In this document: positions 1 through 64,000 of the stretch, piece after piece | Position numbering within the stretch: position 1 is the stretch's first letter | Layout: each line of letters starts with the position of its first letter | Source of the DNA: Verrucomicrobia subdivision 3 bacterium UBA3939 | GTDB lineage: Bacteria > Verrucomicrobiota > Verrucomicrobiia > Limisphaerales > UBA3939 | Direction: 5' to 3' | Assembly (NCBI GenBank): GCA_002385705.1 | Contig: DGDZ01000017.1 | Location: 19,799-83,798, forward strand | Length of the DNA stretch: 64,000 bases | Translations under genes and position numbers: made by a program | The notes under the pieces: generated by a model | Database searches by the model: none | Told to the model about the DNA's origin: nothing | What the model saw: the letters and a program-made list of their open reading frames with translations, nothing else

Positions 1-687
1 CATGTGCGGAACACCGATAATGCCGAATTCCCGGGTGAACCGGTTTTCGTCCTGACGCTTGCCGTCGAAGTACTGCGGCCACGGCATGTCGTTCCGGCTC
101 ACAAAAGTCTCCAGCGCTTCGCGGTTCTCATCACAACTGATGCCGATGATTTCGAACCCGTCCGCGTGAAACTTCTCGTAGGCCTGTTTGACCTTCGGCA
201 GGGACACGATGCAGGGCCGGCACCAGGTCGCCCAGAAATCAATGAGCACCACCTTGCCCTTGAGTTGGGCGAGGTCCACTTCGCGCCCGTCCACGGCGGT
301 GAACTGCAACGGCACCGGTTTGCCGAGCAGGTCGATGCGATGGATGACGCCTTTGGCGCGCGCCTTGAAGGCTTCGGGCGCCGGGCTGTTGATCATTTCT
401 TCGGCCAGCTTGCGCGCCCGATCGGGATCGATCGGCTGATAATGGTTGATCAGCGAGAACAACGGGTCATAGGCGTCGCGTTCGGACGGGAAATCGCGCC
501 GCAGCGCGGCGGCGGCCTTTTCGAACTCCGCCCAGTCCACGGGCTGAGCGCGGCGGAGCTCGCGGACAGCTCGCAGGCGGGCGTCAAACGACCCGGAGGC
601 AGCGGTGTCGGCGGGGGACGAACTGAACCCGGACAGCATCAGAAGGGCCGCGATTCCGGTCGAAACGCGTGACGTGATCGCATTCAT
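1..687 (-). CDS. TlpA/ResA-like thioredoxin-fold thiol:disulfide oxidoreductase with N-terminal signal/anchor; 3' end runs off the window
   Basis: The reverse strand from ATG at 687 reads MNAITSRVSTGIAALLMLSGFSS... and contains ...VVLIDFWATWCRPC... (a CxxC redoxin motif). It is open to position 1, so the track lists no stop for it. The track ORF 4..672(+) is its antisense shadow. Confidence 0.8.
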   Translation of the reverse strand, partial: MNAITSRVSTGIAALLMLSGFSSSPADTAASGSFDARLRAVRELRRAQPVDWAEFEKAAAALRRDFPSERDAYDPLFSLINHYQPIDPDRARKLAEEMINSPAPEAFKARAKGVIHRIDLLGKPVPLQFTAVDGREVDLAQLKGKVVLIDFWATWCRPCIVSLPKVKQAYEKFHADGFEIIGISCDENREALETFVSRNDMPWPQYFDGKRQDENRFTREFGIIGVPHM

Positions 688-755
688 AGAGGCTGAGGAC
701 AGATACTGCCGAAGCGCCCGCCTCTCAAGTGTCCGTTTTCTAACTGGCAATCGGG

Positions 756-1982
756 ATGAGCGTCGCTACTTTGATCCGACGCATGAAAAAGCGGTTTGAC
801 TCCATCGAATCCGTCGCTGCCGACCTGCGAAAGGGCCGGATGGTGATTGTGGTGGACGACGCGGATCGGGAGAACGAGGGCGACCTGATCATGGCGGCGC
901 AGTTTGTCACGCCTGCAGCCATCAACTTCATGGCGAAGTACGGGCGGGGGTTGATCTGCGTCCCGACGACGTCAGAGCGGCTGCAGCAACTCGGGATCGA
1001 GCGGATGGTTCAGCAGAACCGCGAGACGTTCAAGACCGATTTCCAGGTCAGCGTCGATGCGGCGAAAGGCATTGCGAGCGGGATCAGCGCCGCGGACCGG
1101 GCGAGAACGATTCGGATCATGGCGGATCCGACGGCGTTGCCGGAAGACCTGGTGCAGCCGGGTCATGTGTTTCCGCTGCGGGCGCGTCCGGGCGGCGTGT
1201 TGCAGCGGGCCGGGCACACGGAGGCCGCGGTGGACCTGGTGACGATTGCCGGGTGCCGCCCGATCGGCGTGATCTGCGAGATCATGAACGACGACGGATC
1301 GATGGCGCGGTTGCCGCAACTGCTGCGGTTTGCGAAGCAGCACCGGCTGAAGATCTGCACCATTGCGGATTTGATCCAGTACCGGCGCACGCGCGAGAAG
1401 CTGGTGGAACGGGTGGAGGTGGTGAAGATGCCGACCGATTACGGCCAGTTCGATCTGCATCTCTACCGGTCGAAGCTTGACGGGCAGCATCACCTGGCAC
1501 TCGTTTGCGGCGACGTGGCGGGGAAGAAGAACGTGCTGGTGCGTGTGCACAGCGAGTGTCTGACGGGCGACGTGTTCGGTTCGCGCCGGTGCGATTGCGG
1601 GCCGCAGTTACACCAGGCAATGCGGCAGATTTCGGAGGCCGGGGCGGGGGTGCTGGTGTACATGCGGCAGGAAGGACGCGGGATCGGCCTGGCGCCCAAG
1701 ATCAAGGCCTACAAGCTCCAGGAGCAGGGGTACGACACCGTGGAAGCGAACCGGAAGCTGGGTTATGAAATGGACCTGCGCGAGTACGGCCTGGGCGCGC
1801 AGATCCTGGCGGACCTGGGGTTGAAGACCATTCGCCTGTTGACGAACAATCCGCGCAAGATCGTCGGCCTCGAAGGCCACGGATTGAAAATTGTCGAGCA
1901 GGTGCCGATCCGCGTGAAACCGAATCCGTACAACGAAAAGTATTTGAAAACCAAACGTTCCAAGATGGGCCATCTGTTGTGA
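756..1982 (+). CDS. ribBA: Bifunctional 3,4-dihydroxy-2-butanone-4-phosphate synthase / GTP cyclohydrolase II
   Basis: DHBP synthase motif [17 protein letters not shown] and GCH-II zinc motif [22 protein letters not shown]. Length is 408 aa. An alternative start is Met10 (nt 783). Confidence 0.95.
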
Positions 1983-2037
1983 ACCGGCCGCACGATCGGC
2001 GATCACAATCTGTAAGGCACATCAAGCGGTCAGAACC

Positions 2038-2511
2038 ATGTTAAGACCTGTCAAGACTGTGCGGCGACGGAAGAGTTCCGGATCGTTCGTCATCGTCGCT
2101 TCCCGCTACAACGAACGATACGTGAACGGGATGCTGTCGGCGGCCAAAGCGGAATTGAATCGCGCCGGCGCGAGTGTTCGCGTGATCCGTGTTCCCGGCG
2201 CATTCGAAATCCCCGCCGTGGCCGCGAAAGTGGCAGACGACGGCGCCGGCGGGACCGGGCGCGTATCGGGCATCATCTGCCTTGGGGTGATTTTTCAGGG
2301 GCAGACGAGCCATGCGCAGCACATCGGCTGGGGTGTGACGCATGCGCTGGCGCAGATCCAGGTGCAGTACAGGCTGCCGGTGATTCACGGCGTGTTCGTC
2401 TTTGAAAAGAAGGAACACGCCGCGGTGCGGTGCCTGGGGAAGAAGCACAACCGCGGGACCGAGGCCGCGCGCACGGCGCTCGAGATGGCCAGGGTGATGG
2501 CGGACAGTTGA
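2038..2511 (+). CDS. ribH: 6,7-dimethyl-8-ribityllumazine synthase
   Basis: 157 aa with FVIVASRYNERYVNGML and VPGAFEIPAVAAKVA, typical of RibH. It lies immediately downstream of ribBA. Confidence 0.9.
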   Translation: MLRPVKTVRRRKSSGSFVIVASRYNERYVNGMLSAAKAELNRAGASVRVIRVPGAFEIPAVAAKVADDGAGGTGRVSGIICLGVIFQGQTSHAQHIGWGVTHALAQIQVQYRLPVIHGVFVFEKKEHAAVRCLGKKHNRGTEAARTALEMARVMADS

Positions 2512-2514
2512 GAC

Positions 2515-3876
2515 ATGCGCACATTGATCAAGCACGTTCTTGCAGCGACGGCGCCGGTGGACCGGGTGCTGGTGAAAGGCTGGGTCCGCACGCGCCGGGA
2601 TTCGAAGGGTTTTTCGTTCATTGAACTCAACGACGGTTCCTGTCTTGCGAGTTTGCAGGTGGTGGTGGACGCGAGCGTGCCGGGCGCGGATCCGTTGCAG
2701 CGGTTCACCACCGGCGCTTCAGCGGTCGTCGAAGGCCAGCTCCTGCCGTCCCCGGCGCAGGGACAGAAATGGGAGTTGCGCGCGACGCGGATTGAACTGC
2801 TGGGCGCGGCGGATGCCAGTTATCCGCTTCAGAAGAAGGGGCATACCGCGGAGTTCCTGCGGACGATTGCGCATTTGCGTCCGCGGTCGAATCTGTATGG
2901 CGCCATGTTCCGCATTCGCAGCCGGCTTGCGTTTGCCGTGCATCAGTTCTTCCAGGAACGCGACTTTGTTTACATCCACACGCCGATCATCACCGCCAGC
3001 GATTGCGAGGGAGCGGGCGAACTGTTCCGGGTGACGACGTTGAAAGGGCAGCCGGGCGAGAAGCCCGAGCAGGATTTCTTCGGCAAACCGACGTTCCTGA
3101 CCGTGAGCGGCCAGTTGGAGGCCGAAGCCTTCGCATGCGCGCTGTCGAATGTGTACACGTTCGGCCCCACGTTCCGCGCGGAGAACTCGAACACGGCGCG
3201 GCACGCGGCGGAGTTCTGGATGATCGAACCCGAGATGGCGTTTTGCGATCTCCAGGCGGACATGGATCTGGGCGAGGAATTCATCAAGGCGATGGCGCGG
3301 TATGCGTTGGAGCAGTGCGCCGAGGATCTGGCCGTGTTCGAGCGGTTCGTGGACAAGGGCGTTCGGGAGCGATTGACGTTCGTGGTGGAACGGCCGTTTG
3401 TCCGGGTGCCGTATGCGGAAGCGATCGAGATCCTGAAGAAATCGGGGCGCCGGTTCGAGTTCCCGATTGAGCACGGTCTGAACCTGCAGTCCGAGCACGA
3501 GCGTTTCCTGACCGAGGAACACTTCAAGTCGCCGACCACGGTGTTCAACTATCCGCGTGAGATCAAACCGTTCTACATGCGCTTGAACGACGACGGTGGG
3601 ACGGTGGCGGCGATGGACGTGCTGGTGCCGGGGATCGGGGAAGTGATCGGCGGCGCGCAACGCGAGGAACGGCTGGAAGCGCTGCTCGAGAACATGAAGC
3701 AGCACCATTTGAAACCGGAGGATTACTGGTGGTACCTGGACCTGCGGCGGTTCGGCACGGTGCCGCACGCGGGGTTTGGTGTGGGGTTTGAACGGCTGCT
3801 GATGTTCCTGACGGGCATGCCGAACATTCGAGACGTGATTCCGTTCGCGCGCACGCCGGGCCACGCCGAGTTTTGA
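2515..3876 (+). CDS. asnS: Asparagine--tRNA ligase
   Basis: 453 aa. N-terminal OB fold ([23 protein letters not shown]) and class II motifs [24 protein letters not shown] and GFGVGFERL. Confidence 0.95.
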
Positions 3877-3877
3877 A

Positions 3878-4108
3878 CGTCCAACATCCAGGAAACGGCG
3901 ACGGCGGGTGAACCGCGAATGGACGCGAATGAACGCGAATACTGCCGGAGCGCGGCTGTGTCCCGCAGAGCGGGACCAGCCGCAGCAGGTGGAAGAACCG
4001 TGAGTCCACGGGTCCTGCATGCGCGTCAACGGAACATCAGATCCCGAAGGGATTCCATCGCAAAGCCCACGGTTGTCCCGCAGTCGCGGGACAACCCCGG
4101 GTAAGCAT
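3878..4108 (+). repeat. Composite multi-hairpin intergenic repeat, left copy
   Basis: Contains hairpins gtcccgc-aga-gcgggac (3960-3976) and gttgtcccgc-agtc-gcgggacaac (4072-4095), plus gatccc-gaa-gggat. The 40-nt core at 3947-3986 is an exact reverse complement of 4349-4388. Confidence 0.85.
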
Positions 4109-4227
4109 CAAGAGAAGGTCATGAACCGCAACGCGGTTTGGCCCGGTGGCCTGACCATTCGGATTGTATGGCGCTCAGGTGATCTTCTCAGGGCGCAACC
4201 TCGTTGAGGTTGAGAATATTTTGGGAT

Positions 4228-4447
4228 TGGTTACCCAGGGTAACCCAGCAATTGCGGGCTACCCTGGGCTGGAGGACGGAATCCCGTTGGGATTCTGATG
4301 TTCCGCTCGCGCGCATGCTGAACTCAGAGTCACACATTTCGTCCACGCGCTGCGGCTGGTCCCGCTCTGCGGGACACAGCCGCGCTCCAATGCCATTTGC
4401 GTTTCATTCGCCGTTTGCCGTTCCCTGGATGTTCGATGTTGGATGTT
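4228..4447 (-). repeat. Composite multi-hairpin intergenic repeat, right copy, inverted relative to 3878-4108
   Basis: The reverse complement aligns module by module with the left copy: aacatccaacatc..., the 40-nt core, gcatgcgcg..cggaacatcaga, ggaatccc-gtt-gggattcc, and ...ccctgggtaa. Confidence 0.85.
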
Positions 4448-4619
4448 TTCCCTTATCCGGTGGAGCAAGCGTCCCCGCGAGCCGTCGTTCGATGTGGCAC
4501 ATCTTCCAAAACGACTCCTTGCGTCGTCGCCTGCAATGTTGAATGTGGCGTGTGTGCTTCGGCCTGCTGACGTTGCTTCTCGACGTGAGACGCGGGGTGC
4601 GGCTACTTTAACGGGCTGA

Positions 4620-5276
4620 ATGGATGCCAATTTGATTGTTGACGGGCTGATCATGTACCTCGGCCTGGTGGTGCTGCTGACGTTCCACGAGTTCGGTCAC
4701 GCGTGGACGGCGATGCGATGCGGGGACGACACGGCCAAACTTCGGGGCCGCGTGTCCCTGAATCCGATCGTCCACATCGATCCGATCGGGACCGTGGTAA
4801 TGCCGCTGCTGATGATCTTTCTGTCTGCGAGCGGTTCCGGCCTCGGGAGGTTTTTGATCGGCTGGGCGAAACCGGTGCCGGTGAATCCGCACAATCTGCG
4901 GCGGCCAAAGCTGGATGACATTCTCGTCTCGCTGGCGGGGCCATGGATGAACGTGATGCTGGCGGCGGTGCTGGTGGGTATGGCGCGCCTGGGGGTGGCC
5001 GTGGAACTGCACGCGGCGGCGGAGTTCTGTTGGGACATGGCGCTGATCAGCCTGTTCCTGTGCTTCTTCAATCTGCTGCCGATCCCGCCGCTGGACGGTT
5101 CGCAAGTCATGCGCGTGCTGATAGGCATGAGTTTCGAAACCTATTATCGCATCGCGCAGTACGGCTTCATCCTCATCATCCTTGTGTTGCAGATTCCGCT
5201 GGTGCGCTGGTTGATCGCGGTGGCGAGTCGCGCAACGCGGGATCTGCTGGCGCGCTTGTTCGGACTGGCCGGTTGA
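4620..5276 (+). CDS. Site-2 protease family (peptidase M50) integral membrane metalloprotease
   Basis: HEFGHAW (HExxH) lies in the first TM segment. LNPIVHIDPIGT and the NLLPIPPLDG motif are present, and the protein is multi-TM. Confidence 0.85.
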   Translation: MDANLIVDGLIMYLGLVVLLTFHEFGHAWTAMRCGDDTAKLRGRVSLNPIVHIDPIGTVVMPLLMIFLSASGSGLGRFLIGWAKPVPVNPHNLRRPKLDDILVSLAGPWMNVMLAAVLVGMARLGVAVELHAAAEFCWDMALISLFLCFFNLLPIPPLDGSQVMRVLIGMSFETYYRIAQYGFILIILVLQIPLVRWLIAVASRATRDLLARLFGLAG

Positions 5277-5310
5277 CGCTCGAAAACGGCGAGGTCAACA
5301 CCTCTCGGTG

Positions 5311-6795
5311 TCACCTCCGCAATTTCGCGAAGCGCTCCCGGACAGCCGCCCACGCGGAAACGTCCTGCGGCTGGAACTCGACCACCTCGGTGGATCCGCG
5401 CACAACGGCGCGGATGTCGGCCAGGGACTTGAGCTCGCCGTGAGACCGGACCTGGACGAGCACATTGCCCAGCACGGTGGCTTCGACGGGCCCGGCGAGC
5501 ACGGGGCGATTGGCCGCGTTGGCCGTGAACTGATTCAGCAGCTGATTGCGTGAGCCGCCGCCGACGATGTGCAGCGTGTCGATCTTCACGCCGGTGAGTT
5601 GCTCCAATCCGTCCAGCACGGCGGCGTAGGTGAGCGCGAGGCTTTCGAGCACGCAACGGATGAGCTGCCCTTCGGTCTCAGGCACGGGCTGGTCGGTTTC
5701 GCGGCAGAACTCCTGGATCGCCGCCGGCATATCAGGCGGATTCAGGAAACGGCTGTCGTCGGGATCCACCAGAGATCGGAACGGCGGCGCTTCGGCGGCC
5801 AGGCGAACCAGCGTTTCGTAATCGAGATCGTTGCCCTTCTCCCGGAACGCGCGCCGGCATTGTTGCACGAGCCAGAGGCCCATGATGTTCTTGAGCAGGC
5901 GATAGGTGCCGTCGATGCCGCCTTCGTTGGTGAAGTTCAACTCGAGCACGCGCGGCGACAGCAGGGCGTCCTGGACCTCGACGCCGAGGAGCGACCAGGT
6001 GCCGGAGCTGAGGTAGGCCCAGTTGCACTTGCCGGTCGAGGGAGACGGAACGCCCGCCACCGCGGAGCCGGTGTCGTGAGCGGCGGGGGCGACGACGTGA
6101 ATGCGGTTCAAGCCGGTGCGATCGGCCAGAGACGGCCGGAGGAGGCCCAGCCGCGATCCCGGCGGCACGATCTCAGGGAAGATCCTTTCGGGCAGACCGA
6201 ACTTCTGGAGGAGATCGGTGGCCCACGCGCGTTTCTTCGGGTTCACGCACTGGCTGGTGGTGGCGATGGTAAACTCCGACGCGCGCGCGCCGCACAGGCA
6301 GAAGTGCAGGAAATCCGGCGTGAGCAGGAGCGTATCCGCGGCGGCGAGCAGTTCGGGGCTGGTTTTCTGCAGCGCAATCAACTGGAACAGCGTGTTGAGT
6401 TCCATGAACTGCAGCCCGGTGGCGGCGAAGATTTCCTCGCGCGGGACTTTGGCGAAGGCCCTGGCGAAGATGCCCCGCGTGCGGGCGTCGCGGTAGTGCA
6501 CAGGCAACCCGAGCAATTCGCCGCTCTTCGAGATCAAGGCGAAATCCACGCCCCAGGTGTCCACGCCGACGGACACGATGGCGCTGCCGAATCGCTTTGC
6601 GGCGATGGACAGGCCCGCGAGGATTTCCGCCCAGAGGCCGAGCGTGTTCCATCGCAGGGCTTCGTTCATCCACACGCCGCCGTTGGGGAACCGGTGCAAT
6701 TCCTCGAGTTGCACGCGTTTGCCGTCCCAGTGGCCGGCCATGACGCGCCCGCTTTCGGCGCCGATGTCGATACCGAGATAGACCTGCTGGCTCAT
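5311..6795 (-). CDS. rhaB: FGGY-family carbohydrate kinase, rhamnulokinase-like
   Basis: 494 aa. The N-terminus GIDIGAESGRVMAG...LHRFPNG resembles RhaB (DLGASSGRVM...HRFNNG), and a C-terminal FGGY block IHIVGGGSRNQLLNQ is present. Confidence 0.7.
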   Translation of the reverse strand: MSQQVYLGIDIGAESGRVMAGHWDGKRVQLEELHRFPNGGVWMNEALRWNTLGLWAEILAGLSIAAKRFGSAIVSVGVDTWGVDFALISKSGELLGLPVHYRDARTRGIFARAFAKVPREEIFAATGLQFMELNTLFQLIALQKTSPELLAAADTLLLTPDFLHFCLCGARASEFTIATTSQCVNPKKRAWATDLLQKFGLPERIFPEIVPPGSRLGLLRPSLADRTGLNRIHVVAPAAHDTGSAVAGVPSPSTGKCNWAYLSSGTWSLLGVEVQDALLSPRVLELNFTNEGGIDGTYRLLKNIMGLWLVQQCRRAFREKGNDLDYETLVRLAAEAPPFRSLVDPDDSRFLNPPDMPAAIQEFCRETDQPVPETEGQLIRCVLESLALTYAAVLDGLEQLTGVKIDTLHIVGGGSRNQLLNQFTANAANRPVLAGPVEATVLGNVLVQVRSHGELKSLADIRAVVRGSTEVVEFQPQDVSAWAAVRERFAKLRR

Positions 6796-6814
6796 TGAGT
6801 GGAACCGTGCCCGA

Positions 6815-8587
6815 CTACTTCATCTTCACCTGCTCGAACCGCGGCGCGAGCAAGTGATGGATGGCGAACGTCACCAGGTAGGCAAAGGCGCAGATGCCGA
6901 ACAGGATGGCGTACCCGCCGGTGACGTTGTTGGCGGCGCTGAACTTGTCGAGGATCTTTCCGCAATAGATGGGGAACATGATGCCGCAGAACGCGCCGGC
7001 GAGACCGCCGATGCCGGTGACGGAAGCGACGGCCCGCTTCGGGAACATGTCCGAGACGGTTGTAAAGAGATTGGCCGACCATGCCTGGTGGGCGGAACCG
7101 GCGAGTGCGATCAGGAGCACCGCCATCCAATCGCCAACGTGAGTGACGCCGAGAATCGGCAGAACGCAGCAGGCGAAGATGAACATGCCGGTCTTGCGCG
7201 CCCGGGTGACCGACCAGCCGAACTTCGTCAGGTATCCTGTCACCCAGCCGCCGGCGATGCTCAACACCGTGATAATGGTATAGATCGTGACCAGATGAAT
7301 CCAACTCTGCTTGATGTCGAGTCCGCGCGTCTGTTTGAAGTAGTCCGGCAACCAGATCAGGAAGAACCACCAGATCGGGTCGGTCATGAACTTGGCGACA
7401 ATGAACGACCACGTCTCGCGATGCCCGAGCAGTCCGGGATCCGTCTCCTCCGGGCCGTACGCGTTGGGTCCGGGTTTGCCCGGGACGAATCCCGCCACAG
7501 CGAACCCGGCCAGGGCCAGAACAACAGGCCATAATGAAACCAGCTTGAGCCAGTCACCGCCCCACTCGAGGCCCCGCGCCCCAGCCAGGGATCGCAGGCC
7601 GGCTGCAATGACAATGGCGATTGCCAGTGGCACGGCAATCATAGCCGTGGACTTGCCAAGATCGTGAAAGCGCCGCGCCTGCAATGAGAGCAACGCCAGC
7701 GTCGCCACGGTCGCCCATACCACCCCGATGATCTGGCTGACGACCGTTCCCGTGCGGCCAAGCACGGTAAACAGGTCCATCAAAACGAACGCGAAAACGA
7801 AGCTCAATCCCACCAGAGCCAGGCCAACACCCCACAGGGAAGCGCGCGGACAGCGGCCTTGAAACGTGAACATGGCCGCAACAAGTCCCCTGGACCGCTC
7901 GCCCGCGGCGTCGGCCGCCGCCTCGTCGAGATCACTGCGAATATGGTCCAGTTCCGCCTTCGACAGGCGTTTGACCTTGTCGGGGACGTTGTAGAAGGGG
8001 ATCCAGAGGAACAACCAGAGGAGGCCGGCGATGCCGGCTGCGATAAAAGCCGCCCTCCATCCGAATTGATAGGCAATCCAGGGTACGATCGCCGGGGCCA
8101 GGATGGCGCCGACGTTGGTGCCCGCGTTGAAAATACTCGTGGCGAAGGCGCGTTCCTTTTTCGGAAACCAAAGCGCAGTGGCCTTGATGGCGGACGGGAA
8201 GTTGCCGCCTTCACCCAACCCAAGCGCCAGGCGCGCTGTGAAGAAACCGGCGGCAGAGCCGACGGCGGCGTGTCCGATGGCCGCAAGGCTCCACGCCGCA
8301 ATGGATACCGCGTAGCCGATCTTCGTCCCGAAGCGGTCGATGAACCAGCCGAAGAGCAGCAGGCCGATCCCGTAAGCCCCCTGGAAAGCGCCGTTGACAC
8401 GGCCGAAATCCGCGTTTGACCAGCCCAATTCCTCGTCGAGGATCTCCTTGATCAGCGAAAGGATTTGGCGATCCACATAATTGATCGTCGTGGCAAAGAA
8501 GAGGAGCGCGCAGATTACCCATCGATAATTGCCAATCGCAGCAGCGACGGACGACGAGGCCGGTGGTTGAGCAGTCGGCTTTTGCAT
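6815..8587 (-). CDS. MFS transporter (ACS/ExuT hexuronate-type) with a DUF805-like 4-TM domain inserted in the central loop
   Basis: MFS/ExuT hallmarks are INYVDRQILS, GLGEGGNFPS and DPIWWFFLIWLPDYF. Residues ~231-381 carry DUF805 hallmarks FTFQGRCPRASLW, ARRFHDLGKS and GKPGPNAYGPE. At 590 aa it is well above the ~430 aa I expect for ExuT-type transporters (from memory). Confidence 0.85.
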   Translation of the reverse strand: MQKPTAQPPASSSVAAAIGNYRWVICALLFFATTINYVDRQILSLIKEILDEELGWSNADFGRVNGAFQGAYGIGLLLFGWFIDRFGTKIGYAVSIAAWSLAAIGHAAVGSAAGFFTARLALGLGEGGNFPSAIKATALWFPKKERAFATSIFNAGTNVGAILAPAIVPWIAYQFGWRAAFIAAGIAGLLWLFLWIPFYNVPDKVKRLSKAELDHIRSDLDEAAADAAGERSRGLVAAMFTFQGRCPRASLWGVGLALVGLSFVFAFVLMDLFTVLGRTGTVVSQIIGVVWATVATLALLSLQARRFHDLGKSTAMIAVPLAIAIVIAAGLRSLAGARGLEWGGDWLKLVSLWPVVLALAGFAVAGFVPGKPGPNAYGPEETDPGLLGHRETWSFIVAKFMTDPIWWFFLIWLPDYFKQTRGLDIKQSWIHLVTIYTIITVLSIAGGWVTGYLTKFGWSVTRARKTGMFIFACCVLPILGVTHVGDWMAVLLIALAGSAHQAWSANLFTTVSDMFPKRAVASVTGIGGLAGAFCGIMFPIYCGKILDKFSAANNVTGGYAILFGICAFAYLVTFAIHHLLAPRFEQVKMK

Positions 8588-8997
8588 GCTCGTGTTGGTG
8601 TATCAATCCGCATCGATGGAAACAAGCCGTGATCGCGCAATGCATTCACTGTTTTGTGCACCGGGCAGACGATGGCTTTTGGATCACTTGCTTCAGAATT
8701 GAAACAGCGATTGGGTTGGTTCACTCCAGTTCCACGGTTTCGTGCGGCGCAAGGCGCATCCCGTTGAATGGGGGTTCCGGGATCCGGCGGCTTGTCGAAT
8801 GAACGTCAGAACCGGAGTTGAATCGTCGGCTACAGAAGACGAAACCCTGAAGAGAAGACCGGCCTAGCATACGAGTCGATACGGCACAATGTTTTAGCTT
8901 AGAATGAGCCAGTATGACCCTTTTTTGGCTTTGCGACATTGTGTCGCTGTGTGTGTAATAAACGGTATATCAACCACTTACGATATTGTTATCCTGT

Positions 8998-9013
8998 GGC
9001 ATCTAGTCTGCAA
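8998..9013 (+). promoter_or_regulatory. Candidate sigma-54 (-24/-12) promoter upstream of hsp20
   Basis: TGGCATctagtCTGCA compared with consensus TGGCAC-N5-TTGCA. GG and GC are at the correct spacing. It lies about 130 nt upstream of the hsp20 ATG. Confidence 0.3.
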
Positions 9014-9142
9014 TTGAAGATTGTAGCGCGGCAGACCCATTCGGGTGAATGGGAGTTGGATGTTGCGCGCACACTCAACCGGCACTGAGTGCAGACCCGG
9101 TGGGCGTGCTGAGTTGAACCAGTCTGCAAAGAGAAAGGTTTG

Positions 9143-9610
9143 ATGCGTATGAGTTCGTTGATTCGCTGGAATCCCTTCCGTGAGATGGAAGAGCTGCAAC
9201 GGCGGATGTCCTCGTTGTTTGACTGGAGCCCCTTCCGTCACAGCCCACTGATCTCGGATGACGAGACGTTCTCGGTACCTCAATGGGCGCCGCTGGTGGA
9301 CATTGTTGAGGACGAGAAGGAGTACACCATCAAGGTGGAGCTGCCGGAAGTGAACAAGGACGATGTGAACGTGACGGTCGAGAACGGCACGTTGAGCATC
9401 TCCGGCGAGCGCAAAAGCGAGAAGGAGTCCAAAGGTCGCAGGTTCCATCGCATGGAACGCTACTATGGCCGGTTTGAACGCAGCTTCTCGATCCCGGACG
9501 ATGCGGACCCGGACAAGGTCAAGGCGGAGTTCAAGGATGGGGTGTTGCGGGTGCACCTGGCCAAGAGCGAAAAGACGCGTCCTCGCCAGATCGAAGTCAA
9601 GGCGAGCTGA
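9143..9610 (+). CDS. Hsp20/alpha-crystallin family small heat-shock protein
   Basis: Alpha-crystallin domain: PLVDIVEDEKEYTIKVELPEV...GERK...ERYYGRFERSFSIP...KAEFKDGVLRVHL. The track start at 9140 is TTG; I use the ATG at 9143. Confidence 0.9.
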   Translation: MRMSSLIRWNPFREMEELQRRMSSLFDWSPFRHSPLISDDETFSVPQWAPLVDIVEDEKEYTIKVELPEVNKDDVNVTVENGTLSISGERKSEKESKGRRFHRMERYYGRFERSFSIPDDADPDKVKAEFKDGVLRVHLAKSEKTRPRQIEVKAS

Positions 9611-9649
9611 TCGCGCAAGGGAGGTTCTGCCTGAGGGAGTTGGGTAGAG

Positions 9650-9689
9650 AAACAAGCCGGCCGTTGCAGGCCGGCTTGTTTTATTTTTG
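9650..9689 (+). terminator. Rho-independent terminator of hsp20
   Basis: Perfect 12-bp stem aacaagccggcc / ggccggcttgtt with loop gttgca, followed by ttatttttg. Confidence 0.85.
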
Positions 9690-9713
9690 AACAGTCAACA
9701 CCCAGGGGATTTG

Positions 9714-9741
9714 CGATTGACGATTGACGATTGACGATTGA
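9714..9741. repeat. Tandem heptamer repeat (CGATTGA) x4
   Basis: cgattga cgattga cgattga cgattga read directly from the sequence, followed by a partial cg. Confidence 0.9.
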
Positions 9742-9799
9742 CGCGGGGGTTGGGCCAGCGTGCGGGCCAGGACCGTGGAGAGTCGCACAGGCATCCCGG

Positions 9800-9978
9800 G
9801 GCGCGACCTTCAGGTCGCATCGCGTGCGAATGCAAGTGCACAGGGGGATTTCACTCGGATGAACGCATGCAGGCGCACGCTCAAGCGGCATGAATGCCGC
9901 GCCCGCCGGTAACGGAGCGTGAGACGCCGAGTTCCACGCGCGCGAACGGAACATCCGGATTCCAACGGGATTCCAATG
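9800..9978 (+). repeat. Cluster of short GC-rich hairpin repeat modules (same family as the 3.9-4.4 kb and 62.7 kb loci)
   Basis: ggcgcgaccttcaggtcgc (9800-9818) is identical to 62707-62725. aagcggcatgaatgccgcgc (9883-) closely matches 62677-. cgcgcgaacggaacatccggattccaacgggattcca (9932-9978) closely matches 4016-4060. Confidence 0.75.
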
Positions 9979-10106
9979 TTTCCCGCGTGGTTTGCCACAA
10001 AGGAGAGAAAAAGATGGAGGTCGCCGCGAGGTTTGTTAAAAACCTGTGACTAAGTTTGAATAACTCGGGTTTGAACACGTTTTGAAACTCCTGTGTTGTT
10101 GCTCGC

Positions 10107-11558
10107 ATGATTGATTCCGTCTCTGCAGAAGCCGCGAGCGCTCCCGATCTGAAACGGGCGCGTCGCCGCAAACCGGCCGCGGAACCGGCCTCCGTGGATC
10201 GGTTGCCGCCGCATTCGCCCGAAGCCGAGCGGGGCGTGCTCGGTTGTATTCTGCTTTCGCCCAACGATTGCATGGGCCTCGCGATCGAGAAACTGAAGGG
10301 CGGCGCCGACGTCTTCTATGATCTTCGCCACCGTACGATTTTCACGACACTGGTCGAGATGTATGACAAGCGCGAGGCCATCGACATCATCACGCTGCAG
10401 CAGCGTCTGAAGGACAAGCAGTTGCTCGAACAGGTCGGCGGCCTGGCCGCGATCGCCTCGTTGCCGGACGCGGTGCCGTCGGCGGCCAACATCAGCTATT
10501 ACCTCGACATCGTTCACGAGAAGTTTCTGCTGCGGAAGATGATCGCCACCTGCACCGATGTGGTGGCGCGCGTGTATGATTACGAAGGCGAGGTGGACGC
10601 GCTGATGGACGAGGTGGAGCGCGACATTCTGCGCATCAGCGAATCGCGGGTGCAATCGCAGACGGTCACGATGAAGGAGCTGGTGAAGCGGGCGATCAAC
10701 ACGATCGAGGATTTCCACCAGCGGCAGGGGATGTTGACGGGGCTGGCGACGGGGTTCCCGGACCTGGACAAGATGACGAGCGGGCTGCATCCGGGGGAAA
10801 TGATCGTGATTGCGGCGCGGCCGAGCATGGGCAAGACGTCGCTGGCGATGAACATTGCGGAGCATGTGGCGGTGGACCTGAAGCTGCCCGTGGGGGTGTT
10901 CAGCCTGGAAATGACGTCCGAATCGCTGGTGCTGCGCATGTTGTGTTCGAGGTCGCGGGTGAACCTGCGCAGTGTGCGGGAGGGGTTTCTTGCCGAGCGC
11001 GATTTTCCGAAGCTGACGGGCGCGGCGGGCAAGCTGGCGAGCGCGCCGTTGTTCATCGACGACTCGTCGGGGCTGTCGATTCTGCAGTTGCGGGCGAAAG
11101 CGCGCCGGATGGCGCAGCAGCACAAGATCAAGCTTTTCGTGATTGACTACCTGCAATTGCTCCATTCTACTGCGCGCCGTGCCGAGAACCGGCAGCAGGA
11201 GATCGCCGATATCTCCAACGGCATCAAAGCGCTGGCCAAGGAACTGAACGTCCCGGTCATTGTCCTCAGCCAGCTCAACCGCGAGCTGGAGAAGGACCGG
11301 AATCGCAAGCCACGGATGTCCGACCTGCGGGAATCCGGCGCGATTGAACAGGATGCCGACCTGATTGGTCTGCTCTACAAACCTCTTGGCGGCGAGGACG
11401 ACGAGGGTGGATCGGAGGAAGGCGACGCGGTGCCGGTGAATCTGTTGATTGCCAAGCAGCGCAACGGGCCGACCGGCGACGTGCCCCTGACGTTTTTGAA
11501 GTCCTTTACACGATTTGAGAGCGCGGCAAGAGTGAGCGACGACGGCGTGCCCAACTGA
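10107..11558 (+). CDS. dnaB: Replicative DNA helicase
   Basis: 483 aa. PPHSPEAERGVLGCIL at the N-terminus, Walker A AARPSMGKTS, and IDYLQLL, SQLNRELE and DADLIGLLY blocks. Confidence 0.97.
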   Translation: MIDSVSAEAASAPDLKRARRRKPAAEPASVDRLPPHSPEAERGVLGCILLSPNDCMGLAIEKLKGGADVFYDLRHRTIFTTLVEMYDKREAIDIITLQQRLKDKQLLEQVGGLAAIASLPDAVPSAANISYYLDIVHEKFLLRKMIATCTDVVARVYDYEGEVDALMDEVERDILRISESRVQSQTVTMKELVKRAINTIEDFHQRQGMLTGLATGFPDLDKMTSGLHPGEMIVIAARPSMGKTSLAMNIAEHVAVDLKLPVGVFSLEMTSESLVLRMLCSRSRVNLRSVREGFLAERDFPKLTGAAGKLASAPLFIDDSSGLSILQLRAKARRMAQQHKIKLFVIDYLQLLHSTARRAENRQQEIADISNGIKALAKELNVPVIVLSQLNRELEKDRNRKPRMSDLRESGAIEQDADLIGLLYKPLGGEDDEGGSEEGDAVPVNLLIAKQRNGPTGDVPLTFLKSFTRFESAARVSDDGVPN

Positions 11559-11563
11559 CCTGA

Positions 11564-13987
11564 ATGAAATACGTGTTTCGCTGTTGCGGACTGCTCCTGC
11601 TGCTTGCCTGCTTTTCCGCCTGGGCTCAAAACCAGAGCCGATCCGCGCCGAAGGTGTTGCGGGTGGACATCAGGCACATCGGCCCGCCCGCCACGAGCGA
11701 TGAACTGATCCGGGCCAACATCCGCGTCAAGCCCGGGGATTCCTATCAGGCATGGGCGGTGGATGACGACGTCCGCAACCTGTACCGGACCGGGCAGTTC
11801 TACAACATTCAGGTGACGGCGGATCCCATGCCGGAGGGAGTGGTCCTCACCTACGTCGTCCAGGGGCGTCCCCGGCTGATCGGCATCGAGTTCGAGGGCA
11901 ACACGAAGTACCGGGATTCGGCCCTGCGCAAGAAGCTGACGTCGAAGGTGGGGGAACCGCTGGACGAGCAGAAGCTGTTCGTGGACGCGCGCGAGATCGA
12001 GAAGCGCTACGAACAGGCGGGCTACGCGGGCACGCAGGTGAAGTACGTGCTGTCGCTGGACCAGGACGCGGGGCGCGGCACCGCCACGTTTGTCATCGAG
12101 GAAAAACCGCGGATCCGGATCGCGCGGGTCGAGTTCGTGGGCGCGACCGCGTTCAGCCAGCGGGAGTTGCGCAGAGCGATCAAGACCCGCCGGCACTGGC
12201 TGCTGTCATGGATCACCCGCGGCGGCGTTTTCAGGGAGGAGGACTTTGAGGACGACAAGGAGCGCCTGGCCGAATTCTACCGGTCGAAGGGCTACATCGA
12301 TTTTGAGCTGCGGGATGTCCGGATCGAGCCGGTGTCGCCCGGGAAGGTCGTTGTTCGCCTCTTTGTTCATGAGGGGCAGCAGTACCGGGTGGGGTCCATC
12401 CAGTTTACCGGGAACGAGATCTTCAGCGACGAGGAGATCGCGGAGGGGTTGCGCCGCATGCAGCCGCGGGGCGTGCTGATCAAGCCGGAAGAGCTCGGGC
12501 CTAACGGCTTGAAGATGGACGTCGGCGACGTCTTCACGCCGCAGGGCTACCTGGCCGACATCCAGCAGATCGAAGACTTCTACGGCGCGCAGGGCTACAT
12601 CGACGTGGCGCGCAACCTGAACGTGGCGCGCATTCCAAACACGGAACGCGGCACGATGGACCTGGAATTCCGGATTCAGGAGGGGCAGCGGTCGTTCATC
12701 GAGAAGATCCGGATTCGCGGCAACACGAAGACGAAGGACCGGGTGATCCGGCGCGAGCTGGCGGTGGCGCCGGGCGAGCCGTTCGACATGGTGCGCATCC
12801 GCCGCAGCCGGCACCGCCTGGAGGGGTTGCAGTATTTTGTGGAAGGATCGGTGGAAGCGCGCCCGGAGCCCACGGACACGCCGTATCGGCCGGACCTGGT
12901 GATCAGCGTGCAGGAGAAGAACACGGGCAACCTGATGGCGGGCGCGGGCTTCAGCTCGATCGACGCGCTGGTGGGCTTTGCCGAGATCACGCAGGGCAAC
13001 TTTGACCTGTTCAATCCGCCGCGGTTCACCGGCGGCGGGCAGAAGTTCCGGCTGCGCATGCAACTGGGCACCCAGCGGCAGGATTACCTGCTCACGTTCA
13101 TCGAGCCCTGGTTCCTCGGCCGGCACCTCCAACTGGCGCTGGACCTCTATCACCAGGAACGCCACTTCCTCAGCGTCGAGGACCTTTACGACGAGACCCG
13201 GACCGGCGGCCGGATCGGGATCACCCGCGCGCTCGGCAGCGAATTCCTCATCGGCAGCTTCGGGTATCGCATCGAGAATGTGGGCATCGACTTCAACGGG
13301 TTCGCGAGAAAGGAGCAGGGACTGCCGGATTTCCGCTCGATTCCGGAACGGCTGCTGATCGAGGAAGGGGATGCGCTGTTGTCGAAGATCGACCTGTCGC
13401 TGGCCGTGGACACGCGCAACAGCCCGACGCTGCCGGACAAGGGGCAGCGCACGGAGTTCTCGATCGAACTGGCCGGTCCGTTTGGCGGTGAGAAGGACTA
13501 CTACAAGGCGGAGGTGCGGACGCATTGGTACTTCCGCGGCCTGTTCAGCGGGCATGTGCTGGAAGTGCTGGGAGGGACGGGCGTGGCGGATGCGTTCGGC
13601 AGGACGGACGTGGTTCCCTTCTACGACCGTTACTATCTGGGCGGGTTGTATTCGATGCGCGGCTACCGGTTCCGCAGCGTGAGTCCGCGCGAGGAAGGAT
13701 CGAGAGAGCCGATCGGCGGCGACACCTATTGGTTCGGATCGGTGGAATACAGCCTGCCGCTGATCGAACGATTGCGGTTTGCAGTGTTCTATGATGTTGG
13801 GAACGTGATGGAGAGTCCGTACACGTACGATTTTGATAATTTCAACGACAACTGGGGCATCGGGCTTCGGCTCAACCTGCCGATCGGGCCGTTGCGCCTC
13901 GATTATGGCTTCCCGATCCACCATGACCGGTTCAACAGCGGCTCGGGCCGGTTCCAGTTTGGCGTCGGTTTCGAGCGTCCTTTCTAG
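11564..13987 (+). CDS. bamA: Outer membrane protein assembly factor BamA (POTRA repeats + Omp85 barrel)
   Basis: 807 aa with a signal peptide and repeated POTRA-like segments (I..I.F.GN). The C-terminal barrel ends ...RFQFGVGFERPF. Confidence 0.95.
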   Translation: MKYVFRCCGLLLLLACFSAWAQNQSRSAPKVLRVDIRHIGPPATSDELIRANIRVKPGDSYQAWAVDDDVRNLYRTGQFYNIQVTADPMPEGVVLTYVVQGRPRLIGIEFEGNTKYRDSALRKKLTSKVGEPLDEQKLFVDAREIEKRYEQAGYAGTQVKYVLSLDQDAGRGTATFVIEEKPRIRIARVEFVGATAFSQRELRRAIKTRRHWLLSWITRGGVFREEDFEDDKERLAEFYRSKGYIDFELRDVRIEPVSPGKVVVRLFVHEGQQYRVGSIQFTGNEIFSDEEIAEGLRRMQPRGVLIKPEELGPNGLKMDVGDVFTPQGYLADIQQIEDFYGAQGYIDVARNLNVARIPNTERGTMDLEFRIQEGQRSFIEKIRIRGNTKTKDRVIRRELAVAPGEPFDMVRIRRSRHRLEGLQYFVEGSVEARPEPTDTPYRPDLVISVQEKNTGNLMAGAGFSSIDALVGFAEITQGNFDLFNPPRFTGGGQKFRLRMQLGTQRQDYLLTFIEPWFLGRHLQLALDLYHQERHFLSVEDLYDETRTGGRIGITRALGSEFLIGSFGYRIENVGIDFNGFARKEQGLPDFRSIPERLLIEEGDALLSKIDLSLAVDTRNSPTLPDKGQRTEFSIELAGPFGGEKDYYKAEVRTHWYFRGLFSGHVLEVLGGTGVADAFGRTDVVPFYDRYYLGGLYSMRGYRFRSVSPREEGSREPIGGDTYWFGSVEYSLPLIERLRFAVFYDVGNVMESPYTYDFDNFNDNWGIGLRLNLPIGPLRLDYGFPIHHDRFNSGSGRFQFGVGFERPF

Positions 13988-13988
13988 C

Positions 13989-16178
13989 ATGACTTCATTT
14001 GTGAGAAATCTGTCGGTTGCGCTTGGCGCATGTGTTCTTGCGGCGGGAAGTGTCTTTGGCGTCGGTCTCACCCGGCCGCTCTACTTCGAGCGCAACCTCG
14101 GCCAGGCCGATGAGGCGCACCCATACATCGCGCGCGGCGGGAACTGCGCGGTGCTGCTGGCGGCCGATTCCGTCACGCTGTTCCTGGACGCCGCGGATTC
14201 CAAACGCGGCGCGAGCAGGCGAACCATTCGCATCGTGTTCGAGAACGCCAACGCGTCGGCCCCGATGCACGGAGTGGAGCCTGTTCCCGGCAAGGCGAAT
14301 TACCTGTTGGGCGCGCCGTCGGAATGGCGGACCGGCATCCCGTTGTATGGCCGCGTGCAGGTCGAGAACATTTATCCCGGGATCCACCTCGTTTACTACG
14401 CCGATGCGGCAGGACGGCTCGAATACGATTTCCACGTGCAGCCCGGAGCGGATCCCGGGCAGATCCGGTTGCGCGTGGAAGGCGCGGACCGGTTGAAGAT
14501 CACGGACTCGGGCGACCTGGTGTTGCAGGTGGGCGGCGCGCAGATCCGGCAGCATCGGCCCGTGGTGTATCAGGAGGGCGAAGAGAGGAAACAGATCGAA
14601 GGCCGGTATCGGCGGATTGGCCACAACCGCGTGGCGTTCGAGCTGGCCAACTATGACCGATCGCGCGCGCTGGTGATCGATCCGGTCCTGACGTTCTCAA
14701 CCTACCTGGGCGGGGCGAAGGCGGACTACGCTCACGCGGTGGCCGTGGATCCGGCCGGGAACATTTACGTGGCGGGCGAGACATTGTCGAAAGACCTGCC
14801 CGGCGTATCGGGGTTTCAGACCCGGTATGGCGGCGGGATCGGGCCGTTCGGGGACGCGTTTGTGGCGAAGTACGACGCGGTCTCGAATCAGTTGGTGTAC
14901 CTCACGTATTTCGGCGGGCGGACCGATGACGGCGCCATGGCGATTGCGGTGGATGCGACAGGCGTGGCCTACATCACCGGGTTCACGGATTCGAGAGATT
15001 TTCCCCTGGTTCCGACGAACAATCCGATCAGTCCGAAGCTCAGTGATTTTGGCCGCAACAACAACGCGTTTCGGGTGCACCCGGTGAATGCCTTCGTGAC
15101 GGCGTTGACGCCGGATGGCGCCGGCCTGGTGTATTCGCTGATCCTCGGCGGCAACCGGCGGGACGGCGGGTTCGGCATTGCGGTCTCCGGACCCGATGTT
15201 TACGTGGCGGGGCTGACGGAATCCACCAACTTCATTCCGCGACCGGTGGACTTCGGCGGTTTCCAGACGAATATCGGCGGGAGGACGGACGCGTTCGTGG
15301 TGAGATTGACGCACGGCACGAACTGCGTGTTTTCGACATACCTGGGCGGCGAGCAGATGGACTATGCGCAATCCCTGGCCCTGGGTCCGTCGGGGAACGT
15401 TCTTGTGACGGGCGTCACGTCCTCCACCAACTTTCCCATCCTGAATCCGCTCACCTTTGTCCAGGGCACGAATCTGGTGACGGCTGATCGGTTGAACGGC
15501 ACGGGCAGACGGTCGCCGCGCACGGATGCCTTCGTGACCGAACTGACCGCGGATGGATCGGCGCTGGTCTATTCGACCTATCTGGGCGGAATCAGCGATG
15601 ACGTGGGGATGGACATTGCCGTGGACGGCGACGGTAACGCTTCCGTCACCGGTTACACACTGTCGTCGGGTTTTCCGGTGGTCAATTCGGCTCTGCCAGC
15701 GGTCTCGAACTTTTTCCAGCATCCATTTGTGGCACGGATCGGGCCGGGCGGCGGGAGCAACCTGCTGTTCTCGACGCATTTTGGGAGCTTTCGTCCGGCG
15801 CAGGGGCTCGGCGTGGCGGTGGACGCGGCGGGGAACACCTACGTCGCGGGCGTGGGCAACGTGCGAGACTTCTTCCCCGAGAACAGCTTTACCGATCTGC
15901 GCTCTACGAATGCGGTATCCAGGAGCGGGCGCAATGCAAACGACGTGTTTGTAGCGGTGTGGGATGCGAGCGGCGCGCTGACGACGAATTCGTTTCTGCT
16001 GGGCGGTTCGCGTAACGACCAGCCGAACGACATTGCGGTCGATGGCTCCGCGATCTACGTGGTGGGACAGACCACGTCGTCCGACCTGCCGCTGGCCGGG
16101 GATCCGCCCCAGACCCTGCTGGGGAACCGGAAAAAGAGCCGGATGAGCGACGCGTTCATTCAGAAAATCATTCCTTGA
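13989..16178 (+). CDS. Secreted SBBP (beta-propeller) repeat protein
   Basis: I place the start at the ATG at 13989 (MTSFVRNLSVALGACVLAAGSVFG, a signal peptide). The track ORF from 13833 overlaps bamA. There are at least 7 repeats of the form A.AVD..GN.YV.G.T.S.DFP. Confidence 0.8.
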   Translation: MTSFVRNLSVALGACVLAAGSVFGVGLTRPLYFERNLGQADEAHPYIARGGNCAVLLAADSVTLFLDAADSKRGASRRTIRIVFENANASAPMHGVEPVPGKANYLLGAPSEWRTGIPLYGRVQVENIYPGIHLVYYADAAGRLEYDFHVQPGADPGQIRLRVEGADRLKITDSGDLVLQVGGAQIRQHRPVVYQEGEERKQIEGRYRRIGHNRVAFELANYDRSRALVIDPVLTFSTYLGGAKADYAHAVAVDPAGNIYVAGETLSKDLPGVSGFQTRYGGGIGPFGDAFVAKYDAVSNQLVYLTYFGGRTDDGAMAIAVDATGVAYITGFTDSRDFPLVPTNNPISPKLSDFGRNNNAFRVHPVNAFVTALTPDGAGLVYSLILGGNRRDGGFGIAVSGPDVYVAGLTESTNFIPRPVDFGGFQTNIGGRTDAFVVRLTHGTNCVFSTYLGGEQMDYAQSLALGPSGNVLVTGVTSSTNFPILNPLTFVQGTNLVTADRLNGTGRRSPRTDAFVTELTADGSALVYSTYLGGISDDVGMDIAVDGDGNASVTGYTLSSGFPVVNSALPAVSNFFQHPFVARIGPGGGSNLLFSTHFGSFRPAQGLGVAVDAAGNTYVAGVGNVRDFFPENSFTDLRSTNAVSRSGRNANDVFVAVWDASGALTTNSFLLGGSRNDQPNDIAVDGSAIYVVGQTTSSDLPLAGDPPQTLLGNRKKSRMSDAFIQKIIP

Positions 16179-16255
16179 ACAGAGAGAACCGACTGAACAT
16201 GTTGGAGTCCGCGCCGGTATCCGGCTGAACGCGCAGAGGCGAGAGTTCCATCAAT

Positions 16256-16858
16256 ATGAAAAAGACGCTGACAGGATTGTTTTCGGTGGTATTGCTGCTG
16301 GCCATGGCCGTGCCGGCGATGGCGCAAACCGCGAATGACGGACAACAGATACGGATCGGCACTGTGGATTTGAGCCGGGTGTTTACCAACTATTGGAAGT
16401 TCAAGCAGGCCAGCGCGCACCTGGAGGAGGAGAAAGCCGATCTGGAGAAGACGGACAAGGAGATGCTCGGCAACCGGCAGAAGCTCGTCGAGGAGTACAA
16501 CCGGCTGAAGGAGGAATCCAACAATCAGGCGCTGTCGTCCTCCGAACGGGAGAACCGCCGGAAGGCCGCCGAGGACAAGCTGCGCCAGTTGAGCGATCTG
16601 GAGAACAACATCAAGGAATTCCGCCAGAAGGCGAACAACCGGCTCACGGAGCAGACACTGCGCATGCGGGAGAACCTGCTGATCGAGATTCGGGACGCGG
16701 TGCGCTCAAGAGCCAAGGCGGGAGGCTTCACGCTCGTATTTGATTCCGCCGCGCAGAGCGCCGACCGCACGCCGGTGATTCTGTACGGCACCGCGATCGA
16801 CCTGACCGACGCGGTGCTGTCGCAACTGAACGCCGCGGCGCCGGCGGGCGCGAAGTAA
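16256..16858 (+). CDS. skp: OmpH/Skp family periplasmic chaperone
   Basis: 200 aa with a signal peptide (AMAVPAMAQ) and IGTVDLSRVF. The body is a long charged coiled coil, and the gene lies in the bamA neighbourhood. Confidence 0.85.
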   Translation: MKKTLTGLFSVVLLLAMAVPAMAQTANDGQQIRIGTVDLSRVFTNYWKFKQASAHLEEEKADLEKTDKEMLGNRQKLVEEYNRLKEESNNQALSSSERENRRKAAEDKLRQLSDLENNIKEFRQKANNRLTEQTLRMRENLLIEIRDAVRSRAKAGGFTLVFDSAAQSADRTPVILYGTAIDLTDAVLSQLNAAAPAGAK

Positions 16859-16885
16859 AGCAGCCTGCTGCGCGGGCGGGAGGGG

Positions 16886-18067
16886 TCAGCTCCGGCTCAG
16901 CCGTTCGACCGGCTTCTCATAGTAGAGGCGGTGCGCCTCTTCGAGAATGCCCGGAATCTCCTTTGCAAACGGGCTGCGCCGCAGCGCCTCCGAGAGGTCC
17001 AGTTCGGAGACTTTGGAAGCGTTCTCGCCCGGGAACCAATGGTCGGCCTGGCCGAGCAGGTTGTAGCGCATCTTCGCCCATGCATCCAGGCCCAGCGGCT
17101 TCGCATAGGTCCACAACCGCAGGATCTCGGTGACATTGATTTCGCCCGGCACGTCCACGTAGTGGGGCAATCCCTCGGGCCAGCGCCGGCACCAATCCTC
17201 GCCCAGCACCTTCACCATCTCCGTGCGCAACCGCTGCTCGATCGGCCGGACCGTCTCTTCCATCCGATCGTAATAATCCAGCGCGCGGACGTGCTCGTCG
17301 AAGTCGTCCGGCCGATTGGCGCCGCAACTGAGCGTGTGCACCTGCGGGCGCGACAGGCAGTACAGCGCGTTGAACTGCATCGGTGTCAGCGGTGCGCACA
17401 GCTCCCGCATCTTGTCCGACGGCTCATAGAGCTTGCCGCCTTTGTCGTTGGGACTGATGATGAACACGCCCATATCCCGCGCCGCGGCGGCCTCGACCGC
17501 CGGCCAGTTCAGGTCGTTCACGAAATACCAGTGCAGGTTCACGTAATCGAACTCGTCCGACGCGATCGTTTCCAGAATGATGTCGGTGGTGGCGTGGGTG
17601 GAGAATCCGAGGAACCGGACGCGGCCTTCTCTCTGGAGCCGCCGCGCGGCGGCCACGCAGCCGTTCTTGCGCAGCGCCCAGTGCATCAACTGGCGGTTAT
17701 TGATGCCGTGCAACGCCAGCAGATCCACGTGCTCGAGCCCAAGGTAGCGCATTGACGTGTCGAACGTCTTCAGGAAGTCGTCCGCGTTTTCCCTGGGACT
17801 GACCTTTGTCTGAACGATGATCCGGTCGCGGGGCAACGTGGGCAGAATGCGCCCGAGCTGCATTTCGGAGGTGCCGTAGCCGCGGGCGGTTTCGATGTGG
17901 TTGATCCCGAGTTCAAGAGCCCTGCGCACGGTGGCTTCGAGATTGGCCTGGTTGTCCGGAGGAATCTCCTTCGGATCGACATCCTGCCACTTGTACTGGT
18001 AGCGCATGCCGCCGCAGGAGATCACCGGCATCTGAAGATTGGTGCGCCCGAAACGACGATATTTCAT
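16886..18067 (-). CDS. Aldo/keto reductase family oxidoreductase (long form)
   Basis: [22 protein letters not shown]..., [14 protein letters not shown] and [11 protein letters not shown] are typical of the AKR family. 393 aa. Confidence 0.85.
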
Positions 18068-18149
18068 GCCGGGCGAAAGGGTACGGGAAAACGCCCGCGT
18101 GCCGCCACAGGATTCATGCAGGCTCAGTTGCCTGCGATGGCGGCGCCCC

Positions 18150-18869
18150 TCAGTTGTCGTTGCTGATCCACTGAACCCGCGGGGTCTTGATCTTGCCCGA
18201 CATCAGGAGGAAACCGTCCCCGGTGTAACCGTAGCCGAGGCCGTTGAGCATCATGGTGCTCCGGTAGAGGCGATCGCCGAACGTGTTGGCCGTGCTCCGG
18301 TTGTTCTGCTCCTGCGTCGTGCCTTCAAACAAAAAACTCAACTGGCTGACCACCGGATCGTAGAACTCGATGGTGAACCGGTAGAAATACTTGTACTTCC
18401 ACCACCCGAGCAGCTCGCTTTCCTTGCCGTGAAAGAGATAATCACCGTCCGCGAACGTGTCGCTGTACGCCAGGACATCGGAGGTGTCGGCAATCACGAC
18501 GTTCCCGTTGGCGTCCTGCACCTGGAAATGGGAGTAATCGACCAGGTACAGCCACGAGCCGAACGGAAAGTTCGTCTGGTAGGCGTTCTCCAGGAGGTCG
18601 AGCAGGTCCAGCGTGGTCAGGCGCACCTTGAAGACCTTGTCGGTGTAAACGCCCTTGCGCAGGACACTGAAATCCTGCAGTTGGAGAGTGAACTGCGCGA
18701 AGACAGGCATCTCCTGGGCGGTTGCGCGCGAAGGCGCGAGGCCCGTGAAAGCGAGTGCAAGACAGGGGATCAGATATCGCAGGGGTTTCATAAAGCTGTT
18801 CTTCCGTGCCGGTGTTGCGCGCCCGCGGCGCACCGGGTTCTTGGACGTGTCGGTTGTGCTTTTATTCAT
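18150..18869 (-). CDS. Hypothetical secreted protein (aromatic-rich, likely beta-rich)
   Basis: The start at 18869 forms an ATGA overlap with the stop of the upstream gene. An internal signal-peptide-like [26 protein letters not shown] suggests an alternative start at 18791. I recognise no family. Confidence 0.55.
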
Positions 18870-19459
18870 GGCGTATTGGGAGCGTTGCGGGCTGCAGGCC
18901 TCGGCCGAACGAGGCCGGCTCGCGGCACATTTGTCCGGGCTGACGGAGGAAGCGCCCCCCGTTGCGCCAGGTACTCGGTCCACGATGGCAGTTCGATGTA
19001 GTTGATGGCCTCGAGGATCTCCGCTTTTTCCGTGGTGTCCTCGGTGGCGGCCTCGATCTCGCGCAAGCGGGGAATCATCGAGCGGTCGCCCAGTTGAATG
19101 ATGCCATCCAGCGCAGCGCGACGAACGGTCGGATCGGGATTCGTCAGCTCGGCCAGGAGCGCTTCCCGTGCAGACGCGTCCCGGCGCATGACCATCCGAT
19201 ACACATCGGCCACGCGCGGATTCTCCGTGTCCACAGCTTCGGTTTCGGTGCCGGCCGGGTCGGCGGCTTGTTCGACAACGGGCTCTTTGGCAACGGCAGG
19301 CGGTGCCGCAGGTTCAGGTTCGGGACTGATAGTACCGGGTTGCGGTGTGAATTCGGCGGCCTGCCGGGCGGGTTGCGCCGCAGGGCGCGTCGCATACAGG
19401 ATCGCCGCCACACAGAGGGCGACTGCGACGAACAACAATGCCAGGGCTCGCGTCCTCAT
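18866..19459 (-). CDS. Membrane-anchored HEAT-like repeat protein, hypothetical
   Basis: N-terminal anchor MRTRALALLFVAVALCVAAILYA, then a Pro/Ala/Glu-rich linker. The C-terminus carries a HEAT/PBS-lyase-like motif, NPDPTVRRAALDGIIQLGD. Confidence 0.55.
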   Translation of the reverse strand: MRTRALALLFVAVALCVAAILYATRPAAQPARQAAEFTPQPGTISPEPEPAAPPAVAKEPVVEQAADPAGTETEAVDTENPRVADVYRMVMRRDASAREALLAELTNPDPTVRRAALDGIIQLGDRSMIPRLREIEAATEDTTEKAEILEAINYIELPSWTEYLAQRGALPPSARTNVPRAGLVRPRPAARNAPNTP

Positions 19460-19579
19460 CGTTCTGAACTCACGGGTCGCATATTAGCGTCGCCGGCGTG
19501 CGCGGCCAACAACGGATTGGATGCCCGGCCGGGACTGCTTATTCAGTCATCGGAGTAACGGCGGACATCCTGCCTGCCC

Positions 19580-19618
19580 GGAGCGCAACTGTCTCCCGCA
19601 GAGCGGGACCAGCGGAGC
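19580..19618 (+). repeat. Third copy of the gtcccgcagagcgggac-type core repeat
   Basis: ggagcgcaactgtctcccgcagagcgggaccagcggagc compared with ggagcgcggctgtgtcccgcagagcgggaccagccgcagc at 3947-3986. Confidence 0.8.
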
Positions 19619-19748
19619 GGCTGAACGAAGCCGGCGACTCCGGGTTCGGCGAACGCACCCGCACACTACCATCAACCCTGCTGAAGGTCCGCGCACCGGG
19701 AAACGCGATTGCCTTGGGATCCCTGACTGTTTTGAGCCCTCGGTCATT

Positions 19749-20039
19749 GCTGCGACTCGCAGAGTCGCGCTCCCGACCGCGGTTCTGCGACGTCTGCGAC
19801 CCGCAGCAGCGTACGCAGGCATGCGTGCAAACTTTTGTTGTATATGCAACAAAAGGTTGCATTTCCTTGATAGTCAAGTGTTTGCGGGAGCACTGAGGGG
19901 CGACGAACTTTTGTTGCATATGCAACAAAAGGTTGCAAACCCTTGAAGTGCTTTGGGCTGCGACTCACAGAGTCGCGGTCCGGAGCGCGGGTCTGCGACG
20001 TCTGCGACCCGCAGTAGCGTACGGCAGCATGCAGGCGCA
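19749..20039 (+). repeat. Composite direct repeat A1-P1-(44 nt)-P2-(19 nt)-A2 with palindromic AT-rich cores
   Basis: A1 (19749-19829) and A2 (19957-20039) share, among other matches, an exact 23-nt run tctgcgacgtctgcgacccgcag. P1 (19830-19861) and P2 (19906-19937) are 32 nt and differ at one base. P2 contains the perfect 22-bp palindrome ttttgttgcatatgcaacaaaa (19909-19930). Confidence 0.85.
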
Positions 20040-20176
20040 GGACGACTGCGGATCCAGGTGCGACGCTACCCGGCGGCCGGGCATTCCGCCATTCTGCCTT
20101 CAACTTTGTCGAACGCTTTGTCGGCCTTTGCCGTCACCCATTTTCCCTCAAGACCGACATTGCGATCGGCGGAGCA

Positions 20177-21556
20177 TCAGGTCAGGACGCCTTCGAGTTT
20201 TCCGGTGGAATCGCCGTGCTGCTCGATATCCGGCGCGCCCATGCGGTCGGCAATGCTCAGGAAGAGGTTCGTCAACGGAGTGGACTTGACCTTCACGTAG
20301 CGTCCCGGCCGGAGAGCGCTGCCGCCTCTTCCGGCCAGCAGGATCGGCAGATTCGTATGCGTGTGGCGATTGCCATCCGCATTGCCCGAGCCATAGACGA
20401 TCAGCGAATTGTCCAGAAGCGACCGGCCGTCCACGTCCCTGGTGTTTTCCATCTTTTCGAGGAACCGCGCGAACTGCTGCACGTACCAGCGGTCGATCTG
20501 CTCGACTTGGCGGATCATTTCCGGGTTGTTCTTGTGATGCGTGAGGTCGTGGTGTCCCGAGGAAATGCCGATGTGCGGGAAGGGGCGGTTGCTGCCTTCG
20601 CCGGCGAGCAGCATGGTGGCGATGCGCGTGGAATCGGTCTGGAACGCCAGCAACAGCATGTCGAACATCAGCGCGATGTGCTCCTCGTAGCTGGGTGGAA
20701 TGCCGGGGGGCGCAGCCATGTCCGGGTTCGGCACGGGCATGCGTTCGGCGCGCTCGATGCGTTGCTCGATGTCGCGCACGCTCGTCAGGTAATGGTCGAG
20801 CTTGTCGCGGTCGCGGCCCTCGAGGTTGCGGCGGAGACTTCGCGCGTCTTCGAGGACGAAGTCGAGGATGGAGCGCTGCTCCTGCCGGCGGCGTTCGAGA
20901 TTGGCGCGGCGTTCGTCGCGCGACCCGGATCCGAACAGCCGTTCGAACACGAGGCGCGGATTGGATTCCGGCGTGAGCGGCTGGGTGGGCGAGCGCCAGG
21001 ACAGGTTGTATTCGTAGGCGCAGGAATAGCCGGAATCGCAGTTGCCGGACTTGCGCACCGCGTCGCAGGTGAGTTCCAGCGACGGGAACCGGGTCAGGTG
21101 GCCGATGCGTTGCGCGAGGACCTGGTCGATGGAAACGCCGGCATAGATGTCCGAGCCCGCGGTCTTCCGGATGCGAACGCCCGTGAGGAACGTGCCGCCC
21201 GCGCGCGCGTGATCTCCGGCGCCATCGGGTCCGGGGTTGGCGCTGAGGTTGTCCAATCCGGAGATGAGCTGCAACTGGTGGCGGACTGACTCGAGCGGTT
21301 CCAGGGTTTTCGGCAGCGCGAAGTCGCGGCCGCCGTTGCCCGAGGGCCACCACGAGGACGGTATGGTTCCGTTAGGCACGTAGAAGACGGCCATTCGCAC
21401 GGGCGCCACCGGCGCCGGCGCGGCCAGGACGCTCAGGGGTCTCAGCGATTCAAAGGCGGGCAGCGCGAGACAGGCGCCGATGCCGCGGAGGAAACGGCGG
21501 CGATTCACTTCGATCTGGAACGGTCCGTTGCGATGGGGTTGCGCGGAGGTTTTCAT
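20177..21556 (-). CDS. DUF1552 domain protein with Tat-type signal
   Basis: The start at 21556 forms an ATGA overlap with the upstream stop. MKTSAQPHRNGPFQIEVNRRRFLRGIGACLALPAF is a twin-arginine signal. The remainder is typical of DUF1552 (HHDLTHH, LLAGRGGSAL). Confidence 0.85.
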   Translation of the reverse strand: MKTSAQPHRNGPFQIEVNRRRFLRGIGACLALPAFESLRPLSVLAAPAPVAPVRMAVFYVPNGTIPSSWWPSGNGGRDFALPKTLEPLESVRHQLQLISGLDNLSANPGPDGAGDHARAGGTFLTGVRIRKTAGSDIYAGVSIDQVLAQRIGHLTRFPSLELTCDAVRKSGNCDSGYSCAYEYNLSWRSPTQPLTPESNPRLVFERLFGSGSRDERRANLERRRQEQRSILDFVLEDARSLRRNLEGRDRDKLDHYLTSVRDIEQRIERAERMPVPNPDMAAPPGIPPSYEEHIALMFDMLLLAFQTDSTRIATMLLAGEGSNRPFPHIGISSGHHDLTHHKNNPEMIRQVEQIDRWYVQQFARFLEKMENTRDVDGRSLLDNSLIVYGSGNADGNRHTHTNLPILLAGRGGSALRPGRYVKVKSTPLTNLFLSIADRMGAPDIEQHGDSTGKLEGVLT

Positions 21557-24072
21557 GGTGAACTTCTTTCTGCGATCTGAACCGGGTTTCGGTCGGGTGT
21601 TTCCATCCTGGCGGCCTGCTCGGAGGCTGGCGCCGCCTGCGCGCGGCGTTTCTGGAAGGCCGCGGACTCGACAATGCCGAACAGGAGCGGCTGGAATCGG
21701 CCGTCGTCCGCTTCGAGCTGCCGGACGATCCGGTCCACGGTTTCGGTGTCGTAATACTCCAGCCCGCGGCCGAGCGCATAGGTGAGCAGCTTTTCCGTGA
21801 GGCAACGATAGAGATCGCGCCGGTGTTCGTCGGCCAACAGCCGTTTCAACTCGCGCACGCCGCTGAAGGATTCGCCGGTGATCAAGCGGCCCGTGGCATC
21901 GATCGGCTGATTGCGCTCCTGCTCGCGCCACATGCCCAGCGCATTGAAGTTCTCGAACGCCAGCCCGAGCGGATCCATCCGCCGATGGCACGACGCGCAC
22001 ATGGGGTCGGCGCGATGGGCCTCGAGCGATTCGCGCAAGGTGGGGAGGCGGTCCTTGAACTCCGTTTCCGCCGCCTCGAGCGCGGGCACGTTGGCCGGCG
22101 GAGGCGGGGCGGGCGTGCCGAGGATGTTGTCCAGGATGAACAGGCCGCGCTTGACGGGCGACGTGCGGTCCGGGTTGGAGGTGACCACGAGCACGCTGGC
22201 GTGCGTGAGGACGCCGCCGCGCGGGCTGTCCTCGGGCAATTGAACCTTGCGCATCTCCGCGCCGCTGACGCCGGGAATGCCGTAGAGCGAAGCGAGCTTT
22301 TCGTTCAGGAATGTATAATCGGCGTCCAGCAATTCGATCACGCTGCGGTTTTCGCGCATGACCGTGGTGAATACCAGCTCGGTTTCGCGCCGCATCGCCA
22401 GCCGCAGCTCGCCGTCCAGCTCGATCCGCGGCCCGTCCAGTCGTCCGCGATTTCGGCGCAACTCCCGTTCGCGCCCGGCGTCACGCGCCAGGACTACGGG
22501 GCCGTTAATGGAGATGCCGTCGAGGTCGCGGAGACGCAGCCATTGGCCGGTGAAATTCTCCACCAGCGCATCCGCTCGGGGATCGGCCAGCATGCGGGCG
22601 ACCTGGGCGCGCAGGTTTTTCCGCAGCACGCCCCGGGACGCCAGCCGGAAGAGTTCGTCGTCCGGCATCGTGGACCAGAGAAAGTATGACAACCGCGAGG
22701 CCAGCGCGTATTCATCGACGGGCGCATACGGTCCCTCGGTGCCGGGCGCGCTTTCCTCGAAGCGGAAGAGGAAGCGCGGCGACGAGAGCGCCGCGGCCAT
22801 GGCGTGGGCGATTCCGGCTTCAAATGTCTTTTCCGGTTGGGTGTAAACGGATTCGGCGAGCGACACCAGCCTGTCCACGGTGTCGCGGTCCGCAGGCCGG
22901 CGAAAGGCCCGTGTTGCGAACTTCTCCAGAAGCTCGCCCGCCAGCGCGCGGCGTTGGGCATGGTCTGACGGGATGTTGGGAGGGAAGAAGCGATCGTAAT
23001 TGGCGGGTTTGGTCCAATGGCGTTCCTCGACGGGGCCGCGGACGGCAACGGAGACGAGCCGGAGTTCGAGCGCGTGGACCTGTGTGGTAAGGGATCCGGA
23101 CGGTTGCCAGTCCAGGCGCAGCGCGCGTTCGCCGATCGTCCATTGCTGGGGGATTTCGATGCGGAACGTTTCGTTCTCGTGCCAGCCAAACTCCTGCCGC
23201 CACTGTTCCTTGCCGTCCACTTTGAGCGAGAGCGCGGATTGCGCATCGATCTGTTCGCCGGTGCCGCGCACAGCCAGGTTCAGCACGATCCGGTAGGTGC
23301 CTGCGTGGCGCGCGGGGACGGAGGTTTCGACGCTGGCGGGTGTTCCGAAGGGCAACGGCAGCATCTGGCTGGTCCGGTTGTAGCCGGCCTGGCGTGCGTT
23401 GGCCCTGTCACCGCCGGTCGAACGGAAACGATTGCCCGGAATCACGCGCTCCGGCATGACGCGCGAAACCGTGGGTACGGCCCGGTTCACGATCTCGTTG
23501 GCGGCGCTGATGTATTTCTCGAGCAACATGGGTGAGACCGTCAGCACGTCGCCGATCGTGTCGAACCCATAACCCGTGTCGTCCGCCGGCAGTTCTTCCT
23601 CCGCGTTGAAGTCGATTCCCATGAGATCCCGGATGGTGTTGCGGTACTCAACGCGGTTCAGGCGGCGCAAGGTGACGCGGCCGGGATCGATGTTTTCCGG
23701 ATCGATGCGGAAGACGTCGCGTTTGATCCAATGCTCGAGGACCTGCAGATGCTCCGCGGAGAGGCGGGGTTTGTCGGCGGGCGGCATCAGGCCGGCGCGC
23801 ACGTTCTTGAGCACGCGGGTCCATAACGAATGATCGAGCAGGGCGTTTGGCGCCAGGTCATCGAACGCCACGTCGCCCTTGTTCATCCCGTCGCCATGGC
23901 AGTCGTAACAGTGCTGAATGAGAATCGGTTCGACGTTCTTTTTGAAAGCGGCGACGGCCGGGTCTTCGACGGCACAGAGCGGACGGCATTGGAGGAGAGC
24001 GAGAAGAACGAAACCGAGCCGTGCGATTTCCAAGGCACGTCGCTGCTGGCGATAACGCAACCGGCTTCTCAT
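21553..24072 (-). CDS. Cytochrome-c domain protein of the DUF1587/DUF1592/DUF1595/DUF1588/DUF1585 (PSD1-like) type
   Basis: 839 aa. The haem motif CYDCHG lies near the N-terminus and a second Cys pair is CASCHRRMDPLG. The architecture is typical of partners of DUF1552 proteins. Confidence 0.85.
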   Translation of the reverse strand: MRSRLRYRQQRRALEIARLGFVLLALLQCRPLCAVEDPAVAAFKKNVEPILIQHCYDCHGDGMNKGDVAFDDLAPNALLDHSLWTRVLKNVRAGLMPPADKPRLSAEHLQVLEHWIKRDVFRIDPENIDPGRVTLRRLNRVEYRNTIRDLMGIDFNAEEELPADDTGYGFDTIGDVLTVSPMLLEKYISAANEIVNRAVPTVSRVMPERVIPGNRFRSTGGDRANARQAGYNRTSQMLPLPFGTPASVETSVPARHAGTYRIVLNLAVRGTGEQIDAQSALSLKVDGKEQWRQEFGWHENETFRIEIPQQWTIGERALRLDWQPSGSLTTQVHALELRLVSVAVRGPVEERHWTKPANYDRFFPPNIPSDHAQRRALAGELLEKFATRAFRRPADRDTVDRLVSLAESVYTQPEKTFEAGIAHAMAAALSSPRFLFRFEESAPGTEGPYAPVDEYALASRLSYFLWSTMPDDELFRLASRGVLRKNLRAQVARMLADPRADALVENFTGQWLRLRDLDGISINGPVVLARDAGRERELRRNRGRLDGPRIELDGELRLAMRRETELVFTTVMRENRSVIELLDADYTFLNEKLASLYGIPGVSGAEMRKVQLPEDSPRGGVLTHASVLVVTSNPDRTSPVKRGLFILDNILGTPAPPPPANVPALEAAETEFKDRLPTLRESLEAHRADPMCASCHRRMDPLGLAFENFNALGMWREQERNQPIDATGRLITGESFSGVRELKRLLADEHRRDLYRCLTEKLLTYALGRGLEYYDTETVDRIVRQLEADDGRFQPLLFGIVESAAFQKRRAQAAPASEQAARMETPDRNPVQIAERSSP

Positions 24073-24265
24073 GCGGGAAGTGGGCTCAGAATAAACCCGC
24101 CTCTCGCGCTATGCAACGCCGGGTTTTCGCGAATATCGTTTGCGAAAACTGCCGGGCAGCCGCCGGTCAGGTAACCGGGCGGGTCTGCGTCCCCGGGGGA
24201 TTTGCCGGAAGTCCTGGTCAGCCACCGTGAGTTGACGGGCAACATTCCGGGACTACTGTTTGGGC

Positions 24266-25921
24266 ATGATCTCCCTGCTCAGGCTGCTCCCGGCCGCTTG
24301 TTTTGTCGCATACGGCGCGTTTGCGGCGCCCGGATACCATCTGGTGCGCATCGCCCCGGTCTTGAACCAGCCCACCTTTGTGACGCAGGCCCCGGGCGAT
24401 CCGCCGAACATCCTGCATTATTCAACGCGCATCAGCACCGCGCTGTCCGGGTTCAGTGCGCAAAACACGATGGGCAAGATCTGGCGTTACGACGTGAACA
24501 CGCGGGAGTCGACGATCGTGCTGGATTTTTCGGAGCGAACCGTTGTCAACGACGACGGGCTGCAGTGTTTTGCGTTTCCTCCGGATTTCAGGAACACCGA
24601 GTCTCCGCTGTTTGGAAAGATTTATGTCTCCAGTTCGCAATACGTCGGCGGCCCGGCGCTGAATCTTGTCGAGGAGTTCACGATCCTGAATCCGGACGGC
24701 ACGCCGATCAGCCCTGAGACCGCGATCAACACAGGAAGAGTCATCCTGCGCTACGTCAACAATTCCGAGAACAACCACACTGTGGACTGGATCGGGTTTG
24801 ATCCGACGGCGACCGGCGAGGCGAGGAACTATCTGTACATCTCGACGGGAGACGGGGCCTTCGGGAGGGCATACAACGGGGGTTCGGGCACGACCGGGCG
24901 GCCGTCTCAGAATCCGATGGACCTGAAAGGCAAGTTCCTGAGGGTGGACGTCTCCGGCATGGACGCCTACCCGTCGGATCCGGACCGGAATTATGCGATT
25001 CCGGCTTCGAATCCGATCCCGGCGTACAACGCGCTGGATCCGGATACGCCAATCAACGGGTTGGGCGAAGTGTATGTGACCGGAGTTCGCAATGGATATC
25101 GCGCTTCATTCGATCGCGTCACCGGGGATCTGTACTGGGGCGACGTGGGGGAGAACGCGTATGAAGAGGTGAATTTCCTGAAAGCCGGCACGGCGCCGGA
25201 CGGGCCTCCTGCGGATTTCGGGTGGCCGCAATGGGAAGGAGTTCATCCCAGCACGGTGTCCGGCGCGCCGCACACGAGCACGAATCCGTTCACGGGCGTG
25301 ATTTCATTCGGTCCGATCCGCGAGTATCCGTCAACGGTGGGCGATGCGGCGATTGGCGGTTATGTGCACCGCGGCCCGGTTTTGGAACTGGAGGGGCGCT
25401 ACTGTTATGCCGATTTCGTGGAGGGCAGGATGTGGCTGCTGGATTTCGATCGCGACACGCCGCCGGCGTCCTTCAATGGGACCAACGGGACCCTCGCGGA
25501 CGTGACGGCGCTCTGGAACTCGCTGATCGTGGATCCGCTGGTGCCGACATACAAGGGAGACACGTCTCTCGGGACATTGAACGGCCTCGATCATATCGTT
25601 TCGTTCGGGGAGGACAACGCCGGCAATCTGTATATCGTGGACTTCGGCTTCGGAACCGGATTCAGCGGCCAGTACACGGCGAACGCGGGAGAACTGTTCC
25701 AGGTCGTTCCCGGGATAAGGCTTTATTGGACGAATAGCGTCGACGGAATTCAGTTCTGGTGGCCGGGCGGATTCCAGTTCAGGTTGCAGGCGCAGACCAA
25801 CAGCCTGAGTTCCGGGATGACCGGCGAATGGCATGATTACCCGGGTGGGTTCTTCTCACCCCTGACCGTTCCGCTCCCGGCGGCGGAGGAAACGGTTTTC
25901 TTCAGAGTCATCGGCTTGTGA
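24266..25921 (+). CDS. Soluble glucose/sorbosone dehydrogenase-like (PQQ-type beta-propeller) secreted protein with a C-terminal ~70-aa extra domain
   Basis: Signal peptide MISLLRLLPAACFVAYGAFA. YVTGVRNGYRASFDRVTGDLYWGDVGENAYEEVNFL resembles the SGDH block GLRNPWR.SFD...L...DVGQ...EEI. Confidence 0.7.
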   Translation: MISLLRLLPAACFVAYGAFAAPGYHLVRIAPVLNQPTFVTQAPGDPPNILHYSTRISTALSGFSAQNTMGKIWRYDVNTRESTIVLDFSERTVVNDDGLQCFAFPPDFRNTESPLFGKIYVSSSQYVGGPALNLVEEFTILNPDGTPISPETAINTGRVILRYVNNSENNHTVDWIGFDPTATGEARNYLYISTGDGAFGRAYNGGSGTTGRPSQNPMDLKGKFLRVDVSGMDAYPSDPDRNYAIPASNPIPAYNALDPDTPINGLGEVYVTGVRNGYRASFDRVTGDLYWGDVGENAYEEVNFLKAGTAPDGPPADFGWPQWEGVHPSTVSGAPHTSTNPFTGVISFGPIREYPSTVGDAAIGGYVHRGPVLELEGRYCYADFVEGRMWLLDFDRDTPPASFNGTNGTLADVTALWNSLIVDPLVPTYKGDTSLGTLNGLDHIVSFGEDNAGNLYIVDFGFGTGFSGQYTANAGELFQVVPGIRLYWTNSVDGIQFWWPGGFQFRLQAQTNSLSSGMTGEWHDYPGGFFSPLTVPLPAAEETVFFRVIGL

Positions 25922-26058
25922 CGCAATCGGTTGCGTGCGGGAGTCCCCGTGGTTCGCGCGCTCGAGTCGAGCATGTACCCCATGGCCAAACTCGGCCGTC
26001 GCCCTTGATCCCGGGGATGCGGCGGGCCATGGGTACGCTGTAAGGAGAAAGGAGATTT

Positions 26059-26496
26059 ATGCTGATGCGAAGACAACGACCCAACGACTGGACGCCGCTG
26101 GCCCGGTTGCGTGACCAGATTGATCGCATGTTCGACCAGCCGATGTTCGGCCTGGACATGTTCGGCGGATGGAACCCGGCGGTGGATGTGCTGGAGGACA
26201 AGGATAAGCTGGTTGTGAAGGCGGAGCTCCCGGGGTTCAAGCGAGAGGACCTCAATGTCACCCTGCAGGGCGATCATTTGGTCCTGAGCGGCGAACGCAA
26301 ATTTGAGGAGGAAAAGCAGGAAGCCGAGTTCTATCGGTCCGAACGTTTCTACGGCCGGTTTCATCGCGCGATTCCACTGCCGTTCAGTGTCGAGCAGGAA
26401 AACATCCAGGCGCGCTACAAGGACGGCGTTCTCACGGTGACGCTGCCGAAGAGCGAGAAATCGCGGGGCCGGCAGATTGAAGTGGCGGTGGAATGA
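26059..26496 (+). CDS. Hsp20/alpha-crystallin family small heat-shock protein (paralog 2)
   Basis: Strong SD taaggagaaaggag. PAVDVLEDKDKLVVKAELPGF...SGERK...ERFYGRFHRAIPLP...ARYKDGVLTVTLPK. Confidence 0.9.
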   Translation: MLMRRQRPNDWTPLARLRDQIDRMFDQPMFGLDMFGGWNPAVDVLEDKDKLVVKAELPGFKREDLNVTLQGDHLVLSGERKFEEEKQEAEFYRSERFYGRFHRAIPLPFSVEQENIQARYKDGVLTVTLPKSEKSRGRQIEVAVE

Positions 26497-26529
26497 CGTC
26501 CGTTTGAGGCGGGTGCGGCGCCGGGTGCC

Positions 26530-27702
26530 TTACAGGAAGAACAATCGTGCGAGGCCGACGACGGCGCCGCCGGGCACGAGCCAGAGAGAGTTTGTCCGGT
26601 GGCGGAGCAGCAGCCAGAGGGCTGTCGCGCCGACGAGAAGGGTCACCCAGTCGATGAGCGCGCTGCGGACCAGGTGAAAGGTGACCACGGCCATCAACGC
26701 GAGGGACGCAGCGACCACTCCGTCGAGAAACGCTCCGGCAAGGGCTGATTTCCGAAGCCACGGCACCAGGGGGCCGCTTGCCGCCACGAAGACAAACGCC
26801 GGCAGAAAGATTCCGGCTGTCGCCACCAGCGCGGCCGGGGTGCCGCCGAGCACGTATCCGATAAACGTGGCGGTGGTGAACACCGGTCCCGGGGTGAACT
26901 GCCCGACCGCCACGGCATCGAGCAATTGTTCTTCAGTGAGCCAGCCGAATCGCTCGACGATACCACTTCGCAGGAACGCCAGCAGGACATAGCCGCTGCC
27001 ATAGAGCACGGATCCCACCTTCACGAAGAACCAGAACAGCGGCCAGAGTCCAAAGGCGGCCCCCGCGGCCGATGTGGTGGATGCCGGAGCTGCGGCTGCG
27101 ACCAGCGCCTTCAGCATCGGCGGAGGCGTTGCCACTGCCGGCGCATCGGCGGATCGTCCGGCCCGCGCCAGGAGAGCGATGACGCCCGCGCCGAAGAGCA
27201 GCGCCAGCTCGTTCGCGCCGGAGAAATTCAGAGTCGCCGCCGCCACCGCGATGATTGCCAGCAGTCTGGTTTTCAGCGCGCTCCTGCCCAGGTTCCACAA
27301 TGCCTGTCCGACGATGGCGATGATGACGGGTTTGATGCCATAGAGAATCGCTTCCACCGAAGGCAGTTCGCCGTAGCGGCGATAGACCCAGCCGCACGCC
27401 ATGACGATGAGCGTGGCGGGAACAATGAAACAGACGCCTGCCACGACCAGCCCTGCAAACCCGGCGCGGCGATACCCGATGTGAATCGCCATTTCGGTTG
27501 AGTTCGGGCCCGGGATCAGATTGGTGGCGCCCATGAGGTCCAGGAATTCTTCATGGGTCAGCCATTTTCGTCGTTGAACCACTTCCTGCTCCATCAGGGC
27601 GAGGTGAGCTGCAGGACCGCCGAAACCGATTGTTCCCAGTTTCAGAAAGAGCAGCGCAAGAGCTTTCAGCTCCGCCGTTCGCGTCGCCGGTTGAGTGTTC
27701 AC
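26530..27702 (-). CDS. chrA: Chromate ion transporter (CHR family)
   Basis: FLKLGTIGFGGPAAHLALMEQEVV..RKWLTHEEFLDLMGATNLIPGPNSTEMA, and a second half with GQFTPGPVFTTATFIGY. I place the start at GTG 27702 (GTGA overlap with the upstream stop), giving ~390 aa. The track ORF start at 27930 adds an Arg-rich, non-CHR extension. Confidence 0.88.
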   Translation of the reverse strand: MNTQPATRTAELKALALLFLKLGTIGFGGPAAHLALMEQEVVQRRKWLTHEEFLDLMGATNLIPGPNSTEMAIHIGYRRAGFAGLVVAGVCFIVPATLIVMACGWVYRRYGELPSVEAILYGIKPVIIAIVGQALWNLGRSALKTRLLAIIAVAAATLNFSGANELALLFGAGVIALLARAGRSADAPAVATPPPMLKALVAAAAPASTTSAAGAAFGLWPLFWFFVKVGSVLYGSGYVLLAFLRSGIVERFGWLTEEQLLDAVAVGQFTPGPVFTTATFIGYVLGGTPAALVATAGIFLPAFVFVAASGPLVPWLRKSALAGAFLDGVVAASLALMAVVTFHLVRSALIDWVTLLVGATALWLLLRHRTNSLWLVPGGAVVGLARLFFL

Positions 27703-29867
27703 GGCTGAAACGGATGGCTCGCGACGTGAAGCACCGCGAGGCAGACGCGCGCGCGCTCCGGATCGTTCAGGCACAGCGCTCCTTCGCGAATGCGGGGCGA
27801 CGGCTCGCCTTCCATCCTGAGCGGATAACGGTTTCGCAATGCGCAAGCGTAATCCGGGAAGCCCTCGAATCCCTCCGTCCGCACGGTTGAAAGGCCCAGC
27901 AACCGGAACCAGCCATAACTGCCGGGGCACGCGCGGCGCATCAGTTCGAGTGTCAATCGGCCCATCGTGTACCGCGGATTGATTTCAACGATCGGTTTCA
28001 GCCGGGCCGTTCCGTCCAGGTCGCGATAGACGAAGGCGTCAATTCCCAGCGGGCCGACATAACCGGTCCTGTGCAATTCTCCTTCCAGTGCGTTGAAGAG
28101 GTCGGAGTAAAACAGCCGCAGGCGCCGTTTCAGATCCAACACAAGCGGTCGGGCCGTTTCGTCGGGCGCGCTGGTGCGGGAGTCGAGCGCCGCCAGCACC
28201 TGCGTGGGGATGCGCTTTTCATACCCGGGTTCGGTCGTGTTGCCCCGGAAGCGTCCCCTGCGATCGTTGATCAGGCCCGTGTAACCGCACAGTTTCAAAC
28301 CGTCCGCCGTCATCTCCATCTGAATGGAGAAATCCACCAGGCGATCCATCCATGGCTCGACGACGACGCCGTGGCCGCCCTGGAATGCCCGCGAGGTCCA
28401 GGAACGATGCGATTCCAGGGAGTCGTTGGCTGAGAGACGGAGCGCGTTGTTGCCTGCGACACCGAAGGCATGCTTCAGCACGATCTCGCAGTAGCCGCGC
28501 TCGCGAAGGGTTGAAATGGCCAGAGCCGCTTCGTCCGGCGTTCGCGCGGCAATGCCGGCTGTCCCGGGCGAACAGAGCCAGGGTTCAGCGGCATGCGCCT
28601 CGAGTTGCTGGCGAAGAAGGCGCGCACTCCATGCTTTCGAGTAAAGCTCCGCGACGCGCGGATTGAAGCACTGCTCGGCCGTGCGCGCTCTGCCCGTCCA
28701 CTTCGCAAACAGCGGTTGCAACAGTTCCACGCTGTCCGGCCCCCACGCCCACGGTTTCAACTGGCCGATCTTCCGATGCTCCAGCGCTTCCGCGATGCGG
28801 ATAGAGAGCGAACGGCGGTCTGTGGCGAGGCCGACGGGCGCGTTCAGTTCGACAAATTCCGGGAGATCGAACCCCGCCCGCTTGATGCCGCTCAGGAACT
28901 CCACGGACGGACGGCGTTCCACGAGGACGATGTCGTCCTGCCGGGAGAGGAACTGCGGCAGGTTCTCGAGGTCGCGCGCGAGTTCGGCCTGCGAGCGGCG
29001 CGGCGTGAACGCGGGCCCCTGGGCCATCCATCCCTCGGCAAACGGGTTGAAGAGAAAGATGCCCGGGGTGCGGCCACGCGATTGCGAATACACCTCGAGC
29101 TCCGCAATGAACCGCTCATCGAAGCCCGCCGCGCGCCGGCCCTCGACATTCAAAGTGAATCCCTTGGCACGCTGCGGCGACAGGGGAAACTTCAGTTGCC
29201 GGCAGAACGCATCCCAATCGCTTTCGTTTGGGTTTTTCCAGCGGCGGAACCACTTCAATCCGTAGGCGACGTGGCCGATCTCGTCGCGGTAGATGCCGTC
29301 CAGCAAACGGGCGGTGGCGTTGTCTCCCGCTTCTTCAAACGCGCGCCCATAATGACGCGCGAAATCGAGGTTCGCCTGCTCGAATGTCAGGCAAAGCCCG
29401 GCGACGTAGTCGATCGGGTTTTCCATGGGCGCGACGGCGCGCCAGAAGTAACCGCTGACGGGCAGTTCGCCGAAGTGAATGCCGCACTCCCGCATCCGCG
29501 AGAGATAGAGTCGCGTGTGTTCCTGTTCGTCCTGCAAGGTTTGCAGGACACCCATTCGGAAAGCGGCGGGCGCGTTGGGAAATCGCAGGAGCACCAGGGC
29601 CATCAGCTCCGTTGCCAGCAGTTCGTGATTGGCGAAGAAGTGGAGCAGCCGGCCGCGGTCCTCCGGATTGCCGATGCGTTCGATGCCGGGAAACGCGTTG
29701 CGCCCGGTGCCGCCCGGTTTGAAGCGCAGTTCGGCCGGGCGCCCCGGCCCCGACGGAGTCTCGATCGGCGCGCCCGGCTTTTCGTCGGTAATGGGGCCCG
29801 GGGGCTCGAGTTTCTCCTCCAGCGAGGTGGCGAACAACACGCGCTCGGCGAATTCGCGGAGTTCCAT
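27699..29867 (-). CDS. Fusion protein: N-terminal DUF455 ferritin-like (di-iron) domain + C-terminal pre-ATP-grasp/ATP-grasp ligase-like domain
   Basis: N-terminal ~260 aa: HFFANHELLATELMAL, LQDEQEHTRLY (ExxH), LTFEQANLDF, IYRDEIGHVAYG (ExxH). C-terminal ~450 aa: EIVLKHAFGVAGNNALRL, VVVEPWMD, GIDAFVY...KPIVEINPRYTMG. Confidence 0.75.
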   Translation of the reverse strand: MELREFAERVLFATSLEEKLEPPGPITDEKPGAPIETPSGPGRPAELRFKPGGTGRNAFPGIERIGNPEDRGRLLHFFANHELLATELMALVLLRFPNAPAAFRMGVLQTLQDEQEHTRLYLSRMRECGIHFGELPVSGYFWRAVAPMENPIDYVAGLCLTFEQANLDFARHYGRAFEEAGDNATARLLDGIYRDEIGHVAYGLKWFRRWKNPNESDWDAFCRQLKFPLSPQRAKGFTLNVEGRRAAGFDERFIAELEVYSQSRGRTPGIFLFNPFAEGWMAQGPAFTPRRSQAELARDLENLPQFLSRQDDIVLVERRPSVEFLSGIKRAGFDLPEFVELNAPVGLATDRRSLSIRIAEALEHRKIGQLKPWAWGPDSVELLQPLFAKWTGRARTAEQCFNPRVAELYSKAWSARLLRQQLEAHAAEPWLCSPGTAGIAARTPDEAALAISTLRERGYCEIVLKHAFGVAGNNALRLSANDSLESHRSWTSRAFQGGHGVVVEPWMDRLVDFSIQMEMTADGLKLCGYTGLINDRRGRFRGNTTEPGYEKRIPTQVLAALDSRTSAPDETARPLVLDLKRRLRLFYSDLFNALEGELHRTGYVGPLGIDAFVYRDLDGTARLKPIVEINPRYTMGRLTLELMRRACPGSYGWFRLLGLSTVRTEGFEGFPDYACALRNRYPLRMEGEPSPRIREGALCLNDPERARVCLAVLHVASHPFQP

Positions 29868-29877
29868 GGTGTGGACT

Positions 29878-29953
29878 TGGTACCCCCACCCCGAATTGAA
29901 CGGGGATCCGCGGTTTAGGAAACCGCTGCTCTATCCATTTGAGCTATGGGGGC
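29878..29953 (-). tRNA. tRNA-Arg (anticodon CCT), CCA encoded
   Basis: The reverse complement GCCCCCA-TA-GCTC-AAATGGATA-GAGC-A-GCGGT-TTCCTAA-ACCGC-GGAT-CCCCG-TTCAATT-CGGGG-TGGGGGT-A-CCA folds as a cloverleaf. The anticodon loop is UU-CCU-AA. Confidence 0.9.
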
Positions 29954-30092
29954 GCATCGGCCGCCACAACTTACCCGGCGTGTCAATCCTGTAAAACATA
30001 GAATGCGCCCGCGAGCTCAAAAACGTTGAGACGCCGCCAAAAAGCTTTCCGCAGCTCGACGAAGAGCTTCTGAATGCGGGGCGCCCGGCGCG

Positions 30093-30512
30093 TTACGCCA
30101 CCGTGCGACAGGGTCGGGCCGCAACGCCGCGCAGCAACGCCTTCACCCGGGCGACCAGGTCAGAAGGCGAGATCGGTTTCGAAACAAAGTCCGTCGCGCC
30201 GGAGTCGAACCCTGTACAGCGAGGCAGTTCTCCCGGCATGCCCGAAACCATCAGCACAGGAACACGCGCGGTGGATTCGTCGCGTCGGAGCAGCTCGCAA
30301 ACAGCAAACCCGTTCACGTCGGGCAGCATGACGTCCAGAAGGACCAGGTCGGGCTGCAGCGATCGGGTCTTTCTGACCGCCTCCTGGCCGTTCGCGGCCG
30401 TGGCGATGGCGAACCCATGTTCCTTGAACTCCAATCGCAGCAGTTCCAATTGGTCCGGATCGTCGTCCACCAGCAGGATCTTTTTCTTCCTGAAGAAGCT
30501 TGTTTCCTTCAT
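30093..30512 (-). CDS. Stand-alone response regulator receiver (CheY-like) protein
   Basis: MKETSFFRKKKILLVDDDPD...LQPDLVLLDVMLPDVNGF...PVLMVSG...KP. I place the start at ATG 30512. Confidence 0.85.
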   Translation of the reverse strand: MKETSFFRKKKILLVDDDPDQLELLRLEFKEHGFAIATAANGQEAVRKTRSLQPDLVLLDVMLPDVNGFAVCELLRRDESTARVPVLMVSGMPGELPRCTGFDSGATDFVSKPISPSDLVARVKALLRGVAARPCRTVA

Positions 30513-30735
30513 TGCATGCGGTTGTGTTCGTCCTGGACCGCCGGCACTGAGCAAAACGAATGCCGCTCAGGAAGGCGCGGAGGTTCGCTTTTTCGCTTTA
30601 AGTCATTAATCCTGAGGGCTGTGCACAAAGGCGGGTTGCGTGGCCTGCACCGGAAGACATCTGAATATGGTTTCGCGAATTTGAGTCTGATGGATATAGA
30701 AGGCGCAGTAAACCGGCGTATCTTCTATTGCGACA

Positions 30736-32931
30736 ATGAAAACACAAAGTTACCGGAAGTGGGTGTGGGCGGCGGCGATCGCCGCGCTGCCGTTGATGGG
30801 TTGCACCCAAAGGACGGCCTATTCCGCCTCTGCTGAGTTTGCCCTCAGCAACCAACCCGCTCCGCTGACCCCTGCGCCGGTGGAGGTCCCGACCGAACTT
30901 GTGGAACCCGCCATCGATCCGGCTCCCGAGGAGTTGGCCACGAACAATCTCGAAACAGCGTCCGGTCGGGTCGTGTCCACCCCTGAGACAGCCATCCGGT
31001 CCACGCTGTCCTATCCGGCCCGTGAAGTTGTCAAACTCGCGCAGGCCGGCGTCGATGAAGGAGTCATGCTCGCCTTCGTCACCAACTCCACGCTCGTCTT
31101 TGGTCTGACATCGGATGACATCATCTATCTGAACGATCTCGGAGTGCCTGAATCGGTCGTGACGGCGATGTTGCAGCGCGACCAGGTGGCCCGGTCGGAT
31201 TCGGCTGTGGCGAGCGCGCCGCCGGTTTACACGAATCAGGCGGACACCGGTGCCGTCGGTGCAGCGCCCATTCCGTACGCCGCGGAGGACACGAGCGTTT
31301 ATCCGGAGCAAACAGTGACAGCCGGGGCGCAGTACGTGGAGCAACCCGCGGGCAACGTTGCCTACACGTATTTCTACGATGCGCTCGCGCCGTACGGAAC
31401 ATGGATTGAAGTGGATGGCTACGGCCTGTGCTGGCAGCCGACGGTGGTCGTGGTGAATCGCGACTGGCATCCCTACTTCCATCGGGGCCGGTGGCTCTAC
31501 ACGGATTACGGCTGGTATTGGGCATCGGATTACTCCTGGGGTTGGGCGCCCTTCCACTATGGTCGCTGGTTCCGGCATTATCGCTGGGGCTGGTGCTGGG
31601 CGCCGGATACGGTGTGGGGGCCGGCGTGGGTGAGCTGGAGATATACGACCGATTATTGCGGCTGGGCGCCCTTGCCGCCCACAGCGTGCTACCGGCCCGG
31701 ATTCGGGTTCACATGGTATGGCCGCTCGGTCGGGTTCAGTTTCACATTCGGCCTGTCGGCTCATCACTTCGTCTTCATTCCGACGCACCGCTTCACCGAT
31801 CGGCATTTCCATCGGCATCGCCTGCATCATCAGGACGTGGATCGCGTTTTCCACAGGACCCAGGTGGCCAACCGGTTCGATCATGACCGGGACCGCCGGG
31901 TGATCAATCGCGGGGTGCCGGTTGAGCAGATCGCGCGAGCGACACGATCGGAAATCCGCCCGGTCCGCTTGCGTGAAGTGGATCGCCCGACCAATGCGCG
32001 ACTGGAGCAGGGCAGGACGCCCGGCGAGCGAACCCTGGCCGTGTTCCGTCCCAAACTGCCTGAGCCCGACACGGATCGGCCGATCACGCGGGTCGGCGAA
32101 GGCGTGCGCCCGGCTCCGCGGCAGATCGCCGCCCGCAACGACTCCCGGACGCGGACCGAATCGTCGCTGGTGCCGCAAGTGCCGCGGCGGCAGCCGCAGG
32201 AAGCCGCTGCGGTTCGTGAAGCGCGGCGGCCCAACCTCCGCGAGACGGCGCCCGTCCAGCGGCCGTCTGGAGACAACGATCGCACCACAACCGTCCGGTC
32301 CGAGCGCAATGGATCTCTGATCCTGCGCGGGCCGGGACGCTCGCCTGCCGGTGAGAACCCGGCGCCGGAACGGCCTGCAACGCCCAATCAGCAGGATCGT
32401 CCACTGGCGAACGGTCGTGAGGCGACTCCGCCCGCGGCGCAGATCCGGCCGCGGAACAACATCCTCGTTCCGCAGCGGCCGAATCGGGTCGAGCCGGCAC
32501 CGCAAGCACCGGTCGTGACTCCGCCGGCGCAGCAGCCCAACCGGCAGATTGAACGGACTGTGCCTCAACGACCGCAGCAGAATCAGCGCGTGTTTCCGCA
32601 GACACCGCAACCGCGCGCGATCACGCCGCCGACGATCAATCAGGCTCCGAGGCAGCAGCCGCCGGTGCAGGTGCCGCGGCCCGAACCCAGAGTGCAGCAG
32701 CCGCGCCTCAATCCGCCTCAGCAGCGGGTGGCGCCGGCGCCCGCGCCCGCGCCGCGCATCGAAGTGCCACGAGTGGCACCGCGCGTGGAAGCGCCGCGGG
32801 TTGCGCCGCGGATTGAGAGCCGCCCGGCGCCTCGCATCGAGGCGCCGCGTCCGGCACCCGGGGTGGAACGGTCGGCGCCCGCGCGAAGCCAGGGCGGAGG
32901 AATTCAACGCGGCGGCGGCCGCAATCGCTGA
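30736..32931 (+). CDS. Lipoprotein with a Trp/Tyr-rich DUF6600-like core and a long Pro/Arg/Gln-rich repetitive tail
   Basis: Lipobox AALPLMGC. Core: YGTWIEVDGYGLCWQP...WYWASDYSWGWAPFHYGRWF...WCWAPDTVWGPAWVSW. Tail: ...APRIEVPRVAPRVEAPRVAPRIESRPAPRIEAPRPAP. Confidence 0.7.
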   Translation: MKTQSYRKWVWAAAIAALPLMGCTQRTAYSASAEFALSNQPAPLTPAPVEVPTELVEPAIDPAPEELATNNLETASGRVVSTPETAIRSTLSYPAREVVKLAQAGVDEGVMLAFVTNSTLVFGLTSDDIIYLNDLGVPESVVTAMLQRDQVARSDSAVASAPPVYTNQADTGAVGAAPIPYAAEDTSVYPEQTVTAGAQYVEQPAGNVAYTYFYDALAPYGTWIEVDGYGLCWQPTVVVVNRDWHPYFHRGRWLYTDYGWYWASDYSWGWAPFHYGRWFRHYRWGWCWAPDTVWGPAWVSWRYTTDYCGWAPLPPTACYRPGFGFTWYGRSVGFSFTFGLSAHHFVFIPTHRFTDRHFHRHRLHHQDVDRVFHRTQVANRFDHDRDRRVINRGVPVEQIARATRSEIRPVRLREVDRPTNARLEQGRTPGERTLAVFRPKLPEPDTDRPITRVGEGVRPAPRQIAARNDSRTRTESSLVPQVPRRQPQEAAAVREARRPNLRETAPVQRPSGDNDRTTTVRSERNGSLILRGPGRSPAGENPAPERPATPNQQDRPLANGREATPPAAQIRPRNNILVPQRPNRVEPAPQAPVVTPPAQQPNRQIERTVPQRPQQNQRVFPQTPQPRAITPPTINQAPRQQPPVQVPRPEPRVQQPRLNPPQQRVAPAPAPAPRIEVPRVAPRVEAPRVAPRIESRPAPRIEAPRPAPGVERSAPARSQGGGIQRGGGRNR

Positions 32932-33036
32932 AGCGGCCATGCGAATGTTCCGGGGCAGCCTCATTTTGAAATCGTTGTCGCAGCGTGAATTGTTTTCTCC
33001 TTTTTCCTCGCGCCAGCCGCTGGCACTATCCGCGCG

Positions 33037-33645
33037 ATGGGCATCACGCCGCAGCAATTCAAGAGACTCGAAGAGCGCCTCGCCCGCCGCGCGCGCTCTG
33101 TCTCCCCGGTGCCCGAATCCGCCCTCCGACTCCCCGCCGGCGGACACCAGGTCATTCTTGGAATCGACCCTTCCCTGCGAGGAACCGGTTACGGTGTGAT
33201 CCGGTGCGGGCGTCCGCATCCTGTCGCGCTGGCCTACGGAACCATCACGTGCCCTCCCTCCTGGGAGCATTCGCGCTGTCTCTTGCGAATCGTGCAGGTG
33301 TTGCGCGATGTGTTGAAGCAGCACCGGCCCACCGTCTGTGCCGTCGAAGGTATTTTCTTCGCGCAGAACCTCAAGACGGCCATTGTCATGGGCGAGGCGC
33401 GCGGCGCGGCGTTGTGCGCCGTCGCCGAGGCGGGACTCGAGATCTACGAAATTGCGCCCCGCAAGGTGAAGCAGGCCATTGCGGGCTACGGCGCGGCCCA
33501 CAAGCCTGCGGTGGCGAGAATGGTTCAGCATATTCTGCGTTTGGCGCAGCCGCCCGAATTCGACGCCGCCGACGCGCTGGCGCTGGCGCTGGCGCACGCG
33601 CAGGAGAACGGGCGTTATTTTCTCACGGCTCCTCGAAAGGTGTGA
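33037..33645 (+). CDS. ruvC: Crossover junction endodeoxyribonuclease RuvC (with ~38-aa N-terminal extension if the ATG at 33037 is used)
   Basis: ILGIDPSLRGTGYGVI, AVEGIFFAQN, KQAIAGYGAA.K..V, DAADALALALAH. Confidence 0.9.
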   Translation: MGITPQQFKRLEERLARRARSVSPVPESALRLPAGGHQVILGIDPSLRGTGYGVIRCGRPHPVALAYGTITCPPSWEHSRCLLRIVQVLRDVLKQHRPTVCAVEGIFFAQNLKTAIVMGEARGAALCAVAEAGLEIYEIAPRKVKQAIAGYGAAHKPAVARMVQHILRLAQPPEFDAADALALALAHAQENGRYFLTAPRKV

Positions 33646-34247
33646 TCACGTTTCTCAATGGAAAACTGGTTGAGGCGCTTCCCACCCAGGTCACGGTGGA
33701 CGTGAATGGCGTCGGGTACGAGGTGCTCATTCCGCTCTCCTCCTTCGACAAGCTCCCGAAGCCGGGTGCGAACGTGCATCTGTTGACGCAACTGGTCGTC
33801 CGCGAGGACGCGCACACGCTGTACGGCTTCATGACCCCGGCCGAGCGCGACCTGTTCCGCCTGCTGATCAACACGGTCAGCGGCGTCGGCCCCCGAATCG
33901 CGCTGAACGTACTCAGCGGCATCAGCGTGACCGCCTTCCGCGGCGCCGTCGCCAACGGAGATGTCAAGGCGCTCTCGCAGATCTCCGGCGTCGGAAAGAA
34001 GACGGCCGAACGGATCGTGGTCGAGTTGAAGGATAAGATCGGCCCCGCCGGCGCCTGGGAGGCGTCCAGTGAACAGCGCGGGCTCTCGCCCGCCGACCAG
34101 AAGATCAACGACGCGGTCCTGGCTCTGGTGGCCCTCGGTTTCAAACAGATCGAAGCGCATGAAGCCGTGCGGGCCGCGCAGGCCGTTCTTGGCGACGAGG
34201 CCACGGTCGAAGACCTCGTCCGCGCCTGCCTCAAGAAGGGCGCATGA
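33642..34247 (+). CDS. ruvA: Holliday junction branch migration complex subunit RuvA
   Basis: The GTG start overlaps the ruvC stop (GTGA). VITFLNGKLVEALPTQVTVDVNGVGYEVLIP...REDAHTLYGF...ERDLFRLLINTVSGVGPRIALNVLS...GVGKKTAERIVVELKDK. Confidence 0.9.
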   Translation: MITFLNGKLVEALPTQVTVDVNGVGYEVLIPLSSFDKLPKPGANVHLLTQLVVREDAHTLYGFMTPAERDLFRLLINTVSGVGPRIALNVLSGISVTAFRGAVANGDVKALSQISGVGKKTAERIVVELKDKIGPAGAWEASSEQRGLSPADQKINDAVLALVALGFKQIEAHEAVRAAQAVLGDEATVEDLVRACLKKGA

Positions 34248-34969
34248 CGGCTGCGGACACACAGAATTCCGGGACCCGAAATCCGGCGGGACGGAAGCGC
34301 AGATCCGGGGTGGTGATTCCGCATCGTCCGACGTTTGGGCAGAAGCTGGCGGCGTGGATTGTCTTTGCGGCGTTGCGGATGGTTGCCTTGACACTGCGGT
34401 ATCGGTGGAGGGATCCCAACAACCTAGTGGAGAATCCGCTGCCGACGCCGGCGATTTTCGCGATCTGGCACAACCGGCTGGCGCTCTGCATGCACGCGTA
34501 CCGGCTGTATAACCGGCGGCGCAAAGGGGCCGGCATGGCCGCGATGGTCAGCGCCAGCCGGGACGGCGGTTTTCTGTCGGGCGTTCTCGAGTGGTTCAAG
34601 GTGCAGCCGGTTCGCGGTTCGTCCAGCCGGCGCGGTCCGCAGGCGTTGCTGGAGCTCACCACCTGGGCGGAGCGCGGTTACGACCTCGCCATCACACCTG
34701 ATGGCCCGCGCGGTCCCCGTTACGTGGTCCAGGACGGCGTCATGTCGCTGGCGCAGCTCACCGGCCTGCCGATCGTTCCGTTCTCCTACAACCTGCAATG
34801 GAAGATCCGGATGAAGAGCTGGGATGGATTCCTGATTCCGTTGCCGTTTTCGCGTTGCGAGATGGTGGTGGGCCAGCCGTTCCATGTGCCGCGCGAGGCC
34901 GGTGATGCCGAGCGCGAGGCGCTCAGGGTGCGACTGGAAAACACGCTCAAGGAGATGACACGGGACTGA
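34244..34969 (+). CDS. DUF374 domain (lysophospholipid acyltransferase-like) protein
   Basis: ATGA overlap with ruvA. FAIWHNRLAL...MVSASRDGGFLSGVLEWFKVQPVRGSSSRRG...ITPDGPRGPRY...FSRC. Confidence 0.8.
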   Translation: MTAADTQNSGTRNPAGRKRRSGVVIPHRPTFGQKLAAWIVFAALRMVALTLRYRWRDPNNLVENPLPTPAIFAIWHNRLALCMHAYRLYNRRRKGAGMAAMVSASRDGGFLSGVLEWFKVQPVRGSSSRRGPQALLELTTWAERGYDLAITPDGPRGPRYVVQDGVMSLAQLTGLPIVPFSYNLQWKIRMKSWDGFLIPLPFSRCEMVVGQPFHVPREAGDAEREALRVRLENTLKEMTRD

Positions 34970-34972
34970 CCG

Positions 34973-35621
34973 CTACTCGAAGCCGAACCGCGCCCGGAAC
35001 CGGTAAAGGGAGTGGCGGCGCAGCACCGTGTTCACATACGCGCGGGTGCCGGGGAAGCCGATCTGTTCGATAAAGGCGGCGCTGTTGGTCGCCGCCCTTC
35101 CATTGTTCCATTTGATGACGTTGCCGCGTCCGGCATTGTAATCGGCCAGCGCATACGGCAGCGGATCGTCGGTGTGCTGGTAACGCTTGATCAGCAGACT
35201 GAGATAATACGTCCCCGCCAGGGTGTTGGTCGCGGGATCCAGGCAATGACTGTGTTTGAAGGACGTGATCCGTTCGGCGTCGGCCCATTCCTGCGCGGCG
35301 ATCTCCTGGATCTGCATCAGGCCCAGCTCGCCGGCGCGGCCGCGCACGGATGGGTCGAAACCGCTCTCGCGCCACACGATGGCCTTGACGAGCAGCGGGT
35401 CCACGCCGTACCGCCGCGCTGCGGCGCGGATCTCGGCGTCGAACTGCCGTTCGCGCTCGTCCTCCTGCCGCAGATACAGCAACGCGACGACCACAAGGGC
35501 CGCAACGACGGAAACCACGATGCCCGCGCGCTTCACGCGCGGCAATCTAATGAGAGGCGAGAGACCCGCGCAAGCATGCGGCGCTTGACACCCGCAGGTT
35601 GACCTTCGACTCTCGATTCGC

Positions 35622-35623
<2 letters not shown>
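34973..35623 (-). CDS. Lytic transglycosylase (SLT domain) protein, membrane anchored
   Basis: KAIVWRESGFDPSVRGRAGELGLMQI and ADYNAGRGNV. The start is uncertain: ATG 35623, GTG 35638 or GTG 35536. Confidence 0.8.
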
Positions 35624-37877
<2,254 letters not shown>

Positions 37878-37953
37878 GTCGCCGGCGCGCGGGCGAGATC
37901 TTGCTTTGACCCCCTTCTGTCGCTGTGCTATTCCGGGCCCGTTCTTTAAGCCT

Positions 37954-40617
37954 ATGAGACTCTTTCTTCCCCCGTGCGTTGCGCTGCTGGTGGCGAGTCT
38001 GCCGTTTTCGGCACATTCCCTCGAACTCTCCACTCAGGTGGAATGCGAGAAGTCCGCGCTGTTCCTGGCGCCGGTGGATTCCCCCGGTTTCAGGAAATAC
38101 GCGCCGGACCGGGAGGTGGACATTCTGCACCTGATCATCGATGTCACGCCGGACTTCACCAACCGCACCGTGTCCGGCACCACGACGATCCGGTTCAAAC
38201 CCATCGCCAAACCGATCGAGAAGTTGAGCCTGGACGCGGTGCATCTCACGGTGGGTTCCATCGAGAGCACGGAACCCCTGCTCGATCACCAGGTCACGGA
38301 CGACAAGATCATCATCGAGTTCGCGCAACCGGTTCCCGCCGACAAGGAGGTTACGGTCGCGATTCAGCACAGCGCGGAGCCGGCTCAGGGCATGTATTTC
38401 CGCACGCCGGACATGGGTTACAAAGAGGGCGACACACACCTGTTCACGCAGGGCGAAACCATCGACTCCCGGCATTGGTTCCCCTGTTTCGATTCGCCCA
38501 ATGAGAAGTTCACTTCGGAAACCATCTGCCACGTGCCCGAAGGCATGATCGTGCTGTCCAACGGGCGGCTGGTGTCGCAGGACAAAGATCCCGCCACGGG
38601 CCTGGTCGCCTTCCGCTGGCTCCAGGACAAGCCGCACGTGAATTACCTGATCACCCTCGTGGCCGGTTACTTCAAGAGCATCGAGGACAAGTACAAGGAC
38701 ATCCCGCTCGCGTTCTACGCACTGCCTTCGGACATCGACCAGGCGGCGAACTCGTTCAAAGACACGAAAGACATGATGGCGTTCTTTGAAGAGGAAATCG
38801 GCGTGCCGTATCCGTGGGCCAAGTACTACCAGGTGACGGTGAATGATTTTGTCGCCGGCGGCATGGAGAATACCAGCATGACCGTTCTGGCCGATCGCAC
38901 GCTGTTTACCGATGCCACCGAGAACATCCGATCGAGCCAGGGCCTCGTCGCGCATGAACTGGCGCATCAATGGTTCGGTGACCTCGTCACGTGCAAGGAT
39001 TGGAGCCATATCTGGCTGAACGAGGGTTTTGCCACCTACTACGCCGCGCTGTATGAGGGGCACAGGAACGGGCGCGACGCCATGCTGTACCAGCTCTACA
39101 ACCAGGCCCGGCGCGTCCTGGCATCCACCAACACCCGCCCCATCGTGGACCGGACCTACGACAGCCCGGGCCAGATGTTCGGCCTGCTGGCCTACCAGAA
39201 AGGGAGCGCGGTGCTGCACATGCTGCGCGCCGAACTCGGCGAGGAACTCTACCGCCGGTGCATCAAGACGTACCTCGAGCGGCATGAGTTCGACACCGTC
39301 GTGACCGAAGACCTCAACTCGGTCATTGAAGAACTCTCGGGACGTTCATACGACCGTTTCTTCGACCAGTGGGTGTATCATGGCGGCGTTCCCGAGCTGG
39401 AGATCTCCTACAACTGGGACGCCCGCAGCAGGCTGGCCCGCCTGACCGTCCGGCAGACACAGCGTGTGACCGAACAGGTCCCGCTGTTCCAGTTTCCTGT
39501 CGCGGTGCGCTTCAAAGGCCGGAACTGGAGCGTGGACAGGCAGATCGTCGTCAGAAACAGGACCGAGGATTTCTATTTCAGCCTGTCGGAAGCCCCGACC
39601 ATCGTGCGCTTCGACCCCGATTGCGTCCTGCTGGCGAGGGTCAACTTTTCCCTGCCCACCTCGATGCTGCATGCGCAGTTGCAGGACAGTTCCGACGCGA
39701 TGGGACGCGTGCTTGCGATCGAGGCACTGTCGCGCAGGAAGGATCGTGAAACGGTCGAGCAGTTGCGGCGCGTGCTGAACAACGACGCCTTCTACGGTGC
39801 GCGCATCGAAGCAGCCCGGGCGCTGGGCGACATGCAGACGGACCAGGCGCTGGAAGCCCTCGTCCGGTCCACGCGCCAGTCGGATGCGCGCGTGCGCCAG
39901 CAGGTGTACAGCGCCATCGCAAGCTACTACGACACGCGCGCCATGGAAGCACAGCGGGCGATGCTGAAATCCGAAAAGAATCCCGATATCCAGGCGATTG
40001 CGATTCGCGAGTTGGGAGTCTATCCCGCATCCGATTCGCGCGAACTGTTGCTGGCGCAGCTCAACTCCCGTTCCTACCGCAATCAACTGGCCGACGCCGC
40101 CATCGCGGCCATTCGCGCGCAGAACGATCCGTGGTGGATCGGGCCGCTGCTGGAGAACCTCGGTAAACGCGAAGCCGACTATACCCGCGCCGGTTACGGG
40201 CAGGCGCTCCGGACGCTGGCGCAACTGGCACGCGAACAGGAGGACAAGTCGCAGGTCCGCGAGTTTCTGCTCGCCCGTTTGAATCACCCAGGCGCCATCG
40301 TGCAACGCGCCGCCATCGGCGCGCTGGGTGTTCTGGGCGACCCGGCTGCGCTTGGACCGCTCGAGAAGATTGCGGCTGGAAGGCGCGACTCGCCCGAGCG
40401 GGCCGCCGCCGACGGTGCCATCCGGGCGATCGAAAGCGCCCGCCCGTCGAACGACGTCGTGGGCCGTCTCCGCGAAGAGCTCCTTGCGCTCCGGCGTGAA
40501 AACCAGGAGCTGCGCCGTGAGTTCGAGGCCCTCCAGAAGAAGGTCGAAGCCCTCACGCCCGCGATGGAGAACCGGAGATTCGTGCCCGTCCGATCGCCCA
40601 AGGAGGCGTCGCGGTAG
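37954..40617 (+). CDS. M1 family metallopeptidase (aminopeptidase N-like) with C-terminal HEAT-repeat region and coiled coil
   Basis: GGMENTSM, HELAHQWFGDLVTCKDWSHIWLNEGFATY (HExxH-X18-E). The C-terminal third carries HEAT-like repeats (ARIEAARALGDM, VQRAAIGALGVLGD) and LRRENQELRREFEALQKKVEAL. I chose the ATG at 37954, which gives a signal peptide. Confidence 0.9.
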   Translation: MRLFLPPCVALLVASLPFSAHSLELSTQVECEKSALFLAPVDSPGFRKYAPDREVDILHLIIDVTPDFTNRTVSGTTTIRFKPIAKPIEKLSLDAVHLTVGSIESTEPLLDHQVTDDKIIIEFAQPVPADKEVTVAIQHSAEPAQGMYFRTPDMGYKEGDTHLFTQGETIDSRHWFPCFDSPNEKFTSETICHVPEGMIVLSNGRLVSQDKDPATGLVAFRWLQDKPHVNYLITLVAGYFKSIEDKYKDIPLAFYALPSDIDQAANSFKDTKDMMAFFEEEIGVPYPWAKYYQVTVNDFVAGGMENTSMTVLADRTLFTDATENIRSSQGLVAHELAHQWFGDLVTCKDWSHIWLNEGFATYYAALYEGHRNGRDAMLYQLYNQARRVLASTNTRPIVDRTYDSPGQMFGLLAYQKGSAVLHMLRAELGEELYRRCIKTYLERHEFDTVVTEDLNSVIEELSGRSYDRFFDQWVYHGGVPELEISYNWDARSRLARLTVRQTQRVTEQVPLFQFPVAVRFKGRNWSVDRQIVVRNRTEDFYFSLSEAPTIVRFDPDCVLLARVNFSLPTSMLHAQLQDSSDAMGRVLAIEALSRRKDRETVEQLRRVLNNDAFYGARIEAARALGDMQTDQALEALVRSTRQSDARVRQQVYSAIASYYDTRAMEAQRAMLKSEKNPDIQAIAIRELGVYPASDSRELLLAQLNSRSYRNQLADAAIAAIRAQNDPWWIGPLLENLGKREADYTRAGYGQALRTLAQLAREQEDKSQVREFLLARLNHPGAIVQRAAIGALGVLGDPAALGPLEKIAAGRRDSPERAAADGAIRAIESARPSNDVVGRLREELLALRRENQELRREFEALQKKVEALTPAMENRRFVPVRSPKEASR

Positions 40618-40709
40618 GATCTGCGGGCTGCCGCTCGCGAAGTCGCTTCATCGCGAAACGCGCTTCGCGTGCGCGAACGCGGAGCAACGCGCGCCGCGCG
40701 CGAGAGGGG

Positions 40710-41588
40710 CTACTTCATTTCGGCCGCTTTCTGGATTTCAGCCAGCAGTTGTTCCGGTGTCCACTGGTTGCCGGGGATGATGGCCTGCACACGCCCTTTC
40801 GGATCGATGACCACTGTCCGCAGGTTGTGATTGAAACCGCCCGCGGCGGCGTCGCGCCAGAACACCAGCCCGAAGTGCTCGCCGATGGCCGTGATGTCAA
40901 TCAGCGCGCCTGTCGCAAACGTCCAGCGTTCCGGATCGTACTGGTATCGCTCGGCGTAAGCCTTCAGCACCGCGGGAGTGTCGAACTCCGGATCGAACGA
41001 GATCGTCAGGAAATGCCAGTTGGTCGGCGCATTGGTCATCGACAACAGGCGTTGCTGTGTCTGCATGAAGTACCGCGCGGTTTGCGGGCAGTAGGTCGGG
41101 AAGGGGCACCGCGTGAACAGGAAGTTGATGGCCAGGACGCGGCCCCGGAAGTCGCTCGTGCTGAATGTGCGGCCGAACTGATTGGTGAACGTGTAGTCCG
41201 GCAGCACATCGCCCACGTTCAAAGGCTCCACGTCCCGGACCAGCCGGAACGGGCCCGTCGTCGGCGGATCGTTCCGCTTCGGTCCGGTCTTCCTGATCTG
41301 ATCGATCCACCCATACGTGTCCGTCACCGTCATGCGAAACGTCACCGGATCGCCGGGCTCGAGCCCCGCCAGTTCGTTGGTGTCGAGCACGTCGAAGTTC
41401 ATGGTCATCGCCTTCATATAACCGGGGATCTCCTCGTGCTTGATGCGGACGGATTTCTCCTCGGGCGCGACTTCCACAACGACACCGTTGACCTGGAACA
41501 CCTGGTTGGAGGCGGCGATTTCAGCCGCGGCAACGCAAAGTGCCGAACAAACAAGCGTTAGAATCAGAATCGAACCGGATCGCAACAT
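40710..41588 (-). CDS. CusF-like copper-binding domain fused to SCO1/SenC family protein
   Basis: N-terminal part: VNGVVVEVAPEEKSVRIKHEEIPGYMKAMTMNFDV...GDPVTFRM (CusF-like MTM.F motif). C-terminal thioredoxin fold: NFLFTRCPFPTYCP, HNLRTVVIDPKGRV. Confidence 0.8.
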   Translation of the reverse strand: MLRSGSILILTLVCSALCVAAAEIAASNQVFQVNGVVVEVAPEEKSVRIKHEEIPGYMKAMTMNFDVLDTNELAGLEPGDPVTFRMTVTDTYGWIDQIRKTGPKRNDPPTTGPFRLVRDVEPLNVGDVLPDYTFTNQFGRTFSTSDFRGRVLAINFLFTRCPFPTYCPQTARYFMQTQQRLLSMTNAPTNWHFLTISFDPEFDTPAVLKAYAERYQYDPERWTFATGALIDITAIGEHFGLVFWRDAAAGGFNHNLRTVVIDPKGRVQAIIPGNQWTPEQLLAEIQKAAEMK

Positions 41589-41767
41589 GGCGCCAAGTTG
41601 CGCGCAAGTTCGCTGTTTTGCAAGCGGCCGCCGGGCGCAAACATCGCTTGGCGCAGGCGATCCGCCTGCGCGTTCTGGCGGCGTCCTCGCCGCCAGACGA
41701 CGTTTGTTTGAAAACCAGTTTCAGTGGTCTTGCGATCTGTGCAAAAGCGTGTTTAATCGCTGGCGCA

Positions 41768-42199
41768 ATGCCGAAGTCGTCGCCGAGCCAGAGTGCCGAG
41801 GATTACCTCGAGCGGATTCATGAATTGATCGAGCGAAAGGGTTACGCCCGCACCGTGGACATTGCCACGTCGCTGCGGGTCCGACAGGCGTCTGTAACCG
41901 CAATGGTGCAGAAGCTGGGCGACGCCGGTTACCTGAACTACACGAAGTACCGCGGACTGGTTCTCACCGAAAAGGGACTGGAAGTGGCGCTGAAAATCCA
42001 GAACCGGCATGCCACGCTTTCGCGGTTCTTCTCCTTGTTCGGGCTCGACCCGGAGACGCAGCATCAGGACATCGAGGGCATTGAACATCATTTGAGCCCC
42101 GAAACGGTGCAGGTGCTGTCGGACTTGACGGAGTTTTTCGAGAAGAATCCCGAAACCCTCAAGGCTTTCCGCCAATCGCGCCGGCGGTCGCGCAAATGA
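41768..42199 (+). CDS. DtxR/MntR family metal-dependent transcriptional regulator
   Basis: SAEDYLERIHELIERKGYARTVDIATSLRVRQASVTAMVQKLGDAGYL..YRGLVLTEKG...HRHATL..F. I place the start at ATG 41768. Confidence 0.8.
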   Translation: MPKSSPSQSAEDYLERIHELIERKGYARTVDIATSLRVRQASVTAMVQKLGDAGYLNYTKYRGLVLTEKGLEVALKIQNRHATLSRFFSLFGLDPETQHQDIEGIEHHLSPETVQVLSDLTEFFEKNPETLKAFRQSRRRSRK

Positions 42200-42639
42200 G
42201 CCGGGACCCGTTCCTTCAGGCGGCCATCGAGGAGGCCCGGCAGGGCCTTGCCGAAGGCGGCATCCCGATCGGTTCGGTTCTCGTTTGCGAGGGAAAGATC
42301 GTCGCCCGCGGGCGCAACCGGCGGCTGCAACAGGGCAGCGCCATTCATCACGCCGAAATGAATTGCCTCGAGAATGCCGGTCGCCTCTCCGCGGCCGTGT
42401 ACCGCAAATGCGTGCTGTATTCGACCCTGTCTCCCTGTCCAATGTGCAGCGGCGCCGCACTGCTGTACCGGATCCCGAGGATTGTGATCGGTGAAAACGT
42501 CACCTTCCGCGGGCCGGAGGATTACGTTCGATCTCAAGGAGTGGAACTGGACATCCGGCAGGATCCGGAATGCATCGAATTGATGCGGACCTTTGTCGCG
42601 GCGCACCCGGAACTGTGGAACGAGGATATCGGCGAGTGA
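42196..42639 (+). CDS. CMP/dCMP-type zinc nucleoside deaminase (cytosine/guanine deaminase-like)
   Basis: ATGA overlap with the regulator gene. HAEMNCLE and SPCPMCSGA zinc-ligand motifs. 147 aa. Confidence 0.85.
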   Translation: MSRDPFLQAAIEEARQGLAEGGIPIGSVLVCEGKIVARGRNRRLQQGSAIHHAEMNCLENAGRLSAAVYRKCVLYSTLSPCPMCSGAALLYRIPRIVIGENVTFRGPEDYVRSQGVELDIRQDPECIELMRTFVAAHPELWNEDIGE

Positions 42640-42718
42640 ACCGCGGAAGCGCCGTCCTGGCCTGAGGGCGCGGGTTGGGCCGATGCGTTCGGAGAATGTC
42701 CCGGGGGGAGCGGCTTCG

Positions 42719-44035
42719 CTACGCGGCTGCCTTGTCGGCTTTGCGCCGGATGATCGGTTTGCCTTCGCCGCGCACCACCTGGCGCGTGATCTTGATGTGC
42801 AGGATGTCGTCGCTGCTGGGCACGTCGAACATCACGTCGAGCATCAGTTTCTCGAGCAGGCTGCGCAGCGCGCGGGCGCCTGTGCCCTTCGTGATCGCCA
42901 TGCCCGCCAGCTCGTGCAGCGCGTCCCGGGTGAACTCGAGTTCCACCCCCTCCATCGCCATCAGCTTCGCATACTGCTTGGTCAGGGCGTTCTTCGTGTC
43001 GGTAAGGATGGATACAAGCTGGTCTTCCGTCAGCTCGCCCAGCACCGTCACCATCGGCAACCGCCCGACGAACTCGGGAATGAATCCGAAGCTGAGCAGG
43101 TCCTCAGGCTCGACGTATTGAAGGATTTCCTGGCGGTTGATTGTCGCCGTGCGGTAGCCCTCCTCGACCGCGCGGAAGCCCATGACGTTCTTGCCGAGCC
43201 GCCTTTGGATGATCCGCTCCAGTCCAACGAACGCGCCCCCGCAGATGAACAGGATATCGGAGGTGTTGACGCGAATGTATTCCTGCTGCGGATGTTTGCG
43301 GCCGCCCTGCGGCGGAACATTGCAGACCGTGCCTTCGAGAATCTTCAGCAGCGCCTGCTGCACCCCTTCGCCCGAAACGTCGCGCGTGATGGAAACGTTG
43401 TCGGTCTTCCGCGCGATCTTGTCGATTTCGTCGATGTAAACGATCCCGCGCTGCGCCCGTTTCACATCGTAATCCGCATTCTGGAGCAGGCGCAGAATGA
43501 TGTTCTCGACATCCTCGCCGACGTAACCGGCTTCGGTGAGCGTGGTGGCGTCGGCAATGGCGAACGGCACGTCCAGGATCTTCGCCAGGGTCCGCGCGAG
43601 CAGCGTCTTGCCCGAGCCCGTGGGCCCGATCATGAGGATGTTGCTCTTCTCGATCTCGATGTCCGCGTGCGGGTCCGGTTGCGGGGCCGGCATGGCATTG
43701 GGCGGAGCGTCCTTCGGCGTCTCCTCGGACGGCGCCGGCGGCTCCTGGAGGATGCGCTTGTAATGATTATGAACGGCGACCGAAAGCGTCTTTTTCGCGT
43801 GTTCCTGACCGATGCAATGCTTGTCGAGCTGGCGCTTGATCTCGGCCGGCTTCGGGACGTTGATGCGCGACTTCTGCTTCTTCGACTGCGCTGCGAATTC
43901 CTTGTCGAGAACGTTCTTGCACAGGACGACGCAGTTGTCGCAGATGTAAACGCCGGGCCCGGCGATGAGCTTCTTCACTTCCGCGTGGGATTTCCCGCAG
44001 AAGCTGCACAATGTGATGTTGGTGGGCCGCGCCAA
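42719..44035 (-). CDS. clpX: ATP-dependent Clp protease ATP-binding subunit ClpX
   Basis: Zinc finger [26 protein letters not shown], Walker [12 protein letters not shown] and [10 protein letters not shown]. The start appears to be TTG at 44035. Confidence 0.97.
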
Positions 44036-44040
44036 ACCGT

Positions 44041-44682
44041 TTATTCCTTCTTGTCGATCAGGCTTGTAGCGCGCTCGGCCAGTCCGGGGATTTCCTTCCG
44101 GGACTGCACCACTTCGTCCACGAGCCCGTAGTTCTTGGCCTCTTCAGCGCTCATGAAGTTGTCGCGGTCGCAGTCTTTCTCGACCTGTTCCACCGTGCGC
44201 CCGGTGTGTTTCGAGATGATCGTGTTCAGGCGCTGCTTGAGCCGGAGCATGTACTTCACCCGGATCTCCACGTCGCTGGCGGGTCCTTCGGCGCCGCCCA
44301 GCACCTGGTGAATCATGATGTTCGAGTTCGGCAGGGCGAAACGCTTGCCCTTGGTGCCGCCGCACAGGAGCACGGCACCCATGCTGGCCGCCTGGCCGAT
44401 GCAATACGTGTTCACGTCGCACGTCAGAAACTGCATCGTGTCGTAGATCGCCAGCCCCGCCGTCACGCTGCCGCCCGGCGAATTGATATACAGATGAATG
44501 TCCTTCTTCGGGTCCGTCATCTGCAGGAACAGCAATTGGGCGATGATCACGTTCGCCACCATGTCGTCCACCGGCGTGCCGAGGAACACAATGCGATCAA
44601 CAAGCAGTCGCGAGTAGATGTCGTATCCGCGCTCGCCGCGGCCCGTCTGCTCAACGACCATGGGTATCAGGAAATTTTGCAT
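44041..44682 (-). CDS. clpP: ATP-dependent Clp protease proteolytic subunit ClpP
   Basis: [33 protein letters not shown], catalytic GQAASMGA, and IMIHQ. It ends 5 nt upstream of clpX. Confidence 0.95.
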
Positions 44683-44788
44683 AGACTTAATCTCTGGTGC
44701 GCAACGTAACGGAGCCCCCACGAGAGGTCAAGCGTGCCGCTGCGGCCCCCGGCCTTGCCTTTCCTCGAACTTCCGCTAGAACGTGCGC

Positions 44789-45184
44789 ATGACGTTCTCG
44801 ATCGAGCATCTGGGGCTGCCCGCCCGCGATCCCGCCGCCCTCAAGGAATGGTACGTCCGAGCGCTGGATGCCCGGGTCGCCTTCGACAACCGGCAGGTCC
44901 CGCCCATGTTCCTGCTGCGCGTCCCCGGCGGCGTGATGATCGAGATTTACGCCGGCGACACCGCGTTGAAGGAAACCTCCAACAACAAGCTGAACGGCTG
45001 GCGGCACGTCGCCCTGCGCGTGGATTCCATCGAGGCGGCCCGGGCGGAGCTGGAAAAGCGCGGCGTGGTGTTCACCGAGGAAATCAAGCCTGCGGGCGGG
45101 GGCGGGCGTGTCCTGTTCTTCCAGGACCCCGAAGGCAACCTCCTGCACCTGGTCGAACGTTCGCCCGATTCACCGGTGCGCTGA
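44789..45184 (+). CDS. VOC family (glyoxalase/bleomycin resistance-like) protein
   Basis: ~131 aa. IEHLGLPARDP...W.HVALRVDSIEAARAELEKRGV...FFQDPEGNLLHL. Confidence 0.75.
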   Translation: MTFSIEHLGLPARDPAALKEWYVRALDARVAFDNRQVPPMFLLRVPGGVMIEIYAGDTALKETSNNKLNGWRHVALRVDSIEAARAELEKRGVVFTEEIKPAGGGGRVLFFQDPEGNLLHLVERSPDSPVR

Positions 45185-45199
45185 ACCCCATTCCCTCAG

Positions 45200-45661
45200 A
45201 TGACAGCACGCGCGCTCGCCTGGCTCGTTTGCGCTGCAGCCGTCCTGTCCGACGCGGCAGCGGTCGATTTCACCGGCGTCAACCTGGCCGAGGTGGATTG
45301 CTTCCAGGGGAAAGGAATGAACATTATCCGGTTGCCGTTCCGCTGGGAACGATTGCAACAATCCGCCAATGCGGAGTTCAACACGGCGGAATTGAATCGG
45401 CTGAACACGTTCGTCTCGCAAACGACCGCCAGGGGAGTGTTCGTCATCCTCGATCCGCACAATTACGCGCGGTATTACGGCGATGTCATCAGCAGCGCCC
45501 AGGTGCCGGTGACCGCATTCAGCAACTTCTGGAGCCGTCTGGCATCGATTTACCGCACCAACGACCACGTCATCTTCGGGCTGATGAATGAATCCAATTC
45601 CATGATGACGTCGACCAACGGCAGCCGCTTCTTCCGCGTCCGCGCCGCGCGGAATCAGTGA
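45200..45661 (+). pseudogene. Truncated glycoside hydrolase family 5 (cellulase-like) remnant
   Basis: Signal peptide plus GVNLA...GMNIIRLPFRWERLQ...VILDPHNYARY...IFGLMNES. It stops at 153 aa, and only 87 nt remain before the convergent pncB. The NEP acid/base motif reads NES, and the distal half that would carry the nucleophile is absent. Confidence 0.5.
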
Positions 45662-45701
45662 GCTGAAACTCTTCAGTGAGCTACCCGAGTCACCTGCGCG
45701 T

Positions 45702-45743
45702 GCGGGACAATTCTGCGCGCATATGCGACAGAAATTGTCCCGC
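45702..45743. terminator. Long inverted repeat between convergent genes (possible bidirectional terminator or REP)
   Basis: gcgggacaattctg / cagaaattgtcccgc arms (about 14 bp with one bulge) around the loop cgcgcatatgcga. It begins 6 nt after the pncB stop. No U-tract follows. Confidence 0.4.
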
Positions 45744-45748
45744 TGGTT

Positions 45749-47236
45749 TCATGGATTCGCGGCGGGACCGGAGGATTTGAGGTCGAGGATCAGTTGCATC
45801 TTGAAGTCGTGCAGGCCGAGTTCGAGGCCGGCGGGATAGCGGTGCGGGTTGTCGAAACGCCTGATTCCCGGATGCAACATGGACAACTGCAACTGCGCCC
45901 GTTCGCGAATCGCTTCCAATGATGGCGAGGCGTACACCCGTTCGCCCTTCCGAAACACAGGCACCAGAAGGTCCTCCCACTCGAGGTTCTCCGCGAGTTC
46001 CTTGCGCCGCGTCACATCGGTCGGGTCCACGATTGTAATCGGATCCGGCAGGGGGCGGGTCTGGTCGTAGATGGCGTCCCCGACAAACTTGCCGTCGGAT
46101 CGGAAGCGGCGGACCTGCAACAGGCCCGGGTTCGTGATCTTGGCGACCTGTTCCGACAGCTTGATGGTGTGTCGCCATGCGCCGTCGGGAGCGCAGATGG
46201 CCGAAAGCTTGTAAACGCCGCCCAGGGCCGGTTGATCGTAGGCAGTGACCAGCCGCGTGCCGACTCCCCAGACGTTGATGCGCGCGCCCTGCTGCTTGAG
46301 ACTCGCGATGAGGCGCTCGTCCAGATCGTTGCTCGCGACAATTGCGGTCTTGTCGAAGCCCGCCTCGTCCAGAATTCTTCGAGCCTCGATACTGAGGTAG
46401 GCCAGGTCCCCGGAGTCCAGACGGATGCCGGCGAGGTCGTATCCCCGCTCACGCAACCGCCTGCCGACCGTCACGGAATGCCGCACGCCGTCGAGCGTGT
46501 TGTAGGTGTCCACAAGAAAAATGGGATTGTTCGGCAAGGCATCCGCATAGGTATTGAACGCGGCGAGTTCGTTTTCGAAGGACATGACCCAGCTATGGGC
46601 GTGGGTGCCCTTGACGGGGATGCCGAAGATCTTTCCCGCGAGCGCGTTTGAAGTGCCGGCGCAGCCGCCGATGAACGCGGCCCGGCTGGCGGTGATGGCG
46701 CCGTCCACGCCTTGCGCGCGGCGCAGGCCGAACTCGATCACGGGATCGCCCTGCGCGGCCTCGCAGATGCGGGAGGCGCGGGTGGCGATGAGGGATTGAA
46801 AATTGAGAATATTGAGCAGCGCCGTTTCGACGAGCTGCCCCTGAAGGATGGAACCCTGCACGCGCACGAGCGGTTCGTGCGGAAACACGACGGTGCCCTC
46901 CGGGATGGCGTCCACGTCGCACTCGAAGCGCAGAGCGCGGAGATAGTCCAGGAAGCCCGGCTCGAACAGCGGTTTGCCGTCGATGCCGGTGAGCCCGCGC
47001 AGGTACTCGATGTCGGAGTCGTCGAAGCGGAAGTGTTCGAGGAAAGCGATGGCATCGGCGAGGCCGGCGGCGATGGTGTAGCCGCCGTCAAAAGGGTTTT
47101 CGCGGAAGAACAGGTGGAACACGGCCTGTTCGTTTGTCTTGCCGGCCTTCCAGTAGCCGCAGGCCATCGTGAGCTGGTAGAGGTCGGTCAGCAGCGCGCC
47201 GGCAATCCGGTTGGGAGTTGTAACTGGCCCTTGCAT
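45749..47236 (-). CDS. pncB: Nicotinate phosphoribosyltransferase
   Basis: 495 aa. LTDLYQLTMACGYW, FGLRRAQG, GTSN and KGTHAHSWVMSF blocks typical of NAPRTase. Confidence 0.9.
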   Translation of the reverse strand: MQGPVTTPNRIAGALLTDLYQLTMACGYWKAGKTNEQAVFHLFFRENPFDGGYTIAAGLADAIAFLEHFRFDDSDIEYLRGLTGIDGKPLFEPGFLDYLRALRFECDVDAIPEGTVVFPHEPLVRVQGSILQGQLVETALLNILNFQSLIATRASRICEAAQGDPVIEFGLRRAQGVDGAITASRAAFIGGCAGTSNALAGKIFGIPVKGTHAHSWVMSFENELAAFNTYADALPNNPIFLVDTYNTLDGVRHSVTVGRRLRERGYDLAGIRLDSGDLAYLSIEARRILDEAGFDKTAIVASNDLDERLIASLKQQGARINVWGVGTRLVTAYDQPALGGVYKLSAICAPDGAWRHTIKLSEQVAKITNPGLLQVRRFRSDGKFVGDAIYDQTRPLPDPITIVDPTDVTRRKELAENLEWEDLLVPVFRKGERVYASPSLEAIRERAQLQLSMLHPGIRRFDNPHRYPAGLELGLHDFKMQLILDLKSSGPAANP

Positions 47237-47314
47237 GGGTCAAGTGTAAGCTGAACGGGCAGGAGATCGAGAGCCAGATGCAGATTGACGGCTTCGATTG
47301 CCGCCATTGGAACG

Positions 47315-48709
47315 ATGAACACGAAGGATTTCATCCGATTGGGAGTGCCGCCGGGTGAAGCGACGCGGCGGGCTGCGGATTTTGTTGCGCGATACGTTCT
47401 CGCCGGCGGCGACAAGTCCCGGCTGGAGGAGGAGATTCGGGCGATTGTGGCGGACCCCGCGCGGTTTGCGGACGATCCGTTGCGGCGGGAATTCGCCACA
47501 GCGGTGTCGAGCGCGCCTCCGCAGCGCGCGGAGCCGGCGAGATTCCGGCAGTGGGGCGAGGATCTCGATGTGGAAGCGGTGAAGCAGATGGAGAAGGCGT
47601 GCCAGCTTCCGGTGTCGGTGCAGGGCGCGCTGATGCCGGATGCGCACGTGGGTTACGGACTGCCCATCGGCGGCGTGCTGGCGACAGAGAACGCGGTGAT
47701 TCCCTACGGGGTCGGGGTGGATATTGCGTGCCGGATGAAGATGACGGTGCTGGACATTCCAATCCGGGATCTGGAGCAGAAGCAGGATCGGCTGCGGCGC
47801 GCCATCGAGGCGGAAACGCGCTTTGGCGTAGGCGCGACGTTCAAGCAGCGGCGCGAGCATGAAGTGATGGATGAAGACTGGTCGGTGAGCGTCGTGACGC
47901 GGCAGAACAAGGACCGCGCCTGGGCGCAATTGGGCACGAGCGGCAGCGGCAATCATTTCGTCGAATTCGGCCTGTTCACGGCGCACTCGAAGATTGGGGG
48001 TCTCGAGCCCGGGACGTATGTGGCGTTGCTGTCGCACAGCGGCAGCCGCGGGACGGGCGCGGCGGTGTGCGATTATTACAGCAAGCTGGCGTCGCAGCGT
48101 TGCCGTTCGTTTCTGCCGGCCGAACTGCTGCGGCTGGCGTGGCTGCCGCTCGATTCCGAGGAAGGCCAGGAATACTGGAATGCGATGGAACTGATGGGCC
48201 GCTACGCCGCGGCGAATCACGCATGCATTCATCGGCACATCGCGCGACACCTCGGCGCGCAGGTGTTGCTCGACCTGGAGAATCACCACAACTTTGCCTG
48301 GAAGGAGAAGCACGTGATCGATGGGGTGGAACGCGAAGTGGTGGTGCATCGCAAGGGCGCCACACCCGCCGGCCGCGGGACGCTCGGCATCATACCCGGT
48401 TCGATGGCGTCGCCGGGCTTCATCGTGAGCGGCAAGGGACATCCCGAGTCGCTGGATTCGGCGTCGCACGGCGCCGGACGTGCGATGAGCCGCAAGGCGG
48501 CGAGCGCAAAGTTCAACTGGAAGGATGTGAACCGGTATCTGAAGCAGCAGGGCGTGACGTTGATCAGCGCGGGACTGGACGAGGTGCCGATGGCGTACAA
48601 AAACATTCGCGAGGTGATGGCGGCGCAGAAGGACCTCGTCACGGTGCTCGGCGAGTTTCAGCCGAAGCTGGTGAAGATGGCGCTGGGCGGCGAGCGGCCG
48701 GAGGATTGA
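47315..48709 (+). CDS. rtcB: RtcB family RNA 3'-phosphate ligase
   Basis: MPDAHVGYGLPIGGV, GVGVDIACRM, GSGNHFVEF, SHSGSRGTG, ENHHNFAW, HRKGATPA, PGSM and SHGAGR. The track start at 47285 is TTG; I use the ATG at 47315. Confidence 0.92.
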   Translation: MNTKDFIRLGVPPGEATRRAADFVARYVLAGGDKSRLEEEIRAIVADPARFADDPLRREFATAVSSAPPQRAEPARFRQWGEDLDVEAVKQMEKACQLPVSVQGALMPDAHVGYGLPIGGVLATENAVIPYGVGVDIACRMKMTVLDIPIRDLEQKQDRLRRAIEAETRFGVGATFKQRREHEVMDEDWSVSVVTRQNKDRAWAQLGTSGSGNHFVEFGLFTAHSKIGGLEPGTYVALLSHSGSRGTGAAVCDYYSKLASQRCRSFLPAELLRLAWLPLDSEEGQEYWNAMELMGRYAAANHACIHRHIARHLGAQVLLDLENHHNFAWKEKHVIDGVEREVVVHRKGATPAGRGTLGIIPGSMASPGFIVSGKGHPESLDSASHGAGRAMSRKAASAKFNWKDVNRYLKQQGVTLISAGLDEVPMAYKNIREVMAAQKDLVTVLGEFQPKLVKMALGGERPED

Positions 48710-48974
48710 CGGTCGCAGCGCTGCGCATTCTGCAATCGCACCGCAGGAATTCCCGGCATTCGCAATCGGGAAGCGAGCGTGCGCGTTTCGAGCACCCACT
48801 AGAATGAACGCGCAAGGCGCGCCGTTCCTGCACGTTCTGCTCGCAAATTCGAGAGATACCCGCACCGGGCATGTGGTCTGCTCGGAGGAGTTGTCTGACG
48901 TTATCCACCCGGTTGCAGACAGTGCGTGACACAACGCCGGAGTGGCGCAGCGGCATGTGCGTAGGCTGGGGGAA

Positions 48975-51962
48975 ATGCCTCAAATTCTTCTAAAGCCCCG
49001 GCCATTCCTGACCGATATGGTCATGGCGAAATTTGAGCGCAAATCGGCGTTGACGTTGCCCAGCCGTGTGGTGCTGCTGGTGGCGCTGTATTTCCTCGGC
49101 GGTTTGCTCGGAAAACAGGGCTCGTTCATGTCGGGCAGCGTGGCGCTGGTGTGGCCGCCTTCGGGCATCGCGCTTGCCGCGATTCTGCTGTTCGGTTACC
49201 GCTTCTGGCCGGGTGTCGCGTTAGGCGCCGTCCTCTTCTCTTTCTCGAACGGAATGCCGATCGGGTTCTTCACCTTCGGAACGGCTGTCGGCAACACCGT
49301 CGGCGCGGTGGTCTGCGCGTTCCTGATTCACGGTTTCCTGCGGTCGGAAATGTCGCTCGAGCGCACGCGCGACGTCACGGCCTATATCGTCCTCGCGTGT
49401 CTGCTCGGCACCACCGTCAATGCGGCCTTCAATGTCGTCGGGCTTGCCTACTCAGGGGGCGTGTCGTGGGACAGTCTGTTCCTGACCGTGCTCGAATGGT
49501 GGGTGCCCAATGCTTTGGCCGGTCTGGTCGTGACTCCGTTGATCATCGCGTGGGCACGTCCGTCGTCCGTCCAGTGGGACGGACGGCTGATTGCCGAAGC
49601 TCTGCTTTGCGGGTGCGGTCTGATTGCGGGAACACTGATCTCCTTTCATTCGTGGTTTGTGTATGGGATTGGCAATTACCCGCTGGGGTACCTGCCGTTC
49701 CCGTTCCTGGTCTGGGGTTCTTTGCGGTTCGGACAACGCAGCGCCACGATGGGCACCTTTGTCGTATCGGCTTTGTCCGTCCACTCGCTGGTGCACGGCC
49801 GCGGGCCGTTTGTCACTCAGACCGAGCGTGACAGCCTCATGCTGATCGGCAGTTACATCGGCATCCTGGCTGTGACGAACCTGTTTCTGGCGGCGGCGGC
49901 GGCGGAACGCCGGCGCGCCGAGCGCGACATGGCCAGGAGCGAGAAGCGGTTCCGCGCGGTGGTCGAGGACCAGACGGACCTGATCTGCCGCTTCAAGCCG
50001 GACGGAACGCTCACCTTTGTCAACGCCGCCTTCTGCCGCTTCCACGGGCGGACGCGGGATGACCTGCTGGGGACGCACTTCATGCAATCGTTGTCTCAGG
50101 ACGACGCCGCGATTCCGCTGGGCAGCTTCCAGTTCCTGACGGCGGAACAGCCTGTGGTCTCCTTCGATTTCCGTGTGAAAGGAGCAAACGGTTCCACGCT
50201 CTGGCATCAATACACAATCCGCCGGCTCTCGGCGGATAACGGGGAAGCGACCGAATACCAGGCGGTGATCCAGGACATCACGGCGCGCAAACAGTCCGAA
50301 GAAGCGCTGCGTGCCAGCGAGAACAAATATCGATCCCTTGTCGCGCACATTCCCGATGTCGTCTGGACGCGGAACGCGAACGGCGATTTCACGTACATCA
50401 GCGACCGGGTGTCGGACGTGCTGAACTATCGGCCGGACGAACTGATCGGCGCCGGCAACTCGTATTGGATGAGCATGGTGCATCCGGACGACGCGGCGCA
50501 TGTGAGGCTGAGCTATCATCTCCTGTTCACGCTGAACAGGAAATTGGACATCGAGTATCGGGTCCGGCGCAAAGGCGGCGACTGGGTGTGGATTCATGAG
50601 CGGGCTCCCGAAACACGGAGCGACGCGGGTGTGGTGTGTGCGGACGGATTGTTCTCGGACATTTCGAAGCGCAAGCGCAGCGAGGAGATTCTGCAACAGG
50701 CCAAGGAGGAGGCCGAAGCCGCCAATCGGGCGAAGAGCCAGTTCCTGGCGAACATGAGCCATGAGCTGCGCACGCCATTGACCGCCATCATCGGCTTTTC
50801 GGAAATGCTGGTGATGAAAATGTTTGGCGATCTGAACGAACGCCAGATCAGTTATGCCACGAACATCTACAACAGCGGCCGGCATCTGCTCCAGTTGATC
50901 AATGACATTCTCGACCTGTCGAAGGTGGAAGCGGGGCGGCTGGAACTGGTGCCCGCGCCGTTCATAGTTTCGCAGGCGATCCGGGACGTGGAAGCCCTGG
51001 TGAAGACGCTGGCGAACAAAAAGAGCATCGCTGTTCGCTTCGACGTTCCCGACGACCTGCCTCCACTGGTGGCGGACCAGGCGCGTTTCAAGCAGATCAT
51101 GTTCAACCTGCTCAGCAATGCCATCAAGTTCACGCGCGAAGGCGGAAGTGTCACCGTGTCGATCTCTGCCCAACAACAGCCTCCGCCGCAATTGCAGGCG
51201 GGGCTCCCCGCGGGCCGGCGCTGGCTGCAGGTCAGCGTGGCCGACACGGGAATCGGCATTCACCCGAAGGATCATGAGCGGATCTTCGGCGAGTTCGAGC
51301 AGGTGGATTCGTCCTATGGCCGCCAGCAACAGGGCACCGGCCTTGGGCTGGCGCTGACGCGGCGGCTGGTGGAGATGCACGGCGGACGCATCTGCGTGGA
51401 GAGCGAAGGAGTGGAGAACAAGGGAAGCGTGTTCACCTTTGTCATTCCGCTGGGCGAAGTGCCGGGCGAATCCCCTTCGCTGGAACGCGAGAGCGACAGC
51501 CGGAAAGCGTCCGCCTCGCCGGTTTCGGCGCCCGAACTGCCCGCGTCCGACCGCCGGCCGCACGTGCTGGTGGTGGAGGACAACCCGTTGAACCTCCAAC
51601 TGGCGACGGACCTGCTCGAAGCGAATGGATTCCTCGTTTCAAAAGCCGAAACCGCGCGCGACGGACTTCGCCTCGCGCGCACCGCGTCGCCGGACATCGT
51701 GCTCATCGACCTGCGCCTCCCGGACATGGACGGCCTGTCGGCCGCGCGGCGGCTGAAGAGCGACCCGTCCACGCGGCACCTTCCGCTGATCGCGCTGACG
51801 GCGCACGCGATGAAGGGCGACGAGGAGCAGGCGCTGGAGGCGGGATGCGACGGCTACCTGACCAAGCCGATCGACCGCGAGGCATTCGTGCGAACGGTGA
51901 CCGATCACCTGACGCGCAGGAAAAACGGACAGACACTCATTTATGCAGACCCAGGAAGTTGA
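48975..51962 (+). CDS. Hybrid sensor histidine kinase: MASE1-like membrane domain, PAS domains, HisKA, HATPase_c, receiver
   Basis: N-terminal polytopic region (WPPSGIALAAILLFGYRFWPGV), two PAS-like segments, H-box FLANMSHELRTPL, N/G boxes (LLSNAIKFT, DTGIGI, GTGLGL), and REC (VLVVEDNPLN...IDLRLPDMDG...KP). The start is uncertain (48942 GTG, 48975 ATG or 49017 ATG). Confidence 0.9.
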   Translation: MPQILLKPRPFLTDMVMAKFERKSALTLPSRVVLLVALYFLGGLLGKQGSFMSGSVALVWPPSGIALAAILLFGYRFWPGVALGAVLFSFSNGMPIGFFTFGTAVGNTVGAVVCAFLIHGFLRSEMSLERTRDVTAYIVLACLLGTTVNAAFNVVGLAYSGGVSWDSLFLTVLEWWVPNALAGLVVTPLIIAWARPSSVQWDGRLIAEALLCGCGLIAGTLISFHSWFVYGIGNYPLGYLPFPFLVWGSLRFGQRSATMGTFVVSALSVHSLVHGRGPFVTQTERDSLMLIGSYIGILAVTNLFLAAAAAERRRAERDMARSEKRFRAVVEDQTDLICRFKPDGTLTFVNAAFCRFHGRTRDDLLGTHFMQSLSQDDAAIPLGSFQFLTAEQPVVSFDFRVKGANGSTLWHQYTIRRLSADNGEATEYQAVIQDITARKQSEEALRASENKYRSLVAHIPDVVWTRNANGDFTYISDRVSDVLNYRPDELIGAGNSYWMSMVHPDDAAHVRLSYHLLFTLNRKLDIEYRVRRKGGDWVWIHERAPETRSDAGVVCADGLFSDISKRKRSEEILQQAKEEAEAANRAKSQFLANMSHELRTPLTAIIGFSEMLVMKMFGDLNERQISYATNIYNSGRHLLQLINDILDLSKVEAGRLELVPAPFIVSQAIRDVEALVKTLANKKSIAVRFDVPDDLPPLVADQARFKQIMFNLLSNAIKFTREGGSVTVSISAQQQPPPQLQAGLPAGRRWLQVSVADTGIGIHPKDHERIFGEFEQVDSSYGRQQQGTGLGLALTRRLVEMHGGRICVESEGVENKGSVFTFVIPLGEVPGESPSLERESDSRKASASPVSAPELPASDRRPHVLVVEDNPLNLQLATDLLEANGFLVSKAETARDGLRLARTASPDIVLIDLRLPDMDGLSAARRLKSDPSTRHLPLIALTAHAMKGDEEQALEAGCDGYLTKPIDREAFVRTVTDHLTRRKNGQTLIYADPGS

Positions 51963-53019
51963 AATCAAAACGACACCGACGCCGCCGCACCCGAGCAGCG
52001 GGTTTGTTCTCGTGGTGGACGACGAAGAGCACAATCGCATCCTGCTGCGGGATCCGCTGGAGGCCCGCGGCTACGAGGTGTGCGAAGCGGAGAACGGCGA
52101 ACGCGCGCTCGAACTGATGTCGCAGCGCATCCCGGATGTGGTGCTGCTGGACGTGATGATGCCGCGGATCGACGGTTTCGAGGTGTGCCGCCGGATCCGA
52201 AGCGCGCCGGAGACGGCGCCGGTGCCGGTGCTGATGCTGACCGCGTTGTCGGAGCGGCACGAGCGGCTGATGGGCATCAAGGCCGGCGCGAACGATTTTC
52301 TGACCAAGCCCCTGGACATTCAGGACGTGCTCCTGCGCGTCGCGAATGCGGTTCGTCTCAGGCAGTTGTACGACCAGCTTCAGGCCGAGCAAAAGCGTTC
52401 GGAAAGCCTGTTGTTGAACGTGCTTCCCGGACCGATCGCCGCTCGCATGAAACAGGGGGAACTCAATATCGTGGACAATTTCGCGGAGGCGACGGTGCTG
52501 CTGGCGGACCTGGTGGGCTTTACCACGCTGTGCGCGCACATCCAGGCTGAGGAGGTCGTCTGGCTGCTGAACGAACTCTTCAGCAAGTTCGATCAACTCG
52601 CCGAAGGACATGGGCTGGAGAAGATCAAAACCATGGGCGACGCCTACATGGTCGTCGGCGGAGTGCCCGTGGCGCGTGCGGACCATGCCGAAGCGGTCGC
52701 CGACCTCGCCATTGCCATGCGCATCGCGGTGGACGAGTTCAATCGCTACTACAACACCGCGTTTCAGTTCCGATTCAGCCTGGCCACCGGTCCCGTGATT
52801 GCCGGTGTCATCGGGCGGAAGAAATTCAGCTACGACGTCTGGGGCGACACCGTAAATCTCGCCAATCGGTTCATTGAATTCGCCGATCCGGGTGACATTC
52901 AGGTGTCGGAAGCGACGTTTGAAAAGCTGGAGCAGAAGTATGCCTTCGGGCGCAGGCAGCAGATCGAGATGAAGAGCGGCAATGTGGTGGTGATGCACAC
53001 CCTGTGCGGGAAGGCCTGA
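51943..53019 (+). CDS. Response regulator receiver fused to a class III adenylate/guanylate cyclase domain
   Basis: REC: VLVVDDEEHNRILL...VLLDVMMPRIDGF...KP. Cyclase: ATVLLADLVGFT...EKIKTMGDAYMVVGG...GVIGRKKFSYDVWGDTVNLANR. It overlaps the kinase gene by 20 nt. Confidence 0.9.
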   Translation: MQTQEVEIKTTPTPPHPSSGFVLVVDDEEHNRILLRDPLEARGYEVCEAENGERALELMSQRIPDVVLLDVMMPRIDGFEVCRRIRSAPETAPVPVLMLTALSERHERLMGIKAGANDFLTKPLDIQDVLLRVANAVRLRQLYDQLQAEQKRSESLLLNVLPGPIAARMKQGELNIVDNFAEATVLLADLVGFTTLCAHIQAEEVVWLLNELFSKFDQLAEGHGLEKIKTMGDAYMVVGGVPVARADHAEAVADLAIAMRIAVDEFNRYYNTAFQFRFSLATGPVIAGVIGRKKFSYDVWGDTVNLANRFIEFADPGDIQVSEATFEKLEQKYAFGRRQQIEMKSGNVVVMHTLCGKA

Positions 53020-53613
53020 GCATCCGGATCTGTGCAGACAATCGGGGCGGGAGCGCGGCGTTCACGTCGCTCGCCCGCAAACCGGGCGCGCATGAACAGC
53101 CCGCACACCGCCGCAATCCGGATTGGTCAGCCAACCGGGCGAAACCGCGTTGCGGTTTATATGTTCCCGCCGCAGAGAAAACGTGATCCGCGCCGGCCTG
53201 CCGCGCCAACCGGGCAAGAGAGCGCATTCGCGAGTGGTTATCGAACGAGGACGGATTGTCCTTGTGAAATGGCGTGTGCCCGTCTTCGGCCGGAGCGGCA
53301 GACCTGTGACGCTTTCGAAGAGTGCGGAGTGCCGGCGTAGTTCAGGGAGAATCCGTTCCGGAGGGGCAGCTTCGCCCACTTGCGCAACGGCAAGGCGGAT
53401 CGGGGTAAGGTTTCGGCGCCCGGGATGCGTTGGTGCCCGAAGGCAGGCTCAGAACACAGTTCGAGTACGTTGTGCCGCCTTTTTCCCGAAGCGAAAGAGC
53501 CGGTGGCTGATTGCGCCGTCGTCGTCAGTCGTTCGGCGCAGACAACGCTGGCGGATCATTTGGAAATTCTGTACGCTTGCGCGGCGTCTGTCGCGAACCC
53601 CTGAAGCGCCCCG

Positions 53614-56055
53614 ATGACATCGCAAATGAAAACGCGTCTTCCGATACTTGTTTGCCTCGCAACCGTGATCGCCTGTTGCGGAACCGCGTCAGGCTCCGAC
53701 CTTGCCCGCAATCGCGAGCGTTCCTTCAATGCCGACTGGCGTTTCCTGCGGGCGGATGCGCCCGGGGCGGAAGCGGTCGCGTTCGACGACAGCCATTGGC
53801 GGATTGTGGACGTGCCTCACGACTGGAGCATTGAGGATCTTCCCTCCACCGACGGCGCCCCGCCCAGTCCGTTCAACGCGACACTGAGCGCCGAAGGGGC
53901 CGCCACGGGTTTCGTGGTGGGCGGAACAGGCTGGTATCGCAAGCATTTTACTCTGGACCCGTCCGATGCGGGAAAGAGCGTCACGATCCTTTTCGACGGC
54001 GTCTATATGAACGCTGATTTCTGGATCAACGGCCACCATCTGGGAAACCATCCTTACGGGTACACCGCATTCAGCTACGATCTGACGCCGCACCTGAAAC
54101 CTGCGGGCCAGACGAACGTCCTCTCCGTCCGCGTTCGCAACGAAGGCCGGAACAGCCGCTGGTACAGCGGCTCGGGGATTTATCGAAACGTGTCGCTCAT
54201 CGTGACCGATCCCATTCACATTCCGGTCTGGGGCGTGCATGTCATCGCAACGAACATCTCCAGGTCCGACGCCCCGGTCCATGTCGCCACCACGATCACC
54301 AACGGCAGCGGCGCAGACGCCACCATCCGTGTGCGAACACGGCTGGTTCAGCCCAACGGCAGGGCGCTACGCGCGCAGGAGGACGAGATCCACATTCCCG
54401 CCGGAACGCAACGAGAGCTCACACAAACCCTGCTTGTGAATCGTCCGGTGCTTTGGTCACTCGAAACACCGGCACTGTATCGCGCTGAGGTCGAACTGCT
54501 TCACGGCGAACGAACCCTCGACCGAAGCACCGCGACATTCGGAATCCGGCATCTGCGGTTCACAGCGGCGAACGGATTCGAATTGAACGGAAAGATGGTT
54601 GAACTTAAAGGCGGGTGCCTGCACCACGACAACGGACCGCTCGGATCCGCCGCGATTGATCGCGCCGAGGAACGCCGCGTCGAGTTGTTGAAGGCATACG
54701 GTTACAACGCCATTCGCACCGCGCATAACCCGCCTTCGGCTGCGTTTCTCGACGCTTGCGACCGCATCGGCATGCTGGTGATCGATGAAGCGTTCGACAT
54801 GTGGGAGCGGCCGAAGAATCCGGACGACTACCACCTCTACTTCAAGGACTGGTGGCAACGCGATCTCGCATCGATGATCCTGCGCGATCGCAACCACCCC
54901 AGCGTGATCATGTGGAGCATCGGAAATGAAATCCCGGAACGCGCCGCGCCGTCCGGTGTTGCCATCGCCGAGAAGATGGTCGCCCTGATCCGGCCGCTGG
55001 ACGCCACCCGGCCTGTGACCGCGGGCATTTGCGACTTCTGGGACGACCGCAGCAAGACCTGGGCGGATATCCATCCGGCTTTCGCTCATCTCGATGTCGG
55101 TGGCTACAACTACCAGTGGCGCCGGTCTGTAACCGATCACGCGACGTTCCCCGATCGGATCATCTACGGCAGCGAGTCCTATCCGCGGCAGGCTTTCGAG
55201 AGCTGGCGAACGGTCGTCTCCAACTCCTGGGTCATCGGCGACTTTGTCTGGACCGCGTGGGATTACATCGGTGAAACCGGCCTTGGCAACGCGGTTCTCG
55301 ATGGCGAGCGGGCCAATCGCCTTCCATGGTTCAATGCGTTCTGTGGCGACATCGATCTCTGCGGTTTCAAAAAAGCGCCGTTCTACTATCGCGAAGTCAT
55401 TTGGGGCGGTGCGAAAATGAATCTCGCTGTCCACGCGCCCATCCCGGAGGGACGCCGGGAGAAGGTGAGCCAGTGGGGCTGGCCCGATGAACGCCAGAGC
55501 TGGACATGGCCCGGCTCCGAGGGCGACCCGCTGGATGTGACGGTTTATTCCAGTTGCGAAAGTGTTCGCCTCGAATTGAACGGGAAGGAAATCGCCACGC
55601 AACCCGTGGACTCGCGGATGATCGCGCGCTTCAAAGTGCCTTACCAGCCGGGCGAACTGCGCGCCGTCGGACTGTCCGGGGGCAGGCGCGTCGCCACGGC
55701 CACACTTCGCACCGCAGGCGAACCTCACGCGATTCGGCTCACGGCGGATCGATCGCGCATCCGCGCCGATCGCAGCGATCTCTCGTACGTCACCGTGGAG
55801 ATTGTCGATCGCCATGGCACCATCGTTCCCAACGCCGCAATGCCCGTGCACTTCAATGTGTCCGGCGCAGGCGAACTGGCTGCAACCGGCAGCGGCGCGC
55901 CGAACGACGCGTCGAGCTTTCGACTTCCCGTGCGCAAGGTTTGGCATGGACGCGCCCTGGCGATCCTGCGCCCCAAAGGAGAGTCCGGCAGAATCACGCT
56001 CAAGGCCGAGGCCGACGGACTGAAGCCCGCGACGGTCGTGGTTCGGACGCGGTAA
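53614..56055 (+). CDS. Glycoside hydrolase family 2 (beta-galactosidase/beta-glucuronidase-like), secreted
   Basis: FNADWRFLRAD...DDSHWRIVDVPHDWSIE, NAIRTAHNPPS, RDRNHPSVIMWSIGNEIPE. 813 aa with a signal peptide. Confidence 0.9.
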   Translation: MTSQMKTRLPILVCLATVIACCGTASGSDLARNRERSFNADWRFLRADAPGAEAVAFDDSHWRIVDVPHDWSIEDLPSTDGAPPSPFNATLSAEGAATGFVVGGTGWYRKHFTLDPSDAGKSVTILFDGVYMNADFWINGHHLGNHPYGYTAFSYDLTPHLKPAGQTNVLSVRVRNEGRNSRWYSGSGIYRNVSLIVTDPIHIPVWGVHVIATNISRSDAPVHVATTITNGSGADATIRVRTRLVQPNGRALRAQEDEIHIPAGTQRELTQTLLVNRPVLWSLETPALYRAEVELLHGERTLDRSTATFGIRHLRFTAANGFELNGKMVELKGGCLHHDNGPLGSAAIDRAEERRVELLKAYGYNAIRTAHNPPSAAFLDACDRIGMLVIDEAFDMWERPKNPDDYHLYFKDWWQRDLASMILRDRNHPSVIMWSIGNEIPERAAPSGVAIAEKMVALIRPLDATRPVTAGICDFWDDRSKTWADIHPAFAHLDVGGYNYQWRRSVTDHATFPDRIIYGSESYPRQAFESWRTVVSNSWVIGDFVWTAWDYIGETGLGNAVLDGERANRLPWFNAFCGDIDLCGFKKAPFYYREVIWGGAKMNLAVHAPIPEGRREKVSQWGWPDERQSWTWPGSEGDPLDVTVYSSCESVRLELNGKEIATQPVDSRMIARFKVPYQPGELRAVGLSGGRRVATATLRTAGEPHAIRLTADRSRIRADRSDLSYVTVEIVDRHGTIVPNAAMPVHFNVSGAGELAATGSGAPNDASSFRLPVRKVWHGRALAILRPKGESGRITLKAEADGLKPATVVVRTR

Positions 56056-56236
56056 AGCCCACGGATTGAGTGGGGGGATTGACGATCATTTCCTCTTTTT
56101 GTCTGTATCGAAGCAAAAAGCTGGACTAATGCTTCTCTGTTCTTAGCATTCGCGTAAGAAGCGATCGCTGCATCGCGAAAAAGTTTCCGCCCCGCACGCG
56201 GATTAACCGAACAAACGCTGGAACACACCGCTTTGT

Positions 56237-56407
56237 ATGCTTGGAATTCAAGATCCCTGGGTGGCGCTTGCGATCATCCTGTGCCTCGCCAGCACCCTCC
56301 TGTGCGTCGTCTATGCCTGGCTCAATTGGAATCGTGGCGACGAAGAATTGCGGACGGAAGATGTTCGTTGGGCGGCCGAGGAAGACAAGGTGGAGGAAAC
56401 GCTTTGA
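56237..56407 (+). CDS. Symporter small accessory protein (single TM, 56 aa)
   Basis: Not in the ORF track because it is under 60 aa. Translated by hand: MLGIQDPWVALAIILCLASTLLCVVYAWLNWNRGDEELRTEDVRWAAEEDKVEETL. It ends 47 nt upstream of the SSS gene. Confidence 0.7.
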   Translation: MLGIQDPWVALAIILCLASTLLCVVYAWLNWNRGDEELRTEDVRWAAEEDKVEETL

Positions 56408-56454
56408 ATTGTTTCGTCCGCCATCCGCATGTTTGACCCGCCCTTTCGACGCAT

Positions 56455-58431
56455 ATGCCGTCCGACGTGAACCTGCTCGATATCGTCCTCGTCCTTCTCT
56501 ACGTCTTTGCCACGGCCTTCCTGGGGTATCTCGGCTATCGCGGGACGCGGACCGCGACGGACTATCTGGTCGCCGGGCGCAAGGCGCATCCGTTCGTCAT
56601 GTCGCTCAGCTACGGAGCGACCTTTATTTCCACGAGCGCGATTGTGGGATTTGGCGGTGTGGCGGGCATGTTCGGGCTGAGTCTTCTCTGGCTGACGTTC
56701 TGCAACATCTTCATCGGCGTCTTCATCGCCTTCATTTTTCTGGGCGAACCGACGCGGCGGCTGGGGCATCGGCTGGACGCGCACACGTTTCCCGAGCTGC
56801 TGGGCCGGCGCTTCGAGAGCCGGTTCGTTCAAGTGTTCGCCGGACTCATCATCGCGCTGTTGGTGCCCCTTTACGGCGCGGCTGTGCTGATCGGCGGAAC
56901 GGAGTTCCTGTCCACAGCCCTGGGCATGCCTTACAACACAGCGCTGCTGGTCCTCGCCGTCCTGGTCGCCGCCTATGTTTTTTTCGGCGGACTCAAGGGT
57001 GTCATGTACACCGATGCGCTGCAGGGTGTCGTCATGTTCGTCGGGATGGCGATTCTCGTCATCTTCACCTACTCGAGCACCGGCGGCATTTCGGAAGGGC
57101 ACCGCCAACTGGGCGAATTGAAAGACCTCGCGCCGGCGTCGCTGACGAGTATCGGGCACCGGGGCTGGACGGCCATGCCGGAATTCGGCTTTGGCGACAC
57201 GCGCTACAATCTCTGGTGGATCATCGTCTCGACCGTGGTGATGGGCGTGGGCATTGGCGTGCTGGCACAGCCGCAACTGGCCGTGCGCTTCATGACCGTG
57301 AGGAGCAAGCGCGAGCTGAACCGCGCGGTGGGAATCGGCGGCGTGTTCATTCTCGCCGTGATCGGCGTGGCCTACGTCACCGGCGCGCTCTCCAACGTCT
57401 TCTTCACCACACATGGACCCCCGTTCCAGGGGCGCATCATTCAGACCGTCGATGCTGACAAAGGCCACGTTCTCCTGCAGGTCATGAAACAGGATCAGGA
57501 CGGCGCGTGGATGGACGTCGTCAAAGAAACGAACCGCGACGGGAAAGCTTTGCCGGACACCACACAGCCTGTGCGCCTGGATGATCAGGGCAAATGGCTG
57601 CCCGTGATGAAGGGCACCAACGCGAACGGAACTGTGCGCGAAGGCGTCATCATCCCTGCCGTGCTGGACCGCGACAACCCGTTCGTCTTCACCGAGGCAA
57701 CCGGCAACCGTGTGGCGCAAGGGCGCAGCCTCTCGATCGTCTACGCGAAAGGCGCGTCGGATCAGATCATGCCCACTTACATCAGCATGGCGATGCCAAA
57801 ATGGTTCGAACTGGTGTTTCTGTTGACACTGCTGTCGGCGGCCATGAGCACGCTCTCGAGCCAGTTCCACACACTGGGCACGGCGGCGGGACGGGACCTG
57901 TTCGAATCGCTCTCAGGCTTCGGCTCCGGCCAAAGATCCAGACGCACTATTTACATCGTGCGCAGCGCGATCTTCGTGGGGCTGATCGTGGCGGTGGCTC
58001 TGGGTTACTACGCCAGGAAAGAGCAGGCGTTCGTCAGCTTCATCATGCGGGCCACGGCGATCTTCTTCGGCGTCTGCGCAGCCACCTTCCTTCCGGCTTT
58101 CATCGGCGGGATCTGCACGCGCGCCATGACCCGCGCCGCAGCCATTGCTTCCATGATCGCCGGGTTCCTCGTCTCGGCCGCATGGCTCCTGCTGGTCAAA
58201 GTGCCTGAATGCACCGTGATCGGCCTGGTGCAGGACAGCCTGCTGGCGCACAAGCCGAACTGGCCGGTCGTGGATCCCCTGTTCATCGCCCTGCCCGTCT
58301 CGACCCTGACCGCCGTGCTGGTCAGCGCGTTCACCCGCAAGTCCAGCCGCGCTCATCTTGAACGCTGCTTCGGCACACCGCCTCACGCAGCGCCCCGGCG
58401 AGAACCCATCCCCGAACTGGTTCAACCCTGA
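56455..58431 (+). CDS. Sodium:solute symporter (SSS) family transporter with an extended soluble loop
   Basis: DYLVAGRK..., GATFISTSAIVGFGG, YTDALQG, and LLSAAMSTLSSQ. It is multi-TM and 658 aa, with residues ~320-435 forming a hydrophilic insert. Confidence 0.9.
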   Translation: MPSDVNLLDIVLVLLYVFATAFLGYLGYRGTRTATDYLVAGRKAHPFVMSLSYGATFISTSAIVGFGGVAGMFGLSLLWLTFCNIFIGVFIAFIFLGEPTRRLGHRLDAHTFPELLGRRFESRFVQVFAGLIIALLVPLYGAAVLIGGTEFLSTALGMPYNTALLVLAVLVAAYVFFGGLKGVMYTDALQGVVMFVGMAILVIFTYSSTGGISEGHRQLGELKDLAPASLTSIGHRGWTAMPEFGFGDTRYNLWWIIVSTVVMGVGIGVLAQPQLAVRFMTVRSKRELNRAVGIGGVFILAVIGVAYVTGALSNVFFTTHGPPFQGRIIQTVDADKGHVLLQVMKQDQDGAWMDVVKETNRDGKALPDTTQPVRLDDQGKWLPVMKGTNANGTVREGVIIPAVLDRDNPFVFTEATGNRVAQGRSLSIVYAKGASDQIMPTYISMAMPKWFELVFLLTLLSAAMSTLSSQFHTLGTAAGRDLFESLSGFGSGQRSRRTIYIVRSAIFVGLIVAVALGYYARKEQAFVSFIMRATAIFFGVCAATFLPAFIGGICTRAMTRAAAIASMIAGFLVSAAWLLLVKVPECTVIGLVQDSLLAHKPNWPVVDPLFIALPVSTLTAVLVSAFTRKSSRAHLERCFGTPPHAAPRREPIPELVQP

Positions 58432-58434
58432 CAC

Positions 58435-59901
58435 ATGAACAGCTCCACTCTGATCGTCGCAGCGCTTGCAGTCATCTCGGTCCTGAACGCCCGGGGCCAG
58501 GACGCTGCTTCGACGTCCACCACGCCTGTGCAGGGCGTCTCCTGGAACGAGCGGATGCAGCAGTGGCGTCACCCGGTGGATTGGCTCACATGGGGGGGCG
58601 ACCTGCGCCTGCGAAACGAGTATTTCGACAACGCCCTTTCGCTCGGCGACGCCTCTCCGCTGCATGAACAGGATTACTTCAGGTATCGCGCCCGCATCTG
58701 GGCCTCTCTCCAGCCATGGACCAACCTGTCGATCAACGCGCGCGCTTCAGCCGAACCGCGCACATGGATGAAGCCCAGCTACTCCTCCGCGTTCGGCAAC
58801 GGCAGTGGCACCGAATGGCGCTACGGAATCGTGGACAATCTTAACGTCCAATGGGCCAACGCGCTCGATCTGCCCCTGACCGTGACCGTCGGCAGGCAGG
58901 ACATTCAGTTTGGCGAAACGCTCAACTGGTGGCTCGTGGCCGACGGCACGCCAGGCGACGGATCCTGGACGTTCTTCCTCGACAGCGCCCGCATGACTTA
59001 CCACGCCACAAACATCAACACCCGGTTCGACCTGGTTTACATCCATCAAATGGCGCATCCGGACGAATGGCTGCCCACGCTCGACAATCCGAGTTCTCGC
59101 GGGACGGATTACGGATTGACCGAGCAGAACGAGCAGGGAGTCATCGCATACATCGCCAACCAGTCGTTGAAGGGCGCGAATGTCGATGCCTACTACATCT
59201 ACAAACGCAATGACCGGGAGAGCTTCCGCCGGAATGGCGTCGCCGCGTTGACGGGCGACAATGCGGACATCCATACGCTGGGCGCCCGCGTTCACGGCCG
59301 GTTCAAAGAACACTGGCTCTACTCGGTTGAAGGTGCTTACCAGTTTGGCAACCGCGAAGATCTCGTCAGCGGAGTTTTCACCGAGCGCGACCTTCGTGCC
59401 TACGGCGCCAATGCGAAGCTCACGTATCGATTCAAGGACAGGTTCGACAGCCAGGCGTGCCTCGTCGGCGAGTTCCTGTCCGGCGACGATCCCGACACTG
59501 CGGGGACGGACGAGATGTTCGACGTGCTCTGGGGCCGCTGGCCCCGATGGAGCGAGCTCTATATCTACTCTTACGTGAATGAAAGCCGGAAGATCGCGCA
59601 ACTCAACAACATCGCCCGGCTCGGCGCAACCTGGAGTCTGCATCCCATCCCCGACATGACCGTGTCGGCGGCGTATAACGCCTGGTTCGCTCCGGAATCC
59701 GTGCCCACCCGCGCAGCCAGCAACGCGTTGTTCACCGGGGACGGTCACTTTCGAGGGCATTACTTGCAGGCCATTGTGAAACACCAGTTCCACAAACAGG
59801 TGAGCGCGCATCTCTGGACCGAGTTCATCTGGCAGGGCGATTACTACGCGCAACGGGATCTCATGACCTTTCTCAGGATGGAGATCCAGCTTGCCTTCTG
59901 A
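58435..59901 (+). CDS. Outer-membrane beta-barrel, alginate-export (AlgE-like) family
   Basis: Signal peptide, WGGDLRLRNEYFDNA, TVGRQDIQFGE, alternating beta-strand pattern and a terminal ...EIQLAF. It begins 3 nt after the SSS gene. Confidence 0.65.
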   Translation: MNSSTLIVAALAVISVLNARGQDAASTSTTPVQGVSWNERMQQWRHPVDWLTWGGDLRLRNEYFDNALSLGDASPLHEQDYFRYRARIWASLQPWTNLSINARASAEPRTWMKPSYSSAFGNGSGTEWRYGIVDNLNVQWANALDLPLTVTVGRQDIQFGETLNWWLVADGTPGDGSWTFFLDSARMTYHATNINTRFDLVYIHQMAHPDEWLPTLDNPSSRGTDYGLTEQNEQGVIAYIANQSLKGANVDAYYIYKRNDRESFRRNGVAALTGDNADIHTLGARVHGRFKEHWLYSVEGAYQFGNREDLVSGVFTERDLRAYGANAKLTYRFKDRFDSQACLVGEFLSGDDPDTAGTDEMFDVLWGRWPRWSELYIYSYVNESRKIAQLNNIARLGATWSLHPIPDMTVSAAYNAWFAPESVPTRAASNALFTGDGHFRGHYLQAIVKHQFHKQVSAHLWTEFIWQGDYYAQRDLMTFLRMEIQLAF

Positions 59902-59916
59902 CGGAGTGTGAAAGTC

Positions 59917-61209
59917 ATGTACTGGCAGGAAGAAATCGAAACACTGAATCGGGCGCAGCTTGAAGCATTGCAGTTGAAACGCCTGCAAGAGACAGTCGCG
60001 CGCGTCGCGGCCTGCGTCCCGCATTATCAACAGGAGTTCGCCAGGCGATCCTTCCGGCCCGACGCCCTCCGGTCGCTCAGCGACGTGCGGCGCCTGCCGT
60101 TCACCACGAGCGCCGATCTGCGCGCCGCCTACCCGGCCGGACTGCTCGCAGTGCCGCTCGACAACACGCTCCGGCTCCACACCTCCAGCGGCACCACCGG
60201 TAAACCCAAGGCCATTTTCTTCTCACGCCAGGACATCGAGAACGCAGCCGAGTTGTGCGCCCGATCCTTCGTTATGACCGGGGTCACCAGACAGGATGTC
60301 TTCCAAAACATGATGACCTACGGTCTGTTCACAGGGGCGCTCATGACGCACTACGGCGCCGAGAAGGTCGGTTGCCTTGTCATCCCTGCCGGGCCCGGCA
60401 ACTCCGAGCGGCAGCTCATGTTGATGAAGGACTTCCGAACCACCGTCGTTCACGTCACTCCCAGCTACGCTCTGTACTTCGCCGATTTTCTTGAAAAGAA
60501 AGGCATCGAACCCCGCCGCGATCTTGCGCTGCGCCGTGCTTTCGTCGGCGCCGAGCCTTACACCGAGGAAACGCGCCTCAAGATCGAGGAAGGCCTGCAA
60601 CTGTCGGTTTTCAACTCCTACGGCCTCTCCGAAATGAACGGCCCCGGCATTGCCTTCGAATGCGAACAGCGCCAGGGCATGCATGTCTGGGAAGACCATT
60701 TTCTGATCGAAATCATCGATCCCGCAACGGGCGAGCCGTTGCCCGACGGCGAAACAGGCGAACTGGTAATGACCACCCTCTGCCGCGAGGCAATGCCGCT
60801 GCTCCGCTATCGAACCCGCGACATCACCTCCGTCATCCCCGAACCCTGCGCCTGCGGGCGCACCCACCGCCGGCTCAACCGCATCAAGGGCCGTTCCGAC
60901 GACATGTTGATCGTGCGCGGCGTGAATATCTATCCGCAGCAGATTGAGCGCGTCCTCATGTCCATCCGCGGCATCGGGCGCAATTACCTGATCCGGCTCG
61001 ACGGCCTGGACGAAATGACCGTCCAGGTCGAACTCGCGGCTGGCGGCTTCAACGGCGAGTTCGAGCAATTGATGTCTCTCCAAACGAGAATCGCCGAGCG
61101 TCTCCGGGCCGAAATCCTCATCAAACCCCGGGTCGAACTCGTCCAACCCGCAACACTCCCGGTCGCCGAAGGCAAAGCCAAACGCGTCGTTGACAATCGC
61201 CGCCTCTGA
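59917..61209 (+). CDS. Phenylacetate--CoA ligase family (PaaK-like adenylate-forming enzyme)
   Basis: MYWQEEIETLNRAQLEALQLKRLQETV..., LHTSSGTTGKPK, YGLSEMNGPG, DMLIVRGVNIYPQQIE. The track start at 59908 is GTG; I use the ATG at 59917. Confidence 0.85.
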   Translation: MYWQEEIETLNRAQLEALQLKRLQETVARVAACVPHYQQEFARRSFRPDALRSLSDVRRLPFTTSADLRAAYPAGLLAVPLDNTLRLHTSSGTTGKPKAIFFSRQDIENAAELCARSFVMTGVTRQDVFQNMMTYGLFTGALMTHYGAEKVGCLVIPAGPGNSERQLMLMKDFRTTVVHVTPSYALYFADFLEKKGIEPRRDLALRRAFVGAEPYTEETRLKIEEGLQLSVFNSYGLSEMNGPGIAFECEQRQGMHVWEDHFLIEIIDPATGEPLPDGETGELVMTTLCREAMPLLRYRTRDITSVIPEPCACGRTHRRLNRIKGRSDDMLIVRGVNIYPQQIERVLMSIRGIGRNYLIRLDGLDEMTVQVELAAGGFNGEFEQLMSLQTRIAERLRAEILIKPRVELVQPATLPVAEGKAKRVVDNRRL

Positions 61210-61320
61210 TCCTCTGGCGACAGAAGACAGGGGCAACATCTATCCAACACGGACCGTCCAGGACGAATCGATGCAAGTCTTTGCTGGGGCCAATACCTGC
61301 TCCGCCTGTTCTGCTTCACT

Positions 61321-62445
61321 TCAGTCCAGGGCGACCTTCCAGTATCCTGCAATTGCTCTTAATTCATCGGTGGTGAGGTAAGTGACGGCGCCGTGCTTCG
61401 GGCGGTTGAAGTTCCTGCCTTTCATCACGCCTTCGTTGAAACGGCCAATGTCTTTGAAGGTGACGAAGTCGCTGGTTTCACTGAACCCCATGTTGTTGGG
61501 ACGGGCGCCGTAAACATCGTACATCAGCACCCACCGATCCGTGCCGAGTCGCTTGAAGAGATTCGGCGCTTCGGTGGGCACGGTGTTTGGATCAATGCGC
61601 CGTTCCTCGGCCTGGTATCCTTCGTTGATTTTGTCAGAGACGGCGTGCCGAATTTTAGCGTCGGCGACGTAGAAAAGATGGAACTTGTCTCCCACTCGGG
61701 TGATGTCGCCGTCAATGCCGTTGATATTCGGGATTTTTTTGGGCGTCGTTTCGAGCCGGGTGAAAGCGTCGTCGGTGTAAGACCAGTAAAGGTTCGCCGT
61801 CCTGTTGTTATAGCGGATCGTGAAATAAACCATCATGCGACCCGCCTGTTCGTCGTACACAGTCTCCGGCGCCCACGCGCAATCGATGTCTCCCAGCTCG
61901 GGAAACGCCTTGTCCACTCGAATATTCGCGTGGGTCCAGTGGATCAGATCAAAGGATTTCATGAGCACAATCGCGCGGTTGTTTCCCCAGCCGTAGCGTT
62001 CCTCCGGCCGCTCCCATCGGTTCGTCCGGAATCCGGCCCGTTGACCGGCGATGTGCAAATCCGTCATCGCGAGATAAAAACCACCGTCGGGTCCGCGCGT
62101 AATATGCGGATCGCGAACGCCCTTCTGCTCGGCAAGAAGTTTGCCGTCGAAAATCGGCTTGCCGCCGTTGAGGTCGATAAAATTGTAGCCGTCCTTGCTG
62201 ACCGCGAAGTACGCACAATGCGTCTCGTCTTTGAAATAGACCATCAGGTAGCCGCCGAAATCCTTTTCCTCGAGGCGACGGGCGGTTTTTGGCTTTTCGA
62301 GCGTAGGGACGATTTGAATTCCTGGCGGAGGGGAATCAGCGGAGTCGAGCGATTCGGCAGCCCGCCCGGGTTGCGGATTGCAGAGAGACGTCAGCAGGAC
62401 TCCAAAGCAGACTGGAAGATGGTGAAGAGATTTGATTCTGCTCAT
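61321..62445 (-). CDS. Glycoside hydrolase family 43-like secreted protein
   Basis: I place the start at ATG 62445 (MSRIKSLHHLPVCFGVLLTSLC, a signal peptide). VRDPHITRGPDGGFYLAMTD, CAWAPE, and EAPNLFK are five-bladed-propeller GH43 motifs. The upstream part of the 636-aa track ORF is Arg-rich and overlaps a repeat. Confidence 0.8.
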   Translation of the reverse strand: MSRIKSLHHLPVCFGVLLTSLCNPQPGRAAESLDSADSPPPGIQIVPTLEKPKTARRLEEKDFGGYLMVYFKDETHCAYFAVSKDGYNFIDLNGGKPIFDGKLLAEQKGVRDPHITRGPDGGFYLAMTDLHIAGQRAGFRTNRWERPEERYGWGNNRAIVLMKSFDLIHWTHANIRVDKAFPELGDIDCAWAPETVYDEQAGRMMVYFTIRYNNRTANLYWSYTDDAFTRLETTPKKIPNINGIDGDITRVGDKFHLFYVADAKIRHAVSDKINEGYQAEERRIDPNTVPTEAPNLFKRLGTDRWVLMYDVYGARPNNMGFSETSDFVTFKDIGRFNEGVMKGRNFNRPKHGAVTYLTTDELRAIAGYWKVALD

Positions 62446-62676
62446 GCCAGATAGAACGATGCAAAGACTGTAAACACGACGCAAATCTTTTGTCCGGCAG
62501 ATGTTGATGGGTATCACGTGACCACCCGGGGAAACGAACGCGAACGCATTTGCCGGGATGACTGTGATCGGAAGTGTTTCCTTGATCTGATCCAGGTGTT
62601 GTGCTTTCGGGTGCTTCAAGGCGCGTCGTGCTGAAGACTCACGAGAATCCTGGCGCGCCTGATTTGTCGGACGATG

Positions 62677-62725
62677 AAGCGGCGTGAACGCCGCGCTCCC
62701 GCTCGAGGCGCGACCTTCAGGTCGC
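62677..62725 (+). repeat. Hairpin repeat modules shared with the 9.8 kb locus
   Basis: aagcggcgtgaacgccgcgctcccgc is followed by ggcgcgaccttcaggtcgc, whose 19 nt are identical to 9800-9818. The hairpins are gcggcg-tgaa-cgccgc and gcgacc-ttca-ggtcgc. Confidence 0.75.
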
Positions 62726-62823
62726 TTCAACTCACGAACGCAAACAACCCTCGAAACAGTCGGCGAGCTTGCCTGCGATCGTCCAGCGTTGACGAACCGG
62801 GCGCAGCTCGTCACAGTGCGCGC

Positions 62824-63777
62824 GTGATAACTCCGCTGTTCCTTTGCAGGTCCTTTTCCGTGGTCGTTTTGCTTGGCGTTGTCGCAATGCCTTCCGCGTT
62901 GCGGGCGGAGTGGGAGCGGGACGCCCACTCGATCACATGGCGGTCCGGGACGAACATTGTGTGGAGATTCTGTTATGACACGAACCGGGCCAAACCGTTC
63001 TTTCATCCGCTCGCGGGAGCGGATGGAGTCGCGCTGACGGAAGCGCAGCCTGCGGATCACCCGTGGCATCACGGGTTGTGGTTCTCGTGGAAGTACGTGA
63101 ACCGTGCGAATTACTGGGAGGAAGACCGCAACACCGGCCGGGCGCAGGGCCGGACCGTCTGGAGCACGCCGGAAATTGAATCGCAACCCGACGGGCGCGC
63201 GATCATTCGAATGGACCTCAGCTATATCCATCCTTCGGGCCGCGTGGATCTGACCGAGCGGCGCGAGTTGACGATCTCGAGTCCGGACCGGAGCGGCGGG
63301 TTCACGATCGATTGGACGGCGCGCTTCACTGCGGGGAAGGAGGGGGCGGTGTTGGATCGCACGCCGATGCCGGGTGAGCCGAACGGGCAGGTGAACGGCG
63401 GCTATGCGGGGCTGGGATTGCGGCTGTCGTCGCTTCCCTTTCAGATCTCGATTGTGTGCAGCACGGGCGCGGTCACACGATTCGAGAGTGACCGCGCGCG
63501 TCCGTTCGCGCCGGCGCTGGCGTGCAATCTGTCCGACGGCTCGAGAGCGCTGGGCGGCATTGCCATCTTCAGTGATCCGTCCAACGCGGGATTGGATGCT
63601 CCGTGGTACGTCGCGAATTCGCCGAAGATGCGCTTCCTTTGCGCGGCGATTCTCGCTCCGCGGATTCGAGAGCTGCCGCCGGGCGGGACAATGGATTTGC
63701 GTTATCGGATTGGCGTGCGCCCGGAAGCCTGGACAGTGGACGCGTTAAGGGCGGCACAGGACGAGTGGCTTCACTGA
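62824..63777 (+). CDS. PmoA-like DUF6807 family protein
   Basis: KPFFHPLAGADGVALTEAQPADHPWHHGLWFSWKYVNRANYWEE and NGGYAGLGLRL. I chose the GTG at 62824, which gives a signal peptide; ATG 62887 is an alternative. The track start at 62674 lies inside the repeat. Confidence 0.7.
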   Translation: MITPLFLCRSFSVVVLLGVVAMPSALRAEWERDAHSITWRSGTNIVWRFCYDTNRAKPFFHPLAGADGVALTEAQPADHPWHHGLWFSWKYVNRANYWEEDRNTGRAQGRTVWSTPEIESQPDGRAIIRMDLSYIHPSGRVDLTERRELTISSPDRSGGFTIDWTARFTAGKEGAVLDRTPMPGEPNGQVNGGYAGLGLRLSSLPFQISIVCSTGAVTRFESDRARPFAPALACNLSDGSRALGGIAIFSDPSNAGLDAPWYVANSPKMRFLCAAILAPRIRELPPGGTMDLRYRIGVRPEAWTVDALRAAQDEWLH

Positions 63778-63798
63778 ACGCCGCGCGCAACCGGCGGA

Positions 63799-64000
63799 TC
63801 ACTCCGCGTCCAGGTAGAGCCGGGCGACGGGCAATTCGGGCGCGGAAACGATCACCTGAATTTTCCCTGCGCGCTTCGAACTCTGGACCAGGGCCAGTGC
63901 CCGGCCGTGGTTGAGTTTGCGGGAAGAACTGCGCAGAGGCGTCATGTCCCTTTGATCGCCGTTATCGACGCCCAGCAGGCGGCCCTCGCCGACGACGCGC
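63799..64000 (-). CDS. C-terminal end of a second GH2-like glycosidase; 5' part lies outside the window
   Basis: Hand translation of the reverse strand gives ...VDNGDQRDMTPLRSSSRKLNHGRALALVQSSKRAGKIQVIVSAPELPVARLYLDAE*. This parallels the C-terminus of the GH2 at 53614-56055 (...HGRALAILRPKGESGRITLKAEADGL...). Confidence 0.5.
   Translation of the reverse strand, partial: RVVGEGRLLGVDNGDQRDMTPLRSSSRKLNHGRALALVQSSKRAGKIQVIVSAPELPVARLYLDAE

Follow-up and report, generated by a model that had tools for sequence, protein, structure and literature searches.

A predicted bifunctional enzyme family joining a DUF455 ferritin-like di-iron domain to an ATP-grasp ligase

DUF455 is conserved from bacteria to plants and animals. 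It is a widespread orphan family that occurs in bacteria and is mentioned in the literature also for plants, fungi and corals, and no function was reported for it in the sources searched. Two ATP-grasp ligases come closest by structure to the second half of the protein described here. The pheganomycin peptide ligase PGM1 joins an amino acid to a peptide, and ligases of its type take peptide amino termini (PMC8939145). LdmS (SAOUHSC_02373) of S. aureus is a proven L-Asp-L-Met (L-aspartate-L-methionine) ligase and belongs to the stand-alone, housekeeping type of L-amino-acid ligase (PMC9486568). The gene analysed here lies in a 64,000-nucleotide stretch of DNA, referred to as a whole as the window, and encodes a DUF455 domain and a predicted ATP-grasp ligase in one polypeptide. 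The best explanation of the sequence and model data is that it belongs to a large, unnamed and uncharacterised family of predicted bifunctional enzymes. The sequence-only reading of the window could name no characterised member of such a fusion, and PDB sequences, NCBIfam and the literature searched yielded no characterised ortholog. The features are collected in Table 1.

Table 1. Features of the fusion gene and its surroundings (positions in the window)
Feature	Position	Strand	Basis
Full fusion ORF, DUF455 + ATP-grasp	27699..29867	(-)	722 aa, ATG start; listed and translated
DUF455 ferritin-like domain, residues 1-262	29082..29867	(-)	Pfam PF04305, AF2 model and Foldseek
Stretch with putative di-iron ligand codons H76, E82, E87, E114-x-x-H117, E163, E196-x-x-H199	29271..29642	(-)	Conservation
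FPLSPxRAKG segment, residues 228-236	29160..29186	(-)	Conservation in 321 sequences
Predicted pre-ATP-grasp + ATP-grasp ligase module, residues 266-722	27702..29072	(-)	Foldseek, boundary of stand-alone homologs
Stretch with predicted ATP-grasp catalytic residues K465, E504-P-W, D610, E628-x-N630-x-R632	27972..28475	(-)	Conservation
tRNA-Arg(CCT)	29878..29953	(-)	ARAGORN; Rfam 60.5 bits
CHR-family (ChrA-type) transporter gene, downstream	26530..27774	(-)	Pfam Chromate_transp x2, TIGR00937

The fusion ORF is real and has the two domains first described for it. The annotated ATG was deduced to be the correct start since the N-terminus M1-E2-L3 was identical in 38/38 homologs of the fusion protein. 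All of the motifs on which the initial call had been based were recovered, namely NHE (residues 80-82), DEQEH (113-117), FEQ (162-164) and DEIGH (195-199) for DUF455 and KHAFGVAGNNALRL (465-478), VVVEPWM (501-507) and EINPRYTMG (628-636) for the ligase. The call was also not due to chance, because PF04305 scored 162.8 bits against a cut-off of 34.3 (E 1.4e-47) and more than 3,600 full-length matches to the fusion were found. The proposed domain assignment held in part: DUF455 was assigned by Pfam, but ATP-grasp and PreAtp-grasp stayed below threshold on the window protein, where an ATP-grasp domain was found by fold search.

The PF04305 match spans residues 37-254, corresponding to profile positions 33-246 of 247. 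The AF2 model of residues 1-266 (pLDDT 94) contains four long helices at residues 68-95, 101-127, 151-179 and 183-210. The putative ligands H76, E82, E87, E114, H117, E163, E196 and H199 were retained in 321/321 full-length homologs (34-69% identity), and the two ExxH di-iron motifs noticed at the outset, E114xxH117 and E196xxH199, are accordingly invariant in this set. Alignment showed that H76, E82, E114, H117, E163, D168, E196 and H199 were invariant also in 5/5 stand-alone proteobacterial DUF455 proteins. The features of a ferritin-like di-iron carboxylate protein, a four-helix bundle and two E...ExxH sets, were thus found in the model and the 321-sequence conservation, respectively. The DUF455 half is predicted on this basis to fold as a ferritin-like four-helix bundle whose di-iron carboxylate site is complete (E, ExxH, E, ExxH), and this putative site carries extra His, Asn and Asp residues that were invariant among the 321 full-length homologs. 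A further mark of the fusion is found in residues 231-236 (PQRAKG), a six-residue insertion that was limited in the alignment to the fusion-type DUF455 subfamily and missing from stand-alone DUF455. R233, A234 and G236 of this insertion were kept in at least 98% of the 321 sequences and K235 in 93%.

When the N-domain model was searched against the PDB with Foldseek, the neighbours were almost all ferritin-like and mostly di-iron proteins, with matches that were all weak (best E 0.046). The best E-values were obtained for Dps and bacterioferritin-type iron-storage proteins rather than for oxygenases, and the best fits among enzymes were to aldehyde-deformylating oxygenase (ADO; TMq 0.51) and MiaE (TMq 0.48). 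The earlier description of the domain as MiaE-like was upheld at the superfamily level but not at the family level, as the structural E was 0.59; membership of the MiaE family (PF06175) was rejected, with 0/26 family members matching the Pfam model at E up to 5. Weak Pfam matches among the same 26 members were to EncFtn-like (10/26), Rubrerythrin (3/26) and Ald_deCOase, the model for aldehyde-deformylating oxygenase (1/26, E 0.29).

These matches bear on the role of the domain. If only the ATP-grasp half were catalytic, DUF455 might serve to regulate or protect the ligase, as a module that senses metal, O2 or peroxide, handles iron or detoxifies peroxide. The best E-values to iron-storage proteins and the weak EncFtn-like and Rubrerythrin matches are consistent with such a module, as are the peroxiredoxin gene that precedes the stand-alone DUF455 gene in Sinorhizobium and Sphingomonas and the occurrence of the ligase half without DUF455 but with its active-site residues kept. 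This interpretation is nevertheless considered unlikely. The ligand-adjacent residues N80, H81, Q115, Q164, N166, D168, R43 and R244 were kept in 320 or 321 of the 321 full-length homologs, a pattern seen more typically in substrate-binding enzymes than in sensors, and the best TM-scores belonged to monomer-sized enzymatic di-iron proteins (ADO and MiaE).

For residues 266-722, no Pfam or NCBIfam family scored above threshold, and sub-threshold Pfam matches in members were limited to PreAtp-grasp (3/26), DUF3182 (2/26), ATP-grasp_3 (1/26) and PGM1_C (1/26). The original proposal of a pre-ATP-grasp plus ATP-grasp ligase was instead borne out by fold. The Foldseek neighbours were PGM1 (3wvq, 3wvr), the Streptomyces peptide ligase 8ynd, LdmS (7r8q) and BesA, with E-values of 4e-12 to 2e-9 and target TM-scores of 0.58-0.66. 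In total, 320 PDB matches had E <=0.001, and the 50 listed were all ATP-grasp enzymes (best E 3.9e-12). The full-length fusion model had a pLDDT of 79.6, with most core blocks of the C-domain at ~90. Among the full-length homologs (34-69% identity), K465, D610, N630 and R632 were kept in 321/321, E628 in 320/321 and E504 in 312/321. From superfamily knowledge, we take K465 to be the ATP-binding Lys, E504 the hinge Glu and D610/E628-x-N630 the Mg-binding residues. When the family profile was compared with PDB sequences, only LdmS was reached (E 0.039), and the strands of K465 and E504 aligned with the corresponding LdmS strands. The C-terminal 455 residues are, by predicted fold, a PGM1/LdmS-like ATP-grasp carboxylate-amine ligase, from which we infer ligase chemistry for this half. 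In some 10 genuine stand-alone homologs of the ATP-grasp half, the sequence begins exactly at residue ~266 and all of the catalytic residues are kept. Together with stand-alone DUF455 proteins that keep the ligand set, these homologs indicate that both halves exist elsewhere as autonomous modules.

The whole fusion protein gave 3,664 full-length database matches, and the full-length homologs (>3,600 clusters) were at 58-68% identity. The ligase half was matched by 2,942 clusters at 50% identity, and among the 149 best of these, 97 had the fused form. In GTDB, a relative was present in at least 549 species genomes, and the phyla and orders represented include Verrucomicrobiota, Silvanigrellales, SAR324 and Latescibacterota. 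Named genera with the family are Silvanigrella, Pigmentibacter and Fluviispira, and cultured carriers are Silvanigrella aquatica, Pigmentibacter, Fluviispira, Pelagicoccus and Thalassobacterium. In public records, the protein as a whole appears only as a 'DUF455 family protein', a label that arises because Pfam and NCBIfam miss the ligase half.

The initial suggestion for the gene downstream was that the product or substrate of the fusion enzyme, rather than chromate, may cross the membrane via a co-expressed ChrA-like transporter. The downstream ORF has two Chromate_transp stretches (Pfam E 3.4e-83) and matched TIGR00937 at 324.2 bits (cut-off 171.7; E 1.6e-96), scoring as a normal chromate efflux protein, and is a true CHR transporter. 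The suggested GTGA coupling was substantiated in that the TGA stop of the fusion (27701-27699) overlaps an in-frame GTG (27702-27700), but the start of chrA is ambiguous. A candidate in-frame GTG at 27774 has AAGGAG upstream of it, at a spacing of 4 nt, and translation from it would yield a product of 414 aa. The start is CTG at 27744 in the NCBI record (404 aa) and GTG at 27702 in the JGI call (390 aa), and two further gene callers place it at internal ATGs (354 and 334 aa). Since the three upstream candidates each overlap the 3' end of the fusion ORF, by between GTGA and 76 nt, the two genes are likely to be co-transcribed in the window organism. This overlap was the support for the transport proposal, which is now largely refuted because the adjacency is not conserved. 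With the window ChrA as tblastn query, a CHR gene was found within ~10 kb at 0/82 other loci (80 Verrucomicrobiota genome loci plus L001 and L002), and just four loci were matched, all from the same organism as the window. The gene was missing also at distant loci, including those of Silvanigrella and SAR324, and the downstream genes in other lineages were unrelated to chrA (DeaD helicase, ABC-F, BrkB and alpha/beta hydrolase). Taken with the normal TIGR00937 score, these data make transport of the enzyme's product or substrate by ChrA exceedingly improbable. The overlap reflects co-expression in the window organism alone, with no sign of shared function, and the analysis of the fusion reveals no new transport role for ChrA.

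Clustering of neighbours over 83 loci gave no conserved neighbour gene, and neither a riboswitch nor a biosynthetic cluster was found around the fusion gene. Its flanks in the window are housekeeping genes (ruvA, ruvC, priA, a tRNA and HSP20), and the tRNA-Arg(CCT), which lies on the same strand and has its end 10 nt before the start codon of the fusion, was not conserved upstream of homologs at 60 other loci. The observation that no precursor-peptide ORF lies nearby was correct, and there is no intergenic room for one between this tRNA and the overlapping chrA. These points weigh against the idea that the protein is a PGM1-like enzyme that tailors a peptide natural product, ribosomal or non-ribosomal, for which the precursor gene has been overlooked. 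This idea is prompted by the closest solved structures, PGM1, 8ynd and BesA, which are natural-product peptide ligases. A gene found in hundreds of species genomes is, however, unlike a sporadic biosynthetic cluster, and the idea was judged very unlikely. It was concluded from the absence of conserved neighbours that the enzyme is unlikely to serve a dedicated pathway for a peptide or natural product, and from the same absence, together with the spread over Verrucomicrobiota and several phyla, that the substrate is probably a common cellular metabolite or macromolecule rather than the product of a dedicated cluster.

An alternative is an enzyme that modifies a macromolecule of the translation apparatus. 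The di-iron half might hydroxylate a ribosomal protein, translation factor or RNA, as MiaE, EpmC and similar hydroxylases would suggest, and the ATP-grasp half would add an amino acid to it in the manner of RimK. PGM1-type ligases do take peptide amino termini (PMC8939145). In 11 Limisphaerales loci, an ortholog of a DeaD-type DEAD-box helicase adjoins the fusion gene or is close to it, and both gene orders occur; other DEAD/DbpA helicases are nearby in one Opitutales locus (L079) and in Silvanigrellaceae, and one lies two genes after the stand-alone DUF455 gene in Sinorhizobium. ABC-F and RF3 genes are near some of the fusion loci. The helicase link was, however, spotted post hoc and is missing from most loci, including the window, DEAD-box genes are multi-copy, and the tRNA adjoining the gene in the window is not a conserved feature. 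A translation substrate was regarded as improbable.

We hypothesized that the fusion is a self-contained bifunctional enzyme that carries out di-iron oxidation and ATP-dependent ligation as two consecutive steps on a common cellular substrate, and we hold this to be somewhat probable. In the ligase half, ATP and Mg would serve to activate a carboxylate of the substrate as an acyl phosphate, which would then be joined to an amine. Candidates for the amine are amino acids, amine metabolites and the amino groups of peptides or proteins. In the di-iron half, O2 or peroxide would oxidise the same substrate or the product, for example by hydroxylation or N-oxygenation. The presence of both halves in one polypeptide would place the two steps consecutively in one short pathway, and the earlier notion of a two-step modification enzyme is a reasonable one. 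We infer the metal content, the oxygenase chemistry and the action of both halves on the same molecule; fusion by itself does not prove that one molecule is shared. The window comes from a metagenome-assembled genome, and if the source of the assembly is an anaerobic digester, an O2-dependent step would need explaining.

The covalent tie to a PGM1/LdmS-type carboxylate-amine ligase provides a concrete hypothesis on the kind of substrate that DUF455 acts on. In its strongest form, the fusion would be a 'Rosetta stone' for DUF455, in which a cellular molecule with a carboxylate or an amine is oxidised by the di-iron domain and conjugated by the attached ligase; this is a speculative proposal with a low likelihood. 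If true, it would represent a new modification in two steps, whose target might be a protein or RNA associated with translation, as hinted by the recurrent DEAD-box neighbours, or alternatively a new small-molecule conjugate tied to oxidative stress. The ligase half in addition defines an unmodelled ATP-grasp family of ~2,900 clusters at 50% identity, and the cultured carriers open the fusion family to genetics and biochemistry.

Among known systems, PGM1 (3WVQ/3WVR) and the Streptomyces structures 8YND/8YNQ came nearest in structure to residues 266-722 (Foldseek E 4e-12 to 3e-10, target TM 0.59-0.66). They share with the ligase half the layout of pre-ATP-grasp, ATP-grasp and C-terminal domain, at 14-18% identity and with no sequence-level match in the PDB. 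PGM1 differs in having no fused di-iron domain, and the fusion gene in having no natural-product cluster or precursor peptide. LdmS (7R8P/7R8Q), the sole PDB sequence reached by the family profile, and that at a marginal E-value, matched the ligase half with a Foldseek E of 4.5e-10 and 11-12% identity; unlike the fusion, it sits in a conserved hmrA/ldmS operon without an oxygenase partner. The stand-alone DUF455 proteins of Ralstonia (AUS44774.1) and Sinorhizobium (UIJ93556.1), which are likewise uncharacterised, also match PF04305 and are 27-29% identical to the window protein. They have in common with it the ligand set listed above for the proteobacterial proteins, whereas the RAKG insertion, the ANHELLAxE and LTFEQANLD signatures of the fusion subfamily and the ligase domain are absent; the alphaproteobacterial gene comes after a peroxiredoxin gene. 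Aldehyde-deformylating oxygenase (8FHC, 5UX1) and the tRNA hydroxylase MiaE (6ZMA) have a four-helix di-iron fold similar in size to the N-domain and gave the best TM-scores to its model (TMq 0.48-0.51, TMt 0.62) at weak Foldseek E-values of 0.05-0.6, and it is from these enzymes that DUF455 is set apart by its additional invariant His, Asn and Asp.

The fusion gene was read as a 722-residue ORF from the ORF listing and its translation, in which all motifs quoted by the sequence-only reading were found at the residues assigned to them. The first three residues of the protein were invariant in 38 homologs, and the ATG start codon was therefore deemed sound. The window was matched to contig DUWF01000064.1 of NCBI assembly GCA_012842865.1, a MAG of Verrucomicrobiota type, and the identical protein was present on at least 21 public contigs. 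Since a tRNA-Arg(CCT) on the same strand ends 10 nt before this ATG, the mRNA may be a tRNA-mRNA co-transcript. The tRNA was rejected as a conserved upstream feature, being absent from 60 other loci. It was the only Rfam element in the window; neither a riboswitch nor any further RNA element suggestive of a ligand was found upstream of the fusion gene, whether in the window itself or at eight diverse loci. The scan of positions 26300-30700 gave no promoters or terminators exceeding shuffled expectation. The coordinates of these and other features are collected below.

Positions of the fusion gene, chrA start candidates and other features in the window and at loci of homologs
Feature	Sequence	Position	Strand	Product or source
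Fusion ORF, ATG start	window	27699..29867	-	722 aa
Fusion stop codon, TGA	window	27701-27699	-	
tRNA-Arg(CCT)	window	29878-29953	-	
Region of chrA start ambiguity	window	27699-27790	-	
chrA start candidate, GTG	window	27774	-	414 aa
chrA start candidate, CTG	window	27744	-	404 aa; NCBI record
chrA start candidate, GTG of the GTGA overlap	window	27702-27700	-	390 aa; JGI
ORF overlapping the 731-aa gene	window	30598-33597	-	999 aa
DUF6600 gene (public annotation)	window	30736-32931	+	731 aa
PSCyt/PSD multi-domain gene, then DUF1552 gene	window	20177-24072	-	
MFS transporter	window	6815-8587	-	
Rfam Acido-Lenti-1, first copy	L002	5093-5138	-	
Rfam Acido-Lenti-1, second copy	L002	5240-5285	+	
23S rRNA, matched in two pieces	L103	12333-14742	-	Silvanigrella aquatica
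Peroxiredoxin and DUF455 genes	L096	5363-6675		Sinorhizobium
Peroxiredoxin and DUF455 genes	L101	4426-5702		Sphingomonas
Alpha/beta hydrolase	L105	9186-9959		SAR324
Alpha/beta hydrolase	L095	6764-7687		Ralstonia

The assignment of the N-terminal half to DUF455 was upheld by Pfam PF04305, which covered residues 37-254 (E 1.4e-47). The AlphaFold2 model of residues 1-266 was confident (pLDDT 94, pTM 0.92) and contained four long helices (68-95, 101-127, 151-179 and 183-210). Its Foldseek matches in the PDB were nearly all ferritin-like and included Dps, bacterioferritin, toluene monooxygenase, aldehyde-deformylating oxygenase and MiaE. TM-scores were highest for the last two, at TMq 0.51 for aldehyde-deformylating oxygenase and 0.48 for MiaE. 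All of these matches were weak (best E 0.046), from which it was deduced that there is no solved DUF455 structure; none was found by searching, nor was any characterised DUF455 protein. The description of this half as MiaE-like was correct at the superfamily level but not at the family level, as the MiaE Pfam model was matched by none of the 26 family members scanned. The ligand pattern E82, E114-x-x-H117, E163, E196-x-x-H199 was complete and invariant in 321 full-length homologs (34-69% identity to the window protein), as were H76, N80, H81, E87, N166, D168, R43 and R244. Of these residues, H76, E82, E114, H117, E163, D168, E196 and H199 recur in five stand-alone DUF455 proteins from proteobacteria (27-29% identity). 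The fusion-type subfamily is marked by signatures of its own, ANHELLAxE, LTFEQANLD and a RAKG insertion of six residues.

For the C-terminal half, Pfam and NCBIfam gave no family above threshold over residues 266-722, so that no curated sequence model covers this region. Sub-threshold matches were obtained when 26 diverse family members were scanned singly: PreAtp-grasp (3), DUF3182 (2), ATP-grasp_3 (1) and PGM1_C (1). The full-length model (pLDDT 79.6) returned ATP-grasp enzymes throughout the Foldseek matches listed. K465, D610, N630 and R632 were invariant in all 321 homologs, with E628 conserved in 320 and E504 in 312, and the family-specific D312 and W373 were likewise invariant. Because the modelled fold and the conservation of the predicted active site agree, the ATP-grasp assignment proposed earlier is taken as confirmed.

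The two halves also occur apart. The ligase half matched 2,942 clusters at 50% identity (E <= 1e-3); among the best 149 of these, 97 were fused and the rest held 14 C-only proteins spanning the entire ligase domain. About 10 of the 14 start 1-15 residues from position 266, and all catalytic and family-specific residues are kept. One of these stand-alone homologs (P0147) lies 105 nt from a divergent gene with no DUF455 within 8 kb. It was therefore concluded that both halves are autonomous modules, joined in the fusion family. A degraded DUF455 remnant 5' of the stand-alone ATP-grasp genes at four loci (L087-L090) was sought by tblastn and rejected.

The whole fusion protein matched 3,664 database entries; the top 120 were without exception full-length, with identities of 58-68%, and none carried a name more specific than "DUF455 family protein." At least 549 GTDB species genomes contain a confirmed relative. 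The best 80 of these belong, bar some plainly mislabelled record titles, to Verrucomicrobiota (Limisphaerales/Pedosphaera, Opitutales, Verrucomicrobiales) and include the cultured carriers Pelagicoccus and Thalassobacterium. When a distant member was used as the query, the same architecture was recovered in Silvanigrella aquatica (CP017834), Pigmentibacter, Fluviispira, other Bdellovibrionota, SAR324, Latescibacterota and "Deltaproteobacteria" genomes. Plasmid and phage collections yielded just distant stand-alone homologs in ordinary contexts. Several GTDB-representative MAGs (L012, L015, L024, L026, L028, L043 and others) with record titles of Klebsiella, Bifidobacterium, Bifidobacteriaceae or Akkermansia muciniphila carry a gene of Verrucomicrobia type whose product is 54-61% identical to the window protein, and their taxonomy labels look wrong.

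A conserved operon partner was rejected, as all-against-all clustering of neighbouring ORFs from 83 loci gave no cluster present in more than 14 loci, and the largest clusters were generic ABC ATPases and a lineage-limited DeaD helicase. In the window the surroundings are housekeeping genes (ruvA, ruvC, priA, HSP20, ribBA, an asnS/aspS-type tRNA synthetase, dnaB, bamA and similar). An ortholog of the DeaD-type DEAD-box helicase adjoins or lies near the fusion gene, in both gene orders, in 11 Limisphaerales loci (L001, L002, L007-L011, L013, L020, L036 and L037). Other DEAD/DbpA helicases occur near it in an Opitutales locus (L079) and in Silvanigrellaceae (L091, L092 and L103), and in Sinorhizobium (L096) a DEAD-box helicase is encoded two genes beyond a stand-alone DUF455. 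This weak recurrence, noticed post hoc and absent from most loci, may point to a connection with RNA or the ribosome; a translation-associated macromolecule as the target is considered unlikely. At some loci a 119-aa ORF separates DeaD from the fusion gene; its reading as an L7Ae/YlxQ-type RNA-binding protein was dropped, as Pfam and PDB sequence searches did not support it.

A small peroxiredoxin gene lies directly 5' of the stand-alone DUF455 in Sinorhizobium and Sphingomonas, the two Sphingomonas genes overlapping by 4 nt. This weak adjacency, also noticed post hoc and not general, suggests that DUF455 is tied to peroxide or oxidative stress in alphaproteobacteria. That DUF455 is non-catalytic, with a sensing or protective role, is judged improbable. 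An alpha/beta hydrolase is encoded directly downstream and on the same strand of the SAR324 fusion gene and of a Ralstonia stand-alone DUF455. A common family for the two hydrolases was rejected, as they share just 20% identity (pairwise E 1e-8), and the Parabacteroides esterase was unrelated.

Several further features were recorded. Pfam gave no match for the 999-aa ORF on the minus strand, which is probably a shadow ORF of the sort typical of high-GC DNA. The PSCyt/PSD gene (DUF1592, 1588, 1587, 1585 and 1595 plus a cytochrome c domain) and the DUF1552 (HXXSHH) gene form a pair typical of Planctomycetes and Verrucomicrobia, and in the MFS transporter a DUF805 match (residues 239-379) falls inside the MFS_1 region. 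The two Acido-Lenti-1 copies, on opposite strands, are intergenic between TonB-like and DeaD helicase genes. The Silvanigrella 23S rRNA matched Rfam at model positions 15-2044 and 2103-2453, with the last ~470 model positions unmatched and a DbpA-type helicase gene annotated immediately beside it; this rRNA may be fragmented or contain an intervening sequence.

The GTGA overlap of the fusion stop codon with an in-frame GTG of chrA was found as described, and the downstream ORF proved to be a genuine, long CHR transporter with two Chromate_transp domains (E 3.4e-83) and a TIGR00937 score of 324 bits (cut-off 171.7). Public gene callers gave four different chrA lengths, two of them (354 and 334 aa) from internal ATGs. 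Since the TIGR00937 profile already covers the 390-aa form from residue 19 onward, these two forms cut into the transporter domain. The start is ambiguous among the three upstream candidates, of which GTG 27774, in-frame, is preceded by a strong AAGGAG Shine-Dalgarno with a 4-nt spacer. All three overlap the fusion ORF, and co-transcription is thus likely in the window organism. A functional link was rejected because none of 82 other loci had a ChrA match within ~10 kb by tblastn; matches were obtained solely at four loci, all from the window's own organism, and ChrA was also absent from the distant loci examined. The idea of export through ChrA is given almost no credence. The overlap is the one distinctive feature of the window instance, is incidental, and leaves it an ordinary family member.

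The fusion is thus a two-domain protein with complete predicted di-iron and ATP-grasp sites, both strictly conserved across several phyla, and its gene is solitary. From these properties together we infer a self-contained bifunctional enzyme. The ligase half would activate a carboxylate with ATP and join it to an amine, the DUF455 half would oxidize the same substrate or the product at a putative di-iron centre, and the target would be a common cellular molecule.

The earlier remark that no characterised member of such a fusion could be named was sustained by PDB, NCBIfam and literature searches, which brought up neither a characterised ortholog nor a solved structure or curated model. Literature searches on DUF455 (PF04305, COG2833, IPR007402) and on ATP-grasp with ferritin-like domains gave incidental mentions and no function. 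The top Foldseek matches of the ligase half were PGM1 (3wvq, 3wvr) and a Streptomyces ATP-grasp peptide ligase (8ynd, 8ynq), with E 4e-12 to 3e-10 and TMt ~0.6-0.66. PGM1 couples a peptide with a non-proteinogenic amino acid (PMC8939145). That the fusion protein serves a cryptic peptide natural product is regarded as very improbable; as had been noted, no precursor peptide is nearby, and the fusion ORF leaves no room for such a gene on either flank. A bifunctional enzyme acting on a common molecule is preferred. Next in the Foldseek ranking were LdmS (7r8q) and BesA, followed by PurK and biotin carboxylase types. LdmS, an experimentally proven L-Asp-L-Met ligase (PMC9486568), was also the sole PDB sequence reached by the family profile (E 0.039), in an alignment spanning the strands of the ATP-binding Lys and hinge Glu; phmmer against PDB sequences gave bacterioferritin alone (E 1.7). 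Since both domains come from well-known superfamilies, the fusion is regarded as an unstudied new architecture of known kinds rather than a new kind of system.
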